Below, piece by piece: positions 1 to 64,000 of a stretch of 64,000 nucleotides of DNA. Position numbers and translations under genes: made by a program. Within the stretch, counting starts at the first letter, position 1. Every line of letters starts with the position of its first letter. The stretch comes from Anaerolineae bacterium (lineage in GTDB: Bacteria; Chloroflexota; Anaerolineae; S140-20), in contig JALUTT010000145.1 in the NCBI GenBank assembly GCA_027021705.1, positions 827 to 64,826 on the forward strand. Direction: 5' to 3'. The notes beneath the pieces are model-generated. The model had not been told where the DNA came from, did not search any database, and saw nothing but the letters and a program-made list of their open reading frames with translations.

Positions 1-1
1 C

Positions 2-253
2 AAGGTCTGGGCGCGGGAGCTGGGCCGGTACAACATCCGCGTCAACGCCGTGGCCCCCGGCTTCACCCTCACCGCGATGGTCCGCCAGATGCCGGAGAAG
101 GTCCTGGAGCGGATGCGTGCCCGTATCCCCCTGGGCCGGCTGGCCGATCCCCGCGACATCGCCAACGCCTACCTCTTTCTCGCTTCCGACGAAGCCGCCT
201 ACATCAGCGGCGCGGTCCTGCGGGTGGACGGGGGGATTGTGGTGGGGACGTGA
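2..253 (+). CDS. Short-chain dehydrogenase/reductase, classical SDR, C-terminal fragment (N-terminus lies upstream of the window)
   Basis: Open frame from position 2, reading KVWARELGRYNIRVNAVAPGF...ISGAVLRVDGG, the typical classical SDR C-terminus (FabG-like). Stop TGA at 251-253. Confidence 0.8.
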   Translation, partial: KVWARELGRYNIRVNAVAPGFTLTAMVRQMPEKVLERMRARIPLGRLADPRDIANAYLFLASDEAAYISGAVLRVDGGIVVGT

Positions 254-334
254 GACGTGAGACGTGAGACGTGAAACGTGAGACGTGAGACGTGAGACGT
301 GAAACGTGAAACGTGAGACGTGATGCGTGATACG
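247..334. repeat. Tandem heptanucleotide array (GACGTGA/AACGTGA), about 12 copies; the first unit contains the SDR stop codon
   Basis: Direct read: gacgtga gacgtga gacgtga aacgtga ... tgcgtga tacg. Period is exactly 7. Confidence 0.95.
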
Positions 335-384
335 TCCTGCATCTTGCCTCCTGCCCCCTGTATCTTTGCACAAGTGAGAGAACA

Positions 385-1911
385 ATGATTGTTGGAGACT
401 GGATCGGGCGGCGGGCGCAACTGACGCCGAACAAAGTCGCGTTGGTAGATACCCTCAATTCCGACCGGCGGATCACCTACTGGGAGTGGAGCCAGGCTGT
501 CAACCGGACCGCGCGGTTCCTCCAGGAGCGGCTGGGGGTGCGCAAGGGGGACCGGGTGGCGATCCTGGCCCACAACAGCGTCGAGTACCTGGATCTCTGG
601 TTTGCGCTGGGACGGATCGGCGGGGTGATGCAGACGCTGAACTGGCGGCTGACCCCCCACGAACTGGCGGGGCTGCTGCGGGATGGGGAGCCTGTGGCCC
701 TGGTCTACGGGGAGGAGTTCGCCGAGACGGTGGACCGGCTGCGGGACCGGGTGCCGGGCGTGCCCCGCTACGTGTCGCTGGGGGAGCCGGCTGCCCCGGA
801 CGATCTCCCCTTCGCCGGGCGGGAGGGCTTCTCCGACGCACCGCTGCCGGAGGTGGAGCTGACCTGGGACGACCCCTGGGCCATCTGCTACACCGGCGGC
901 ACGACCGGCCTCCCCAAGGGCGCGGTGCTCACCCACCGGGCCATCACCGCCAACGCCGTCAACACCGTCATCTCCTGGGGGCTCACGCCGGACGACGTGG
1001 CCATCCTCAACGCTCCCCTCTTCCACACCGGCGGCCTCAACGTCTTCACCGCGCCGTTGGTCTACGTCGGCGGCACCAGCATCGTCTGCAAGGGCTTCGA
1101 TCCAGACCAGGTGTTCGACCTGATCCGGGACGCCGGGGTGACGCTCTTCTTCGGCGTGCCGACGATGTTCATTATGCTGCAGCAGCACCCCCGCTGGGAG
1201 GAGGCCGACTTCTCCCGCCTGAAGATCGTTATCAGCGGCGGCGCGCCCTGCCCGATGCCGGTCTTCGAGCGGTTCTGGAAGCGGGGGGTGGACTTCAAGA
1301 CCGGTTACGGGCTCACCGAGGCGGGGCCTAACACCTTCTGGCTCCCGCCGGAGGACGTGCGGCGCAAGCCCGGCTCGGTGGGGTTCCCCCTCTTCCACAT
1401 TGACGTGCGGGTGGTGCGGGAGGATGGGAGCGCCTGCGACCCCGGCGAGGTGGGGGAGCTGATCATCCGTGGCCCCCACGTCTGCGCCGGGTACTGGCGC
1501 AACCCCGAGGCCACCGCCCAGGCGATCCGCGACGGCTGGCTGCACACCGGCGACCTGGCCCGCTACGACGAGGAAGGGTACTACTACATCGTCGGCCGGC
1601 TGAAGGATATGATCATCTCCGGCGGGGAGAACGTCTACCCGGCCGAGGTGGAGAGCGTGATGCACGCCCACCCTGCCGTGGCCGAGGCGGCCCTCATCGG
1701 CGTGCCCCACCCCAAGTGGGGGGAGGTGGGCCGGGCCGTCGTCGTCCTCCGACCCGGCGCTCACCTCACCGAGGAGGCGCTGATCGCCTTCTGCCGGGAG
1801 CGGCTGGCCGGCTTCAAGGTGCCCAAGTCGGTCGTCTTCGTGGACGCGCTGCCCAAGACCGGTGCGAACAAGGTGGACAAGGAGCGGTTGAGGGAGTTGT
1901 ATGGCGCGTGA
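385..1911 (+). CDS. AMP-dependent acyl-CoA synthetase/ligase (fatty-acid or organic-acid CoA ligase), paralogue 1
   Basis: 508 aa. AMP-binding motif YTGGTTGLPKG. C-terminal GDL...YYYIVGRLKDMIISGGENVYPAEVE motif of adenylate-forming enzymes. Confidence 0.9.
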   Translation: MIVGDWIGRRAQLTPNKVALVDTLNSDRRITYWEWSQAVNRTARFLQERLGVRKGDRVAILAHNSVEYLDLWFALGRIGGVMQTLNWRLTPHELAGLLRDGEPVALVYGEEFAETVDRLRDRVPGVPRYVSLGEPAAPDDLPFAGREGFSDAPLPEVELTWDDPWAICYTGGTTGLPKGAVLTHRAITANAVNTVISWGLTPDDVAILNAPLFHTGGLNVFTAPLVYVGGTSIVCKGFDPDQVFDLIRDAGVTLFFGVPTMFIMLQQHPRWEEADFSRLKIVISGGAPCPMPVFERFWKRGVDFKTGYGLTEAGPNTFWLPPEDVRRKPGSVGFPLFHIDVRVVREDGSACDPGEVGELIIRGPHVCAGYWRNPEATAQAIRDGWLHTGDLARYDEEGYYYIVGRLKDMIISGGENVYPAEVESVMHAHPAVAEAALIGVPHPKWGEVGRAVVVLRPGAHLTEEALIAFCRERLAGFKVPKSVVFVDALPKTGANKVDKERLRELYGA

Positions 1912-2014
1912 TGCGTGATGCGTGATGCGTGATGCGTGATGCGTGATGCGTGATACGTGATGCGTGATACGTGATGCGTGATACGTGATGCGTGATGCGT
2001 GATGCGTGATACGT
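1906..2014. repeat. Tandem heptanucleotide array (GCGTGAT/ACGTGAT), about 15 copies; the first unit contains the ligase stop codon
   Basis: gcgtgat x6, then alternating acgtgat/gcgtgat. TGA at 1909-1911 lies in unit 1. Confidence 0.95.
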
Positions 2015-2027
2015 CAAGGGGGCGGGG

Positions 2028-2828
2028 ATGGTCGGAAGGCTGACCGTGGGCGAGATTGCGATGGCTTACGAGGTGACCGGGGAGGGCCACCCGCTGGTGC
2101 TGATCGCCGGCGTGGGGTACGGCGGCTGGTTCTGGCACCGGGTGGTGCCGGCGCTGGCGGAACAGTTCCAGGTCATCACCTTCGACAACCGGGGGGCAGG
2201 CGCCACCGACAAGCCGGACGGACCGTACACGACGCCGATGATGGCCCAGGACACGGCGGGGCTGCTGGACGGGCTGGGCGTGCGGCGTGCCTACGTGATG
2301 GGCCACTCGCTGGGCGGCTTCATCGCCCAGGAGTTGGCCCTGGCCCGGCCCGACCTGGTGGAACGGCTCATCCTGGCCTCCACCACCTACGGCGGCCCCA
2401 ACGTCATCCCCATCACCCCGGAGGCGCTGGAGGTGCTCACGAATCGGGAGGGCGACCCCGTGGAGTTGGTCAGACGGGGGATCGGGGTGGCCTGTGCGCC
2501 GGGCTTCGCCGAGCGGCACCCCGAGGTGGTGCAGGAGCTGCTCGACTACCGGCTCACCAACCCGGTGCCCCCGGCCCAGTACCAGGCCCAGGTGATGGCC
2601 GGGGCGGAGCACAACGCCGAGGAGCGCATCGGCCAGATCACCTGCCCTGTCCTCGTCCTCTTCGGCGAAGACGACAGGGTGGTTCCTCCCGGCAACGCCG
2701 ACCTCCTGGCGCAGAAGCTGCCCAACGCCCGGGTCAAAATCCTCCCCGGCGTGGGCCATATCTTCCCCATCGAGGACCCGGAGGCGACGGTAGAAGCGAT
2801 GCTGGAGTTCCTAAAACCGGAAGCGTAG
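2028..2828 (+). CDS. Alpha/beta-fold hydrolase
   Basis: 266 aa. Nucleophile elbow GHSLGG. Core alpha/beta hydrolase layout with conserved His near the C-terminus (PGVGHIFPIEDP). Confidence 0.8.
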   Translation: MVGRLTVGEIAMAYEVTGEGHPLVLIAGVGYGGWFWHRVVPALAEQFQVITFDNRGAGATDKPDGPYTTPMMAQDTAGLLDGLGVRRAYVMGHSLGGFIAQELALARPDLVERLILASTTYGGPNVIPITPEALEVLTNREGDPVELVRRGIGVACAPGFAERHPEVVQELLDYRLTNPVPPAQYQAQVMAGAEHNAEERIGQITCPVLVLFGEDDRVVPPGNADLLAQKLPNARVKILPGVGHIFPIEDPEATVEAMLEFLKPEA

Positions 2829-2904
2829 AACGTGGAATGTGAAACGTGAAGCGTGGAACGTGAAGCGTGAAACGTGAAGCGTGAAGCGTGGAACGTGAAA
2901 CGTT
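2822..2904. repeat. Tandem heptanucleotide array (RARCGTG), about 11 copies, starting on the hydrolase stop codon
   Basis: gcgtaga acgtgga atgtgaa acgtgaa gcgtgga acgtgaa ... aacgt. Confidence 0.9.
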
Positions 2905-2918
2905 ATAGGGAGTGGTAA

Positions 2919-3911
2919 ATGCGCCACGCACAAATCCTTTCCACCGGCAGCTACGTCCCCGAGCGGGTGGTGACCAACGCCGAGATGGACCGGATCCTGG
3001 GGGAGCCCACCGACGAGTGGCTGGTCGAGAACGTCGGCATTCGGGAGCGGCGGTGGATGAGCCCCGACCAGACCACCTCCGACCTGGCCGTGGAGGCCTC
3101 CCGCCGGGCGCTGGAGCGGGCGGGGATCGGACCGGAGGCGTTGGACCTGATCATCCTCTCCACCGACACTCCCGACTACCTCTCTCCCTCCACCTCCGTG
3201 GTGGTGCAGCACAAGCTGGGGGCGGTCAACGCCGGCTGCTGGGACGTCAACAGCGCCTGTGCCGGATGGGTCACCGCCCTCGACCAGGGAGCCCGCTACA
3301 TCGCCACCGAGCCCTCCCTCCGCTACGTCCTGGTCGCCGGGGCCTACGGGATGAGCCGCTTCCTCGACCTGACCGACAAGCGGACGGCCAACCTCTTTGC
3401 CGACGGGGCGGGGGCCGTGGTGCTGGGGCCGGGTGAGGAACCGGGGTTTCTGGCCAGCAACTTCCTGGCCCGGGGCGAGTTCCACGACGCCCTGGGCATC
3501 TACACCGGTGGGGCCTTCCGCCCCTGCACGCCGGAGAACTTGGAGCGGTACGGCCCGCCGCGCGTCCAGTTCGTCCGCAAGTTCCCCAAGACCTTCAACA
3601 CCGAGTACTGGCCCCGGCTGATCCGGGGGGCGCTGGACAAGGCCGGGCTGACCGTGGACGACGTGGACCTCTTCCTGTTCACCCAACTGAACCTGCGGAC
3701 CATCGAGCTGATGATGGACCTCCTCGGTCAGCCGATCTCCAAGACCCACTGGGTGATGGACAAGTGGGGCTACACCGGCTCCCCCTGCGTGGCGATGGCC
3801 CTGGATGACGCCATCGCCCAGGGCCGTGGCCCCAACCCCGGCGACGTCATCGTCTTCTGCACCAGTGGCGGCGGGATCACGATGGCGGCGTCGGTCTGGC
3901 GGTGGGTGTGA
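2919..3911 (+). CDS. FabH-like 3-oxoacyl-ACP synthase III family condensing enzyme (KAS III / OleA-like thiolase fold)
   Basis: 330 aa. N-terminus ILSTGSYVPERVVTNAEMDRIL. Active-site Cys context NSACAGWVTAL. C-terminal GDVIVFCTSGGGITMAA. Ribosome-binding site GGGAG upstream. Confidence 0.88.
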   Translation: MRHAQILSTGSYVPERVVTNAEMDRILGEPTDEWLVENVGIRERRWMSPDQTTSDLAVEASRRALERAGIGPEALDLIILSTDTPDYLSPSTSVVVQHKLGAVNAGCWDVNSACAGWVTALDQGARYIATEPSLRYVLVAGAYGMSRFLDLTDKRTANLFADGAGAVVLGPGEEPGFLASNFLARGEFHDALGIYTGGAFRPCTPENLERYGPPRVQFVRKFPKTFNTEYWPRLIRGALDKAGLTVDDVDLFLFTQLNLRTIELMMDLLGQPISKTHWVMDKWGYTGSPCVAMALDDAIAQGRGPNPGDVIVFCTSGGGITMAASVWRWV

Positions 3912-3960
3912 CGGAGGACGCAGGGCGCAAGATGCAAGATGCAGGGAGCAAGAGGCAATG
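3908..3960. repeat. Degenerate tandem heptamer array (GCARGRN) spanning the KAS III stop and the next start codon
   Basis: tgacgga ggacgca gggcgca agatgca agatgca gggagca agaggca ATG. Confidence 0.7.
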
Positions 3961-5502
3961 TACGTAGGCGACTATCTCGGCCGGCGGGCGATCTACAGCC
4001 CCGATAGGCTTGCGATCGTGGACGCGGGGAAGGAGCCGGAGTGGCGGCTGACCTACCGGCAGATGAACGAGCGGGCCAATCGGTTCGCCAACTGGCTGCG
4101 GGGCGTGGCAGGCATCGGGAAGGGGGACCGGGTGGCGATCCTGGCCCGCGACGGCGTGGAGCACCTGGACTGCTTCTTCGCCTGCTCCAAGCTGGGGGCC
4201 ATCCACACCGCCCTCAACTGGCGGCTCCACTGGCGGGAGCTGGCGGAGATCGTTCGGAAGACCACCCCCACCGTCCTCATCTACTCCGACGACTTCAGAG
4301 AGAAGGTGGCCCGGCTACACAACGCCACGCGGAACACGGAACACGCCATACGCCATTACCTCCACGTCGAAGGCGAGGGCATCGAGGGCAGCCTCCCCTT
4401 CGAGACCACCCTTCAGGGGAGCCCCGCCGATCCGGTCACCTGTGAGACGGTCGAGGCCGAGGAGATCGTCGCCCTCATCTTCACCGGCGGCACCACCGGC
4501 TTCCCCAAGGCGGCCCAGGTCTCCCACCGGATGATCGCCTGGAACACGCTGAACACCGTCATCCACGACCTGACCCACGACGACATCTACCTCAACGTCT
4601 TCCCTCTGTTCCACACCGGCGGCCTCTTCGTCTACACCCTGCCCCAGGTCATCCTGGGCGGGACCACCATCCTGATCCGCCAGTTCGACCCGGAGCGGGT
4701 GCTGAGGCTCATCGAGCAGGAGCGGGTCACCGTCTTCGCCGGCGTGCCGACGATGTACCAGATGCTCACCCAGGCGGCGAACTGGGAGGAAGCCGATCTC
4801 TCGTCGCTCCGCTTCTGCACCAGCGGCGGCGCTCCCCTGCCGGTTCCCCTGGTGGAGCAGTACACCCGCGAGAAGGGGGTGCGCTTCAAGCAGGGCTTCG
4901 GGATGACCGAGTTCGGTCCGGGCATCTTCGCCCTGGCCCCCGAGGACGCGGTCCGCAAGGCCGGTTCCATCGGTCGCCCCAACTTCTACGTGGACGCGCG
5001 GGTGGTGGACGACGACAACAACCCGCTGGGCTCCAACCAGGTGGGGGAGCTGGTGCTCAAGGGGCCTTCCCTCTGCTCCGGCTACTTCGGCGATCCCCAG
5101 GCCACCGCCGGGATGCTGGACGAAGCGGGGTGGTTCCACACCGGTGACCTGGCCCGCTACGATGAGGAGTGGTACTTCTACATCGTGGACCGCAAGAAGG
5201 ATATGTTCATCTCCGGCGGGGAGAACGTCTACCCGGTGGAGATCGAAAAGGCCCTGTACGAGCATCCCGCCGTCCACATGTGCGCCGTCATCGGCGTGCC
5301 CGACCCCAAGTGGGGGGAGGTGGGGCTTGCCTGCGTGGTCCTCAAGCCGGGGGCCACTGCCACCGAGGAGGAACTGATCGCTTTCCTGCGGGACCGGCTG
5401 GCCCGCTACAAGGTGCCCAAGCGGGTGGTGTTTATGGACCGCCTCCCCATCTCCGGCGCGGGCAAGATCCTGAAGCGGGAACTGCGGGAGTGGTTCGCGT
5501 AA
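3958..5502 (+). CDS. AMP-dependent acyl-CoA synthetase/ligase, paralogue 2
   Basis: The track ORF starts at 3805, overlapping the upstream gene. The start was trimmed to the ATG at 3958 (MYVGDYLGRRAIYSPDRLAIVD, parallel to the N-terminus of paralogue 1). AMP-binding motif FTGGTTGFPKA. Confidence 0.88.
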   Translation: MYVGDYLGRRAIYSPDRLAIVDAGKEPEWRLTYRQMNERANRFANWLRGVAGIGKGDRVAILARDGVEHLDCFFACSKLGAIHTALNWRLHWRELAEIVRKTTPTVLIYSDDFREKVARLHNATRNTEHAIRHYLHVEGEGIEGSLPFETTLQGSPADPVTCETVEAEEIVALIFTGGTTGFPKAAQVSHRMIAWNTLNTVIHDLTHDDIYLNVFPLFHTGGLFVYTLPQVILGGTTILIRQFDPERVLRLIEQERVTVFAGVPTMYQMLTQAANWEEADLSSLRFCTSGGAPLPVPLVEQYTREKGVRFKQGFGMTEFGPGIFALAPEDAVRKAGSIGRPNFYVDARVVDDDNNPLGSNQVGELVLKGPSLCSGYFGDPQATAGMLDEAGWFHTGDLARYDEEWYFYIVDRKKDMFISGGENVYPVEIEKALYEHPAVHMCAVIGVPDPKWGEVGLACVVLKPGATATEEELIAFLRDRLARYKVPKRVVFMDRLPISGAGKILKRELREWFA

Positions 5503-5549
5503 CGGAATACGCAACACGCAATACGTGAAACGTCAAACGTCAAGCGTCT
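5496..5549. repeat. Degenerate tandem heptamer array after the ligase stop
   Basis: gcgtaac ggaatac gcaacac gcaatac gtgaaac gtcaaac gtcaagc gtc. Confidence 0.75.
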
Positions 5550-5568
5550 GGCATTCGGAGGTGACCTT

Positions 5569-6627
5569 ATGGGCGACATACCTACCCTAGAGGGTGTGAC
5601 CTCGCAGATGGTGCAGACCGCCCGGCTCAAGATGCACGTCCTCACCGCCGGGCCGGAGGAGGGCACGCCGGTGCTCTTCATCCACGGCAACGGCTCCTCC
5701 TCGACTTTCTGGGAGGAGACGATGCTGGCGCTGCCGGAGGGGTTCCGAGGCATCGCCCCCGATATGCGGGGCTACGGCGACACCGAGCCCCTGCCGGTGG
5801 ACGCCACCCTGGGCCTGGGCGACATGGTGGAGGACGTCCGCTCGCTGGTGGAAGCGATGGGGCTGGGCAAGTTCCACATCGTCGGCCACTCGATGGGCGG
5901 GGGGGTCGTGATGAAGTACGCCATCGCCTACCCGGACGATCTCCTCTCCATCACCCTGGTGGACACTATGTCTCCCTACGGCTACAGCGGGAGCAAGGAC
6001 GTGGATGGAACCCCCTGCCACGAGGACGGGGCGCCGGCCGGGGCCGCCGGCGTTAACCCCGACTTTGTCAAGCTGATGGCGGCCGGGGAGCGGGACACCG
6101 AGAACCCTATGGCCCCCCGCAACGTGATGCGCCAGTTCTACTTCAAGCCGCCCTTTATCCCCGAGCGGGAGGAGGACCTGCTCAGCTCTATGCTCTCGAC
6201 CCGGGTGGGGGAGGACTGGTATCCGGGCGACTCGGTTCCCTCGGAGCACTGGCCGGGGGCCGCACCGGGGAAGCGGGGGGTGATCAACGCCATCAGCCGC
6301 AAGTACTTCGACGCCAGCGGCATCGTGGAGATCGAGCCCAAGCCGCCTGTGCTGTGGATTCGGGGGGCGGACGACCTGGTGGTCTCCAACAACGCGATGT
6401 GGGACATCGCTGCCCTGGGGGCGATGGGCTTCGTTCCCGGCTGGCCCGGCCCCGACGACTGCCCGCCCCAGCCGATGCTGGACCAGACGCGGGCTGTGCT
6501 GGAGCGGTACCAGGCCAGGGGCGGCTCCTACGAGGAGGTCGTCATCGCCGACGCCGGCCACTGCCCCTTCATCGAGAAGCCCGGCGAGTTCAACGCGGCC
6601 TTCCACGCCTTTCTGCGAGGGGCGTGA
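5569..6627 (+). CDS. Alpha/beta-fold hydrolase (haloalkane-dehalogenase-like subfamily motif HGNGSSSTFW)
   Basis: 352 aa. Nucleophile elbow GHSMGGG. N-terminal LFIHGNGSSSTFWEE resembles the HGNPTSSYLW motif of dehalogenase/OleB-type hydrolases. Ribosome-binding site GGAGG upstream. Confidence 0.8.
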   Translation: MGDIPTLEGVTSQMVQTARLKMHVLTAGPEEGTPVLFIHGNGSSSTFWEETMLALPEGFRGIAPDMRGYGDTEPLPVDATLGLGDMVEDVRSLVEAMGLGKFHIVGHSMGGGVVMKYAIAYPDDLLSITLVDTMSPYGYSGSKDVDGTPCHEDGAPAGAAGVNPDFVKLMAAGERDTENPMAPRNVMRQFYFKPPFIPEREEDLLSSMLSTRVGEDWYPGDSVPSEHWPGAAPGKRGVINAISRKYFDASGIVEIEPKPPVLWIRGADDLVVSNNAMWDIAALGAMGFVPGWPGPDDCPPQPMLDQTRAVLERYQARGGSYEEVVIADAGHCPFIEKPGEFNAAFHAFLRGA

Positions 6628-6706
6628 GGCGAACCTGGAGGGCGAACCTGAAAGCCCGACAGGAACCGGACGAGGCGCTATCTGCACCGAGCAAGGAGGA
6701 GAAAAG

Positions 6707-8116
6707 ATGACGAGGAAAAGCTTCGCATGGTCGTTGGTGGCTGTGGTGGCGGTGTTGGGGCTGCTCCTGGCCGCCTGCAAGCCGTCCCCCACGCCCACCC
6801 CGCCGCCCCCCACGGAGGCCCCCACCAAGGCTCCCACCCAGCCGCCGGTGGAGAAGCCTACGGAGGAGGCGACCGAGGCCCCTGCTCAGCCGCCGACCGA
6901 GGAACCGACGGAGGTGCCCCCAGAAACGCCCACGGAGGAAGCGCCTTTCGCCGGCAAGCCCCTGAAGGTCGGCCTGCTCACCGACCAGTCGGGCCCCCTG
7001 GCCATCTACGGCCCGATGCAGGAGCGGGGCTTCCGGCTGGGGCTGGAGTACGCCACCGGTGGCACGATGGAGGTGGCCGGGCGGCCCATCGAGGTGATCG
7101 TCCGCGATAACGGCAGCGACCCGGAGAAAGCCGTCTCGGACGCCCGCGAGCTGATCGAGGCCGAGGGGGTGGAGGTCCTGGTCGGCACGGTCAGCTCCGG
7201 CGCGACGATGGCCGTCCAGCAGGTGGCGGCCGAGAACAAGACCATCCTCATCGTCGAGCCGGCCGCTGCCACCGACATCACCGGTAAGAACTTCAACCCC
7301 TACACCTTCCGCACCAGCCGCACCAACTACCAGGATGCCCTCGTGATGGGCCAGGGCCTGCTGGAGATGGGCGACACCTTCGTCCAGGTCGCCCCGGACT
7401 ACGCCTTCGGCTACGGCTCGGCCTGTGGCTTCTACGCCGTGGTCAAGGGGGGCGGAGGCACCTTCCCCATCAACGACACCCCTGAGCAGTGCGGTGCCGT
7501 CTTCATCCCCTTCGACACCACCGACTTCACCCCGTACCTCCAGCAGGTGTTGGACGCCGATGCGGATGTGCTGATCGTCACCTGGGCCGGGGCCGGCTTC
7601 GTGCCCCTCTTCCAGCAGATGCAGCAACTGGGCATCTTCGACGAGATGGTCGTCGGCACCGGCATCGGCGACAACCAGACGCTGGCCGCGGGCTACGTCA
7701 ACGCCATCGGCTCCACCGGCATCGTCGTCTACCACTACACCCTGCCCGACAACCCGGTCAACGACTGGCTGGTCCAGCGCCACATCGAGGAGTACGGCAC
7801 CCCGCCTGACCTATTCACCAGCGGGGGGATGGCCGCGGCCATCATGCTGGTCGAGGGGGTGAAGCGGACCAACGGCGACACCAGCGCCGATGCCCTCATC
7901 CAGGTCTACGAGGACGACTTCACCTTCGAGGGCCCCAACGGCACCTACATCATCCGCCCCTACGACCACGTCGCCCTGATGCCGCTCTACTACGTCCGCC
8001 TGACCAACGTCACCGACCCTGACTTCAAGTTCGTCGAGCTGATCCGCGAGTTCGCTCCCGAGGAGGCCGCGCCGCCGTGCCTCCTGGAGGGCGAGTACGC
8101 CGACCGCTGTCCATAG
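6707..8116 (+). CDS. ABC transporter substrate-binding lipoprotein, Leu/Ile/Val-binding (LivJ/LivK, PBP1) family
   Basis: Signal peptide with lipobox LLAAC. Long Pro/Thr/Glu-rich linker. Type-1 periplasmic binding-protein body. Ribosome-binding site GGAGGAG. Confidence 0.8.
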   Translation: MTRKSFAWSLVAVVAVLGLLLAACKPSPTPTPPPPTEAPTKAPTQPPVEKPTEEATEAPAQPPTEEPTEVPPETPTEEAPFAGKPLKVGLLTDQSGPLAIYGPMQERGFRLGLEYATGGTMEVAGRPIEVIVRDNGSDPEKAVSDARELIEAEGVEVLVGTVSSGATMAVQQVAAENKTILIVEPAAATDITGKNFNPYTFRTSRTNYQDALVMGQGLLEMGDTFVQVAPDYAFGYGSACGFYAVVKGGGGTFPINDTPEQCGAVFIPFDTTDFTPYLQQVLDADADVLIVTWAGAGFVPLFQQMQQLGIFDEMVVGTGIGDNQTLAAGYVNAIGSTGIVVYHYTLPDNPVNDWLVQRHIEEYGTPPDLFTSGGMAAAIMLVEGVKRTNGDTSADALIQVYEDDFTFEGPNGTYIIRPYDHVALMPLYYVRLTNVTDPDFKFVELIREFAPEEAAPPCLLEGEYADRCP

Positions 8117-8128
8117 GAGGCCCCCGGG

Positions 8129-8171
8129 GTAGGGGCGACCGGCCGGTCGCCCGTCCGCCGGTCGCCCCTAC
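8129..8171 (+). promoter_or_regulatory. Perfect 14-bp inverted repeat (stem-loop) between the substrate-binding and ATPase genes, likely an mRNA-stabilising/attenuating hairpin
   Basis: gtaggggcgaccgg ... ccggtcgcccctac with a 15-nt loop. Confidence 0.55.
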
Positions 8172-8196
8172 CCGCCGTCGCCCTGGGGGATGTGCC

Positions 8197-8952
8197 GTGG
8201 AACCACCCATCGTCCTGGAGACCCGGAACCTGCGCAAGGAGTTCGACGGGCTGGTCGCCGTCGCCGACGTCTCGATGAAGGTGCGGGAGGGCCACCTGCA
8301 CGCCATCATCGGCCCCAACGGTGCCGGCAAGACGACCCTCTTCAACCTCATCAGCGGCCACATCCCGCCGACCGCCGGGCGCGTCTACCTGCGGGGGCGG
8401 GAGATCACCGGCCTGCCGCCCCACCGCATCGCGCGGCTGGGGATCGGGCGCTCCTTCCAGATCACCAACCTCTTCCCCAACCTGACCGTGCTGGAGAACA
8501 TCCGGCTGGCCGCCCAGGCACGGGGCCGGGACAGCCTCAAGTTCTGGTCCTCCCACCGCCGCTTCCGCCGGTATCGGGAGCGGGCGATGGAGGTGATCCG
8601 GCAGGTCGGCCTCTCCGGCCGTGAGCAGCTCCCGGCGCGGGTCCTCCCCCACGGCGACCAGCGGAAGCTGGAGATCGGCATCCTCCTGGCCTCCGACCCC
8701 CAGGTGCTGCTCCTGGACGAGCCGACGGCGGGGATGGCGGCGGAGGAGGTGCCCCTGCTGGTGGAGACGATCCGCCGCATCCAGGAAGAGGGCAACCGGA
8801 CGATCCTGCTGGTGGAGCACAAGATGGACGTGGTGATGACCATCTCCGACCGGGTCACGGTGATGCACCAGGGTCGCGTCCTGGCCGAAGGAACTCCGGC
8901 CCAGATCGCCGCCGACGAGCGGGTGCAGCGGGCTTACCTGGGGGAGATGTAG
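8197..8952 (+). CDS. ABC transporter ATP-binding protein (LivG-like)
   Basis: Walker A GPNGAGKTT, signature and Walker B motifs. Start taken at GTG 8197 (VEPPIVLETRNLRKEF), because the track ORF's ATG at 8077 overlaps the upstream gene. Confidence 0.85.
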   Translation: MEPPIVLETRNLRKEFDGLVAVADVSMKVREGHLHAIIGPNGAGKTTLFNLISGHIPPTAGRVYLRGREITGLPPHRIARLGIGRSFQITNLFPNLTVLENIRLAAQARGRDSLKFWSSHRRFRRYRERAMEVIRQVGLSGREQLPARVLPHGDQRKLEIGILLASDPQVLLLDEPTAGMAAEEVPLLVETIRRIQEEGNRTILLVEHKMDVVMTISDRVTVMHQGRVLAEGTPAQIAADERVQRAYLGEM

Positions 8953-8954
8953 CG

Positions 8955-9665
8955 ATGGGGCGATACCTGCTGGAGGTCCGGGAGATCCACACCTTCATCG
9001 GCCAGTTCCACATCCTTCAGGGCGTCTCGCTGGCGGTGCCGGAGGGGAGCATCACCGCCGTCCTGGGCCGCAACGGGGCCGGCAAGACGACGACCCTCAA
9101 GTCGGTCCTGGGCCTCACCCCGCCGCGCCGGGGCAGGGTGCTCCTCGCCGGGCAGGAGGTTCAGGGCCGGCCCGCCTACGAGATCGCCGCGATGGGGGTG
9201 GGGTACGTCCCCGAGCACCGGGCCATCTTCACCGACCTCACCGTCGCCGAGAACCTGCGCATCGCCGAGCGGCGGCGGGGCGACCTGGAGCGGCGGGCCG
9301 ACTTCATCTTTGGCCTCTTCCCGGACCTGAAGCGGCTCTACCGGCTGCCCGGAGGCCATCTCTCCGGCGGGCAGCAGCAGATGCTCGCCATCGCTCGGGC
9401 GCTGGTGCCGGACAACCGGCTGCTGCTGATTGACGAGCCGAGCGAAGGGCTGGCCCCCATCCTGATCCAGCAGTTGATGGAAGCAATTCGTCGCCTCTCC
9501 GAACGGGTGACCGTGGTGCTGGTGGAGCAGAACTTCCAGATGGCCAGCCAACTGGCCGACCGGTACGTGATCATTGACGACGGGCGTTCGGTCCGCTCCG
9601 GCCCGATGGCCGAGCTGCTGGAGGATGAGGCGACGGTCCGCCGCTACCTGGGCGCGGTCGTGTGA
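8955..9665 (+). CDS. ABC transporter ATP-binding protein (LivF-like)
   Basis: Walker A GRNGAGKTT. LSGGQQQMLAIARAL signature. Confidence 0.88.
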   Translation: MGRYLLEVREIHTFIGQFHILQGVSLAVPEGSITAVLGRNGAGKTTTLKSVLGLTPPRRGRVLLAGQEVQGRPAYEIAAMGVGYVPEHRAIFTDLTVAENLRIAERRRGDLERRADFIFGLFPDLKRLYRLPGGHLSGGQQQMLAIARALVPDNRLLLIDEPSEGLAPILIQQLMEAIRRLSERVTVVLVEQNFQMASQLADRYVIIDDGRSVRSGPMAELLEDEATVRRYLGAVV

Positions 9666-9704
9666 GGGCGGCGGGTCGGCACGCTCCGAGGGAGGTCGAA
9701 GCCA

Positions 9705-11249
9705 ATGGGAAAGCGGTCCCGCGCTGCGATCGCATCCATCGTCCTCGCCCTGGTCCTGGTGGGCCTGGCCTACGCCGGGTTCGGGGCCACGAAGACCGCC
9801 TCGGTCTTCCTCTCCGGCCTGACCCTGGCCGCCCTCTACTTCCTCCTGGCGGCGGGGCTCTCCCTGATCTTCGGACTGATGGATGTGCTGAACTTCGCCC
9901 ACGGGACCCTCTTTATGATCGGGGCCTATGCGGGCTACAGCACCTTTGGCAACCCCCGCCTCCTGTTGAACACCCTGCCCCTCTTCCTGACGCTGCTGGC
10001 CGGCGGGATGGTGGGGGCGGTGGCGGGGCGACCGCTGCGGGCCTGGGAGCGGACGGTCCGACGACGCCGGGCCGGCGAGGGGCAGGACGAGGGCGGCCGG
10101 CAGGGGTTGCCGGCCATCCTGGTCCGGCTGCCCCCCTCCCTCATCCTGGCCCTGCTGGCCGTCGGGGTCCTCCTCTGGGGGGTCCGGGGCTTCCCTCTGG
10201 GCCGGCTGGTCGCCTTCGAGGCCACGGCCACCGGTGGGGCGATCCCCACGGCCGAGGCCCAGGAGCCCCTTTCGAGGATGCTCCTCCGCCTGGTCCTGAT
10301 GGCGTTGGCGGGGCTGCTGGCGGGGCCGGCCCTGGTCCGAGGGCGGGAGAGGCGGGGGGTGTGGGGGGAGGTGGCGCTGGCGGTGGGGATCGCCCTCGCC
10401 GGCCTCCTCCTGCTGCTGGCACGCGATCCCCTGGAGGGGTTCCTGCTGGGCCTCTCGGTGGACCTGCGGTTTCTGCTGGCGCTGATCGCCGGGGCTGCCG
10501 TCGGCGGGCTGCTGGGGGCGCTGATGGAACGGACGCTGATCCGCCCCTTCTACGGCAACCCGATCACCCAGATCGTGCTCACGCTGGGGCTGATGTTCGT
10601 GGGGACGGAGCTGGTCAAGGCGGTGTGGGGCCGGGAGGGGCACCCGCCGATGACGGTGCCCAGCCTCTTCGCCGAGAGCTGCCGTTCCGAGACCTTCCTG
10701 GCCTGGCTCACGGAGCACTGCTCTTCCATTGGTGTGCTCGGTCGGGCCTTCCCCACCTACCGGCTGTTCATCATCTTCGTCGGCGGGGTGATCCTGGTGG
10801 GGGTTGGGCTGCTCCTCCAGTACTCCCGGCTGGGGATGATCATCCGCGCCGGGGTGCAGGACAGCGAGATGGTGGAGGCCCTGGGGATCAACGTCCGTCG
10901 CGTCTTCACGCTGGTGTTCGGCCTGGGCTCGGCGCTGGCGGCGCTGGGCGGGGTGGTGGCTGCCCCCTTCGTGGGGGTCTATCCGGAGATGGGGGGGATT
11001 TTCCAGCTCCAGGCCTTCATCGCCGTCGTCATCGGCGGGATGGGGAGCTACGCCGGCACGGCCGTCGGGGCGCTCCTGCTGGGGCTGGCCCGCGCTTTTG
11101 GCGACGCGCTGGTCACCAGCGGCATCGCCCTCCCCTGGGCCGAGCAGGCGCTCAGGGCCTCCCCCGCCGTCGCGCGAGCCTCCACGGTGCTTATCATGGC
11201 CATCGTCCTGCTGGTCCGACCGGCGGGGATCTTCGGTCGAAAGGAGTAG
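9705..11249 (+). CDS. Branched-chain amino acid-type ABC permease (LivH-like) with a large low-complexity internal insertion
   Basis: 514 aa. Multiple transmembrane segments and Liv permease core. Gly/Arg-rich insert of about 200 aa. Confidence 0.8.
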   Translation: MGKRSRAAIASIVLALVLVGLAYAGFGATKTASVFLSGLTLAALYFLLAAGLSLIFGLMDVLNFAHGTLFMIGAYAGYSTFGNPRLLLNTLPLFLTLLAGGMVGAVAGRPLRAWERTVRRRRAGEGQDEGGRQGLPAILVRLPPSLILALLAVGVLLWGVRGFPLGRLVAFEATATGGAIPTAEAQEPLSRMLLRLVLMALAGLLAGPALVRGRERRGVWGEVALAVGIALAGLLLLLARDPLEGFLLGLSVDLRFLLALIAGAAVGGLLGALMERTLIRPFYGNPITQIVLTLGLMFVGTELVKAVWGREGHPPMTVPSLFAESCRSETFLAWLTEHCSSIGVLGRAFPTYRLFIIFVGGVILVGVGLLLQYSRLGMIIRAGVQDSEMVEALGINVRRVFTLVFGLGSALAALGGVVAAPFVGVYPEMGGIFQLQAFIAVVIGGMGSYAGTAVGALLLGLARAFGDALVTSGIALPWAEQALRASPAVARASTVLIMAIVLLVRPAGIFGRKE

Positions 11250-11253
11250 TCGG

Positions 11254-12354
11254 ATGGAGAGGACCGGACTCCCCTCCTGGCTTCGTCGCCGGTGGCCCGG
11301 CCTGGTCGTCCTGCTCGTTTTGGTCCTCTTCCCCTTCGTCGCCGGCCTGACGATGGGGGACCCAACCGCCATCCCGCCGGAGGTCCAGGGGATGGCGCGG
11401 CTGCTGGCGCTGGCCGGGACGGGGCGGGCCAAGTTCTGGCAGGGGATGATCATCCAGGTGCTGATCCTGGCCGTCTTCGCGATGAGTTACGATCTGCTGT
11501 TGGGGTACACCGGCATCATCTCCTTCGGCCACGCCATGTTCTACGGGGTGGGCGGGTACGTCGTCGGCATCCTCCTGAAGCACTTCGCGTGGCCCATCGG
11601 AGCGGCGGTGGGGGCCGTGGTGCTGGTGGCCGTCGTCCAGAGCCTGCTCATCGGCCTCCTCTCCCTGCGGGTCAAGGGGGTCTACCTGGCGATGGTGACC
11701 CTGGCCTTCGCCGAGTTCTTCTTCATCCTCTCCGAAGCGACCGACTTTCGGCGGTACACCGGGGCCGACGATGGGCTGCACGGGATCTACCTCCCGCCGG
11801 CGATCAGCCCCACCGACCACCGGACCCGCTTCTACTTCCTCACCCTGGTCTTCTTCGTGATGATGTACCTGGCGGCGCGGCGGCTGGTGGACTCCCCCAC
11901 CGGGCGGGTGATGGTGGCGATCCGGGAGAACGAGCAGCGGGCGGCGACGCTGGGGTACAATACCTTTGCGTACAAGTTGATCGCCCTGGTGGCCTCGGGG
12001 CTGCTGGCCGCGTTGGCCGGCGCACTTCACGCCACCTTCAACCTGGGGGTGACCCCCTCCACGCTGAGCGTGGGGACCACCATTGACGTCCTGGCGATGA
12101 CCATCGTCGGCGGCGCCGGCACCCTGACCGGCCCCGTGCTGGGCGCGGCCATCGTCCACCTCCTGGGCTACTGGCTCAACCGCCTCTTCGGCCCGGCGTG
12201 GACCCTGATCTTCGGTGCCGTCTTCGTCCTCATCGTGGTCTTTCTCCCCTACGGCATCGTGGGCACGATCCGAGCCCGCTCCCTTCGGTGGCAGGCCGGC
12301 CGGCGGCGATGGCTGCGGCTGCTGGGTGTGGAGGGGTGGAAAGCGGGAGGATAG
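11254..12354 (+). CDS. Branched-chain amino acid-type ABC permease (LivM-like)
   Basis: Start at the ATG after ribosome-binding site AAGGAG (MERTGLPSWL...). Hydrophobic permease body. Confidence 0.8.
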   Translation: MERTGLPSWLRRRWPGLVVLLVLVLFPFVAGLTMGDPTAIPPEVQGMARLLALAGTGRAKFWQGMIIQVLILAVFAMSYDLLLGYTGIISFGHAMFYGVGGYVVGILLKHFAWPIGAAVGAVVLVAVVQSLLIGLLSLRVKGVYLAMVTLAFAEFFFILSEATDFRRYTGADDGLHGIYLPPAISPTDHRTRFYFLTLVFFVMMYLAARRLVDSPTGRVMVAIRENEQRAATLGYNTFAYKLIALVASGLLAALAGALHATFNLGVTPSTLSVGTTIDVLAMTIVGGAGTLTGPVLGAAIVHLLGYWLNRLFGPAWTLIFGAVFVLIVVFLPYGIVGTIRARSLRWQAGRRRWLRLLGVEGWKAGG

Positions 12355-12403
12355 CGCGACAACGGCGCACCTACGCCACCAACGGAAGGGGTATAAGAGA
12401 CTG

Positions 12404-12442
12404 CCCCAGCACTGCAAGCGGTGCTGGGGCTTGATCTTCTGG
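12404..12442 (+). terminator. Putative intrinsic terminator after the liv-type operon
   Basis: ccccagcac-tgcaagcg-gtgctgggg hairpin followed by cttgatcttct. Confidence 0.5.
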
Positions 12443-12545
12443 CGGACAGGGGGTAGAATTGAGGGGCCTCGGCCGGAGGACAACGGCAGGAGGTACGGGG
12501 GGGGCGAAGTCCTTCCCTCACACCACGCGACCGGAGGTCAAAACG

Positions 12546-13394
12546 ATGACGCGACAACGGATGTTGGTCCTCGTGGGGCTGGGGCTCGTGACCGGTGGAG
12601 CCCTGCTGGTCCTGGCCGCGCTGGCGATGAGCCTGCTCAAGTCGGCCGCACCCCTTCCCACCGTCACCCCGCCTGCCCCGACCCAGGTACCGGTCTACAC
12701 CCCGCCGCCCCCACCGCCCACCTTCACCCCCACGCCCACGGCGACCCCCACTCCCACCGCCACGCCCAGCCCCGTCCCCAGCCCCACCGGCACGGCCACG
12801 CCAACCCCAACCCCCTGGCCCACCTGGACCCCTTCCCCCACGCCCCAGGTGACGCCGGTGGCCGCCCTGCTCCAGAACCCCGAGTTCGAGGGCATCCTGC
12901 CCGGCCTCATCCCCGGCTGGTCCTGGTCGGCGGTGGACAACTTCGAGCCGGGCGGGGAATTCAACCCCGACACCAGCTTCGAGACGCCGCTGATCAAGCA
13001 GGCCGACGATCCCCGCCGCTTCATCCACGGTGACACCCTGCAGATAGACGGCGTGCACTACCTCAAGTTCAAGGCCACCGTCTACCAGACCGTCACCGTG
13101 ACGCCGGGGAGTCGCCTCCTTTTCCGGGCCAAAGCTGGCGGCTACTCCGACGGCGGTGGCATCATCGTGGCCGCCGGCGTGGATCCCGAGGGGCGAGAGG
13201 GGTGCGACCAGGCCCAGTGGGGACCGATGCTGACGGTGGACCAGACCAACAGCCCTGTGGTCGTCGAGGCCCCTTCCATCATCGTGGGGGAGGGTGGGCA
13301 GGTGACCGTCTGCCTCTACGCCGAGACCAAGTACGCCCAGGTCAGCAACGCGGCCTTCTTCGACCAGGCGGAGCTGGAGGTGGAAGCGCCGTGA
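12546..13394 (+). CDS. Hypothetical membrane-anchored or secreted protein with a Pro/Thr-rich linker and a beta-rich C-terminal domain
   Basis: Start taken at MTRQRMLVLVGLGLV after ribosome-binding site GGAGG. N-terminal transmembrane segment or signal. PTFTPTPTATPTPT linker. Confidence 0.6.
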   Translation: MTRQRMLVLVGLGLVTGGALLVLAALAMSLLKSAAPLPTVTPPAPTQVPVYTPPPPPPTFTPTPTATPTPTATPSPVPSPTGTATPTPTPWPTWTPSPTPQVTPVAALLQNPEFEGILPGLIPGWSWSAVDNFEPGGEFNPDTSFETPLIKQADDPRRFIHGDTLQIDGVHYLKFKATVYQTVTVTPGSRLLFRAKAGGYSDGGGIIVAAGVDPEGREGCDQAQWGPMLTVDQTNSPVVVEAPSIIVGEGGQVTVCLYAETKYAQVSNAAFFDQAELEVEAP

Positions 13395-13425
13395 GGAAGG
13401 CTCCGGGCTACGCGGGGGCGCTGCC

Positions 13426-14595
13426 CTACCCCGCCATCGCCTGGTCCAGGTCGGCGATGAGGTCTTCGACGTCCTCGAGGCCGACGGCCAGCCGGACCAG
13501 GCCGTCGGTGATGCCGGCGGCCAGGCGGGCCTCCCGGGGGACGCTGTGGTGGGTTGTGCTGGCGGGATGGGTGATCAGGGTCCGGGTGTCGCCCAGGCTC
13601 ACCGCGCGGGTGCAAAGCTGCACCCGGTCGAGGAGGTGGGCTCCTGCGCTCATCCCCCCTTTCAGTTCGAAGACGACGACCCCGCCACCGCCGTTGGGCA
13701 TCTGGCGGCGGGCCAAGTCGTGCTGGGGATGGTCGGGGTGCCAGGGGTAGCGCACCCAGGCCACGGCCGGGTGATCGGCCAGCCACTCAGCGATCCGCAG
13801 GGCGTTCTCGTTGTGGCGGGCCATGCGCAGTGGGAAGGTGTGGAGCCCCCGGGTGATCAGCCAGGCGTTGAAGGGGCTGATGCAGCCGCCGAAGTGGCGC
13901 AGCGGCCCCTGCAGGGCCTGCTGGATGAAGGCGCGTTGACCCACGATCACGCCTCCCAGCGCGTCGCCGTGCCCTCCCAGGAACTTCGTGGCCGAGTGGA
14001 TCACCACGTCTACGCCCAGCGTCAGGGGGCGCTGGTTGTAGGGCGTCGCAAAGGTGTTGTCTATCATCGTCAGGATGCCCCGCTCCCGGGCGATGGCGGC
14101 GATGGCAGCGATGTCGTTGAGGGAGAGGGTGGGGTTGCCGGGGGATTCCAGGTAGATGACGCGGGTGGTGGGGCGCAAGGCGGCCTCGAAGGCCGCCGGG
14201 TCCGTGGCCTCGGCCAGCGTCGTCTCCACGCCAAAGCGGGGCAGGTCGTGGACGATGAAGTGGTAGGTGCCGCTGTAGAGGCCGGTGGTGGCCACCACGT
14301 GGTCGCCCGCCTGGAGGACGGTCAGGAGGGCGGTGCTGACCGCGGCCATGCCCGATGCCGTTGCCAAGGCGGCCTCCCCGCCCTCTAAGGCGGCGACCTT
14401 GGCCTCCAGGATGGCGGTCGTCGGGTTGCCCCAGCGGGTGTAGATGGGCAGCGCCTCGCTCTCAAAGGCGTAGACGGCTTCCTCGGCATTCTCGAAGCGG
14501 TAGGTGGTCGCCATGTGGATGGGCGGTGCGACATCTCGCTCCGCCGCGCCCTCGCCAACGTGGATCGCTGTGGTGTGGGGACCCCAGGAATGCAT
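13426..14595 (-). CDS. PLP-dependent trans-sulfuration family enzyme (cystathionine gamma-synthase / O-acetylhomoserine sulfhydrylase / methionine gamma-lyase family)
   Basis: 389 aa. Cys/Met-metabolism PLP family hallmarks (TTAIHVG..., SATKFLGGHGD lysine region). Ribosome-binding site AAGGAGGA. Confidence 0.88.
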   Translation of the reverse strand: MHSWGPHTTAIHVGEGAAERDVAPPIHMATTYRFENAEEAVYAFESEALPIYTRWGNPTTAILEAKVAALEGGEAALATASGMAAVSTALLTVLQAGDHVVATTGLYSGTYHFIVHDLPRFGVETTLAEATDPAAFEAALRPTTRVIYLESPGNPTLSLNDIAAIAAIARERGILTMIDNTFATPYNQRPLTLGVDVVIHSATKFLGGHGDALGGVIVGQRAFIQQALQGPLRHFGGCISPFNAWLITRGLHTFPLRMARHNENALRIAEWLADHPAVAWVRYPWHPDHPQHDLARRQMPNGGGGVVVFELKGGMSAGAHLLDRVQLCTRAVSLGDTRTLITHPASTTHHSVPREARLAAGITDGLVRLAVGLEDVEDLIADLDQAMAG

Positions 14596-14863
14596 AGGAT
14601 GTTTCCTCCTTGTAGCTTGGGATCGTGGTGGGTGCCCAGAGTGCTGGGCATCCGCCTTGGTCTACGACACCTTAGCCTGAGGGGGCGTAGGGAAGCCGTA
14701 GGGGAAGCGTAGGCAGGCCGTCCAGCATCCCTGCAACGAAGGGAATAAGATGGACACGGATTTGGCGGATTCTCTTCTTCTCCTCCTCATTTCGGCGAGA
14801 GCCGGGGATGTCGGCGGTCCCGGCTCTCGCTGATTGTTCCCACCTCTTCCTCTCTCATCTCCC

Positions 14864-15787
14864 TCATCTCCTGGTTCCTCCGGTGGTGGAGAACGGGGAG
14901 GGCTCGCCTCCCCGCGAGAAGGGCTCGATGGCCTGGCGCACCTGCTGGGTCAGACGGCCAAAGGTCTCGCTGGACAGGATCTCTCCATAGCGAGGGCGGG
15001 GCAGGGGGATAGGGATGATCGCCCGGATGTGACCGGGGCGGGCGCTCATCACCAGCACGCGATCTCCCAGGAAGACGGCCTCGGGGATGCTGTGGGTGAC
15101 CATCACCACCGTCTTGCGCTGGGCCTGCCAGATGCGCAGCAACTCCAGCGCCATCTGCTCCCGGGTCAGCGCGTCGAGGGAGCCGAAGGGCTCGTCCAGC
15201 AGCAGGAGTTCGGGATCGTGGATCAGGGCCCGGGCGATGGCCACCCGCTGGGCCATCCCCCCGGAGAGTTCGGCGGGGTAGGCGTCTTCAAAGCCGGAGA
15301 GCCCCACCAGGGCGATGAGGGCTTCGGCCCGTCGGCGGGTCTCCTCGGGGTCCAGCCCTGCGATCTCCAGGGGCAGGGCCACATTCTGCCGCACCGTCCG
15401 CCAGGGCATTAGGTTGGCCTTCTGAAAGACGATGCCGATCTGACGGCGGGGGCGGGTCAAGGGCTCTTCGTTCAGCCAGACGGCCCCCTGGGTTGGCCGG
15501 ATCAGGCCGGCCAGCAGGCGGAGCAGGGTGGACTTCCCACAGCCCGAGGGACCGACGATGCAGAGGAATTCTCCCGGGGCGACGGCCAGGGAGACGTTCT
15601 CCAGCGCCTGGATCTCGCCGGAAGGGCCTGTGAAGAAGACGGAGAGCCCTTCGGCCCGGAGCAGGGGGGTGGGGGTATTGGACGCCGGGGGGGCGATGGG
15701 CGCTCCCCCGACCTCGAGGAGGGAGGCGCGGGAAGGCGCTGCCCCCCCCTCCGGATCAGGGCAGGAAGTCATTGTTGAAGAGGTCAT
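14864..15787 (-). CDS. ABC transporter ATP-binding protein, NitT/TauT (SsuB/TauB-like) family
   Basis: Walker A GPSGCGKST. Short ABC ATPase. The N-terminal 50 aa is low-complexity, so the true start may be further downstream. Confidence 0.8.
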   Translation of the reverse strand: MTSSTMTSCPDPEGGAAPSRASLLEVGGAPIAPPASNTPTPLLRAEGLSVFFTGPSGEIQALENVSLAVAPGEFLCIVGPSGCGKSTLLRLLAGLIRPTQGAVWLNEEPLTRPRRQIGIVFQKANLMPWRTVRQNVALPLEIAGLDPEETRRRAEALIALVGLSGFEDAYPAELSGGMAQRVAIARALIHDPELLLLDEPFGSLDALTREQMALELLRIWQAQRKTVVMVTHSIPEAVFLGDRVLVMSARPGHIRAIIPIPLPRPRYGEILSSETFGRLTQQVRQAIEPFSRGGEPSPFSTTGGTRR

Positions 15788-16733
15788 CCACGTTCAGCTC
15801 AACGTCCAGGAGGCCGGCTGCCTGCATCACCTGGATGCCCTTCTCCCACGTCTCGCGCTCGGAGTAGCCCAGCCGCTCGGCCCGCCAGTAGTCCAACGTG
15901 GCTTGCAGGACCGCCCGTTGCACATCGGCGTTGTCGGCCAGCCCCTCGACGTAGTGGGTGCTGATCTGGAAGGCGGCCTCGGGATCGTCCAGCGTGTCTT
16001 GCAGCCCCCGCAGGAAAGCCCGCACGAAGGCGCGGACCAACTCTGGCTCCTGAGCGATGGTCTGCTCATTGGTGATGAGGCCGTTGGCCGGCAGGTCGGC
16101 GTAGTCGGCCACCGGGATGACCTGCAGGTCGTACCCCTCCTGTTGTAGCAGGATGGGCTCGTTGTTGACGTAGACGACGGCAGCGTCCACCCGACCTTCC
16201 ACCAGGCTCTCCTTCTGTGTGTAGCCGATGGTCAGGAGCTGAACCTTGGTCTCGTCCAGGTGTGCTGCCTCTACCAACGCTCGCCAGCCGATGAAGCTGG
16301 CCCCGAAGGTCTCGGGGATGCCCACCCGCCGTCCCTCTAGGTCTTGGGGCGAGCGGATCCCGCTCTCGGTCAGGGCGACCACCGCGATGGGGAAGCGTTG
16401 ATACCACTCGGTGATGTAGACCACGGGCAGTCCCTGCGCCCGGGCCAGGATCACCTGATCGCCGCTGGCGATGGCGAAGGGGAGCTCACCTACCCCCACC
16501 AGTTTGACCCCGTCGGTCTCAAAGCTGTAGTCGAACTCGAGGGCGAGACCCTCCTCGGCGAAGTATCCCCGCTCCACCGCCACGTAGATGGGGGCGAACT
16601 GGACGTTGGGGATGTACCCCATAGGTAGCCGGATGGTGCGAAGGGTCGGTGTGGGGGAGGCTTTCCCCGTACAGGCCGTCAGCAGGAAGGCTACGATCAG
16701 GGCGACGCTTGCTAGACCTTTCTTCTTGCGCAT
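15756..16733 (-). CDS. ABC transporter substrate-binding lipoprotein, NMT1/SsuA/TauA-like
   Basis: Lipobox LLTAC. PBP2-type sulfonate/nitrate-family body. Confidence 0.8.
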   Translation of the reverse strand: MRKKKGLASVALIVAFLLTACTGKASPTPTLRTIRLPMGYIPNVQFAPIYVAVERGYFAEEGLALEFDYSFETDGVKLVGVGELPFAIASGDQVILARAQGLPVVYITEWYQRFPIAVVALTESGIRSPQDLEGRRVGIPETFGASFIGWRALVEAAHLDETKVQLLTIGYTQKESLVEGRVDAAVVYVNNEPILLQQEGYDLQVIPVADYADLPANGLITNEQTIAQEPELVRAFVRAFLRGLQDTLDDPEAAFQISTHYVEGLADNADVQRAVLQATLDYWRAERLGYSERETWEKGIQVMQAAGLLDVELNVDDLFNNDFLP

Positions 16734-16736
16734 CGT

Positions 16737-17525
16737 TTACATCCTCCAGGGCTCTCTCCTCACCTGCCAGCGGAGCAGCCGTCGTTCCAGCCAGGCCGTT
16801 CCGCCGTAGAGGGTGAGGGCGATGGCGATAAGCGCGGCGATGGCGACGAAGATGAGGGGGGTGTCGAAGAGGCCCTGTCCCAGCCGGACCAGGAAGCCCA
16901 GCCCCTGGTCGGCGGCGACGAACTCGCCTACCACGGCCCCGATTACCGAGAGGGTGGCGCCGACCTTCAGCCCGCCCAGCAGGACGGGCAGCGCGGCGGG
17001 TACCTCCAGTTTAGTGAAGACCTGCCAGCGGCTGGCCTCCAGCGAGCGCATGAGGTCCATCAGTTCGGGCTCCACCGAGCGGATACCGACCATCGTGTTG
17101 ACCAGCATTGGAAAGAAGATGACCAAGGCGCAGACCAGCACCTTGGAGAGCAGCCCCGGCCCGAACCAGATCACCAGTAGGGGGGCCAGGGCCACCATAG
17201 GCACCGCCTGGGAAGCGACGATGTAGGGGGCCAGCAGCCGCTCCACCAGGTGGGATTTGCCCAGCAGGTAGCCCAGGGCGGTCGCCGTGGCTATGCCGAC
17301 CAGCAACCCTCCCAGGACCTCCTGCAGCGTGACCCAGGTGTGACGAAGCAGGGTCCCGTCGGTCAGAAGCCCCCAGAAGCGTTGCCAGACGCGGTCGGGG
17401 CCGGGTAAGATGAAGGCCGGATAGTCCCCCAGGTAGACCACGGCGATCCACAGCCCCAGGAAGAGGATGGCCACCAGTGGTGTGAGCCAGACCTCTGGAC
17501 GACGGTTCCACCAAGGCATCCGCAA
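16737..17525 (-). CDS. ABC transporter permease, NitT/TauT family (SsuC-like)
   Basis: 262 aa, six transmembrane segments, BPD-transporter EAA-loop region. Confidence 0.82.
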   Translation of the reverse strand: MRMPWWNRRPEVWLTPLVAILFLGLWIAVVYLGDYPAFILPGPDRVWQRFWGLLTDGTLLRHTWVTLQEVLGGLLVGIATATALGYLLGKSHLVERLLAPYIVASQAVPMVALAPLLVIWFGPGLLSKVLVCALVIFFPMLVNTMVGIRSVEPELMDLMRSLEASRWQVFTKLEVPAALPVLLGGLKVGATLSVIGAVVGEFVAADQGLGFLVRLGQGLFDTPLIFVAIAALIAIALTLYGGTAWLERRLLRWQVRREPWRM

Positions 17526-17543
17526 GGCTCCCTCCAGACCTGA

Positions 17544-19148
17544 TCACTCGATGGGGGGACCTGCTGCCATCACCTCCGGCCCCACGCGGCCGGCGAACTG
17601 CTGGAAGTTCTCGTGGAACATCTGGACCAACTGGCGGGCCTGTTCGTCGTAGGCCCGGGGGTCGGCCCAGGTCTCACGGGGGTGCAGCAGCCGGTCGGGC
17701 ACATCGGGGCAGTGGACGGGCACGGGGAGGCCAAAGATGGGGTCGGTTTCCGTGGGCACATCGTCCAGCTTCCCCTGCAGCGCAGCCCGCACCATCGCGC
17801 GGGTGTAGGGCAGCGCGATCCGCTCCCCCACGCCGTAGGGCCCCCCGGTCCAGCCGGTGTTGACCAGCCAGACCCGACTCTTGTGGCGGGTGATCCGTTC
17901 TCGCAACATCTCGGCGTAGACGACCGGGTGGAGGGGCAGGAAGGGCGCTCCGAAGCAGGCGCTAAAGGTCGCCTGCGGCTCGCGGATCCCCTTTTCCGTC
18001 CCGGCCACTCGGGCCGTATAACCCGACAGGAAGTGATAGAGGGCCTGATCCGGCGTCAGGCGGGCGATGGGAGGGAGCACGCCGAAGGCATCAGCGGTGA
18101 GGAAGACCACGTTGCGGGGGTGTCCCCCTACACCCTCTTCCACGATCCGGGGCAGGTAGTTGATGGGGTAAGCACCCCGCGTGTTCTCCGTCAAGGAATC
18201 GTCGTCCAGGTTCACCCGTCGGGTCTGGGGGTTGATGGTCACGTTCTCCAGGATGGTTCCGAAGCGGCGGGTCGTCTGGTAGATCTGGGGTTCGTTCTCC
18301 CGCGAGAGGCGGATCACCTTGGCGTAGCACCCGCCCTCGAAGTTGAAGACGCCGCCGTCGTGCCAGCCGTGCTCATCGTCCCCGATGAGCGCCCGCTCCG
18401 GGTCGGTCGAGAGGGTGGTCTTCCCCGTTCCCGAGAGGCCGAAGAAGAGGGCCACGTCGCCGTCCGGCCCCACGTTGGCCGAGCAGTGCATTGGCAGCAC
18501 CCCTTGGGCGGGCAGCAGGTAGTTGAGCACGGTGAAGATGGACTTCTTGATCTCACCGGCGTAGCTGGTCCCTCCGATGAGGATGAGCCCCCGCTCGATG
18601 TTGACGATGATGAAGACCTCCGAGTGGGTGTTGTCCAGCTCCGGCACAGCGTGGAAGCGGGGCGTGTGGATGATGGTGAAGCGGGGGACGTGGTCGCCCA
18701 ACTCCTCCCAGGTGGGCAGGATGAAGAGGTTGCGGGCGAAGAGGCTGTGCCAGGCGTACTCGGTGATCACCCGGATGGGCATCCGGTAGCGAGGGTCGGC
18801 ACCCGCAAAGAGGTCCTGGACGAAGATGTCCTTCCCCTGGAGGTAGGCCAGTTGGCGGCGGTAGAGGAGTTCGAAGTTCTCCTGGCTCATCGGTTGGTTG
18901 ACGTCTCCCCACCACACTTTTCCCTGGCTCTCCGGTCCCTCCACGATGAACTTGTCGCGGGGGGAGCGGCCCGTGTGGTGGCCGGTGCGGACGACCAGGG
19001 GACCCAGGTGGGCGATGAGCCCCTCGCGCCGACGGACGGCCTCCTCGTACAGGGTCGCCGTGGGCAGGTTCCAGTAGACCATGTTGACGTTCTTGATGCC
19101 GTGTTCTTCGACACCGTAGGAGCTAGGATTGCGACCGATGTACTGCAT
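17544..19148 (-). CDS. pckA: Phosphoenolpyruvate carboxykinase (ATP)
   Basis: 534 aa. P-loop [11 protein letters not shown]. Canonical PckA N-terminus and kinase-1a region. Confidence 0.95.
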
Positions 19149-19181
19149 ACTTCCCTCCGACTTGTTGTGATCTGCGATCTA

Positions 19182-19285
19182 CAATTCGCAACTTGCAACT
19201 TGCAACTTGCAACTTGCAATCTGCAACCTGCAACTTGCAACCTGCAACTTGTAACTTGCACCTTGCACCTTGCACCTTGCAACTT
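19182..19285. repeat. Tandem heptanucleotide array (CAACTTG, with CAACCTG/CACCTTG variants), about 15 copies, in the pckA 5' leader
   Basis: caacttg x4, caatctg, caacctg, caacttg ... caccttg x3. Confidence 0.95.
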
Positions 19286-19286
19286 T

Positions 19287-20285
19287 TCAGGTGACCACTT
19301 CCACCCGCAGAGCCTCCAGGACCGCCTGGATGGGGTTAATGAGCGTCGTAACGTCGGATCCGGCGAAGAGCAGGCCGACGACCCGGCGTTCCATGTCCAG
19401 AACCGCCGATCCCGAGTCCCCTGGGGCACTCATCGCCCCGGCCATCAACTGTCCCACGAAGGTGGCCGTTGGGCCGTTGTAATCCACCCGCACGGTGACA
19501 TCTATCTGGGTGATCTGACCGGTGGTCAGGCCGGTGGTGCGCCCCGATTTCTGCACTCGGGTGCCCAAGGTGGCCTCGGCGACACCGGTGGGGACGCCGA
19601 TCTCCAGGATGTCAGCGCTCACCAAGTCGCCGCTGAGGGGGCGGGCCAGGGCGGCGTCCACCCGGTTTTCCCCCTCAGCGGTGGGTTGAGCCGGGCGTCG
19701 CCCGCCGAGAAGTCCCCAGAGGGAGGCCGCGCAGCCGGGAGGCTGTGCGCCGAAGTCAATGGGCACGTAGTCGGCCAGTTCGGCAATCTTGTCGGCCTGG
19801 GTGCCGCCGTCGGCCGGCCCTGGTTGTAGGATGGCATCGCCTGGCCGGCCTTGGTTGATGTTGGCCAGAACGTGGTTATTGCTCAGGATGAAGTGCTGAT
19901 CCTCCCGGCGCACCAGACAGCCGAAGGTGCCCGCCGTGATGGCGTAATGGCCGACGGAGATCCCGGGCCGGGCGGGTCGCCATCGGTCCTGATGCCCCTG
20001 GAAGGCCCGGATCACGCCCGTTTCGACGACGTCGGTGGGAACACCGTCCACCATTTTGGGGACCAGGTCTTCGCGGGACAACTGGGCCACGGGGAGCTTC
20101 TGAGTGACCGAGACGATGACGGCCAGCTCATCGGTCACCTGACCGCCGGTGATCTTGTAGCCGATGCCACAGGCCACCGTATTGCGCTTCCGTAGCAGGT
20201 CCATCCCATAAGTCAGTTTCACGGACCGGGCCGCCTCCATCGTGACACGCATTGCTCTAGCTCCTTTCTCTACCCAGGGCCGCAC
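19287..20285 (-). CDS. Trypsin-like (S1 family) serine peptidase
   Basis: His motif SNNHVL. Ser motif GDSGSAV. No PDZ domain evident. Confidence 0.65.
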   Translation of the reverse strand: MRPWVEKGARAMRVTMEAARSVKLTYGMDLLRKRNTVACGIGYKITGGQVTDELAVIVSVTQKLPVAQLSREDLVPKMVDGVPTDVVETGVIRAFQGHQDRWRPARPGISVGHYAITAGTFGCLVRREDQHFILSNNHVLANINQGRPGDAILQPGPADGGTQADKIAELADYVPIDFGAQPPGCAASLWGLLGGRRPAQPTAEGENRVDAALARPLSGDLVSADILEIGVPTGVAEATLGTRVQKSGRTTGLTTGQITQIDVTVRVDYNGPTATFVGQLMAGAMSAPGDSGSAVLDMERRVVGLLFAGSDVTTLINPIQAVLEALRVEVVT

Positions 20286-20420
20286 GCTCGGGGAAGATGA
20301 TGTGGGCTCATTTTACTCGAATCTGCCCCGGATGCAAATCACCCGTTGGGGCAGGGTGACCGGTGATGCTCCCGTTTTTATGGGTTGGTGTTGAAAAGCT
20401 CCGTTGGTGTGGCAAATTGG

Positions 20421-20449
20421 TTGACGCGCAAAACCAGGTGTGCTATAAT
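20421..20449 (+). promoter_or_regulatory. Near-consensus sigma-70-type promoter (TTGACG-17-TATAAT) driving a roughly 420-nt C-rich leader of rho
   Basis: TTGACG at 20421-20426, 17-nt spacer, TATAAT at 20444-20449. Confidence 0.6.
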
Positions 20450-20872
20450 TGGGGCAACATTGCCTCAGCTTATACGATCATCGCAGGCATTCCAGGTGGG
20501 AGCCTGTATGTGCCTCGTTTGACGAAGCACCTCCCCTCAACGACCCAAGAGCTCTCCTAAATGGTACAATCCTGAGAAGCCATCATTGCATATCTCGTCT
20601 CAACCTCTGCCAAGGGGAAGACGAAACGTTTCGTCCGACGTGGACTGATCTCCCCACGGTCGGCTTCTTATGCCTGACCGGCTTGGGCTCCCGTCCTGGA
20701 TCTCACCTGGACAACAGCCCCAGGATGTAGGCAGATCCCGTTGGAAGTGGAATTGCCCTCCGGAAGGAACCCTCCTGAACGCCTGGAAGGCCCTGGGTCC
20801 CTCTGGGAGGTCCTGCTATGGGCACACCCCCTGCTGTGAATCCCCGGGGGAAAACCGATTTTCTGATCAGGA

Positions 20873-22168
20873 GTGAATGCCGTGGACCTAGATATTGCTG
20901 AACTGGAAACGCGCACGTTGCACGAATTGCGAGAGCTGGCCCGAGAAATGGGGGTATCGGGCTACAGCCGCTTGAAGAAAGACGAACTCATCCTCCGCCT
21001 TTTGCGGGCCAAGGCGGAACAACAGGGCCTCATCTTTGGAGGCGGTATCCTGGACATCGTGGATGAGGGGGTGGGGTTCCTCCGTTCCGATCACTACCTG
21101 CCCGGCCCCGAGGATGTCTACGTCTCCCAGTCGCAGATCCGGCGCTTCGGCCTGCGCACGGGCGATATGGTCGTCGGCCAGGTTCGCCCTCCCAAGGAGA
21201 ACGAGAAATACTACAGCCTGCTCCGTGTGGAGGCGGTGAACGGCCTGGATCCAGAGCAGGCCAAGTATCGCCCCCATTTCGATCGGCTGACCCCCATCTT
21301 CCCCAACGAACTCCTGGACTTGGAGACGGACTCCAACAACCTGACCACCCGGTTGCTCAACCTGATCGCCCCCATCGGTCGGGGACAGCGTGGTCTGATC
21401 GTTTCCCCCCCCAAGGCGGGCAAGACCACCGTCCTGAAGCACATCGCCAACGCCGTCTCGGCCCGCTATCGGGACATCCACCTGATGGTCTGCCTCATCG
21501 GAGAGCGGCCCGAGGAGGTGACCGATATGGATCGTTCCGTGGAGGCGGAGGTGATCAGTTCCACCTTTGACGACCCGGTCGAGAACCACGCCCGGGTGGC
21601 TGAGATGGCTCTGGAGCGGGCCAAGCGGTTGGTGGAGTGTGGCCGCCACGTGATGATCCTCCTGGACTCGATCACCCGCCTCTCCCGGGCCTACAACCTG
21701 ATCGTCCCCCCCAGTGGGCGTACACTTTCAGGAGGTCTGGACCCGGCAGCCCTCTATCCTCCCAAGCGTTTCTTCGGATCGGCCCGCAACATCGAGGAGG
21801 GAGGGAGCCTGACCATCATTGCCACCTGCCTGGTGGACACGGGCAGCCGGATGGACGATATGATTTACGAGGAGTTCAAGGGGACGGGCAACATGGAGCT
21901 CCACCTGAGTCGGCGGCTGCAAGAGCGCCGTATCTTCCCCGCCTTCGACATCGAGCGCTCTGGCACGCGCCGGGAGGACCTGCTCCTGGACCCGGATACA
22001 TTGGCCAAGGTGTGGACGATGCGGCGGATGTTCACCCAGTTGACCACGCCGCCGCCTTCGGGGGCCGGCTACGACATCGCGACGGCCACGGAGGCCCTGC
22101 TGAACCGGCTGCGGCGCACCAAGACCAACAAGGAGTTTCTCGACACACTGCACAAGGATGCGCTGTAG
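20873..22168 (+). CDS. rho: Transcription termination factor Rho
   Basis: 431 aa. N-terminal RNA-binding domain. RecA-like ATPase with [23 protein letters not shown] start after ribosome-binding site CAGGAG. Confidence 0.95.
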
Positions 22169-22210
22169 CGAGGACAGGTAGGCTTGCGAGAGTTCGGTCC
22201 ACAGCGACAA

Positions 22211-22250
22211 GCCCCATCCCTGCGAGCCGCGGGATGGGGCTTCTTTGTGG
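22211..22250 (+). terminator. Intrinsic terminator between convergent rho and histidine-kinase genes
   Basis: gccccatccc-tgcgagccgc-gggatggggc followed by ttctttgtgg. Confidence 0.6.
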
Positions 22251-22271
22251 CCTCTTTCCTTGCAGAGCAGG

Positions 22272-25037
22272 CTAAGGGGGGGAGGGACCGGAGACCGGCT
22301 GCAAGGCTGTCTCGATCTCGTCCAGCAGCTCTCCGATGCTGAAGGGCTTGGGGAGGAAGGCGGCGGCTCCCAGAGCGATGAGGCGCTTGCGCTCCTGATC
22401 CACGTCGGCCACGTGGGCCGAAATGGCCACGATGGGGATGGTCTGGGTCACCGCGTCTCGCTTCAGGTGCGTCAGGGCCTCGTACCCGTCCATGCCGGGC
22501 AGGCGCAGGTCCAGCAGGATCAGGTCGGGCCGGTGGCGGCGGGCCATTGCCAGGGCCTCGTAGCCATCGGCGGCCACCAGCGGCGTGAAGCCGATCCGGC
22601 GCATCGTGGCGGAGAGCAATCCCACGGTGTCGGCGTCGTCCTCGACGATGAGGACCCGACCCTGCCAGGTCAGCGCCTCCTCCACGCTGTGCAGCAGTTC
22701 TTCTTCCTCGATAGGCTTGGTCAGGTAATCCACAGCCCCCAGGCCCCGGGCCGTCCCATCGTCGGGCACGATGGTCAGGACGACGACGGGGATGTCCGCC
22801 GTGGTCGAGTTCTCCTTCAGCTTGCGGAGCACTTCCAGTCCATCAATGTCCGGGAGGAGCAGGTCCAGGAGGATGAGGTCGGGCTGTTTCTCTTCGGCCC
22901 AGGTGACGACGGAGCGACCGCTCCCCAGGACGAGGACCCGATAACCGCTGTTCTCCAGGTGCATCTTGATGAGGTTGGCGATGTCGGGGTCGTCGTCCAC
23001 CACCAGGATGGTGCGCATACGGGCCATTAGGTGGGGCATGGGGCGACGCCCTTCGTCCTCCTCCATCCGCGTGGGCACGGGCAGGATGAAGGTGAAGGTG
23101 CTCCCTTTGCCCAGCTCGCTCTCCACCCAGACCCGCCCGCCGTGCATCTCCACGAACATCTTGACGATGGGGAGCCCCAGGCCGGTCCCGCTGGTCTCTT
23201 GGACCAAAGGGTGATCGGCCCGGTAGAACCGCTCGAAGATGCGCCCCAGGTCCTCCGGTGCGATACCGATGCCCGTATCCCGCACGTCCACACGCACCGC
23301 GCCCTCGACGAGGTAAGCCCGCACCTCGATGGTTCCCCCTTCGGGAGTGTACCGGATGGCGTTGCTGACCAGGTTCGTAAGCACCTGGTTCAACCGATCC
23401 CGATCCCCCATAATTTCGGGGAGTCCTCCCATCACCTCGTAGGTGAGTGTCTGGTGCTTGGCCTCGGCCTGGCCAGCGAGGGCATTGACCACGTCGGCGA
23501 TCACCTCGCCGATCTGCACCGGCCGGGGTTCGAAGCGAACCCGCCCGGTCTCCACCCGTGATATGTCCAGCAGGTCGTTGATCAGCGCCGTCAACCGGTC
23601 CGTGTTGCTCTTGATGATCTGGAGAAACCGCTTCTGCTCGGCGTTGATGGGACCGACGGCACCGGCGTAGAGCAGGTCTGTGTACCCCTTGATGGCGGTC
23701 ATCGGAGTGCGGAGTTCGTGGGAGACGGTGGAGACGAACTCACTCTTGGCTCGATCCGCTTCCACCTCCTTGGTGATGTCCCGGAAGATGATGACCACGC
23801 CCAGGAACTCCTCGCGGCGGGTGAGGACAGGGGAGAGGTGGGCGTGGATGACGCGGTTGTCAATCTCCAGGATCGTCTTAAAGGCTTTGCTCACCCCCAG
23901 GTCGGAGGTGCTCAGGAGCGTCTCCATCGCGGTCGTTGCCTCTTCCCGTCCCTGAGCGCTGAAGGCAGAGAAGAGGGCGTGGAAGTCGTGGCCGATGAGC
24001 TGCTTCGCCGAGGTCCCCAAGATGCGCTCGGCAGCCGGGTTCACCAGGATGATCCGCCCCTCGGTATTGCTCACGACGACGCCATCGGCGATGGAGGTGA
24101 GGATGGCCTGACTTTTGGTCCCTTCCTCCTGTTGATGGCGGAGCATCTGGCCCAGTTCCTGGGCCTGGCGGCTGATCAGGCGATAGACCTCGGCGTTGCC
24201 GATGGCGGTGGCGATCTGGCTGAGGACGGTGCGGAGCAACCGGACGTGGGTAGCGTCGAAAGCGCCGGCTCGGGGGCTGGCCACGGCCAGGAGACCCCGG
24301 AACTCCCCGTTGGCGACCAACGGAGCGACGATCAGCGCCCGCACCCGTTCGCCGGCCAATTGGTTGAGCCAGGTTTCGGCTCCCTCAGCCTGCAGGTCGT
24401 CCACGATGAGCAGGGGGTCCGGCTGTCCCAATTGCCACTCTGAGGGGATCGCTCGTAGGGGCACGTCGCCGCCGTCCCAGTTGATGGTGGCCTCGACGGT
24501 CACTTTGCCGGCGGCACCGTCCACCAGGAAGACGGCTCCCTTCTCCGCCGCGATGGCCGAGGTCACCTCGGCCAGGGTTTTCTGCAGCACCCGGGGCAGG
24601 TCCAAGCTGGAGGTCAACTCTCGGGTGATCTCGTAGAGCGTTTCCAACTGCGCCTTCGCCGTCGCCAGTTGTTCAGCCCTGTCGGCGAAGTAGCGGGCCA
24701 GGGCCGTGGAGATCTCGGCGCGGTAGTGGATGGCCCGAGAGGGGTCTTCTTCGGGAGGGAGCATGGTCTGGATCGTGCTGGAGAGACCTTCAGCAATGGC
24801 AAAGACCTCGGAGGGGGCCAGCCCATGCTGGGTCACTACCTGGTCAACCCAGCGGTACGCCTTTTCCGACAGCGGCTCTGCTCCATCCGTGATAAGGGTT
24901 TCCAGGAGGGAGTTCCAGACAGCGAGGCCCTTATGGGAGGTGGCGAGATGGGGCGATGCCGTTTGAATGGCAGCCGGCCATTGAGCCTCGATTTCGGCTT
25001 TGTGCTGGCGCAACCATGAAAAAAAATCCCAACCCAT
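22272..25037 (-). CDS. Hybrid sensor histidine kinase (GAF/PAS sensory region, HisKA + HATPase_c, two C-terminal receiver domains)
   Basis: 921 aa. H-box SHELRTPMTAIKGY. G-boxes. Two REC domains with conserved Asp (VLVVDDDPD...; VLIVEDDADT...). Confidence 0.88.
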   Translation of the reverse strand: MGWDFFSWLRQHKAEIEAQWPAAIQTASPHLATSHKGLAVWNSLLETLITDGAEPLSEKAYRWVDQVVTQHGLAPSEVFAIAEGLSSTIQTMLPPEEDPSRAIHYRAEISTALARYFADRAEQLATAKAQLETLYEITRELTSSLDLPRVLQKTLAEVTSAIAAEKGAVFLVDGAAGKVTVEATINWDGGDVPLRAIPSEWQLGQPDPLLIVDDLQAEGAETWLNQLAGERVRALIVAPLVANGEFRGLLAVASPRAGAFDATHVRLLRTVLSQIATAIGNAEVYRLISRQAQELGQMLRHQQEEGTKSQAILTSIADGVVVSNTEGRIILVNPAAERILGTSAKQLIGHDFHALFSAFSAQGREEATTAMETLLSTSDLGVSKAFKTILEIDNRVIHAHLSPVLTRREEFLGVVIIFRDITKEVEADRAKSEFVSTVSHELRTPMTAIKGYTDLLYAGAVGPINAEQKRFLQIIKSNTDRLTALINDLLDISRVETGRVRFEPRPVQIGEVIADVVNALAGQAEAKHQTLTYEVMGGLPEIMGDRDRLNQVLTNLVSNAIRYTPEGGTIEVRAYLVEGAVRVDVRDTGIGIAPEDLGRIFERFYRADHPLVQETSGTGLGLPIVKMFVEMHGGRVWVESELGKGSTFTFILPVPTRMEEDEGRRPMPHLMARMRTILVVDDDPDIANLIKMHLENSGYRVLVLGSGRSVVTWAEEKQPDLILLDLLLPDIDGLEVLRKLKENSTTADIPVVVLTIVPDDGTARGLGAVDYLTKPIEEEELLHSVEEALTWQGRVLIVEDDADTVGLLSATMRRIGFTPLVAADGYEALAMARRHRPDLILLDLRLPGMDGYEALTHLKRDAVTQTIPIVAISAHVADVDQERKRLIALGAAAFLPKPFSIGELLDEIETALQPVSGPSPP

Positions 25038-25323
25038 ATCACTCCTCGGAGCTTGTCCCCGTAGAGGCTACTGCCTCCCAAGCGAGGTACGATCGGTCGT
25101 CGGTGAGGGTTAGCCATACTGGGATGATAGCACAAGGTCTCATAGAAGGCAAGGGGACAATCGCTCCTGCCAGGGTACAAGGTGCAATTTTAGGGAGAGA
25201 CGAGGGCAATGCCCTCGCCCGGTGGGGCAGGGTGTAGTTTTCCTTGTTCATTGTATCCTCGCCCCTCGGCGGACGGGTTACAAATTCGTTACGGTTGGGT
25301 GACAGCTTGGTTTTCGTTGGCGC

Positions 25324-25352
25324 TTGACGGTGGGGCCGATATATGGTAAAAC
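25324..25352 (+). promoter_or_regulatory. Candidate promoter (TTGACG-17-TGgTAAAAC extended -10) for the DUF4177 gene
   Basis: TTGACG at 25324-25329. TG at 25344-25345 and TAAAAC at 25347-25352. Confidence 0.35.
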
Positions 25353-25414
25353 CAACATAATCGTTCAGGAGACGAATGGCCCGGTGTGCCGCTGCAGGCG
25401 GAGGAGGAGTTCCA

Positions 25415-25765
25415 ATGCAGCAATGGGAGTATTGTGAGCTACGCCTCGACATCAGCGGTACGGTGATGATTCGCCAGTCGGTCCGTTTCTACCAGGTTGA
25501 GGGACCTTCTCGGGAGATCATCGTGTCCAGCCGGGACCAGGCCATCGCCGAGTTGGGATTGGCGGGTTGGGAGATGGTAGGTGTCGCGGGTTCCCTGATG
25601 CAGGATGGTGGTGGGTTGAGCCTTTTCTTCAAGCGCCCCTTGCCCTCTTCGGACGAGACGAGCGCCCCTTCTGGTGTGGAAGCTCGCAGCCGTGTGCCCT
25701 TGCCGGCTGATCCCAGCGAGGAGAACGACGATGCAGACACCCCCCACACCCCAGTCCTCGACTAA
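25415..25765 (+). CDS. DUF4177-like small protein
   Basis: MQQWEYCELRLD...GWEMVGV...FFKRP resembles the DUF4177 signature. Ribosome-binding site AGGAG. Confidence 0.55.
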   Translation: MQQWEYCELRLDISGTVMIRQSVRFYQVEGPSREIIVSSRDQAIAELGLAGWEMVGVAGSLMQDGGGLSLFFKRPLPSSDETSAPSGVEARSRVPLPADPSEENDDADTPHTPVLD

Positions 25766-26396
25766 GGTTCGTCTATTGCTGGCCATCGCCCTGGGCAGTG
25801 GGGCCGGCCTGATCGCTGGGCTGTTGATCTCAGCAGCTATCATCTTCCTACTCCTGGTTCGGGTTCCAACGGCTCCCCAGCAGACCGAAGGGGCCAATCC
25901 GACGGTGCCGGGTGGGACGGCTCCACCCTCCACATCCCTGCCTGAGGTATCTCCCTCACCCTCTCTCTCCTCTCCTACGCCCACGTTTCTCCCGAGCCCC
26001 ACGGCGACGCCTCAACCCCCGATCCAGGTGACCGTTCCGTCGTCACCGCCACCGCCTCCTCCGACGCCCACGGAGCCGACGGCGGTGGTGACGCCAACGG
26101 CCACCTCTACCCCGGCTCCCCTCGACTTCACGACCCCGGAACTGGTCGAATGGTCGGTGGACCCGGAGAGGGGGGAATGGCGAGGCGTGCTGGCTTTCAC
26201 ACCCAGCGGCGGCGATGGCACCTACCGTTACTACCGGGACGTGGTCAGCCCTGAGACCGAGTTCTTCGATGCCCGGCTGGAGTTCGTCTGGGCTCGCTGC
26301 AAGCCGGCGATTCTGACCATCATCGTCCAGTCAGCGGGTCAGGAGAAGCGTTGGAAAGGGTTCATCCCCTATCCCAATCCGGACGAATGCCAATGA
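25731..26396 (+). CDS. Hypothetical membrane-anchored protein with a Pro/Thr-rich linker
   Basis: Transmembrane helix LLLAIALGSGAGLIAGLLISAAIIFLLL. PT-rich spacer. Conserved-looking C-terminal domain. Overlaps the previous gene by 35 nt. Confidence 0.5.
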   Translation: MQTPPTPQSSTKVRLLLAIALGSGAGLIAGLLISAAIIFLLLVRVPTAPQQTEGANPTVPGGTAPPSTSLPEVSPSPSLSSPTPTFLPSPTATPQPPIQVTVPSSPPPPPPTPTEPTAVVTPTATSTPAPLDFTTPELVEWSVDPERGEWRGVLAFTPSGGDGTYRYYRDVVSPETEFFDARLEFVWARCKPAILTIIVQSAGQEKRWKGFIPYPNPDECQ

Positions 26397-26570
26397 TAGG
26401 ACTGCGGTGATTACCTACAAGTGAGCGAGAGAGTGGTCCGTAGCAGGCCGTCACGAATTTCTCACAAATGCCCGAATGAGGTGGTCCTTAATTCGTGTAT
26501 TCGTGCCCCATTCGTAGACGGCTAGTCTCCTTATCTCCAAAGATATGGGTAATCACCGGATAGGACTCCG

Positions 26571-27802
<1,232 letters not shown>

Positions 27803-27966
27803 GCGCATCCCGTTCCGGTCACCATCGCTCGATAACCTGTCGGCAAGCAGGGGCGCACGACCGTGCGCCCTTGCTCCAGCCCCTTCCCGGCTTCCTTCCT
27901 GGATTGGACACGAGCGATGAAATGGGACCCGAATGAGCACGGGGAGAACCATCAGGAGAGCAGACG

Positions 27967-29154
27967 ATGAACAAGAAGACCCTGCGGGACGTGGAGGTGC
28001 AGGACCGGCGCGTCCTGGTCCGCGTGGACTTCAACGTCCCCATTCAAGAGGGACGGGTGACCGATGATACCCGCCTGCGGGCTGCCCTGCCCACCCTCCA
28101 GTACCTGCTGGACCACGGCGCGGCCGTCATCCTGGTCTCTCACCTGGGACGACCGAAGGGGAAGGTCGTGGAGGCTCTGCGGATGGACCCGGTGGCGGCC
28201 CGGCTTTCCGAACTGCTGGGCCGGCCCGTCCGCAAGCTGGATGACTGCGTCGGCCCTCAGGTCGAGGAAGCCGTGGCGGCCATGCAGCCGGGCGACGTCA
28301 TCCTGCTGGAGAACAGCCGCTTCCACCCGGAGGAGCGGGCGAACGACGAGGCTTTCGCCCGTCGGTTGGCGGCTCTGGCCGATCTCTACGTCAACGACGC
28401 TTTCGGCTCGGCCCACCGAGCCCATGCCACAACGGAGGGAGTGGCCCGTGCGATGCGGGCCCAGGGGAAACCGGCGGTCGCCGGTTTCCTGATGGAAAAA
28501 GAGTTGACCTACCTGAGCCGAGCTACCGAGGCCCCCGAGCATCCCTACGTCGTCATCCTGGGCGGGGCCAAGGTCTCCGACAAGATCGGCGTCATCCGCA
28601 ACCTGTTGACCCACTGCGATCGGCTCCTCATCGGGGGGGGCATGGCCAACACCTTCTTCAAAGCCCAGGGCTACGCGATGGCCGATTCCTTGGTCGAGGA
28701 GGAAGCGGTCGAAGATGCCAGGACACTCTTGGAGGAGGCGGAGGAAAAGCTGGTCCTGCCGGTGGACCTGGTGATCGCCGACGCCTTCGCCAACGATGCC
28801 CGGCGGAAGACCATCCCCGTCGGCGATGTGCCCGACGGCTGGCGGGTCTTGGACATCGGTCCGCAAACCCTGGAACGGTTCCGAGAAGCCCTGGAGGGGG
28901 CCCGGCTGGTGGTCTGGAACGGGCCGATGGGGGTCTTCGAATTCCCCAATTTCGCCCAGGGGACCTTCGCCTTGGCCCGTCTCCTGGCCGAGGGCGATGC
29001 GGTGACCATCGTCGGGGGAGGCGATTCGGCAGCAGCCGTCAACCAATCGGGCCTGGCGGACCGGTTCACCCACATCTCCACGGGAGGAGGGGCCAGCCTG
29101 GAGTTCCTGGAGGGGAAGACCCTCCCCGGCGTGGCCGCCTTGGACGATCGGTAG
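27967..29154 (+). CDS. pgk: Phosphoglycerate kinase
   Basis: 395 aa. Canonical N-terminus (RVDFNVP) and C-terminal GGGASLE. Confidence 0.95.
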
Positions 29155-29157
29155 TGT

Positions 29158-29196
29158 CATCCTCCCGCAGGTCATTGGAGGCGCTGCGGGAGGGTC
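29158..29196. repeat. REP-like palindrome (CCTCCCGCAGG / CCTGCGGGAGG arms) immediately after pgk
   Basis: cctcccgcag-gtcattggaggcg-ctgcgggagg. Same arm sequence as the MITE-like elements at 33004 and 57478. Confidence 0.7.
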
Positions 29197-29215
29197 AGTA
29201 GTCGGGAGAAGGGGG

Positions 29216-29917
29216 ATGACCACTATCCTTGTGGTAGATGATGACGACATCGTGGCCAAGAGCATCGAGTTGAGCCTGCGGCGGCAGGGGTTCAACGTCC
29301 TCATCGCTCACACAGGTGTGGAAGGGCTCAAGACAGCCCGGCGTGCTCCGCCTGACCTGATCATCCTGGATGTCATTATGCCCGGTATGGACGGGTTCGA
29401 GGTCTGTCGCCAGCTGCGGGAGGACCCCTTGCTGAGCGACATCCCTGTCCTCTTCCTCACAGCCCGGGGGAAGACGGAGGACAAGATCGCCGGCTTCCGG
29501 GTGGGGGCCGATGACTACCTGAGCAAGCCCTTCAACCTGGAGGAGATGATCCTGCGGGTGAAGGCGATCCTGCGCCGGACCCAGCCCTCTGCCAGCGCCC
29601 GTCCACGCCCCCGTCAACTCCAGGTCGGTCAACTCACCCTCGATTGTCGGACCTACGAGTTGACGACGCCGGAGAAGCGGGTGCTCCTGACGCCCATCCA
29701 GTTCGATCTGCTCTACCACCTGATGAGTCATCCGGGAGAGATCTTCTCACCGGAGCGGCTCTTGCGGGAAGTGTGGGATTACCCCTACGACGCGGGTAGT
29801 CCTGAACTGGTCCGGGTTCACGTGCGCAACATCCGGGAGCGGATTGAGCCGGACCCTCGCAACCCTACTTATCTGCGCACGGTGCCGGGTCATGGCTACA
29901 CCATTGCGACGGAGTGA
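29216..29917 (+). CDS. Two-component response regulator, OmpR/PhoB family (REC + winged-helix)
   Basis: ILVVDDDD...LIILDVIMPGMDG receiver. C-terminal trans_reg_C ([10 protein letters not shown]). Confidence 0.9.
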   Translation: MTTILVVDDDDIVAKSIELSLRRQGFNVLIAHTGVEGLKTARRAPPDLIILDVIMPGMDGFEVCRQLREDPLLSDIPVLFLTARGKTEDKIAGFRVGADDYLSKPFNLEEMILRVKAILRRTQPSASARPRPRQLQVGQLTLDCRTYELTTPEKRVLLTPIQFDLLYHLMSHPGEIFSPERLLREVWDYPYDAGSPELVRVHVRNIRERIEPDPRNPTYLRTVPGHGYTIATE

Positions 29918-32021
29918 GGTCGGGGAAGCGGTGGAGGAGAGGAGCCTGGCCCAGCCCATCCCAGACGCCCGCATCCTGGTCGTCGAGGATCACGTGGGAA
30001 CGGCCAAGCTGATCAGCCGTCTGCTGGAGAGGGCGGGGTATACCGCCCTGGAGTTCCACAGCGGTGAGGAGGCCCTGGACTTCGTCCAGGCCGTGGCGGC
30101 TGGTCAGGAGCCCCCCATTGATATGGCGATCCTGGATGTGATGATGCCCGGCGTGGACGGCTTCCAGGTCTGCGAGCGGATCCGCCAAACGGATCTGCCC
30201 GGCTACGTGCCGGTGCTGATGCTCACCGCGCTCACCTCGATCCGGGACAAAGTGAAGGGGCTGGACCTGGGAGCCGATGACTACCTGACCAAGCCCTTTA
30301 ACCACCAGGAGCTCCTGGCTCGGGTGCGGGCAGGGCTGCGGGTTCGCCAGGCAGAACAGGCCCTCTACCAGCGCAACCGACAACTGGCAGTCCTCCACCG
30401 GATCACCCAGGCGGTCAACTCCAGCCTGGAACTGGACGATGTGCTGACCATCGCGATGGAGGGGATTCAAGAACTCCTCCACGTCGAAGGGGGGTCTCTG
30501 CTCCTCGCCGACGACAAGCGGCAGACACTGACCTTCGTCCGCGCCTTGAGCCGGAATCGTGTCTCGGTGCTCAACCACACCATCGCCATCGGCGAGGGCC
30601 TCGTCGGCCAGGTGATCCGGGAGGGGCGGTCCATCTTGCTCAACGATCTTCAACAAGACCCTCAGTGGGAGGACTGTTTCAACCGGATTCTGGGGCTCAC
30701 CGCCCGGAACCTCCTCTGCGTTCCCCTGCAAGTCCGGGAGCAGGTCATCGGGGCCATTGGGGTGGTCAACAAGTGGGATGGTCCCTTCACCCCGGAGGAT
30801 CAGGGGATCCTGGAGTTGATGGCGGCTTCGGTGGCGACGGCCACGGAGAACGCCCGCCTCTTCTACGAGTTGGCCTCGGCCTACGCCGGTCTGGAGAGCA
30901 GCCGACAAGCGATTATCGAGCACCGCAACCGGCTCCAAGCTCTCTTCGACGGCATCTCTGACCGTATCTACGTGATAGATGTCAACTATCGCCTGCAAGC
31001 GGTCAACGCTGCTCAGGCTCGATGGTTGGGCAAGAAGCACGACTCACCACTGGAGGGCCTTTGCTACGCTATCCTCTACGGACGCAGGATCCCTTGTGAG
31101 GGATGTCAAGTGATGGCGGCCTTCACCCACCGCACAGTCCAGAGCTGGTCGGAGCGCCGCCGCCGGCCCGATGGACGCCGGGAGGAGTGGGAGATCAATG
31201 CCTACCCGGTCCTCAATCGGGGCGGGGAGGTGGAGCAGGCGATCCTCTTTGTCCGCGATGTGACCAAACAGCGAATGCTGGAGGCCTCGTTGCACCAGTC
31301 GGAGAAGCTGGCCGCGCTGGGCCAACTGGCTGCCGGCCTGGCCCACGAGATCAATAATCCCCTCACCGCCATCCTGGCCAACACCCAGCTCCTCCTGCTG
31401 GATACACCTCCCGAAGACCCCGCCTACGAGTCCTTGGACCTGATCCTGCGGGCCAGTGAACGGGCCATCCGGGTGGTGCGCAACCTATTGGACTTTGCCC
31501 GGCAAGAGGCTTACGATTTCGAGCCGGTAGACCTGAATCAGACGATCCGCAATGCCCTGGACCTGGTGCGCCATCAGTTCGACCTAGCCGGCATCGAGGT
31601 CATCTGCGACCTGGCTCCGGGCCTGCCCCCCGCCTACGCTAGCCGTGATCACCTGCAGAGCGTCTGGCTGAACCTTCTCCTGAACGCCCGGGATGCCCTC
31701 CTGGAGGCCGCTGAGAAGCCTCAGCGCTGGGTGCGGATCACCACATCCATCGAAGCCGACTGGTTGCAGGTCCAGGTGATGGACAATGGTGTGGGCATCC
31801 CGGAGCCCCACCTGAGCCGCATCTTCGAGCCCTTTTTCACCACCAAGGCCCCCGGCAAAGGGACCGGTCTGGGCCTCTCCACCTCTTATCAGATCATCCA
31901 GCAGCACCAGGGCCAGATCCTTGTGGACAGTGACCCGGATCAGGGGACGACTTTCACGGTGCTTCTACCGACCGCCAGCCGCAGACCGCCGACCAGGCGG
32001 CCAAGCGGCCAAGCGGCCTAG
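29892..32021 (+). CDS. Hybrid sensor histidine kinase with N-terminal receiver, GAF and PAS domains (REC-GAF-PAS-HisKA-HATPase_c)
   Basis: ILVVEDHV...[11 protein letters not shown] receiver. H-box [11 protein letters not shown]. HATPase G-boxes. Start uncertain (29892 ATG overlaps the regulator gene by 26 nt). The 3' end is encoded by a short tandem-repeat tract. Confidence 0.8.
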
Positions 32022-32116
32022 CGACCTAGCGACTCGGCGGCGAACTGAGGACCGGGGACTGAGGACCGAGGACTACCTGGCCAAGCGACCATCCGACCAA
32101 AGCGAGGAGTGAGACG

Positions 32117-32887
32117 ATGCGCAAACCCATCATCGCCGGAAACTGGAAGATGCACAAGACGGTCGCCGAAGCAGTCCAGATGATCCGGGAGTTGATCCCG
32201 GCGCTGGCGTCGGTGGACCCGGAGGCGGTAGATGTGGTCGTCTGCCCGCCCTTCACCGCGCTCCAGGCGGTGCGCGAGGCGATTGGTCCGGCCCCCATCG
32301 GCCTGGGGGCGCAGAACATGCACTGGGAACCCCAAGGCGCTTTCACCGGCGAGATCTCCCCCCGGATGCTCAAGGAGCTCTGCCAGTACGTGATCATCGG
32401 CCATTCGGAGCGGCGGCAGTACTTCGGTGAGACGGATGAAGGGGTCAATCGGAAGCTCCAGGCGGCATTGGCCCACGGCCTGACGCCCATCGTCTGCGTG
32501 GGGGAGAACCTGGAGCAGAACGAGGCCGGGCGGACAGAGGCGGTTGTGGGCGGACAGGTGCGGGCCGCCTTCGCCGGCCTGACGGCCGAGCAGGCTCAGC
32601 AGGTGATCTTGGCCTACGAGCCCATCTGGGCCATCGGCACGGGAAAGCCGGCCACGGGACCGGGAGCCAACGCCATCATCGCCCAGGCGATCCGAGGCAC
32701 GCTGGCCGACCTCTATGGGGAGACGGTGGCCCAGGCGATCCGGGTCCAGTACGGGGGGAGCGTGAAGCCCAACAACATCGCCGAATTCATGGCCCAGCCA
32801 GAGATTGACGGGGCCCTGGTGGGCGGAGCATCCCTCAAGGCAGAGAGCTTCGCCGGCATCATCCGCAACGGTCTGGCCGCCCTGTAA
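32117..32887 (+). CDS. tpiA: Triosephosphate isomerase
   Basis: 256 aa. IAGNWKMHK. AYEPIWAIGTGK active-site loop. Confidence 0.95.
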   Translation: MRKPIIAGNWKMHKTVAEAVQMIRELIPALASVDPEAVDVVVCPPFTALQAVREAIGPAPIGLGAQNMHWEPQGAFTGEISPRMLKELCQYVIIGHSERRQYFGETDEGVNRKLQAALAHGLTPIVCVGENLEQNEAGRTEAVVGGQVRAAFAGLTAEQAQQVILAYEPIWAIGTGKPATGPGANAIIAQAIRGTLADLYGETVAQAIRVQYGGSVKPNNIAEFMAQPEIDGALVGGASLKAESFAGIIRNGLAAL

Positions 32888-33003
32888 CGTTGTGGGGGGC
32901 GGAATCGGGTTCGGTGTCCCCGCTGCACGCCGATACGCGGTAGGCGCTCAGCCGTGCGCTCCTCCTTTGGGCCGGTTCTCACGGCGCAGCAGGTTTTATC
33001 AGC

Positions 33004-33124
33004 GTAACTGTTCACCCTCCCGCAGGTTAGGCGCATTTCCGACGCGAAACCGTGCTTCCAATAGCCCATCGGGGCTGAAGGCGCCCTCGACCGGTGACCT
33101 GCGGGAGGGTAGGCTGAATAGATA
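33004..33124. mobile_element. MITE-like non-autonomous element, about 121 bp, with about 25-bp imperfect terminal inverted repeats containing the CCCTCCCGCAGGT/ACCTGCGGGAGGG palindrome, flanked by a 9-bp direct repeat (TTTATCAGC / CTTATCAGC)
   Basis: Near-identical copy at 57478-57593. Direct repeat at 32995-33003 and 33125-33133. Confidence 0.7.
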
Positions 33125-33137
33125 CTTATCAGCAACG

Positions 33138-33938
33138 GTGGACAGCCTCCTCCTTGCCTCCAACGGTCGCCTGGAACTACTCCTCTTGGGGGTTGTGCTC
33201 ACCTTCTCAGCCCTCTGGTTCGTCGTGCGCTGGATCCACCGCCACTTGCAGGGCGTGGCCCTGCTGTTGACCGGCGATCCCGACATCGCTCTCTACCTCT
33301 ACGCCCTCTTGCTCTTCCCCGGCGTTCTCCTCCACGAGCTGAGCCACTGGCTGGTGGCTCGGGCGTTGGGCGTGCGCACGCGGGGATTCTCCCTGCGCCC
33401 TGCGGCCACATCCCAGGGGGCAGTCCAGTTGGGCTTCGTCGTCATCCAGCGCACCGATGTCGTCCGCTCCAGCCTCATCGGCCTGGCCCCCCTCCTGTCG
33501 GGCATCGGGGTGGTCCTGCTCATCGGGCAGCAGGTCTTCGCCGTTGAGCGGATCGCCGGGGCCCTGGTCGCCGGCGACCTGGGCCGGGCGCTGGAGGGGG
33601 CTGTCGCCGCCTTCCAGGTCCCTGATGCCTGGCTCTGGCTCTACCTCGTCTTCGCCGTCAGCAACGCCATGCTTCCCAGCGCCTCCGACCGTTCCGACTG
33701 GGGGGCGCTGGCTTTGCTCCTCCTGTCCGGTGGTGCGCTCTTCTTCTTGTTCCAGGACGGTGAGCGAGGGGGGCTCTATCGGCTGCTCCAGGGGTGGATA
33801 CCCTCCCTGGAGGCGGGCCTGGCACTTCTGACCATGGCCTTCGGGACGACGCTGGCCGTGGACCTCCTCTTCGCCTTCATCATCGGCCTGCTGGAGCAGC
33901 TCATCGGCGGGCTCCGGGGACGGCGGGTGGAGTATTAG
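33138..33938 (+). CDS. Membrane protein with HExxH motif (M50/site-2-protease-like putative metalloprotease)
   Basis: HELSHW within a hydrophobic core. Several transmembrane helices. Start uncertain: GTG at 33138 is the first start downstream of the inserted element, and the frame is open upstream through the element. Confidence 0.5.
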   Translation: MDSLLLASNGRLELLLLGVVLTFSALWFVVRWIHRHLQGVALLLTGDPDIALYLYALLLFPGVLLHELSHWLVARALGVRTRGFSLRPAATSQGAVQLGFVVIQRTDVVRSSLIGLAPLLSGIGVVLLIGQQVFAVERIAGALVAGDLGRALEGAVAAFQVPDAWLWLYLVFAVSNAMLPSASDRSDWGALALLLLSGGALFFLFQDGERGGLYRLLQGWIPSLEAGLALLTMAFGTTLAVDLLFAFIIGLLEQLIGGLRGRRVEY

Positions 33939-34974
33939 AGAGCAGGAGCAGGACGACGGCCATCACCCCCCAGAGGAGGGAGAGGGCGATAAGCTTATAC
34001 AATCCTCGGGGCAGGAGCAGGGCCAGGAGGCCGAAGCCGGCGCTGAAGGCGTAGTACCCGAGCACGATGGCCCGCTGGGAGAGCCCCAGGTCCAGCAGCC
34101 GGTAGTGCAGGTGGTCTCGACCGGCGCGGGCCGGGGAGCGGCCCCGCCGCCAGCGGTCCACGATGAGCCAGGCCACGTCCAGGATGGGGACTCCCATCAC
34201 CAGCAGGGCGGTGGCGATCTTGGCCGGGGCCAGGATAGAGAGGGTGGCCAGGCCGTAGCCCAGCGTCATCGCACCGCCGGAGCCCATAAAGATGCGGGCT
34301 GGGTGGAAGTTGAAGGGGAGGAAGCCCAGACAGGCCCCGGCCAAGGCCAGGGGGAAGAGGGCCACGATTGCCTGGCCGACGTTGCCCGTCTGGACGGCCA
34401 GTTGGTAGGCGTGGGCGGCGAAGAGGAGGGCAGCGATGGCCCCGACGCCGGCGGCCAGTCCATCCAGCCCGTCCAGCCAGTTCACCGTGTTCACCATCCC
34501 CATCACCCAGAAGAGGGTGAAGGCGATGGTCACAGGAAGGGGGAAGACGACCTCCCGACCGGTGAGCGGGTTGGTGATGCGCTCGATGAAGACGATGTGG
34601 GCGATGGCGATGAGGGCAGCCGCCGCCTGACCGAGGAACTGGAGGCCGGGGGGGAGGTCGAGGCGATCGTCCAGCAGCCCCAGGGCGAAGGCGAAGAGGG
34701 TGCCCAGCAGGACACCCCGCAGGCGGCGGGCGTCGTCGGCGATCTGGGGCGAGGCCGGGGGCTCTGCGACGTAGGCGAGGAGGTAGACCGTCAGGGCGAC
34801 GGCGAAGAAAGCTCCGAAGAGGGCGATCCCACCCAGCCGGGGGGTGGGGCGGCGGTGGCCCCGCCGTCCCTGGGGCCGGTCCACGATCCCCCAGCACCGC
34901 CCCAGGTGGCCGGCCAGCGGGGTCAACAGGAGCGACAGAAAGAAGGAACTGCCGAGGACGAGGAGGGCGGGCAT
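33901..34974 (-). CDS. Glycosyltransferase family 4 (MraY/WecA-like UDP-sugar:polyprenyl-phosphate sugar-1-phosphate transferase)
   Basis: 357 aa polytopic. DDxxD-like LGLLDDRLDL. NTVNWLDGLDGLAAG motif. Confidence 0.8.
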   Translation of the reverse strand: MPALLVLGSSFFLSLLLTPLAGHLGRCWGIVDRPQGRRGHRRPTPRLGGIALFGAFFAVALTVYLLAYVAEPPASPQIADDARRLRGVLLGTLFAFALGLLDDRLDLPPGLQFLGQAAAALIAIAHIVFIERITNPLTGREVVFPLPVTIAFTLFWVMGMVNTVNWLDGLDGLAAGVGAIAALLFAAHAYQLAVQTGNVGQAIVALFPLALAGACLGFLPFNFHPARIFMGSGGAMTLGYGLATLSILAPAKIATALLVMGVPILDVAWLIVDRWRRGRSPARAGRDHLHYRLLDLGLSQRAIVLGYYAFSAGFGLLALLLPRGLYKLIALSLLWGVMAVVLLLLSNTPPAVPGARR

Positions 34975-34977
34975 CCC

Positions 34978-35604
34978 CTACCCTGTGCCAAACATCCGGT
35001 CACCGGCATCCCCTAGGCCGGGGAGGATGAATCCCGAATCGTTGAGGCGCTCGTCTATGGCGGCCACGTAGATGGGCACGTCGGGGTGGGCGGTCGTCAG
35101 TCGCTGGATCCCTTCGGGAGCGGCGATGATACCGATGAACTTGATGCGATTCGCCCCCCAGCGCTTGAGGATGTCGGCGGTGGCCACGGCCGAGCCCCCC
35201 GTGGCCAGCATCGGATCCAGGATCAAGCAGACGTCCACCGTGGGGCTGATGGGCAGCTTGTTGTAGTATTCCACGGGGCGCAGGGTGCGCTCGTCCCGGA
35301 AGAGGCCAATGTGCCAGACCTCGGCCGAGGGCATCATCTCCCAGATGCCGTTGGCCATCCCCAGGCCGGCCCGCAGGATGGGGATCAGCCCGATCTTTTC
35401 TCTGAGCGTGTACCCTTGAGCCCTCCCCAGGGGCGTCGTCACCATCACCGGCTCCAGGGCCAGGTCTCTGGTCGCCTCGTAGGCCAGGAGGATGGCGATC
35501 TCGCGCACCAGCTCTCGAAACTTCTTCGGTTCGGTCTTCTGGTCCCGCAGTAACGTCAGCTTGTGCCGGACCAGGGGATGGGTGGAGACGTGGACCTGCT
35601 CCAT
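34978..35604 (-). CDS. upp: Uracil phosphoribosyltransferase
   Basis: Start trimmed to [25 protein letters not shown]-binding [10 protein letters not shown]. Confidence 0.9.
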
Positions 35605-35689
35605 CAACCCGCTCCTCCGCGTCAGAGTGTGGTGACCTCTCGCTGCCATAGGGCAGATATGTCGGATGTCAGCTGCCTGACCGTGGTCA

Positions 35690-35784
35690 CCCTCCCGTAG
35701 GTCACGTGGTGCCCGGCGACGGCCACAGCTTATCGGAGGCTGCCTATGATCTGCTTCAGGCCGTGGGGGGAACCTGCGGGAGGG
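35690..35784. repeat. REP-like inverted-repeat element (CCCTCCCGTAGGT ... ACCTGCGGGAGGG) with a divergent interior
   Basis: Arms at 35690-35702 and 35772-35784. Same palindrome family as 29158, 33004 and 57478. Confidence 0.6.
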
Positions 35785-35929
35785 TCCCCCGGATTGTACC
35801 TCAACCTCCCTCCCCGGTCAACTATCTGGTGATGACCCTGGGTGGTCACCAGGGTCAACCATCGGTGGGCGGTGACAGCCCGGCGTGGTATAATCTCTTC
35901 GCCGGCCATCCAATTACCTCTGGCATACG

Positions 35930-36958
35930 ATGAGCGAACGAATCGTTTCCGCCCGTCCCCAAGAGAACGAGATCACTCTGGACCGGGCCTTGCGCCCCCG
36001 CACCCTCGCCGAGTTGATCGGTCAGGATCGGGTGCGGGAGAACCTGACCATTCTGATCCAGGCGGCCAAGCAGCGGGGTGAGGCTCTGGACCACATCTTG
36101 CTCTACGGTCCTCCGGGCTTGGGCAAGACCACGCTGGCCCGCATCGTCGGCCACGAGATGGGGGTCAACGTGCGGGTGACCTCGGGGCCGGCCATCGAGC
36201 GGGCCGGCGACTTGGCTGCCATCCTGACCAACCTGCGGGCGGGCGACATCCTCTTCATTGACGAGATCCACCGTCTGGGGCGGGCGGTCGAAGAGATCCT
36301 CTACCCGGCTATGGAGGACTACGCTCTGGACATCGTCATCGGCAAGGGACCATCGGCCCGCTCCATCCGGCTGAAGCTCCCTCCCTTCACCGTGATCGGG
36401 GCCACGACCCGGCTGGCGTTGGTGACGGCCCCGTTGCGGGCTCGCTTTGGCGTCGTCCTTCGTCTCGACTTCTACCCCCAGGAGGCCCTGGAGCAGATCG
36501 TGCATCGGGCCGCCGGCCTGCTCCAGGTCTCCATTGACGAAGCGGGCGCTCGGGAAATCGCCCGGCGTGCCCGGGGCACTCCCCGGGTGGCCTTGCGCCT
36601 CCTCAAGCGGGTGCGCGACTACGCCCAGGTCCACGGCGACGGTCGGATCACGGCGGAGATCGCCGATCGGGCCCTGGCTCTTTTGGAGGTGGACATGATG
36701 GGCCTCGATGAACTGGACCGCCGGGTGCTGCGCACCATCATCGAGAAGTTCGGCGGCGGGCCGGTGGGGCTGGAGACCATCGCTGCGTCCATCAGTGAGG
36801 AGCCGGACACCGTGATGGACGTGGTGGAGCCCTACCTGCTCCAGTTGGGCTTTCTGGAACGGACGCCCCGGGGACGGGTGGCTACCCGCCGGGCCTACGA
36901 GCACCTCCAAATCCCCTATCCCGACGAGACGCTTCCTCGGCAACCCTCTCTGCTCTGA
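35930..36958 (+). CDS. ruvB: Holliday junction branch-migration helicase RuvB
   Basis: Walker [15 protein letters not shown]+ body. C-terminal winged helix. Confidence 0.95.
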
Positions 36959-37253
36959 CGCCTAACAAAACCTTAACCGATTTTTTACCACCCTGTAATT
37001 GACTTGGGGCCTGGGCTCCTATACCATGGTGGCGTGATCCTATGGCGGTGTGGGGACCAGGGCTGGCTTTGTCCAGTGATGGGGATTGCTGGAACCGGCG
37101 TAGATGCCCAGTATTGTGGCTCCGCCATGGATTGGGTCACCGTTCCGACAGAGCTCCATAGCCGAGGCCGGTTCTGCCGGGGGCCGACCTCGAACTGCAA
37201 CGTTCCTGTGTCTGCCCGCCAACAGCTAGATCGCTTCTCAATGAGGCCACGAC

Positions 37254-39524
37254 ATGGTCGACCTAACAGGGCAACAGATCGGTCAATACTACATTGTGGC
37301 GCGGATTAGCAAAGGGGCTACCTCGACCATCTACAAAGCGTACCAGGCCAAGCTAAACCGCTTTGTCGCCATCAAGGTTCTCTCCCCCTATTTCACCGAA
37401 GACCCGGGCTTCTTGGAGCGTTTCGCCCGGGAGGCCCAGGCCGTCGCCCGACTGGACCACCCCAACATCCTCCCCGTTTACGACTTCGACCGCAAGGGAG
37501 ACCTGGCCTACCTGGTGATGAAGTATGTCGAGACCGGCACCCTGCGGGATATGCTCAAAGGGAAGCCGCTTGACCTGGAGACCATCTACGAGATCGTCAG
37601 CCAGGTTGGCTACGCGCTGGGGTACGCCCATCAGCATGGGATCGTCCATCGGGATGTCAAGCCGGGGAACATCCTCATCGCCGAGGGCAACTGGGCGCTG
37701 CTCTCCGATTTCGGATTGGCCAAGATCCTGGAGTCCCCCAGCGATCTGACCAAATCCGGCGTGGGGTTGGGTACTCCCGACTATATGGCCCCGGAGCAGG
37801 CCCAAGGGCTGGCCGTGGATGCTCGGACAGACATCTACGCGCTGGGTGCCGTGCTCTACGAGATGGCGACTGGCCACGTCCCCTTCGAGGCAGAGACGGC
37901 GATGGCCGTCATCGTCAAGCACCTGACGGAGCCGTTGCGCCCACCTCGCCAGCTCAACCCTGAGCTTCCCCGGGCGGTGGAGGATGTGATCCTGAAGGCG
38001 ATGGCCAAAGACCCCGATCGGCGCTTCCAGTCGGCCGAGGCGATGATCGCGGCCCTGGAGCGAGCGGTCCAGCATCAGGATAGGCCTCTGGAGATTTCGG
38101 CCAGGCTCCGACCCGCTCCTGCCGCCGAGCGAGTCCGCGATCTGTGGGACCGGGCTCGCTGGTCAGGCTCTGTGCTGCGCTCCAAGGTGGTGGCCCGTTG
38201 GCGCGATTGGTCCCCCTGGCTGCGCTCCCGGTCCCTGGTAGCTTCGACAGCCCTGCGTCGCTCCTTCCAGCGCCTTGGACCCTGGCTGCGTTTGGTGGGC
38301 GGGGCGCTTGGCGACAGGGGCCGACGAGGAGGGCAGTGGATGGCGCAGAGGGTTGCCCACCGTGCGGTCCCTCGAGCGCGCCTCCTCGGGCGCCGACTCT
38401 ACGAGGGGATCTACCGGGGGTTGGATTGGCTGGGGAACAGGACACGGGATCTGGTCTTGCAGGGTGTCGGAACCGTTGGCGCCCGTTGGCAGCGGATGAG
38501 CCGCCGCACACAGCGGGCTGCAGGGCTGGTGGCGCTACTGCTCGTGCTGATCCTCTGCGGGGGGCTGGCCCTCTTCCGTCCGCCCAGCGCCGTGGGCACC
38601 GATGGCACTCCGACGGCCACCCTGACCCCGGCAGGGACCACCGAGGTCGTTGCCGCCCAGCCCACGTCCACGTCCACCTTCACACCGACACCTGCCCCAA
38701 CCGCCACACCAACCCCTTCGCCAACGCCGACGATCACCCCCTCGCCCACCCCTTCTCCCACGCCGATGGCGGCGAGGTCGGGGATGGTTGCCGTGCCTGC
38801 CGGTCCGGTCTGGATTGGCAGCACGATGGACCAGATCAACGCGGCCGTCGCCTTCTGCGGGAGCGATTGTCGCCCCGAACAGTTCCTGGACGAGAACCCC
38901 ATCCACCAGGTTTACGTGGACAGCTTCTACATTGACAAGTTCGAGGTCACCAACGCCCAGTTCGCCTACTTCGTCAGCAAGACGGGGTACGTCACCGATG
39001 CCGAGCGGGCGGGCGACCAGGTCACCTGGCGGACCTTCAACACACCCGACCGGAAGTACCACCCGGTGATCTACGTGAGTTGGAACGATGCCAACGCCTT
39101 TTGTCGCTGGGTGGGGAAGCGGCTCCCCACCGAGGCGGAGTGGGAGAAGGCCGCCCGAGGGACGGATAAGCGGATCTGGCCTTGGGGGGATGGCTGGAAC
39201 CCCGGTGTGCTGAACAGCAGCGAGTACGGGGCCGGGCAGCCGCTCCGGGTGGGGAGCTTCAAGGCAGGTGTGAGCCCCTACGGGGCCTACGATATGGCCG
39301 GCAACGTCTGGGAGTGGGTGGCCGACTGGTATAGCGCCGTCTACTACCAGGAGAGCCCCGTGGCCAACCCTCGGGGGCCGGCTGACCAGGGGATGGGGAA
39401 GGTGATCAAGGGGGGATCGTGGAAGGTGCGAGGCTACGAGGCCCGGGTCTCCAGCCGTCAGCAAGCCTCTGTGGATGGACGTTCCGACGACATCGGCTTC
39501 CGCTGTGCCCTCAGCGCGCCATAG
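37254..39524 (+). CDS. Ser/Thr protein kinase fused via a transmembrane segment and PT-rich linker to a C-terminal formylglycine-generating-enzyme (FGE/SUMF1) domain
   Basis: Kinase subdomains (VAIKVL; HRDVKPGNIL; DFG; APE). Transmembrane segment LVALLLVLILCGGLALF. FGE-sulfatase motifs (YVSWNDANAFCRW, GFRCA). Confidence 0.88.
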   Translation: MVDLTGQQIGQYYIVARISKGATSTIYKAYQAKLNRFVAIKVLSPYFTEDPGFLERFAREAQAVARLDHPNILPVYDFDRKGDLAYLVMKYVETGTLRDMLKGKPLDLETIYEIVSQVGYALGYAHQHGIVHRDVKPGNILIAEGNWALLSDFGLAKILESPSDLTKSGVGLGTPDYMAPEQAQGLAVDARTDIYALGAVLYEMATGHVPFEAETAMAVIVKHLTEPLRPPRQLNPELPRAVEDVILKAMAKDPDRRFQSAEAMIAALERAVQHQDRPLEISARLRPAPAAERVRDLWDRARWSGSVLRSKVVARWRDWSPWLRSRSLVASTALRRSFQRLGPWLRLVGGALGDRGRRGGQWMAQRVAHRAVPRARLLGRRLYEGIYRGLDWLGNRTRDLVLQGVGTVGARWQRMSRRTQRAAGLVALLLVLILCGGLALFRPPSAVGTDGTPTATLTPAGTTEVVAAQPTSTSTFTPTPAPTATPTPSPTPTITPSPTPSPTPMAARSGMVAVPAGPVWIGSTMDQINAAVAFCGSDCRPEQFLDENPIHQVYVDSFYIDKFEVTNAQFAYFVSKTGYVTDAERAGDQVTWRTFNTPDRKYHPVIYVSWNDANAFCRWVGKRLPTEAEWEKAARGTDKRIWPWGDGWNPGVLNSSEYGAGQPLRVGSFKAGVSPYGAYDMAGNVWEWVADWYSAVYYQESPVANPRGPADQGMGKVIKGGSWKVRGYEARVSSRQQASVDGRSDDIGFRCALSAP

Positions 39525-39636
39525 GACCGCCATCGGTCGCTGAGGGGCCGGGAGATTCAAAGACATCTCGCGCACAGCCCTGGGCTACACCCAGGGCTGT
39601 GGTTTTTCCTGTGTCAGCCGTCAACGAATGTCCAAC

Positions 39637-40177
39637 GAGTGTGACCAAAATGGGTTGGAGGCGGTAGAAGCGCAACGCCCCTGCATCTTTCCCCCAACAG
39701 CCTCCGATCACGCTCGGTCCAAAAGCCCCCGGAATCACTGAAGCACTGAGGGAAGTGAAGACACTGAGCCGTCGTCTCCCATCCGTTCAATCCGTTCCCC
39801 AATCCGTTGACAGCTCGTCCGCTCCGGCCACGGCGAGAGACACAAAGGGCACCAAGAGCTCAAAGGGCACGAAGCGGTGCGAAAGGCTGGACAAGCCCTC
39901 TTGGGAGCACCACCCCCCCATCCGTTCCAAATCCGTTCAATCCGTTCCCAATCCGTTGACAGCTATCCGTTCCCCAATCCGTTGACAGCTTGTCCGTCCG
40001 CCAACCAAGCCCTCAGAATCACTGACGCACTGAGGGAGGTGAAGACACCGAGCCTTGGGCAGTGCGGCCCAGGTCGTCGGCAAGGCCGTGACCCGACGCC
40101 GGGGAGGGAGTGCATCACTCCTCAGTGAGCTCATTTCTCTCAGCGCTTCAGTGGTTCAACAGCTTTTGGTCACGCTC
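39637..40177. mobile_element. Complex MITE-like element, copy 1 (541 bp), with about 15-bp terminal inverted repeats (GAGTGTGACCAAAA / TTTTGGTCACGCTC), an internal AATCCGTT/TTGACAGCT-rich tandem unit, and a 9-bp direct repeat (ATGTCCAAC / ATATCCAAC)
   Basis: Direct repeats at 39628-39636 and 40178-40186. Same family as 53890-54780. Confidence 0.75.
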
Positions 40178-40357
40178 ATATCCAACGAATAAGCGAATGC
40201 GAATGGATGGTGTTGACGAGGCTCCGGCTTTGCGTTACACTTGGGGTGGTCGGTTGTCGGGGCTCCCTGCTGGTCTGCCGTCCACCGGGCCACCGAATGG
40301 CGAACCCGGCGGGAGCAGAGAGGTGGGAGCGGACACGCGCGATGAGAACAAGGAGGC

Positions 40358-41053
40358 TTGATGGACGTTCAGCAACTCAAACGGCAGGCTGCCGAACGGG
40401 CCGTGGAGTTCGTGGAATCGGGGATGGTGGTGGGGCTGGGCCACGGCAGCACCACCGCCTTCGCCCTGCGCCGCCTGGCCCAACTCCTCCAAGGCGGTCG
40501 GCTCCACGACATCCTGGGGGTTCCTTGCTCCTCCCACACCGAGGCAGAGGCGCGGCGGCTGGGCATCCCGTTGACCACGCTGGAAGAGCACCCGGTCGTG
40601 GACCTGACCATTGACGGGGCCGATGAGGTGGACCCGGCCCTGAACCTGATCAAGGGAGGAGGTGGGGCGCTGCTGCGGGAGAAGATCGTCGCCCAGGCCA
40701 GCCGCCGGGAGATCATCGTGGTGGACGAATCCAAGCTCTCGCCCGCCCTGGGCACCCGCTGGGCCGTGCCGGTTGAGGTGATCCCCTTCGGCTGGCGCTC
40801 CCAGGCCGCTTACCTGGAGTCCCTGGGCGCCGAGGTCGTCCTGCGACGCCGCGAGGACGGGACGCCCTTTCGGACCGACCAGGGCAACCTGATCCTCGAC
40901 TGTCGCTTCGGTCCCATACCCGATCCGGCTCCCCTGGCCGCCCGCATCAAGGCGCGAACCGGCATCGTGGAGCATGGGCTCTTCCTGGGGATGGCGACCG
41001 ATGTCATCGTCGCCGGACGGGAGGGGATCCGCCACCTGCGACGTGACGGGTAG
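40358..41053 (+). CDS. rpiA: Ribose-5-phosphate isomerase A
   Basis: 231 aa. [30 protein letters not shown]. Confidence 0.93.
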
Positions 41054-41055
41054 GG

Positions 41056-42201
41056 ATGCACATTCTCCTCTGCGAGCCCTACTTCACCGGCTCTCACCGG
41101 GCCTGGGCCGAGGGGTACGCCCGCCACAGCCGCCATCGGGTTACCCTCCTCACCCACGCCGGCCGCTTCTGGAAGTGGCGGATGCAGGGTGCGGCCCTCA
41201 CCCTCGCCCAGGCCGCCCGGTCCCTCGTGGCCCGCGACGGTCCCCCCGACCTGCTCCTGGCCACCGATATGCTCCACCTGCCCGCCTTCCTGGGCTTCAC
41301 CCGCCGCTTTCTGGGCGATCCCCCCGTCGCCCTCTACATGCACGAGAACCAGCTCACCTATCCGCCCCCACCCGGCACGAAGCCGGACCTGACCTACGCG
41401 ATGATCAACTGGCTGAGCATGGCGGCCGCCGACCGCATCTTCTTCAACTCCGCCTACCACCGGGCGGTCTTCTTCGAGGCCCTGCCCCGCCTGCTCAAGC
41501 ATTTCCCCGACTACACCCATACCCCCCTGATCGAGGCGGTCGCTGCCCGCTGTGAGGTGCTCCCCGTGGGGGTGGACCTGCGCCGGCTGGATGGCCCCTG
41601 CCCCGACCGCGCCGATGGGCCGACCGTCATCCTCTGGAACCAGCGTTGGGAGTACGACAAGGACCCGGCCACCTTCTTCGCCGCCCTCTACCGGCTGGCC
41701 GACGAAGGGCTCCCCTTCCGCCTCATCCTGGCCGGCGAGAACTTCCGGCGCAGTCCCCAGGAGTTCGAGGAGGCCCGGCGGCGGCTGGCCGACCGGCTGC
41801 TCCACTTCGGCTACGCCGAGCCGGAAGTCTACCCCTGCCTGTTACGCCAGGCTGACGTGGTGGTCAGCGCCGCCCGGCAGGAGTTCTTCGGCGTCGCCGT
41901 CGTCGAGGCGATCTACGCAGGCGCCTTCCCCGTCCTGCCCCGCCGCCTCACCTATCCCGACCTCATCCCACCCGCCTACCACGACCGGTGCCTCTACGAC
42001 GACTTGGAGGGGCTGGTGACGCGACTGCGCTGGGCCGTGATCCACCGGGAGCGAGCACGAGCCATCGCCCGGGCGCTACGTCCCATCGTCGCTTCTTTCG
42101 ATTGGGCCGAACTGGCACCTCGCTACGACGAACGGCTGGCCGCCCTCCGGCAGGCCGACGAGGATCGGCCGCCTCCTGCAGCCCATCCCCCAGCAGGTTG
42201 A
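41056..42201 (+). CDS. Glycosyltransferase family 4-like protein with DUF3524-type N-terminus
   Basis: [17 protein letters not shown]...[17 protein letters not shown] matches the DUF3524 pattern. GT-B C-terminal half. The 3' 240 nt overlap the convergent gene. Confidence 0.6.
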
Positions 42202-42949
42202 CGGCCAGGACGGTGAGGGAGAGGGCCAGGCCCGGCGCGACGGCGATCCAGGGGGCCGTCCGCAGGTAGGTCCGCCCCTCGTTGAGCATTGCCCCCCACT
42301 CCGGCGTGCCTAGGGGGGGGCCTAGCCCCAGGAAGCTGAGGGCCGAGACGTTGAGGATTGCCCAGCCCAGTTGGAGGGTGGCCATCACCAGGACGGGGCC
42401 GGCCACGTTGGGCAGCAGGTAGCGCCGCAGCAACCGGAGGTGCCCCACCCCCACCGCCCGGGCGGCCAGGATGTAGGGCTGGCGGGAGACGGTGCGGGTG
42501 GCGCTGCGGACGACGCGCACGACGCCGGGAAGCCCCGTCAGCCCCGTCGCCAGGGCGATGTTGCCCATCCCCGGTCCCAGCAGGGCGACGACGCCCAACG
42601 CCAGCAGCAGGTGGGGGAAGGCCAGGAGCAGGTCCATCCCCCGGCCGATCAGTTCGTCCAGCACGCCCTCGTAGAAGCCGGAGAGCAGCCCCAGCAGGAC
42701 GCCGGGCAGCGTCGCCAGGGCGGCTGCCAGGAGCCCCACCCCCAGCGTCCAGCGCCCGCCGTAGAGGAGCCGAATCAGCAGGTCCCGGCCCAGCAGGTCG
42801 GTCCCCAGGGGGTGAGCCGGGCTGGGGGGGGCCAGCGGATGCTGGGGGTCCGTCGCCAGAGGGTCGAGGTGGAGCAGGGAGGGCAGGAGCCCGACGGCCA
42901 GGCCGGTGAGGAGAAGCCAGGCCAGGGCGATCCGGGTCTTGCCGGTCAC
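41963..42949 (-). CDS. Peptide/nickel-type ABC permease (DppC/OppC-like)
   Basis: GTG start after ribosome-binding site GGAGG. N-terminal region with [13 protein letters not shown]-transporter core. Unusually long C-terminal tail. Confidence 0.75.
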
Positions 42950-43875
42950 CAGGACGCCTCCCGCAGGCGGGGGTCCAACCAGAGCTGGGCCAGGTCGGCG
43001 AGCAGGTTGACCAGGGTATAGACGGCGGCCCCCAGCAGGACGATGCCCTGGACGAGGGGCAGGTCGTGGACGAGGACGGCATTGAGGGCCAGTCGCCCCA
43101 GCCCCGGACGGGCGAAGATCGTCTCGGTGATCACCGTCCCGCCCAGCAGGAAGCCGGACTGGAGGGCCAGGAGGGTGAGGATGGGGGGCAGGGCGACGGT
43201 TCCGACGTGGCGGAGGAGGACTTGCCGCCAGGGGAGTCCTTTGGCCTGGGCGACGGTGACGTACCGCTGGCCCAGCACCTCCAATAGGCTGGCGCGAACC
43301 ATGCGGGCGATGGAACCCGCCGAGGTCCAGCCCAGGGTGAGGGCCGGGAGGACCAAGGAGAGGGGGCCTTCCCGGCCCGAGGCGGGCAGCCATCCCAGCC
43401 AGACGCTGAAGAGGAGGATGCCCAGCAGGCCGGACCAGGCGACGGGCGAGGAGAGGCCGGTCAGGGCCAGGGCCATACAGCCGGCGTCCCAGCGGCTCCC
43501 CGCCCGCAGCGCGGCCACCGTCCCCAGCACCCCGCCGATCAGGAGGGCGAGTCCCAGGGCGGCTACCGCCAGCTCGAAGGTCGCCGGAACGGCGTCGGCC
43601 AGCACCTGGAGGACGGGGCGGTTGTCGGACCAGGAGCGGCCCAGGTCCCCTTGCAGCAGCCGCGTCAGGAAGCGCAGGTACTGGGTTGCCAGGGGATCAT
43701 CCCAGCCCAGGGCCGCCCGCCGCCGGGCGATCTGGGCGGCCGAGGCACCGGAGCGGGCCATCTGCACCGTCACCGGGTCGCCGGGCAGCAGGTGCAGGGC
43801 CAGGAAGGTGAGGGTGGCCGCTGCCCACAGGACCAGGAGGCCGGCCAGAAATCGTCGCACGAGGATACGGAGCAT
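42946..43875 (-). CDS. Peptide/nickel-type ABC permease (DppB/OppB-like)
   Basis: Start trimmed to MLRILVRRFLAGLLVL. LPGDP motif. Six-transmembrane core. Confidence 0.8.
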   Translation of the reverse strand: MLRILVRRFLAGLLVLWAAATLTFLALHLLPGDPVTVQMARSGASAAQIARRRAALGWDDPLATQYLRFLTRLLQGDLGRSWSDNRPVLQVLADAVPATFELAVAALGLALLIGGVLGTVAALRAGSRWDAGCMALALTGLSSPVAWSGLLGILLFSVWLGWLPASGREGPLSLVLPALTLGWTSAGSIARMVRASLLEVLGQRYVTVAQAKGLPWRQVLLRHVGTVALPPILTLLALQSGFLLGGTVITETIFARPGLGRLALNAVLVHDLPLVQGIVLLGAAVYTLVNLLADLAQLWLDPRLREASW

Positions 43876-43895
43876 ATCTCCCCCGTTGAATCGGC

Positions 43896-45500
43896 TCACC
43901 GGGACGCCGATGGAGCCCACTCCAGGTCCACCAGCCAGGGGAACCAGCCCCGGGCGTCGTAGCGCAACCCTCGCAGCCGGGCGTCGGCCACGTTCAGGTT
44001 CACGTAGTCCCGGATGGGCAGGATCCAGGCTTCTTCCATGATGCGCTGCTGCACCCGGCGGTAGAGGGCGGTTCGGGCTGCCGGGTCCTGCTCCCGCGCA
44101 GCCTGGTCCAGCCAGCCGTCCACCTCGGCGTCGGCGACGCGGGCCATGTTGAAGCCTCCCTCCGAGTGGAAGAAGGTGCGCAGGAGGTCTGGGTCGCTGC
44201 CGGAGAGGAAGAAGGCGGCCAGGTGGTGAGCTCCCTTGCCCGTTGCCTCCAGCAGCTCCCCGAAGGGGACCACCCGGGCGTTCACCCGGATGCCCACCTG
44301 CTGCCACTGGTCCTGGAGGAGCTGGGTCACCTCCGGCAGGAAGCCCCAGCTGCCGATGTAGACCTCCAGTTGCAGGGGCTGCCCATCCCGCTCCCGCACC
44401 CCGTCGCCGTCGGCGTCGGTCCAGCCGGCCTCCTCCAGCAGCGCCCTGGCCCGGTCGGGGTCGTAGGGGTAGAACTGCCGGACCGCCGGGTCGTACCCCA
44501 GCGTCACCGCCGTCAGCGGTCCGTAGGCCACCGGGGAGGTGCCGCCGAAGACCGTCTGGACGATGGCCTCCCGGTCGGTGGCATAGAGGAGGGCCTGGCG
44601 GATCCGGCGGTCGTCGGTGGGGGCTTTCTGGGTGTTGATGTGGAACTGGAGGGACATCCCCGGGATGGGGACGGGGTAGAGGCGGAATCGCTCGTCGGCC
44701 TCCAGCCGCTGGGCGTCCTGGGGCGGGACTTCACCCATCACCTGGGCCTCACCCGATTCCAGGGCCAGGGCGCGGGTGGCCGGGTCCACGTAGAAGCGGA
44801 ACTCGATCTCCTCGATGGCCGGCGGCCCCTGGCGGGCGAAGAGGGAGGGCCCCCACCGGTAGTCCGGGTTGCGTCGTAGGAGCAGGTGGTCGTTGGGGAC
44901 GTACTCAACGAAACGATAGGGGCCGGTTCCCACCTGGTGGAACTGGTAGTCGGCCCCCCACCGGCGGAGGGCGGCCGGTGAGGCCATCCCCAGGTAGACC
45001 TGGCTGAGCCCGTCCAGCAGCGGGGCGTAGGGTTCCTTCAGGTGGATGCGGACCGTTCGCTCGTCCACCACCTCGGTGCGGTCGTAGGGGCCTAGCAGGA
45101 AGACGGCCTTGCGGGAGCCAGTCTCCGGGTCGGCGATGCGGTCCAGGTTCACCTTCACCGCCTCGGCGTTGAAGGGGGTGCCATCGTGGAAGTGGACGTC
45201 GGAGCGCAGGTAGAAGGTGTAGGTGCGCCCGTCGTCGGAGACCTCCCAGCGTTCCGCCAGCCCTGGGACGAAGGCGCCGGTCTCCGGGTCCTGGTAGACG
45301 AGGGTGTCGTAGACGCTGGTGAGGGGGATGCCCAGCTCCGAGGAGGCCCCGATGTGGGGGTCGAAGCCGGAGACGGGGGCCAGGGTCAGGCCGTAGACGA
45401 TGCGGGTGGGCTCTTTGGCCTGTCGGGAGGTGCAGCCCACCAGAAGCAGGGAGAAGATCACGAGAAGGCTTGGGATGCGCAGGCATTGCCGTGGCTTCAT
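43896..45500 (-). CDS. ABC transporter substrate-binding lipoprotein, family 5 (DppA/OppA-like)
   Basis: Start trimmed to MKPRQCLRIPSLLVIFSLLLVGC (lipobox). SBP_bac_5 body. Confidence 0.82.
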   Translation of the reverse strand: MKPRQCLRIPSLLVIFSLLLVGCTSRQAKEPTRIVYGLTLAPVSGFDPHIGASSELGIPLTSVYDTLVYQDPETGAFVPGLAERWEVSDDGRTYTFYLRSDVHFHDGTPFNAEAVKVNLDRIADPETGSRKAVFLLGPYDRTEVVDERTVRIHLKEPYAPLLDGLSQVYLGMASPAALRRWGADYQFHQVGTGPYRFVEYVPNDHLLLRRNPDYRWGPSLFARQGPPAIEEIEFRFYVDPATRALALESGEAQVMGEVPPQDAQRLEADERFRLYPVPIPGMSLQFHINTQKAPTDDRRIRQALLYATDREAIVQTVFGGTSPVAYGPLTAVTLGYDPAVRQFYPYDPDRARALLEEAGWTDADGDGVRERDGQPLQLEVYIGSWGFLPEVTQLLQDQWQQVGIRVNARVVPFGELLEATGKGAHHLAAFFLSGSDPDLLRTFFHSEGGFNMARVADAEVDGWLDQAAREQDPAARTALYRRVQQRIMEEAWILPIRDYVNLNVADARLRGLRYDARGWFPWLVDLEWAPSASR

Positions 45501-46018
45501 CGCGTTCCTCCGGGGTTGTGGGTGATCGCTGTCCAGCGGTCGCCGGCCCGCGTCCACTCTTGGCGGTGGCCGAGGCCGGCCCGGTTGTCAATCCAACGCA
45601 GCCAATGCGGGGTGATGCGGTATAGGGCTGCCTGGGAGAGGGCGCGGAACAGGGCGGGGTCGGTGAGGACGAAGGGGAACTTGGCCGTGTAGCGGACCCA
45701 AGCCCTGGTCCGCTCCCCGCCGGTGACCCGGTGGCAGAGGCCCTCCATTTGGAGGCCCCGGATCTCCCGCCAGTGGGCCGAGGTGGCGTGGATGGTGACG
45801 GCCACCCGGGGGTCCCGGGCCACGTTGGCCGCGTGGCGGCTGTCGGTTGCCGAGACGAAGTAGAGGATCAGGTCGTCGGTCTCGGCGTAGTAGAGGTCGG
45901 CGGCCTGGGGTTCTCCGTCAGGACCGACGGTGGCGAGGGTGAGGGTGGTGTGGTCGGCCAGGAAGGCCCGAATCTGGGCGGGGAGGGGGTGGGTCACCGG
46001 TCTGCCAGTCCTTTCCAC
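45497..46018 (-). CDS. Pyridoxamine 5'-phosphate oxidase-like FMN-binding family protein
   Basis: About 150-aa PNPOx-like domain (LTLATVGPDGEPQAADLYY...). Start is approximate: GTG 46018 or GTG 45997, with no in-frame ATG. Confidence 0.5.
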   Translation of the reverse strand: MERTGRPVTHPLPAQIRAFLADHTTLTLATVGPDGEPQAADLYYAETDDLILYFVSATDSRHAANVARDPRVAVTIHATSAHWREIRGLQMEGLCHRVTGGERTRAWVRYTAKFPFVLTDPALFRALSQAALYRITPHWLRWIDNRAGLGHRQEWTRAGDRWTAITHNPGGTR

Positions 46019-46575
46019 GGGGTGAAAAGGTGGTTCTCGATTCCCAGGCGGGCCAGGATGCGGCCCACGGTCTGGTCCACCAGCGCCTCTACGGATGGGG
46101 GGCGGGCGTAGAAGGCGGGGACGGGGGGGAAGATGATGGCGCCCAGTTCGGCGGCCTGGACCATCAGCCGCAGGTGGCCCAGGTGCAGAGGGGCTTCGCG
46201 CACGACGAGGAGCAGTGGCCGGCCCTCTTTGAGGGTGACGTCGGCGGCGCGGGTGAGGAGGTCGGCGGCGTAGCTGTGGGCGATGGCGCTGAGGGTCTTG
46301 ATGCTGCACGGGATGACGACCATGCCGTCGGTGGGGAAGGAGCCGCTGGCGATGGCGGCCCCGATGTCGTGGGGTTTGTAGACGACGTCGGCCAGGGCCT
46401 CGATAGCGTGCAGCGGGCGGTCGGTCTCGCTGCGAAGGGTGATGCGAGCAGCCGGGCTGATGATCAGGTGGGTCTCGACGGTGCTGTCTTGGGCTAAGGC
46501 ATCCAGCAGCCGGACGGCGAGGATGGCGCCGCTGGCCCCGGAGATGCCGACGATCAGCCGTTTGGGTGAGGACAT
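45994..46575 (-). CDS. ubiX: UbiX-family flavin prenyltransferase
   Basis: GISGASGA flavoprotein motif. 193 aa. Confidence 0.9.
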   Translation of the reverse strand: MSSPKRLIVGISGASGAILAVRLLDALAQDSTVETHLIISPAARITLRSETDRPLHAIEALADVVYKPHDIGAAIASGSFPTDGMVVIPCSIKTLSAIAHSYAADLLTRAADVTLKEGRPLLLVVREAPLHLGHLRLMVQAAELGAIIFPPVPAFYARPPSVEALVDQTVGRILARLGIENHLFTPWKGLADR

Positions 46576-46596
46576 TAATGTTCCTCGGCGTCCAAG

Positions 46597-46650
46597 GTAG
46601 TCGGGTGGTCGGGTGGTCGCTTGGTCAGGTGGTCAGGTGCTCGTTTGCTC
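46597..46650. repeat. Heptamer-periodic array (GGTCRNN), the inverted counterpart of the array at 48020-48110
   Basis: gtcgggtggtcgggtggtcgcttggtcaggtggtcagg is the reverse complement of cctgaccacctgaccaagcgaccacccgac at the other border. Confidence 0.8.
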
Positions 46651-46684
46651 AGATAGCGTCGGAATGTGAAACCTGATTACCTCC

Positions 46685-46912
46685 TCATAGCAACTCCAGA
46701 AAATCCTCCACACTCAATCGTGCCTGTTTCAAGATGTGTGCTAATGTGGAACGCTTGACAGGACGGTGCGCCGGGACAACGATCTTGAGCACCTCATCTC
46801 CCACACGCTTCTGTAACCGAATATGACTCCCCCGTTGGCGTACCACGGTCCAACCATCCCTTTGCAGGGCACGAATGATGCGGTAGTATGGCAAGCTGGG
46901 CACTTTGCTCAC
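46685..46912 (-). CDS. hicA: HicA-family mRNA-interferase toxin
   Basis: 75 aa. ...GWTVVRQRGSHIRLQK... matches the HicA core (GW..vr.kGSH). Confidence 0.75.
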   Translation of the reverse strand: MSKVPSLPYYRIIRALQRDGWTVVRQRGSHIRLQKRVGDEVLKIVVPAHRPVKRSTLAHILKQARLSVEDFLELL

Positions 46913-47118
46913 AGCTCGACCTCCTGCACTACCGCACTCTCCCGCAGCAGCGGGATCAAATCATCTTCCACTGGTTCTAGATACAGCTCGATCGCTTCTT
47001 GAATATTTTTCAAAGCTTCCTCTACCGTCTCTCCCTCGCTGATGCAACCGGGCAGAGAAGGAACATATACGGTATATCCACCCTCCTCACTGGGTTCAAG
47101 CACTACTTTGAAGCGCAT
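46909..47118 (-). CDS. hicB: HicB-family antitoxin (UPF0150-like)
   Basis: 69 aa. YTVYVPSLPGCISEGETVEEALKNIQEAIELYLE matches the HicB N-domain. 4-nt overlap (ATGA) with hicA. Confidence 0.75.
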   Translation of the reverse strand: MRFKVVLEPSEEGGYTVYVPSLPGCISEGETVEEALKNIQEAIELYLEPVEDDLIPLLRESAVVQEVEL

Positions 47119-47226
47119 TGCGACCTCCCCTTGACCGAATTATCTTCAGCATAGTAAGACACTGCAGGCTTCAGTGCTACTACTGCCTGCCACAACCCCT
47201 CACGGGAATCCTTGCATCCGAGTGGC

Positions 47227-47571
47227 TTACCGACGGTTTTGGATGATGATCTCAGAGAGTAGACGGTTCAGATCGTTCAGCTTTGTCTGGAGAGCTTGCC
47301 TTCGTTCTTCGGGCAACTCACGCCAGCGCCGGGCGCGGGCACGCATCTCGGGAGTAGGTCGAGCGATGGGCATACCGTGGGCCTCGAGCCAGGCGATGAG
47401 TTCGTCGCGGGTGGGCTCCCGCCCTTCGAGCAGCCAGATGGGGGGCTCGGCGACCGGGGAAGGTTCCTCTCGCCCCCGTCGCAGCTCGGCCACCGTCCGC
47501 TCTAGGACTTGTACTCGCGCTTCTAGTTCTTCCAGCCTTTCTTTTACTGAGAGGGAGGGTTGATGATCCAA
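47227..47571 (-). CDS. Hypothetical coiled-coil small protein
   Basis: 114 aa. The N-terminal heptad ERLEELEARVQVLERTVAELRR is shared with the neighbouring small protein. Confidence 0.45.
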   Translation of the reverse strand: MDHQPSLSVKERLEELEARVQVLERTVAELRRGREEPSPVAEPPIWLLEGREPTRDELIAWLEAHGMPIARPTPEMRARARRWRELPEERRQALQTKLNDLNRLLSEIIIQNRR

Positions 47572-47711
47572 TGGCGTTCTAGTCCTTGTACTCTGTCGAA
47601 ATCTGTGTCGTCAGATGCGATAGCTGTCAGACCCAGGCGTTGGATGATTGCCATATGCAGCGCATCGCGCGGGAGTAGTTAGTATCCACATATACCGAGC
47701 CGCTATGCACT

Positions 47712-48008
47712 TCATCGAGCTTCATAGAGGCCACCGATTTTCAGGGAGAAATCATAGTCTGCGGCTTTCTCTTGCCCTAGGCATCCGGCCAATTCGTCCA
47801 GTATCTCTTCGGGCTGGGGAGCCTCCATAGGGAGAATGCGGATTTCGCCCGCTTCAATGACGATTCGCACTTGCTTGCCCAAGCCGGCTGCTTGTAGAGT
47901 CTCCTGGTTGATGATCAGATTCCCTGGGTGGCTTACTTGTTTCAGTTCCGCTACGGTTTGCTCCAACCGGCGGACGCGCTTCTCCAGCTCTTCCAGTGTT
48001 GTTGCCAT
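47712..48008 (-). CDS. Small protein with N-terminal coiled coil and an AbrB/MazE/SpoVT-like swapped-hairpin domain (putative antitoxin or transition-state-regulator-like)
   Basis: Start ATG 48008 after ribosome-binding site GGAGGAGAG. ...GKQVRIVIEAGEIRILP... pattern. The long ORF in the track is over-extended. Confidence 0.55.
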   Translation of the reverse strand: MATTLEELEKRVRRLEQTVAELKQVSHPGNLIINQETLQAAGLGKQVRIVIEAGEIRILPMEAPQPEEILDELAGCLGQEKAADYDFSLKIGGLYEAR

Positions 48009-48019
48009 CGTCTCTCCTC

Positions 48020-48110
48020 CGCTGACCGCCGACCGCCGACCATTCGACCAGGCGACCACCTGACCACTCGACCAAGCGACCACCTGACCACCCGACCAAA
48101 TTATAACCGC
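48020..48110. repeat. Heptamer-periodic array (CGACCRN), the inverted partner of the array at 46597-46650
   Basis: cgaccgc cgaccgc cgaccat tcgacca ggcgacc acctgac cactcga ccaagcg accacct gaccacc cgaccaa. Confidence 0.8.
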
Positions 48111-48124
48111 CCTTCTTCCCCCCG

Positions 48125-48865
48125 TCAATCGGCCTGACGCCAGGGGCAGAGCCGGCGGTCGAGGCCGTCTACGACGAAGTAGAGGGTCAGGCCCAGCAGG
48201 CTCATCGCCAGCACGCCGGCGTACATCTGGGCGTAGCGCAACGCCCCCCAGCTCTCGACGATGATGTAGTAGCCCAACCCGGAGGTCGTGGCGTAGGTCT
48301 CGGCGATGAAGAGGACGGCGATGGCGGTCCCCACGCTGACCCGCAGGGCGGTGAGGACGGCCGGCAGGGAGGCCGGCAGGTAGACGTACCGGAAGAGCGC
48401 CCGCCGCCCCGCGCCCAGGGAGCGCACGGAGAGGATGAGCTCCGGGCGCAGGCCGGCCGCCTCGTCGCGCACGACGACGAGGATCTGGAAGAAGAGGATC
48501 AAGGCGATGAGGAAGACCTTGCTCCCGTTGCCGGATCCGAGGAGGACGAGGATGACGGGCAGGAAGACGATCTTGGGGATGGGGTGCACGATGTAGATCA
48601 GAGGCGAGAAGAGGCGGTCGAGGGTGCGGATCTGGCCTAGCCCCAGCCCCGCCGGCACGGCGACCAGGACGGCCAGGACGATGGCGGCCACGACCCGCCC
48701 GGCGCTGACCAGCAGGTGTCGGCCCAGGTCGCCCGGGAGCTGGCGGGCGAAGACGAGGAGCACCACCGTCGGCGGCGGGAAGACGGGCCGGGCGATGAGC
48801 AGGGAGAGCAGTTCCCACAGGATCAAGGTGGCGACGAACCCCAGAGCCGCATCACGCCAGCGCAT
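48125..48865 (-). CDS. ABC transporter permease, NitT/TauT family
   Basis: 246 aa, six transmembrane segments, SsuC-like. Confidence 0.82.
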   Translation of the reverse strand: MRWRDAALGFVATLILWELLSLLIARPVFPPPTVVLLVFARQLPGDLGRHLLVSAGRVVAAIVLAVLVAVPAGLGLGQIRTLDRLFSPLIYIVHPIPKIVFLPVILVLLGSGNGSKVFLIALILFFQILVVVRDEAAGLRPELILSVRSLGAGRRALFRYVYLPASLPAVLTALRVSVGTAIAVLFIAETYATTSGLGYYIIVESWGALRYAQMYAGVLAMSLLGLTLYFVVDGLDRRLCPWRQAD

Positions 48866-49649
48866 TGGCCTCCTCTCCCATCAGCGTTCGCAGTTCGTTG
48901 CAGCGGGTGAAAAAGCGTTCCTGGTGGCGGTAGCCGGGCTCGCCGGCCTGGGGGTTGGAGACGACGACGGCCTCCCGATGGGGCGGGTGGCCCAGGACCA
49001 GAATCTTCTCGCCGATGAAAACGGCTTCCTCGATGTTGTGGGTGACCAGGATGGTCGTCAGGTGCTGCTCGGCGTGCAGCTCCCGGGTGAGGTTCTGGAG
49101 GTCCTCCCGCGTCAGGGCGTCCAGGGCACCGAAGGGCTCGTCCATCAGCAGCAGGTCGGGGTGCAGGGCCAGGGTGCGGGCGATGGCGGTCCGCTGGCGT
49201 TGGCCGCCGCTGATCTGGTGGGGGTAGAGGTGGGCGACGTGGGCGATGCCCAGCCGGCGAAGCCAGTAGGCCACCCGGTCCTGGGCGTCGTCAAACCGCT
49301 CGTCGGCCGGGGCGTGCACGCCGTCGGGGCCGTAGAAGGCACGGATCTTCAGCCCCAGGGCCGCGTTCTCCTCGACGGTGGCCCAGGGGAGCAGGCCGTA
49401 GTCCTGCAAGATCAGGCCGGTGCGGGGGCGGGGGCGGGTGAGGGGCCGGCCGTCCACCAGGACCCGGCCGGCGGTGGGGCGGCGCAGGCCCGCCAGCAGG
49501 TAGAGCAGCGTCGTCTTACCGCAGCCGCTGGGACCGATGACCGCCCAGGCTTCTCCCCGCTCGACGCTCCAGGAGAAACCCTCGAAGAGGGTGATGCCGC
49601 TGGGATAGGCGAAGGTGAGGTCCTGGACCTGGATCATCGGATCGTTCAT
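48852..49649 (-). CDS. ABC transporter ATP-binding protein, NitT/TauT family
   Basis: Walker A GPSGCGKTT. LSGGQRQRTAIARTL. Confidence 0.88.
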   Translation of the reverse strand: MNDPMIQVQDLTFAYPSGITLFEGFSWSVERGEAWAVIGPSGCGKTTLLYLLAGLRRPTAGRVLVDGRPLTRPRPRTGLILQDYGLLPWATVEENAALGLKIRAFYGPDGVHAPADERFDDAQDRVAYWLRRLGIAHVAHLYPHQISGGQRQRTAIARTLALHPDLLLMDEPFGALDALTREDLQNLTRELHAEQHLTTILVTHNIEEAVFIGEKILVLGHPPHREAVVVSNPQAGEPGYRHQERFFTRCNELRTLMGEEANALA

Positions 49650-50509
49650 CGCGCGTACAGGGCGAGCAGCGTGGCGACGAAGAGGGTGACGGCGATGTAG
49701 CCGTTGACGTTGAAGAAGGCGACGTTCACCCGGGAGAGGTCGGTGGGCGAGACCAGGGAGTGCTCGTAGATGAGCAGGCCGGCGGTGATGGCCAGCCCCA
49801 GCCAGTAGGGCCAGCCCAGCCCCACGCTCCGGCCGACGGCGGCCAGGAAGCCGACGGTCAGGAGGTGGTTGGCCCGGGCCAGGCGCAGGGCGACGGCGTT
49901 GCCGAAGCGGGCCGGCACGGCGTGGAGCCCTTCGGCCCGGTCGAATTCGGTGTCCTGGCAGGCGTAGATGAGGTCGAAGCCGGCGATCCAGAAGGTGACG
50001 GCAGCCAGGAGGAGCCAGGCGGGGCGGTCGGCCGGCGTGAAGAGGCTGGCCCGCACGGCGACCCAGGCCCCCATCGGGGCCAGCCCATCGGTGAAGCCCA
50101 GCACCCAGTGGCTGAGCCAGGTGAAGCGCTTGGTGAAGCTGTAGCCGACGAGGAAGAGCAGCGCTCCCGGCAGCAGCTTCAGGGCCAGCGGGTTGAGCTG
50201 CCAGGCGGCGATGGTCAGGACGACGGCGGCGACGAGGCCATAGGCCAGCGTTGCCCGGGGGGAGAGCCGGCCGCTGGGGATGGGGCGGTGGGCCGTGCGG
50301 GGGTTACGGGCGTCGTAGACCCGGTCGGCCCAGCGGTTGACGGCGAAGGCGACCGTCCGGGCCGCGGCCATCGCCACGGTGATCCAGAAAAAGTGGCGTA
50401 GGGAAGGCCAGCCTCCGGCGGCCAGCACCATCCCTAGGTAGGCGAAGGGCAGGGCGAAGACGGTGTGCTCGAAGCGGATGGTCTCCAGGAAGAGGCGGAG
50501 GGAGGTCAT
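49646..50509 (-). CDS. ubiA: UbiA-family aromatic prenyltransferase (4-hydroxybenzoate polyprenyltransferase-like)
   Basis: 287 aa polytopic. NRWADRVYDARN (NDxxDxxxD-type) motif. Confidence 0.88.
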   Translation of the reverse strand: MTSLRLFLETIRFEHTVFALPFAYLGMVLAAGGWPSLRHFFWITVAMAAARTVAFAVNRWADRVYDARNPRTAHRPIPSGRLSPRATLAYGLVAAVVLTIAAWQLNPLALKLLPGALLFLVGYSFTKRFTWLSHWVLGFTDGLAPMGAWVAVRASLFTPADRPAWLLLAAVTFWIAGFDLIYACQDTEFDRAEGLHAVPARFGNAVALRLARANHLLTVGFLAAVGRSVGLGWPYWLGLAITAGLLIYEHSLVSPTDLSRVNVAFFNVNGYIAVTLFVATLLALYAR

Positions 50510-51981
50510 CGGATGCCGTACTCGTCCCAGCGTCGGTCTACCAGTGCCTTGATCTCAGGGCTCATCACGATCTCGTCGGGCCAGCCGCGCTTGTGGCCGT
50601 CCTCAGGGCCCTTGGCGGTCGCGTCCACGCCGATCTTGCCGCCGTAGGAGTGGCGGACGGCGCTGTGGTCCAGATGGTCCACCGGCCCCTCCACGATGAC
50701 CACATCCCGACGCCAGTCCACGTTGCCCAGGACCCGCCAGGCGACTTCGGAGAGGTCGTGGACGTTGACGTCGTGGTCCACGACGACGATGGCCTTGGCC
50801 AGCATCATCAGCCCCAGCCCCCACAGGCCGTGGATCACCTTGCGGGGGTGGCCGGGGTAGCGCTTCCTGATGCTGACGATGACCAGGTTGTGGAAGACGC
50901 CCTCGGCGGGCATGTTCACGTCCACAATCTCGCCGAGGAATAGGCGCATCAGGGGTAGGAAGAGCCGTTCGGTGGCCTTGCCCATCCAGTAGTCCTCCAT
51001 CGGCGGGCGGCCGACGACGGTGGTGGGGTAGATGGGCTCCCGGCGGTGGGTGACGGCGGTGACGTGGAAGACGGGGAAGGGCTCGGCCGGCGTGTAGAAG
51101 CCGGTGTGGTCGCCGAAGGGGCCTTCGAGCCGGTGTTCGTGGGGGTCCACGTAGCCCTCGATGACGATCTCGGCGTCGGCGGGCACCTCCAGCGGCTGGG
51201 TGACGCAACGCACCAGGTGGACGGGCCGGCCCCGCAGCCAGCCGGCCAGGAGGTACTCGTCCACGTCGGGGGGGAGGGGGGCCGAGGCGCACCAGATCTC
51301 GGCGGGGTCGCCGCCCAGGACGACGGCGGCCGGGATGTGCTCGACACCTCGCTCCCGGGCCACTCGTTCGTGCTCCGCGCCCCCTTTGTGGCGCTGCCAG
51401 TGCATCCCCAGCAGGGGAGGGCGGCCCGGTGCCCCGGCGTCGAAGAGCTGGAGGCGGTACATCCCGACGTTGCGCCGACCGGTGACCGGGTCGCGGGTGA
51501 CCACCTGGGGGAGGGTGATGTAGCGGCCGGCATCCCCGGGCCAGCACTTGAGGATGGGGAGCCAGTCCAGGGTGGGGTTCTCCGTCTCGACGACCTCCTG
51601 ACAGGGGCCGGATTTCACGATGCGGGGGCCGATGCGGGCCACATCCAGCATCTCCAGCCCCCGGCGCAGCTTCTCCCCCAGGGTGCGGGGCATCGTCAGG
51701 TCCAGCACCTTCTCCAGGTTCCGGCCCAGGTCGTCCAGCGCCTCGACGCCCAGGGCCCAGGCCATCCGCCGGGCGGAGCCGAAGGCGTTGATGAGGAGGG
51801 GGACGGTGGAGCCGGTGACCTGCTCGAAGAGGAGCGCCTTGTTCTGGGCCGGCGGCCCCTTGACCACCCGGTCGGCGATCTCGGTGATCTCCAGTTCGGG
51901 GCTGACGGGAACCCGGACGCGCACCAGTTGGTCGCGCTCCTCCAGGAGCCGGATGAACTCACGAAGGTCTTTGAAGGCCAT
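50506..51981 (-). CDS. ubiD: UbiD-family (prenylated-FMN-dependent) decarboxylase
   Basis: 491 aa. UbiD N-terminus MAFKDLREFIRLLEE. Conserved core. Confidence 0.9.
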   Translation of the reverse strand: MAFKDLREFIRLLEERDQLVRVRVPVSPELEITEIADRVVKGPPAQNKALLFEQVTGSTVPLLINAFGSARRMAWALGVEALDDLGRNLEKVLDLTMPRTLGEKLRRGLEMLDVARIGPRIVKSGPCQEVVETENPTLDWLPILKCWPGDAGRYITLPQVVTRDPVTGRRNVGMYRLQLFDAGAPGRPPLLGMHWQRHKGGAEHERVARERGVEHIPAAVVLGGDPAEIWCASAPLPPDVDEYLLAGWLRGRPVHLVRCVTQPLEVPADAEIVIEGYVDPHEHRLEGPFGDHTGFYTPAEPFPVFHVTAVTHRREPIYPTTVVGRPPMEDYWMGKATERLFLPLMRLFLGEIVDVNMPAEGVFHNLVIVSIRKRYPGHPRKVIHGLWGLGLMMLAKAIVVVDHDVNVHDLSEVAWRVLGNVDWRRDVVIVEGPVDHLDHSAVRHSYGGKIGVDATAKGPEDGHKRGWPDEIVMSPEIKALVDRRWDEYGIR

Positions 51982-51990
51982 CGTTGGGGC

Positions 51991-52287
51991 TTATCCGCCG
52001 ATTGCCTGCACGGCTGAGTACTGAGGCACGGCCAGGTAGCGCTCAGGGCGGTGGCGGTGGTATTCGCTCAGGAACTGGTCCAGTTTCTCCGAGATGTTCG
52101 CTGAGATATATGCCTCCCCACATTGCTCGCAGACATCGGCCGGGACATCGCGGATGATGATGAGGTCTTCCCCGCGCCAAATTTCCAGTGTCGTCGTTCC
52201 GGGCCCTAGTTCTCCTCCACAAAGGTCGCAGCGATCCAGGTGTTCGTTCATTTTTGCACCTTCCGTGTCTTGTAATCGCTTTCCCAT
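51991..52287 (-). CDS. YgiT/MqsA-type zinc-ribbon small protein
   Basis: CDLCGG ... CEQCGE four-Cys ribbon. About 90 aa. Confidence 0.55.
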   Translation of the reverse strand: MGKRLQDTEGAKMNEHLDRCDLCGGELGPGTTTLEIWRGEDLIIIRDVPADVCEQCGEAYISANISEKLDQFLSEYHRHRPERYLAVPQYSAVQAIGG

Positions 52288-52308
52288 AGCCTGTCAGAAG
52301 AGGCTTGC

Positions 52309-53535
52309 TCATTGCTTCTCGTAAGGCTTGCCGATGGCCGCCGGCGGGATGGAGCGCCCGATGACGCCGGCCAGGACGATGACGGTGAGCACATAGGGGA
52401 CCATCTGGAGGAACTCGGCGGGGATGCCCACCCCCAGGATCTGCATCTTGTCCTGGAGGGCATCGGCGAAGCCGAAGAGCATCCCGGCTCCCAGCCCACC
52501 CAACGCCGTCCACTTGCCGAAGATGAGGGCGGCCAGCGCGACGAAGCCCTTGCCGTTGGTCATCGCGTCCTCGAAGCGGCCCACCTCGCCCAGGGAGAAG
52601 TAGGCCCCACCGATGCCGGCGATCAGCCCGCCGATGAGGACGTTGATGTAGCGGGTGCGGTTGACGTGGACGCCCAAGGTGTCGGCGGCCTGGGGATGCT
52701 CGCCCACCGCCCGCGTGCGCAGCCCCCACCGGGTGTGAAAGAGGACGACGTGGACGATGACCACCAGCACCATCATCAGGTAGACCGTCGGCTGGTGCAG
52801 GAAGAAGATGGGGCCGATGAAGGGAATCTTGGAGAGGCCGGGGATGGCGAAGGCGGTGAAGGTTCCCGGCGCGTTGTGGCCGCTGGGCGTCAGCAGCCGG
52901 ACGTTGAGGTAGCGGGTCGCCCCCACGGCCAGGATGTTGATGACGGTGCCGCTGATGATCTGGTCCACCTTGTAGCGGATGGAGAGGACGGCGTGCAGGG
53001 CGGCCATCAGGGCGCTGACCAGCATGGCCGCGCCGACGCCCACCCAGTGGCTGCCGCTGAGGGAGGCGGCGGCGACGGCGGTGAAAGCTCCGGTGAGCAT
53101 CATCCCTTCAATGGCGATGTTGATGACGCCGGAACGCTCGCACCAGAGGCCGCTGAGGGCTCCCAGCACCAAGGGGGTGGACCGCACGATGGACTCGCGA
53201 AGCATCCCCAGCAGGCTCAGGCTCCGCCCCCGGGTGAGCCAGACCAGGAAGGCGCTCACGATGAAGAGGGAGACCAGCCCCAGCAGCAGGTCGCTCCAGC
53301 GGTCTCCCTTGGCCCACTGAACGCCGGCGGCGAAGAGGGAGAGCAGGGCCAGGACGTAGAGGGCGGCCCGGGTGGGCAGGGTGACCAGCGGAGTGTCGGC
53401 GTCGAATTGGGTGAAGGCGGAGCGGTGGGCCGGCGTCACCGTCAACGCGGTCACCAGCAGGATGATGATCCCGCCGGCCAGGAAGAGCAGGCTCAGCAGT
53501 CGCTCGCGGGGGATCCCCTTGGATGTTGGACTCAC
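52309..53535 (-). CDS. ABC transporter permease, BMP/nucleoside-type (paralogue of the gene at 56195-57457)
   Basis: 408 aa polytopic. Shares CERSGVINIAIEGMML and other blocks with 56195-57457. Confidence 0.82.
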   Translation of the reverse strand: MSPTSKGIPRERLLSLLFLAGGIIILLVTALTVTPAHRSAFTQFDADTPLVTLPTRAALYVLALLSLFAAGVQWAKGDRWSDLLLGLVSLFIVSAFLVWLTRGRSLSLLGMLRESIVRSTPLVLGALSGLWCERSGVINIAIEGMMLTGAFTAVAAASLSGSHWVGVGAAMLVSALMAALHAVLSIRYKVDQIISGTVINILAVGATRYLNVRLLTPSGHNAPGTFTAFAIPGLSKIPFIGPIFFLHQPTVYLMMVLVVIVHVVLFHTRWGLRTRAVGEHPQAADTLGVHVNRTRYINVLIGGLIAGIGGAYFSLGEVGRFEDAMTNGKGFVALAALIFGKWTALGGLGAGMLFGFADALQDKMQILGVGIPAEFLQMVPYVLTVIVLAGVIGRSIPPAAIGKPYEKQ

Positions 53536-53630
53536 TTCGGCATATCTCCTTGCTTCTGACCTTGAGCTTCGCCTCAGGCGACCGTCTCCTTCCGGGTTCC
53601 GTCTGGGACAAAGGCACCAGGATGCCTTGG

Positions 53631-53867
53631 CTATTTGGGGGGCGGAGCTACCAGGATTCTTGCCTGGACCGATTCCAGGAAGAAATCCCGCAGGAACGTG
53701 CTCGCGTTCAAAATCTCGATGCCAATGAGTTCGCCTCGATCGTTCAACTCGGCGGTCACGTTGGGATGGATTTCGACGCTGCCCGCTTCTGGTTCATCGG
53801 AGAAAGCGAGGTGCAGGACATCCTCTTGCTCAAAATACACCATCCGGGTCGTCCTCTTGTCGCTCAT
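53631..53867 (-). CDS. DUF2283-like small protein
   Basis: Start trimmed to MSDKRTTRMVYFEQEDVLHLAFSD...GELIGIEILNAS (DUF2283 pattern). Confidence 0.5.
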   Translation of the reverse strand: MSDKRTTRMVYFEQEDVLHLAFSDEPEAGSVEIHPNVTAELNDRGELIGIEILNASTFLRDFFLESVQARILVAPPPK

Positions 53868-53889
53868 GCAAGTACCTCTGATTTCAAAC

Positions 53890-54780
53890 GAGTGTGACCA
53901 AAATGGGTTGGAGGCGGTAGAAGCGCAACGCCCCTGCATCTTTACCCCAGCAGCTTCCGGTCACGCTCGGTTCAAAAGCCCCCGGAATCACTGACGCACT
54001 GAGGGAAGTGAAGACACTGAACCGTCATCCCCCATCCGTTCAATCCGTTCCCCAATCCGTTGACAGCTCGTCCGCTCCGGCCACGGCGGGAGACACGAAG
54101 GACACCAAGAGCTCAAAGAGCACGAAGCGGTGCGAAGGTCTGGACAAGCCCTCTTGGGGGCACCACCCCCCCATCCGTTCCCAATCCGTTCAATCCGTTC
54201 CCAATCCGTTGACAGCTATCCGTTCCCCAATCCGTTGACAGCTCGTCCGCTCCGGCCACGGCGGGAGACACGAAGGACACCAAGAGCTCAAAGAGCACGA
54301 AGCGGTGCGAAGGTCTGGACAAACCCTCTTGGGGGCACCACCCCCCCATCCGTTCCCAATCCGTTCAATCCGTTCCCAATCCGTTGACAGCTATCCGTTC
54401 CCCAATCCGTTGACAGCTCGTCCGCTCCGGCCACGGCGGGAGACACGAAGGACACCAAGAGCTCAAAGAGCACGAAGCGGTGCGAAGGTCTGGACAAACC
54501 CTCTTGGGAGCACCAACCCCCCATCCGCTCCAAATCCGTTCAATCCGTTCCCAATCCGTTGACAGCTATCCGTTCCCCAATCCGTTGACAGCTTGTCCGT
54601 CCGCCAACCAAGCCCTCAGAATCACTGACGCACTGAGGGAGATGAAGACACTGAGCCTTGTGCAGGGCGGCCCAGGTCGTCGGCAAGGCCGTGACCCGAC
54701 GGTGGGGAGGGGGCACACAACCCCTCAGTGAGCTCATTTCTTTCAGTTGCTCAGTGATTCAACGGCTTTTGGTCACGCTC
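53890..54780. mobile_element. Complex MITE-like element, copy 2 (891 bp), with the same terminal inverted repeats as 39637-40177, about 3.5 internal ~175-bp tandem units, and a perfect 9-bp target-site duplication ATTTCAAAC
   Basis: ATTTCAAAC at 53881-53889 and 54781-54789. Terminal repeats gagtgtgaccaaaa / ttttggtcacgctc. Each internal unit has three TTGACAGCT and multiple ATCCGTT. Confidence 0.8.
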
Positions 54781-54957
54781 ATTTCAAACTTCCTCACGAC
54801 AGCGCTTGCCGTCTTGTCATCTGCGCAAAATGTCTCAAAATCCATTCCCTCTACAAATGTCTCGATGCTCTCCATGGCGGCTAGGATGTCCTTCAGGTAC
54901 AATCGGTAGTCTCTCATATCGGTACGACCTCCGACAGTACCCCCAAACCGTCCTTTG

Positions 54958-56160
54958 CTACGCTCCCCACCCCCGGCTGAAGACGACTTCCTCTTCCTCG
55001 ACCCGCCGGGGCGGGCGCAGGCGGAAGAGCCCTCGGATGATGGCAGGGGCGGCAATGAAGATGATGACCATCGCCTGGACGATCTGGACGATCTCGATGG
55101 GGATGGAGGCGACGGACTGCATCCGGGTGCCGCCGGCCCGCAGGAAGCCGAAGAGCAGCGCGGCCAGGGTGACGCCCAGGGGGTGGCTCTTGCCCAGCAG
55201 GGCCAGGGCGATGCTGTCGAAGCCGTAGCCGGCCGAGAAGCCCAGCGCCATGTTGTGGGTCACGCCCAGCACCTGGACGGCACCCGCCATCCCCGCCAGC
55301 GCTCCGCTCAGGAACATGGCCAGGACGAAGCTGCGGGCGACGTTGATGCCCCCGTAGCGGGCTGCGTTGGGGTTGGCCCCCACCGTCCGCAGCTCGAAGC
55401 CCCACACCGTCTTCCAGAGGAACCACCAGACGAAGAAGGCGGCTGCCAGGGCGATGAAGAAGCCGGCGTGGAAGCGGATGGGGTGGGGCAGGAAACGGGG
55501 CAGGACGGCCGTGGGGGCGATCTCCGGCGTGCGGGCGGTTCCCTTCATCCCCTCCATCGGCCCGTTGAGGAGCCACTCGCTCAGCTTGAAGGCGATGTAG
55601 TTGAACATAATGGTGTTGATCACCTCGTGGGCTCCGGTGCGGGCCTTCAGGTAGCCGGGGACGGCCCCCCACAGCCCGGCGCCGACGATGCCGGCCAGGA
55701 GGGCCAGGGAGACGTGGAGCAGGGCGGGGAGGCCGGTGACGGCGTAGCCCACGTAGGCGGTGCAGAGCCCACCGATGACCAATTGGCCTTCGGCCCCGAT
55801 GTTGAAGAGGCCGGCCCGGAAACCGAGGGCGACGGCCAGCCCGGCGAAGATGTAGGGCACCGAGTTGACCAGGCTCTCGCTGAAGGGGCGCAGGGCCGAA
55901 TAGAGCTTGCGGGGGTTCCCACTGCTGCGCCACTCGCCGAAGGCGCTGGTGATACGGGCCGGGCTGCCAAAGGCCCCCTCGAAGAGGGTGACGTAGGCTT
56001 GCCAGGCTTTCTGGCCGGCCAGCTTGAGCACTTGGCCGGCCGGCTCTTGCCCCGTCGCCTCGATCACCTCGGGGTCGGTGACGATGACGATGAGGCCGGC
56101 GATGAGCAATGCCGTGAGGACGGCCAGGACCGGGACGGTGAAGGTCGTCAGTTTGCGCAT
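54958..56160 (-). CDS. ABC transporter permease, BMP/nucleoside-type (paralogue of the gene at 57594-58868)
   Basis: Start trimmed to MRKLTTFTVPVLAVL. Polytopic. Confidence 0.8.
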   Translation of the reverse strand: MRKLTTFTVPVLAVLTALLIAGLIVIVTDPEVIEATGQEPAGQVLKLAGQKAWQAYVTLFEGAFGSPARITSAFGEWRSSGNPRKLYSALRPFSESLVNSVPYIFAGLAVALGFRAGLFNIGAEGQLVIGGLCTAYVGYAVTGLPALLHVSLALLAGIVGAGLWGAVPGYLKARTGAHEVINTIMFNYIAFKLSEWLLNGPMEGMKGTARTPEIAPTAVLPRFLPHPIRFHAGFFIALAAAFFVWWFLWKTVWGFELRTVGANPNAARYGGINVARSFVLAMFLSGALAGMAGAVQVLGVTHNMALGFSAGYGFDSIALALLGKSHPLGVTLAALLFGFLRAGGTRMQSVASIPIEIVQIVQAMVIIFIAAPAIIRGLFRLRPPRRVEEEEVVFSRGWGA

Positions 56161-56194
56161 AGGCGGACTCGCAGGAACGCTTGGATGGTCTGGG

Positions 56195-57457
56195 TCAGGC
56201 TTTCTCGTAGGGTTGACCGTCGGCGGCGGGCGGGATGGCGCGGCCAACGATGCCGGCCAGCGTGATCATCGTCGCCAGGTAGGGAGCCATCAACAGGAAC
56301 TCCGAGGGGATGGGGACCTTGAGGATGGCCAGCTTCGTCTGCAGGGAGTCGGCCAGGCCGAAGATGAGGGAGGCGGCGAAGCCCCCGAAGGGGTTCCACT
56401 TGCCGAAGATCATCGCGGCCAGGCCGATGAAGCCCTTGCCGGCCGTCATCACCTCGTCGAAGCGGCCCACGGACCCCAGGGTGAAGTAGGCCCCGCCCAG
56501 GCCGGCGATGCAGCCGCCGATGATGACGTTGACGTAGCGGGTGCGGAAGACGTTGATGCCCAGCGTGTCGGCCGCCTTGGGATGCTCCCCCACCGCCCGC
56601 GTGCGCAGCCCCCAGCGGGTGTAGAAGAGCACGACGTGGGTAATGATGACCAGCAGGAGCGTCAGGTAGACGACCAGGTTGGTGTTGAAGAAGACCGGCC
56701 CCAGCACGGGGATCTTCGCCAGCAGGGGGATGGGGACGGGGCGGAAGTTGACCGAGGCGTTGAGGCGCTCGTTGGTCGCCAGCCAGCTCGCGCTCAGAAA
56801 GCTGGTCAGCCCCACGGCGAAGATGTTGATGGCCGTGCCCGCGACGATCTGGTCTACTTTGAAACGGATGGCCAGGACGGCCAGGACGGCGGCCAGCAGG
56901 CCGCCGGTGATGAGGGCCACGATGAGCCCCAGGAGCAACCCGGTCGTCGTCCCCAGCCCCCAGATGTTCTGGGCTGCGCTGGAGACGATGACGCTGGTGA
57001 AGGCGGCGCTGAGCATCATCCCCTCGATGGCGATGTTGATGACCGCCGAGCGCTCGCACCAGACGCCGCTCAGGGCGCCCAGGGTGATGGGGGTGGCCCG
57101 CAAGAGGGTGCTGACCAACATCCCCGTCAGGCTGAAGGATTTACCCCGGGCCGCCCAGGTGAGAAAGGCGAAGACGAAGACCAGGAGCAGCGTGCCCAGC
57201 ACGGCGTTGACCGCTCTGAAGCCGCGCACGAGCTGCCAGCCGCCGACGAAGGCGCACAGCAGCCCCAGCACGTAGATGGTTGTCCGGGTCGGCAGTACCA
57301 AGTCGGGCACCGGGATGGGCGGCGTCTTGGTCACGAGGTTGAGCACGAAGGTCGAGCGCTGGTCGGGGGCCGCATCCGGTCCGAAAAGGTAGATGATCGC
57401 AATGCCGATGAGGGCGAAGACCACCCCCATCGCCCGGTCACGGCGCTTCGTAGGCAT
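56195..57457 (-). CDS. ABC transporter permease, BMP/nucleoside-type
   Basis: 420 aa polytopic. CERSAVINIAIEGMML. Confidence 0.82.
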   Translation of the reverse strand: MPTKRRDRAMGVVFALIGIAIIYLFGPDAAPDQRSTFVLNLVTKTPPIPVPDLVLPTRTTIYVLGLLCAFVGGWQLVRGFRAVNAVLGTLLLVFVFAFLTWAARGKSFSLTGMLVSTLLRATPITLGALSGVWCERSAVINIAIEGMMLSAAFTSVIVSSAAQNIWGLGTTTGLLLGLIVALITGGLLAAVLAVLAIRFKVDQIVAGTAINIFAVGLTSFLSASWLATNERLNASVNFRPVPIPLLAKIPVLGPVFFNTNLVVYLTLLLVIITHVVLFYTRWGLRTRAVGEHPKAADTLGINVFRTRYVNVIIGGCIAGLGGAYFTLGSVGRFDEVMTAGKGFIGLAAMIFGKWNPFGGFAASLIFGLADSLQTKLAILKVPIPSEFLLMAPYLATMITLAGIVGRAIPPAADGQPYEKA

Positions 57458-57477
57458 TCTCGTTCCTTAACGTTCCT

Positions 57478-57593
57478 GTAACTGTTCGCCCTCCCGCAGG
57501 TTAGGCGCGTTTCCGCCGCGAAACCGTGCTTCCAATAGCCCATCGGGGCTGCAAGCACCCTCGACCGGTGACCTGCGGGAGGGTAGGCTGAAT
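57478..57593. mobile_element. MITE-like element, copy B (same family as 33004-33124), sitting in the permease-permease intergenic gap and abutting the upstream gene's stop codon
   Basis: About 95% identical core. Arms ccctcccgcaggt at 57489-57501 and acctgcgggaggg at 57571-57583. 3' end diverged, with no clean target-site duplication. Confidence 0.7.
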
Positions 57594-58868
57594 TTATGCT
57601 CCCCATCCCCGGGTGAAAACCGGTCCGACCTCTTCCCGCTCTTCCCGCAGCCGGTAGAGCCAGCGGATGATGGCCGGCGCGGCGACGAAGACGATGACCA
57701 TCGCCTGAACGATCTGGATGATGTCAATGGGGATGCGGGCGCTGGACTGCATACGGATGGCTCCGGCCCGCAGGAAACCCCACAGCAGGGAGGCCAGGAC
57801 CACGCCCAGAGGGTGGCTCTTGCCCAGCAGGGCCAGGGCGATGCTGTCGAAGCCATAGCCGGAGGAGAAGGCCTGGGCCATAAAGTGGTTCACCCCCAGC
57901 ACCTCGTTGGTGCCGGCCAATCCGGCCAGCGCCCCGCTCAGGGCCATCGCCAGGACGAAGTTGCGGGTCACGCTCATCCCGGCGTAGCGGGCCGCGTTGG
58001 GGTTGGCCCCCACGGTCCGAATCTCGAAGCCCAGCGTTGTCTTCCACAGGAACCAGTAGACCAGCCAGGCCACCCCTAGGGCGACGAAGAAGCCGGCGTG
58101 GAAGCGCAATGGGTCGGGGAAGAAGCGGGGTAGGTAGGCGCTGGGCAGGATCGGGGGGCTGACGGGGTTGAAGCCGGAGCGCTGCATCGGCCCGGTCAGC
58201 AGCCAGTCGCTGAGCCGGAAGGCGATGTAGTTCATCATAATGGTGTTGATGACCTCGTGGGCTCCCGTCTTGGCCTTCAGGTAGCCGGGGATGGCTCCCC
58301 AGACCGCCCCGCCCAGGGCGCCGGCCAGCAAGGCCAAAGGCAGGTGGAGGAGCCAGGGCAGGCCGGTGATGGTGTAACCCACCCAGGTGGAAACGAGGGC
58401 TCCGATGAAGAGCTGCCCTTCCGCCCCGATGTTGAAGAGGCCACACTGGAAGCCCAGGGCGACGGCCAGCCCGGCGAAGATGTAGGGGGTGGTGGCGACC
58501 AGGCTCTCGCTCAGGGGGTAGAGGGCCTGGAGCAGCCGAGCGTTGCCACGCCCGGCCAGCCAGTCGGCCAGCCCACCGATCAACTCCTTCGGATTGCCGA
58601 TGGAGCCCTCCAGCAGCGCCCCATAGGCGTCCAGGAGCCGGGCAGCGCTCAGGCGCAGGGCCTGACCCGGAGCCTGGAAGAAGCGCCCCCAGGCCCCCAG
58701 CACTTCGGTGTCGGAGATGAGGATGAAGATGCTGCTGATGACGAGGGCGGTGACGATGGCCAGCACGGGGATGAGGAGGGACCGGAGCCAGGCCGACCAG
58801 CGTCGAGGACGCCGGGGCACGGGCGCTTCGACCGGTTCCCTCTCAACGGCGATCTCTGCCTGGGCCAT
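57594..58868 (-). CDS. ABC transporter permease, BMP/nucleoside-type
   Basis: 424 aa polytopic. Confidence 0.82.
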   Translation of the reverse strand: MAQAEIAVEREPVEAPVPRRPRRWSAWLRSLLIPVLAIVTALVISSIFILISDTEVLGAWGRFFQAPGQALRLSAARLLDAYGALLEGSIGNPKELIGGLADWLAGRGNARLLQALYPLSESLVATTPYIFAGLAVALGFQCGLFNIGAEGQLFIGALVSTWVGYTITGLPWLLHLPLALLAGALGGAVWGAIPGYLKAKTGAHEVINTIMMNYIAFRLSDWLLTGPMQRSGFNPVSPPILPSAYLPRFFPDPLRFHAGFFVALGVAWLVYWFLWKTTLGFEIRTVGANPNAARYAGMSVTRNFVLAMALSGALAGLAGTNEVLGVNHFMAQAFSSGYGFDSIALALLGKSHPLGVVLASLLWGFLRAGAIRMQSSARIPIDIIQIVQAMVIVFVAAPAIIRWLYRLREEREEVGPVFTRGWGA

Positions 58869-58938
58869 AATCTTCTTTGCTCCTCAGCTTGGGCTCGCTT
58901 CCCAAAAGGGCTTTTCGTCTGATCCCAGGACCAGGGTG

Positions 58939-60513
58939 TCATCCATCCTGGTCCCTCTCGGCCCCATCGTCGCTCCCTCGTGGTCCGACATCGCCTTCGG
59001 GCGCGGAGGCGATCCCTGCCATCAGGAGCCCCAACTGCTCTCGGGTTGCCTGTTCGGCCGACAGGATGTCCATGATGTGCCCTTCGTACATCACGGCGAT
59101 GCGGTCGGAGAGGGCTATGATCTCGTCCAGCTCCGTGGAGACGAGGAGCACCGCGCAGCCCTGGTCGCGCTTCTCCAGCAGTCGCCGGTGGATGTACTCG
59201 ATGGAGCCTACGTCCAGCCCCCGGGTGGGCTGGGCGGCGATGAGCAGCCGGATGGGGCGGGAGAACTCCCGCGCCACGATCACCTTCTGCTGGTTGCCGC
59301 CCGAGAGGCTGGCGACGGGGGTGTAGATGCTGGGGGTGCGCACGTCGAACTGACGCACCCGCTCCTCGGCGGCCCGTTCGATGGCCGGCCGCTGGATGAC
59401 GACGCCCTGGGCGAAGGGGGGGAGGTAGTAGGTGTTGAGCACCAGGTTGTCCATCACCGGGAAGGGCAACACCAGTCCATCCCGCTGCCGGTCCTCAGGG
59501 ACGTGGGCGACGCCCTTCTCCAGGATCTGGCGGGGGGTGGCGTGGGTTGTCTCCTCACCGAGGATGCGCACCCGGCCGCTCTCGATGGGGCGCAGGCCGG
59601 TCAGCGCTTCCACCAACTCGGTCTGGCCGTTGCCCTGGACGCCGGCGATGCCCAGCACCTCGCCGGCCTCGATGGTGAAGCTGACGCCGTCCACGGCCAC
59701 GTTCCCCAGGTCGTCCAGCACCCGCAGCTCTTCCACCTCCAGGACGGGGCCGGCCAGCTGAGCGGGCTGCTTCTCCACTTCCAGCATCACCTCCCGGCCT
59801 ACCATCATCGCCGCGAGCTGGCGCTCGTCCGTCTCGGCCGGCCTGGTCGTGCCCACCACCCGCCCCTGGCGCAGCACGGTGATCCGGTCGGCGATGGTGA
59901 GCACCTCCTTCAGCTTGTGGGAGATGAAGATGACCGACTTTCCCTGGCTCACCAGGGAGCGGATGATGGCGAAGAGGTCTTCCACCTCCTGGGGGGTCAG
60001 CACCGCCGTCGGCTCGTCCAGGATGAGGATGTCGGCGTGACGGTAGAGGATCTTGATGATCTCCACCCGCTGCTGGACGCCCACGGGCAGGTCTTTGATG
60101 TAGGCGTCGGGGTTCACTTTGAGACCGTACTGCTCGGAGATCTCCCGGATGCGCTGAGCAGCCGCGGCCCGGTCCAGGAAGAGGCCTCCCCGCACCGACT
60201 CGACGCCCAGCATCACGTTCTCCGTCACCGTCATCACCGGGATGAGCATGAAGTGCTGGTGGACCATCCCGATGCCCTGGGCGATGGCATCGCGGGGCTC
60301 GTGGATCTCCACCCGCCGGCCTCGGATGTAGATCTCCCCCTCGTCGGGCGTGTAGAGGCCGTAGAGGATGTTCATCAGGGTCGTCTTCCCGGCACCGTTC
60401 TCACCCAGCAGGGCGTGGACCTCCCCTTCTTCCAGCGTGAGGTCAATGTGGTCGTTGGCCAGGACGCCGGGAAAGGCTTTGGTGATGCCTCGTAGCTCAA
60501 GTACTGGGGGCAT
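58939..60513 (-). CDS. ABC transporter ATP-binding protein with duplicated nucleotide-binding domains (sugar/nucleoside type)
   Basis: Start trimmed to MPPVLELRGITKAF after ribosome-binding site GAGGG. Walker A GENGAGKTT in NBD1 and a second NBD. Confidence 0.85.
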   Translation of the reverse strand: MPPVLELRGITKAFPGVLANDHIDLTLEEGEVHALLGENGAGKTTLMNILYGLYTPDEGEIYIRGRRVEIHEPRDAIAQGIGMVHQHFMLIPVMTVTENVMLGVESVRGGLFLDRAAAAQRIREISEQYGLKVNPDAYIKDLPVGVQQRVEIIKILYRHADILILDEPTAVLTPQEVEDLFAIIRSLVSQGKSVIFISHKLKEVLTIADRITVLRQGRVVGTTRPAETDERQLAAMMVGREVMLEVEKQPAQLAGPVLEVEELRVLDDLGNVAVDGVSFTIEAGEVLGIAGVQGNGQTELVEALTGLRPIESGRVRILGEETTHATPRQILEKGVAHVPEDRQRDGLVLPFPVMDNLVLNTYYLPPFAQGVVIQRPAIERAAEERVRQFDVRTPSIYTPVASLSGGNQQKVIVAREFSRPIRLLIAAQPTRGLDVGSIEYIHRRLLEKRDQGCAVLLVSTELDEIIALSDRIAVMYEGHIMDILSAEQATREQLGLLMAGIASAPEGDVGPRGSDDGAERDQDG

Positions 60514-60611
60514 GGCTACCCTCGTCTGTGCGGTGGTAATTCTTCGGCGGTGTCGGGCTAGCCCGACACCGCCGAAGTCCATGTTCCGCCGGTGGTCGGA
60601 CGATGAACCAT

Positions 60612-62717
60612 CTACCCGGTGGGCCAGCCCGTCTTGATGGTGCCGTCAATGATCCCCTGGCGGATCTCCTCCAGGTCCTTCTTGATCTGATCCGGCACCC
60701 GGTCCTCCCAGTCGTGGAAGGGGGCCAGGCCGACGCCGTCGTTGGCCAGCGTGCCCACGTAGACGCCGCAGCCGTTGAAGTTGCCCTCCACGGCTTGCTT
60801 GACGGTGTTGAAGACGGCGTTGTTCAACCGCTTCTCGACGCTGGTGATCAGGATGCCCTTCTCCTGGGGCAGGGTGTAGTACTGGTCCACGTCCACGCCG
60901 ATGCCGCCCACGTTGGCTCCGGCCTCGGCCCGCTCGCGGACGGCGACCAGGGCCCCGTTGCCGGTCTTGCCGCCGGCCCCGAAGAGCACGTCAATCCCCT
61001 CATCTAGCAGCGAGTTGGCTGCGGCCTTCCCCTTCTCCGGGGCCTCGAAGTCGCCCACGTAGGTCTTGGAGAAAGAGACGTTGGCCCCGTACTTTTCGTT
61101 GTAGTAGTTGATGCCGCTCTCGAAGCCGACGGCGAACTGGACGACGGGCGGGATCTCCATCCCGAAGACGGCCCCTACCTTCGGATCATCGGGGTCCAGC
61201 TCCGTGGCCATCGCGGCGGCCAGGTAGCCGCCCAGGAAGGCCGCCTCGTCGGAGGCGAAGACGATCCCCTGGACGTTCTCGATGCAGGGGTCGTAGGCGA
61301 AGTCCACGATGGCGAACTTGATGTCCGGGTAGAGAGGGGCCATCTTGGCCGTGGCGTCGGCCAGCAAGAAGCCGACGGTGATGATCATGTCGTAGCCCTG
61401 CTCGGCGAACTCGGTGATGTTGTTCTCGTAGTCGGCCTGGGCCTGGGACTCGATGAACTGGGCCTCGACGCCGGGGATCTCCTTGGCCGCCCGCGCCAGC
61501 CCCTCCCAGGTGCTCTGGTTGAAGCTGGCGTCGTCAATGCCGCCCACATCGGAGATCATCCCCACGCGGAAGGGCTTGACCTCCCCTTCCTCCTTCGGGG
61601 GCTTCGCCTCGCCCAGCGGCCAGCCGGTGTTGATGGTGCCGTCAATGATGCCCTGGCGGACCTCTTCCAGCTCGGCCTTCAGGTCGTCAGGCACCTGGTC
61701 CTCGAAGTCGTGGAAGGGGGCGATCCCGACGCCGTTGTTCTTCAGGGTGCCCACGTAGGTGCCGCCCTTGAAGGTGCCGTCCAGCACCGCCTTGATGGCG
61801 TCGAAGACGGCCACGTCCATGTTCTTGAGGATGGAGGTGAGGTAGACCTCTTTATACTCGGGGGCGGAGACGTACCAGTCGGTGTCCACGCCGATCATCA
61901 TCGCGCCCCGCTCCTTGACGGCGGCGGCGGTGCCCAGGCCAACGGGGCCGGCGACGGGCAGGATGATGTCGGCTCCCTCGTCCATCAGCGATTCGGCGAA
62001 GCGGCGGCCGTCATCGGTGGACTCGAAGTTGCCGGTGAAGAGGCCGTCGCCTTCGGCGTTGCTCCAGCCCAGCACTTCGACGTTGGTACCGTGCTTCTGG
62101 TTGTAGTACTCGACGCCCGACTCGAAGCCGACCATAAAGATGGTCACCGGCGGGATGTTGATGCCGCCGAAGGTGCCCACCTTGCCCGTCTTGGTCATCC
62201 CGGCGGCCAGGTAGCCGGCCAAGAAGGCGGCCTCATCGGTGGAGAAGGTCAGCCCCAGGACGTTGTCCAGCGGCGGGTCGTAGGCGAAGTCCACGATGGC
62301 GAACTTCTGATCGGGGTAGGCTTCAGCGGCCGCTTTGGTGGCGTCGCCCAACAGGAAGCCGACGGTGATGATCAGGTCGCAACCCTGCTGGATGAACTCG
62401 TTGAGGTTGCGCTCGTAGTCCGTCTGCTGCTGGGACTCCAGGTACTGACCGTCAACGCCCAGCTTTTCCATCGCGTCCTGGACGCCCTTCCAAGCGGTGG
62501 CGTTGAAGCTGCGATCGTCAATGCCGCCCACGTCGGTCACCTGGCAGATCTTGGCCTTCTTCTCCGGCTTGGGCATCTCGACCGGTTTGGTTGGCTCCTC
62601 CTTGGGGGCCATCTCCTTGGTGGGCGTGGGGGTCGGGGCTGCGCCGCCGCCACAGGCGGTCAGCACCAGCGCGACCACCGTCAGCAGGCTGAAGAAGATG
62701 AGAACCGTTTTGCGCAT
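60612..62717 (-). CDS. BMP-family (PnrA/Med-like) ABC substrate-binding lipoprotein with two tandem BMP domains
   Basis: 701 aa. Lipobox LTAC. PT-rich linker. Two roughly 330-aa repeats, each with the DVGGIDD...GVDTD BMP pattern. Confidence 0.82.
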   Translation of the reverse strand: MRKTVLIFFSLLTVVALVLTACGGGAAPTPTPTKEMAPKEEPTKPVEMPKPEKKAKICQVTDVGGIDDRSFNATAWKGVQDAMEKLGVDGQYLESQQQTDYERNLNEFIQQGCDLIITVGFLLGDATKAAAEAYPDQKFAIVDFAYDPPLDNVLGLTFSTDEAAFLAGYLAAGMTKTGKVGTFGGINIPPVTIFMVGFESGVEYYNQKHGTNVEVLGWSNAEGDGLFTGNFESTDDGRRFAESLMDEGADIILPVAGPVGLGTAAAVKERGAMMIGVDTDWYVSAPEYKEVYLTSILKNMDVAVFDAIKAVLDGTFKGGTYVGTLKNNGVGIAPFHDFEDQVPDDLKAELEEVRQGIIDGTINTGWPLGEAKPPKEEGEVKPFRVGMISDVGGIDDASFNQSTWEGLARAAKEIPGVEAQFIESQAQADYENNITEFAEQGYDMIITVGFLLADATAKMAPLYPDIKFAIVDFAYDPCIENVQGIVFASDEAAFLGGYLAAAMATELDPDDPKVGAVFGMEIPPVVQFAVGFESGINYYNEKYGANVSFSKTYVGDFEAPEKGKAAANSLLDEGIDVLFGAGGKTGNGALVAVRERAEAGANVGGIGVDVDQYYTLPQEKGILITSVEKRLNNAVFNTVKQAVEGNFNGCGVYVGTLANDGVGLAPFHDWEDRVPDQIKKDLEEIRQGIIDGTIKTGWPTG

Positions 62718-62851
62718 CTTTGCTCCTCCTTTGTGGACTCACAAGGGTTGGTGTACACACAAGAGCGTGGGCTGGCGCCCGTCGGCACCCCCGCTATTTT
62801 ACCAAAAGTGGGCCAAAGGGCAAGGGAAACGTGCGTCGGGGCGCAAGCTGT

Positions 62852-63094
62852 TCAGCGGTAGAGCAGGACCTTGCCTAACTCCTGCAATTCGAGCTTGCCT
62901 TCCCGCTTCTTTTGAAGCTCCTGTTCGACCTCCTCCAGGAAGTGCATGGTCTGGCGGCTGTAATAGCGCTCTCCGCAAGATTGACAAACCAAGACGTGAA
63001 TGGGGACATAGACGATGTCTTGTCCTACTTTCAGCTCCTCGTACACCTCTCTGGTCTGAATATCATCGCTATGGCAGACAATGCATTTCATCAT
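62852..63094 (-). CDS. YgiT/MqsA-type zinc-ribbon small protein (putative antitoxin partner)
   Basis: CIVC...CQSCGE ribbon. 80 aa. 4-nt overlap with the upstream DUF4258 gene. Confidence 0.55.
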   Translation of the reverse strand: MMKCIVCHSDDIQTREVYEELKVGQDIVYVPIHVLVCQSCGERYYSRQTMHFLEEVEQELQKKREGKLELQELGKVLLYR

Positions 63095-63411
63095 CTTCTC
63101 CTTCTGTAGTCAATCCATCGTCCGGGATCAGGGTGGTAGACGGTTATGATGATTGCCAGGTTCTCTTCTGCATTGTAAGCACAGACAATGTGGAGAGGGC
63201 GATTGGCGTGGGTCCGACCATATAGCAGCACGCTTGGATAAGGTGTATCGTCGGGATATTCTTCGATGACCTCGCCGGACAAAACGGCTTCATACACTTC
63301 CTGCTCGCTGATCGCGCCAAAGGGTTCATTTTGCATTTCACGGCGGGCGTGGCTCGTGTAGAGCACAGCATCGGCTTGGAAACACCGGATGAGGATACGA
63401 ATCCAGTCCAT
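63091..63411 (-). CDS. DUF4258-like small protein (putative toxin partner)
   Basis: Start trimmed to MDWIRILIRCFQADAVLYTSHARREM... (DUF4258-like). About 106 aa. Confidence 0.5.
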   Translation of the reverse strand: MDWIRILIRCFQADAVLYTSHARREMQNEPFGAISEQEVYEAVLSGEVIEEYPDDTPYPSVLLYGRTHANRPLHIVCAYNAEENLAIIITVYHPDPGRWIDYRRRR

Positions 63412-64000
63412 TAAGACGTCTCCTCGGGAGGGATGAGGACTTCTCGCCCTTGTCCACCCTCCGTGGCCGGCCCGATGATCCCCTTCTCCTCCATCCGGTC
63501 TATTAGCCGGGCAGCACGGGTGTAGCCGATGCGGAGCCGGCGCTGAAGCAATGAGATGGATGCCCGCCGCGTCTTGCGGACGATGGCAACGGCTTCTTCC
63601 CACAGGGCGTCTTCCTGCTCCCGCTGCGAGACGCGCGATGGCCCCTGCAGTTCTTTCCACAGCGGCGGCTGGGTGACCGAGGAAGACGGTTGCTGGGATG
63701 GCGCTCTCTGCTTGCCCGCCTTCTCCTGGTCCTGAGTTCCCCGCGCCCCCTTCCAGTAGCGGATCAACCGGCGCGTCTCCGCATCGGAGACGAAGGCCCC
63801 TTGCAGGCGGACCGGCTGGCTGGCGTCGGGAGCCAGGTAGAGCATGTCTCCCCGCCCCAACAGCCGCTCTGCTCCCGTCATGTCCAGGATGACCCGGGAG
63901 TCCACCGCCGAGGCGGTGGCGAAGGAGATGCGGGCCGGGAAGTTGGCCTTGATCAGCCCCGTCACCACGTCCACGCTGGGGCGCTGGGTGGCGATCACCA
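63411..64000 (-). CDS. ftsK: DNA translocase FtsK/SpoIIIE, C-terminal part (motor end plus gamma domain); N-terminus lies beyond the window
   Basis: Winged-helix gamma domain ISLLQRRLRIGYTRAARLIDRMEEKGIIGP. Preceding motor-domain C-terminus. Confidence 0.85.
   Translation of the reverse strand, partial: VIATQRPSVDVVTGLIKANFPARISFATASAVDSRVILDMTGAERLLGRGDMLYLAPDASQPVRLQGAFVSDAETRRLIRYWKGARGTQDQEKAGKQRAPSQQPSSSVTQPPLWKELQGPSRVSQREQEDALWEEAVAIVRKTRRASISLLQRRLRIGYTRAARLIDRMEEKGIIGPATEGGQGREVLIPPEETS

Follow-up and report, generated by a model that had tools for sequence, protein, structure and literature searches.

A MITE family with a composite 175-bp tandem unit in an uncultured, probably Thermoflexales-related Chloroflexota lineage

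Overview

The 891-bp non-coding element at positions 53890-54780 of the window (the whole 64-kb stretch of DNA that was analysed) is very probably a non-autonomous DNA transposon (MITE) that is moved in trans. This assignment, which agrees with the call made in the first-pass annotation, is founded on the inverted ends of the element, on 9-bp duplications, on its occurrence in multiple copies, on a clean empty site for another copy in the same window (hereafter copy 1, the 891-bp element being copy 2) and on polymorphism between strains at the copy 2 locus. The family to which both copies belong is mobile, and it is a new one, in that a limited search of libraries and papers returned no match to it. 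What is new here is a MITE family with an unusually long, composite 175-bp unit, MITEs with 9-bp duplications or with an internal minisatellite being already known. The host lineage is probably an uncultured member of the Chloroflexota related to the Thermoflexales, as judged from the NCBI label 'Chloroflexi bacterium' and from one related element in a Thermoflexales MAG.

Ends and target-site duplication of copy 2

Copy 2 is bounded by a perfect 9-bp target-site duplication, ATTTCAAAC, which stands at 53881-53889 on the left and at 54781-54789 on the right (both on the plus strand, 9/9), just as had been read from the sequence at first pass. The same 9-mer is recovered at the left junction in the independent assemblies L001/L029, L031 and L033, and at the right junction in L025/L039 and L040, such that the direct repeats are seen in assemblies other than that of the window.

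Immediately inside the duplication lie the terminal inverted repeats (TIRs). The left one, at 53890-53912 on the plus strand, has the core GAGTGTGACCAAAA and extends imperfectly to ~23 nt; the right one, GAGCGTGACCAAAAGCCGTTGAA, occupies 54758-54780 on the minus strand, where GAGCGTGACCAAAA is read on the other strand as the counterpart of the left core. In all, 18 of the 23 outermost positions agree, and the element as a whole has 5'-G...C-3' ends. These terminal repeats are kept across subfamilies, as would be expected of a MITE: the first ~24 nt of the left end are common to a further subfamily (subfamily B, see below) and to a 128-bp element in L006, and the last ~25 nt of the right end are likewise common to subfamily B. 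The element has a G+C content of 60%, versus 66% for the window. With regard to size, copy 1, at 541 bp, falls inside the usual MITE range, and copy 2 lies above it owing to its internal array alone.

Empty and filled sites of copy 1

Together with its flanks, copy 1 spans 39628-40186 on the plus strand (element 39637-40177, 541 bp) and contains one 175-bp unit. It is collinear with copy 2 from the first base to the last, copy 2 having two additional 175-bp units. The 9-mers at its two sides, ATGTCCAAC and ATATCCAAC, match at eight of nine positions.

Empty sites for copy 1 were sought in contigs that encode the exact RpiA protein found downstream of it. In two of these, L037 (GCA_011374585.1) and L036 (ERZ940665), the element is absent and a single ATGTCCAAC is present, within flanks that are 99.0-99.4% identical to the window; in a third, L035 (ERZ27262676), the site is filled and the locus is 100% identical to the window. 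Since the empty member of this empty/filled pair carries only a single ATGTCCAAC, the 9-mer is the duplicated target, one copy of which has later mutated from G to A. An 8-bp duplication, CAACGAAT, was also considered for copy 1 and was rejected, as it fails at copy 2 and as the empty site marks ATGTCCAAC as the target that was duplicated.

Internal anatomy and the 175-bp array

In copy 2 the left TIR is followed by a 79-bp module and by a subterminal repeat (S1), beyond which come the 175-bp array, S1 again in direct and then in inverted orientation, and lastly the right TIR. The 79-bp left module (53890-53968, plus strand) is kept in all subfamily-A copies, and is closed by a degenerate sequence that resembles the right end, CAGCAGCTTCCGGTCACGCTC (53948-53968); indeed, GAGCGTGACCGGAA is found here on the minus strand at 53955-53968 with two mismatches. 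The module thus looks like a nested or ancestral mini-MITE, and the element may be of composite origin. S1 is a 48-nt repeat, AAGCCCCCGGAATCACTGACGCACTGAGGGAAGTGAAGACACTGAACC, at 53976-54023, and is part of a direct-repeat family (D13) which has four copies over both elements. Its second direct copy lies at 54610-54657 and is 90% identical to the reference copy, and the inverted copy, CTCAGTGAGCTCATTTCTTTCAGTTGCTCAGTGATTC, at 54724-54760, pairs with the left S1 in a predicted hairpin (all three are given on the plus strand). Because of the inverted S1 and the TIRs, copy 1 is predicted to fold into a long hairpin through its ends, with a minimum free energy of -210 kcal/mol (z = -3.6). The predicted fold of the three-unit copy 2 is no better than that of shuffled sequence (z = +1.3).

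The centre of copy 2 is a minisatellite with 3.2 copies of the 175-bp unit at 54043-54603 on the plus strand (Tandem Repeats Finder: 98% matches, score 1073), the three units of which are pairwise identical at 170-174 of 175 positions, in other words with one to five differences. Within each unit there are six ATCCGYT heptamers, spaced by 11, 9, 11, 14 and 12 nt, as well as two copies of TTGACAGCT and a series of degenerate 9-mers (GCACNAAGR); the three TTGACAGCT-type motifs per unit that had been reported initially are, on counting, two. The heptamers number 21 in copy 2 and nine in copy 1, with only three elsewhere on the same strand of the window. Similarly, TTGACAGCT occurs 11 times in the window against an expectation of 0.23, and ten of the 11 occurrences fall within the two copies (seven in copy 2, three in copy 1).

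The number of units differs from copy to copy: copy 1, L018 and L022 have a single unit each, L021 has about three and L020 has at least two, the arrays of these last two being broken up by unrelated microsatellites. Given this variation in unit number, and given that some arrays are interrupted by microsatellites, the array would appear to grow and shrink by slippage or unequal recombination, separately from transposition.

In this regard it must be asked whether the element, or at least its three-unit array, could be an artefact produced by misassembly of a genome rich in repeats. The count of three units in copy 2 comes from one assembly alone, every short-read assembly breaking within the element. 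Moreover, the L025 contig passes from the copy 2 MITE into pieces of other MITE copies and is probably a chimera across them, and subfamily-B copies share and swap their flanks between contigs. Against such an artefact, both junctions of copy 2 appear with the same 9-mer in independent assemblies from different samples, the units differ from each other at one to five positions, unlike collapsed or duplicated reads, and the empty/filled polymorphism of copy 1 is clean. An artefact is therefore highly unlikely, and the existence of the element itself is already independently supported.

Other members of the family

An exact-match scan of 185,579 species-representative genomes with the left-end 18-mer gave 12 matches. 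Eleven of these are unrelated, six of them coming from a single conserved coding region in Rhodoferax-type bacteria, and the others being scattered singles; the twelfth is a 128-bp related element in a Thermoflexales MAG, flanked by the duplication AAATCAATA. When metagenome contigs were scanned with a 20-mer, 11 loci were obtained, from one JGI hot-environment metagenome (Ga0256830), all of them non-autonomous. Sequence relatives outside the element's own lineage were not detected in the collections searched.

Four other complete subfamily-A elements are found with 9-mers of their own: AAATGATAA, CAATGATAA, CACGAATTT and CTCGGCGCC/CTCAGCGCC. Overall, 9-bp flanks are present in seven complete elements, with every 9-mer different, the two sides matching at 9/9 positions in five elements and at 8/9 in two. 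By hand count, these seven duplications have a mean G+C content of 33%, compared with 66% for the window, and six of them are AT-rich. The possibility that the 9-mers are part of the element itself, as the core of a recombinase site, was discarded, since the other copies have unrelated 9-mers. Pairwise identity between copies is 88-97%, which does not correspond to a very recent burst, yet insertions are polymorphic among strains that are ~1% apart.

Subfamily B (~400 bp) shares with subfamily A only the first ~24 and the last ~25 nt. Its core differs from that of A and contains heptamer triplets (ATTCGTT) and octamer microsatellites. The family is thus defined by its ends, between which different cores, each a mosaic of short repeats, are interchangeable. 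As a point against the assignment to a MITE moved in trans, matching 9-bp flanks are absent in five subfamily-B copies which have the same ends. Furthermore, composites occur in L014 and L025, in which a linker joins a right end to a further right arm. Taken with the degenerate right end inside the 79-bp module, these composites suggest that subfamily A arose by nesting or by composite mobilisation.

The permease locus around copy 2

On the minus strand, the genes around copy 2 run in the order of a double-Bmp binding protein, an ABC ATPase, permeases A1 and B1, permease A2 and a HepT remnant, and then, after the MITE, DUF2283, permease B2, an MqsA-like zinc-ribbon gene, UbiD and UbiA. The upstream neighbour, permease A2, lies at 54958-56160 and the downstream one, permease B2, at 52309-53535 (both Pfam PF02653). 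The DUF2283 gene (Pfam PF10049, E = 3.8e-13) lies at 53631-53867, and its Shine-Dalgarno sequence begins 2 nt past the left duplication. The HepT-like (DUF86) remnant is N-terminal, has 52 codons and lies at 54759-54917; its Pfam match, to profile positions 1-37 of 120 in PF01934, has an E value of 3.7e-4 and is under the curated cut-off. Its final seven codons and its stop codon are supplied by the MITE. Copy 2 is accordingly located between the HepT remnant and the ribosome-binding site of DUF2283.

Permease A2 is 62% identical to A1, and B2 is 53% identical to B1, whereas A2 and B2 are only 28% identical to each other. The two genes that flank the MITE are therefore different subunits of a second permease pair. 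In this respect the first-pass description of a duplicated permease operon next to a DUF2283 gene holds for the DUF2283 family and for the PF02653 permeases; the flanking pair, presented there as paralogues of each other, are not close ones. The islet between A2 and B2 has a G+C content of 54-58%, compared with 65-70% in the permease genes.

Strain comparison at the copy 2 locus

Eight independent contigs that encode the identical DUF2283 protein, or adjoin it, were compared. In four of them (the window, L001/L029, L031 and L033) the MITE junction lies next to DUF2283, the opposite MITE junction being carried by L025/L039 and L040. Four assemblies of the same species are free of the MITE (L026/L028, GCA_027016555.1; L030; L032; L034), and all have two small genes between A2 and B2, namely an ORF of 103 amino acids and DUF2283. 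The separation of A2 from B2 therefore predates the MITE, and the proposal that the insertion had split or rearranged a second transporter unit does not hold; the idea of transporter-operon disruption is corrected accordingly. In other words, copy 2 sits in a low-G+C islet of toxin-antitoxin-type genes that had already parted the second permease pair. An assignment of the 103-aa ORF as a DUF4258 toxin was tried and dropped, as it neither matches a Pfam family nor resembles the DUF4258 protein encoded nearby.

The alignment gives exact breakpoints: window positions 56262-54957 correspond to 6301-7606 of L026. There follows a window-only block, 53879-54956, of 1078 bp, the counterpart of which in L026 is 288 bp and encodes the 103-aa ORF; L026 homology picks up again at GAGGTACTTGCATG. 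Its components are 167 bp that include the HepT remnant, the MITE between the two copies of its duplication, and a final 2 nt; the boundaries of the block lie 1 nt past the stop codon of A2 and 2 nt past the left duplication. In addition, the window lacks 277 bp of a DUF4258 gene that lies downstream of B2. A clean empty site for copy 2 was not found among these assemblies, the MITE-free haplotype carrying a different cassette. HepT homologues read ...RKFEIIGEA where the window reads ...RKFEI and then continues into sequence upstream of DUF2283, which places the truncation point of HepT no more than 2 nt from the duplication. Given the lack of a clean empty site and this position of the HepT break, insertion in situ at the copy 2 locus is not proven by the sequence comparison.

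Two histories may be considered for this junction. In the first, the HepT remnant already adjoined DUF2283, and the MITE happened to hit the most AT-rich 9-mer at their junction; in the second, the junction was formed by a later rearrangement. In the latter case, the MITE would first have entered an intact HepT gene, whether in a larger ancestral islet here or elsewhere, and the MITE, together with the HepT N-terminus, the duplication and 2 nt, would later have been brought up against DUF2283 through an adjacent deletion or through cassette replacement of the 103-aa ORF. Such a sequence of events is a serious possibility, if somewhat on the unlikely side. It is consistent with the boundaries of the window-specific block, with the break in HepT homology, and with the observation that HepT remnant and MITE occur together in four of four cases, the MITE-free contigs (four of four) having the 103-aa ORF instead. 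It is consistent, too, with the fact that the MITE-bearing haplotype is also without the DUF4258 gene downstream of B2, and a perfect duplication is expected from it as well. It requires, however, an additional and unspecified recombination event, and a search for a donor HepT locus with a MITE found none. Moreover, GTTTGAAAT is the most AT-rich 9-mer of a 178-bp block, such that an AT-preferring element could hit it by chance.

A composite transposition of the HepT remnant and the MITE together, with a new duplication of its own, was rejected, as its outer flanks would be GCTACGCTC and AAGTACCTC, which differ. For reference, GTGAGGAAGTTTGAAATCAGAGGTACTTGCATG is the sequence of the HepT remnant joined directly to DUF2283 with the MITE left out, that is to say the junction expected before a simple insertion in situ.

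Coding capacity, RNA and transcriptional signals

Open reading frames within the element are at most 85 amino acids long, and none of the six that were scanned has a significant Pfam match; the 175-bp period is not a multiple of three, and the frame shifts at each unit. With regard to structured RNA, Rfam gave no match at the gathering score over the whole window, nor at E <= 1 in 53600-55000, and no tRNA was found. By consensus scan, 53890-54780 contains no complete sigma-70-type promoter (-35 and -10 boxes at 16-18 nt) on either strand, and no intrinsic terminator lies inside the element on either strand; a role of TTGACAGCT as promoter or terminator was rejected on the basis of the same scan. 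No TTGACA in the element is followed by a TAnnnT at 16-18 nt. Canonical promoters do occur in the organism, as seen in the TTGACA-17-TATACT at 26563-26591, upstream of the GAPDH gene, and by that standard the isolated TTGACA boxes of the array are therefore not promoters.

These observations bear on whether the array could be functional cargo, in which the phased ATCCGYT heptamers ending in TTGACAGCT would act as putative host-protein binding sites or promoter-proximal modules that are spread by the MITE and alter the expression of neighbouring genes (DUF2283, permease B2, rpiA). The concentration of the heptamers in the two copies, at roughly helical spacing (9-14 nt), would accord with such a role, as would the same three-heptamer-plus-GAC architecture in subfamily B, which has a different core, and the related heptamer-triplet palindromes in intergenic DNA outside MITEs; promoter activity has, moreover, been demonstrated for the BrickBuilt MITE (PMC4596501). 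Nevertheless, a -10 element is absent 16-18 nt past any TTGACA, even though the organism uses canonical promoters, the motifs of copy 2 all point away from DUF2283 and B2, and the heptamer sequence is not the same from one module family to the next, which speaks against a single dedicated binding protein. Cargo of this kind is, on balance, improbable, and it is only if the heptamer arrays prove to be functional binding sites that the element would bear on a major open question.

The palindromes form a separate family of ~75-100 bp, in which each arm has three phased ATYCGNN heptamers and then GAC, and three of ~9 insertion sites (copy 1, L021 and L023) lie inside such a palindrome. It is conceivable, if unlikely, that the MITE family and the palindromes are linked, in that the transposase may favour the palindromes, the cores of both subfamilies may be built from such modules, and the MITE may capture, amplify and disperse arrays of putative protein-binding or structural motifs. 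As a weaker variant of this, the MITE may have carried the 167-bp HepT flank to the copy 2 locus and displaced a toxin-like gene there, in the manner of a Pack-MULE. Returning to the preferred assignment, namely a MITE moved in trans, the element at the copy 2 locus most likely has no designed function.

Mechanism and parentage

The ends of the element, the duplications of fixed 9-bp length and variable sequence, the empty site and the absence of coding sequence together fit trans-mobilisation by a DDE-type transposase. In such a scheme the element would encode nothing, and a transposase acting in trans would recognise the ~23-bp imperfect TIRs and cut its target with a 9-bp stagger, mostly at AT-rich 9-mers in a genome of 66% G+C. 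Slippage or unequal recombination within the 175-bp minisatellite would then have given the one unit of copy 1 and the approximately three units of copy 2. We infer the DDE-type mechanism from these features, and the identity of the transposase and the neutrality of the insertion in the same indirect way.

None of the 40 window proteins scanned with Pfam is a transposase. Moreover, an autonomous element with these ends (a partner ORF would be bounded by GRGYGTGACCAAAA ... TTTTGGTCACRCYC) was found neither in the 64-kb window, nor in ~250 kb of related loci, nor in plasmids or viral contigs searched with both ends.

As to parentage, several IS families make 9-bp duplications. Among candidate parents, the prokaryotic Mutator-like transposons (IS256, ISLre2, ISKra4, TnGBS) have 8-9-bp direct repeats, 18-39-bp inverted repeats and a conserved terminal C/G (Guerillot et al. 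2014, PMC3942029), and the element shares with these p-MULT (IS256/Mutator-like) elements a 9-bp duplication, TIRs of ~23 bp and 5'-G...C-3' ends, features which are not exclusive to the superfamily. Mutator-like or IS256-type parentage is thus only a lead, drawn by analogy. ISLre2 and TnGBS insert 15-17 bp upstream of a -35 box (PMC3942029), and this promoter-proximal targeting is not seen for the element here: the nearest -35-like hexamers lie 34-36 nt from the right end at both window copies and are absent at the other copies, such that the copies taken together give no support for a constant spacing between the insertion and a -35 box downstream of it.

Comparison with known MITEs

The closest precedent is BrickBuilt, a MITE of Porphyromonas gingivalis that encloses a minisatellite (Klein et al. 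2015, PMC4596501). Both are non-coding, with small inverted-repeat ends and an internal tandem array that differs in copy number between genomic copies, and each occurs in multiple copies, located outside intact genes, in a narrow range of hosts; the element indeed has the internal head-to-tail array of varying copy number that is typical of BrickBuilt. In contrast, the BrickBuilt unit is 23 nt long and without spacers, as compared to the 175-bp composite unit here, and the two are from different phyla and probably have no sequence relationship. The bidirectional promoter activity of BrickBuilt has been shown experimentally, whereas the element described here has no complete promoter by consensus scan.

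MITEs with 9-bp duplications are represented by MITEAba12, which is mobilised by ISAba12 (PMC6382973), and, according to the account in a review (PMC3184786), by Chunjie of Geobacter. As far as these accounts describe them, MITEAba12 and Chunjie are like the present family in their TIRs, 9-bp duplications and AT-rich character or targets; like it, they fold into stable hairpins and are presumed to be mobilised in trans. They differ in being 113-235 bp long with simple cores, rather than 541-891 bp with a mosaic core. Furthermore, MITEAba12 has an identified parent IS, and none was found for the element here. The Nezha MITE of Anabaena/Nostoc, as summarised in the same review, is 130-170 bp long and shares its TIR and DR with ISNpu3 (Zhou et al. 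2008, via PMC3184786). Its recent mobility was, on that summary, inferred likewise, from empty and filled orthologous loci of close relatives. Nezha is there reported to have ISNpu3 as a known partner; the element here, at 541-891 bp, is one for which no partner was found.

Significance

A limited search found no papers on small mobile elements in this Chloroflexota lineage, and nothing relevant was found in the literature on repeats in Thermoflexus. With the family described here, uncultured thermophilic Chloroflexota gain a well-documented MITE family that is active or has been so recently. In practical terms, short-read metagenome assemblies break at the element and at its relatives, which can also give rise to chimeric contigs in the lineage. 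The pattern of presence and absence, together with the variable 175-bp array, can be used as a source of strain markers.

Heptamer-triplet palindromes and MITE subfamily B

The cores of both MITE subfamilies, A (elements like the two non-coding window copies) and B, have an architecture identical to that of a family of palindromes of ~75–100 bp, each arm of which is composed of three phased heptamers (ATTCGTG, ATTCGTT or ATCCGYT) followed by GAC. Such heptamer-triplet palindromes occur in the window at 26448-26520 and, on contigs from other assemblies or metagenomes, at L018 7340-7403 and 13040-13140, L021 1-405 (four tandem copies), L022 3417-3510 and 5093-5156, and L023 6120-6200. Three MITE insertions, namely copy 1 (39637-40177) and those of L021 and L023, lie inside modules of this type.

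Subfamily B, with ends as in copy 2 (53890-54780) and a different core, comprises copies of ~320–400 bp at L014 3094-3494, L015 1253-1653, L016 1840-2236, L017 8187-8587 and L024 4698-5017. Since matching 9-bp flanks are found for none of these five copies, and since the left flank is common to L017 and L024 and the right flank to L015 and L024, the pattern points to assembly chimeras or to recombination between copies. In contig L025 (ERZ27262676 k141_87231), the sequence at 11360-12430 leaves copy 2 at its right end and passes through a partial element and a linker into a further MITE copy, the flank of which is identical to that in L021; beyond these pieces lie unrelated genes (DUF3160). 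This contig is probably a misassembly running through MITE copies.

Short tandem repeats

Octamer microsatellites are present at window 46596-46650 and 48038-48098, and at 31964-32074, with the units GGTGGTCG / CGACCACC, CCAAGCGG. Inverted arms of 51 nt made of such octamers bracket a 1.4-kb stretch, within which there are only small ORFs without a Pfam match. Microsatellites of the same kinds break up the MITE arrays of L020 and L021. Long heptamer arrays, (GACGTGA)n, (GCGTGAT)n, (AACGTGA/AGCGTGG)n and (GCAACTT)n, are found at window 247-335, 1906-2014, 2820-2903 and 19188-19285, in short spacers separating consecutive same-strand genes and directly 5' of the next start codon; these arrays are similar to the STRR heptamer repeats of cyanobacteria.

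The permease operon

A further repeat, of ~117 bp and containing a 14-bp stem (ACCCTCCCGCAGGT ... ACCTGCGGGAGGGT), is found at window 33004-33147 and 57478-57621, the latter copy in the spacer between permeases A1 and B1, with additional copies at L022 ~3520-3560 and L023 ~300-420. The copies are ~90% identical to one another and the window scan gave no Rfam match for the repeat. It may represent a further small mobile element or else an RNA that lacks annotation.

The operon's substrate-binding protein (60612-62717; 701 aa) consists of two fused Bmp/PnrA-like domains: Pfam PF02608 matches it over two stretches, and its gene contains internal DNA repeats (60622-61552 versus 61618-62536) that are 77–81% identical.

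Compared with the MITE-free haplotype L026, the MITE-bearing haplotype lacks the upstream partners of both its small antitoxin-like genes, these being a 103-aa ORF preceding DUF2283 (L026 7607-7894 versus window 53879-54956) and a DUF4258 gene preceding the MqsA-like gene (L026 9477-9753 versus window 52296/52297). Their absence leaves two orphan antitoxin-type genes, one on either side of permease B2.
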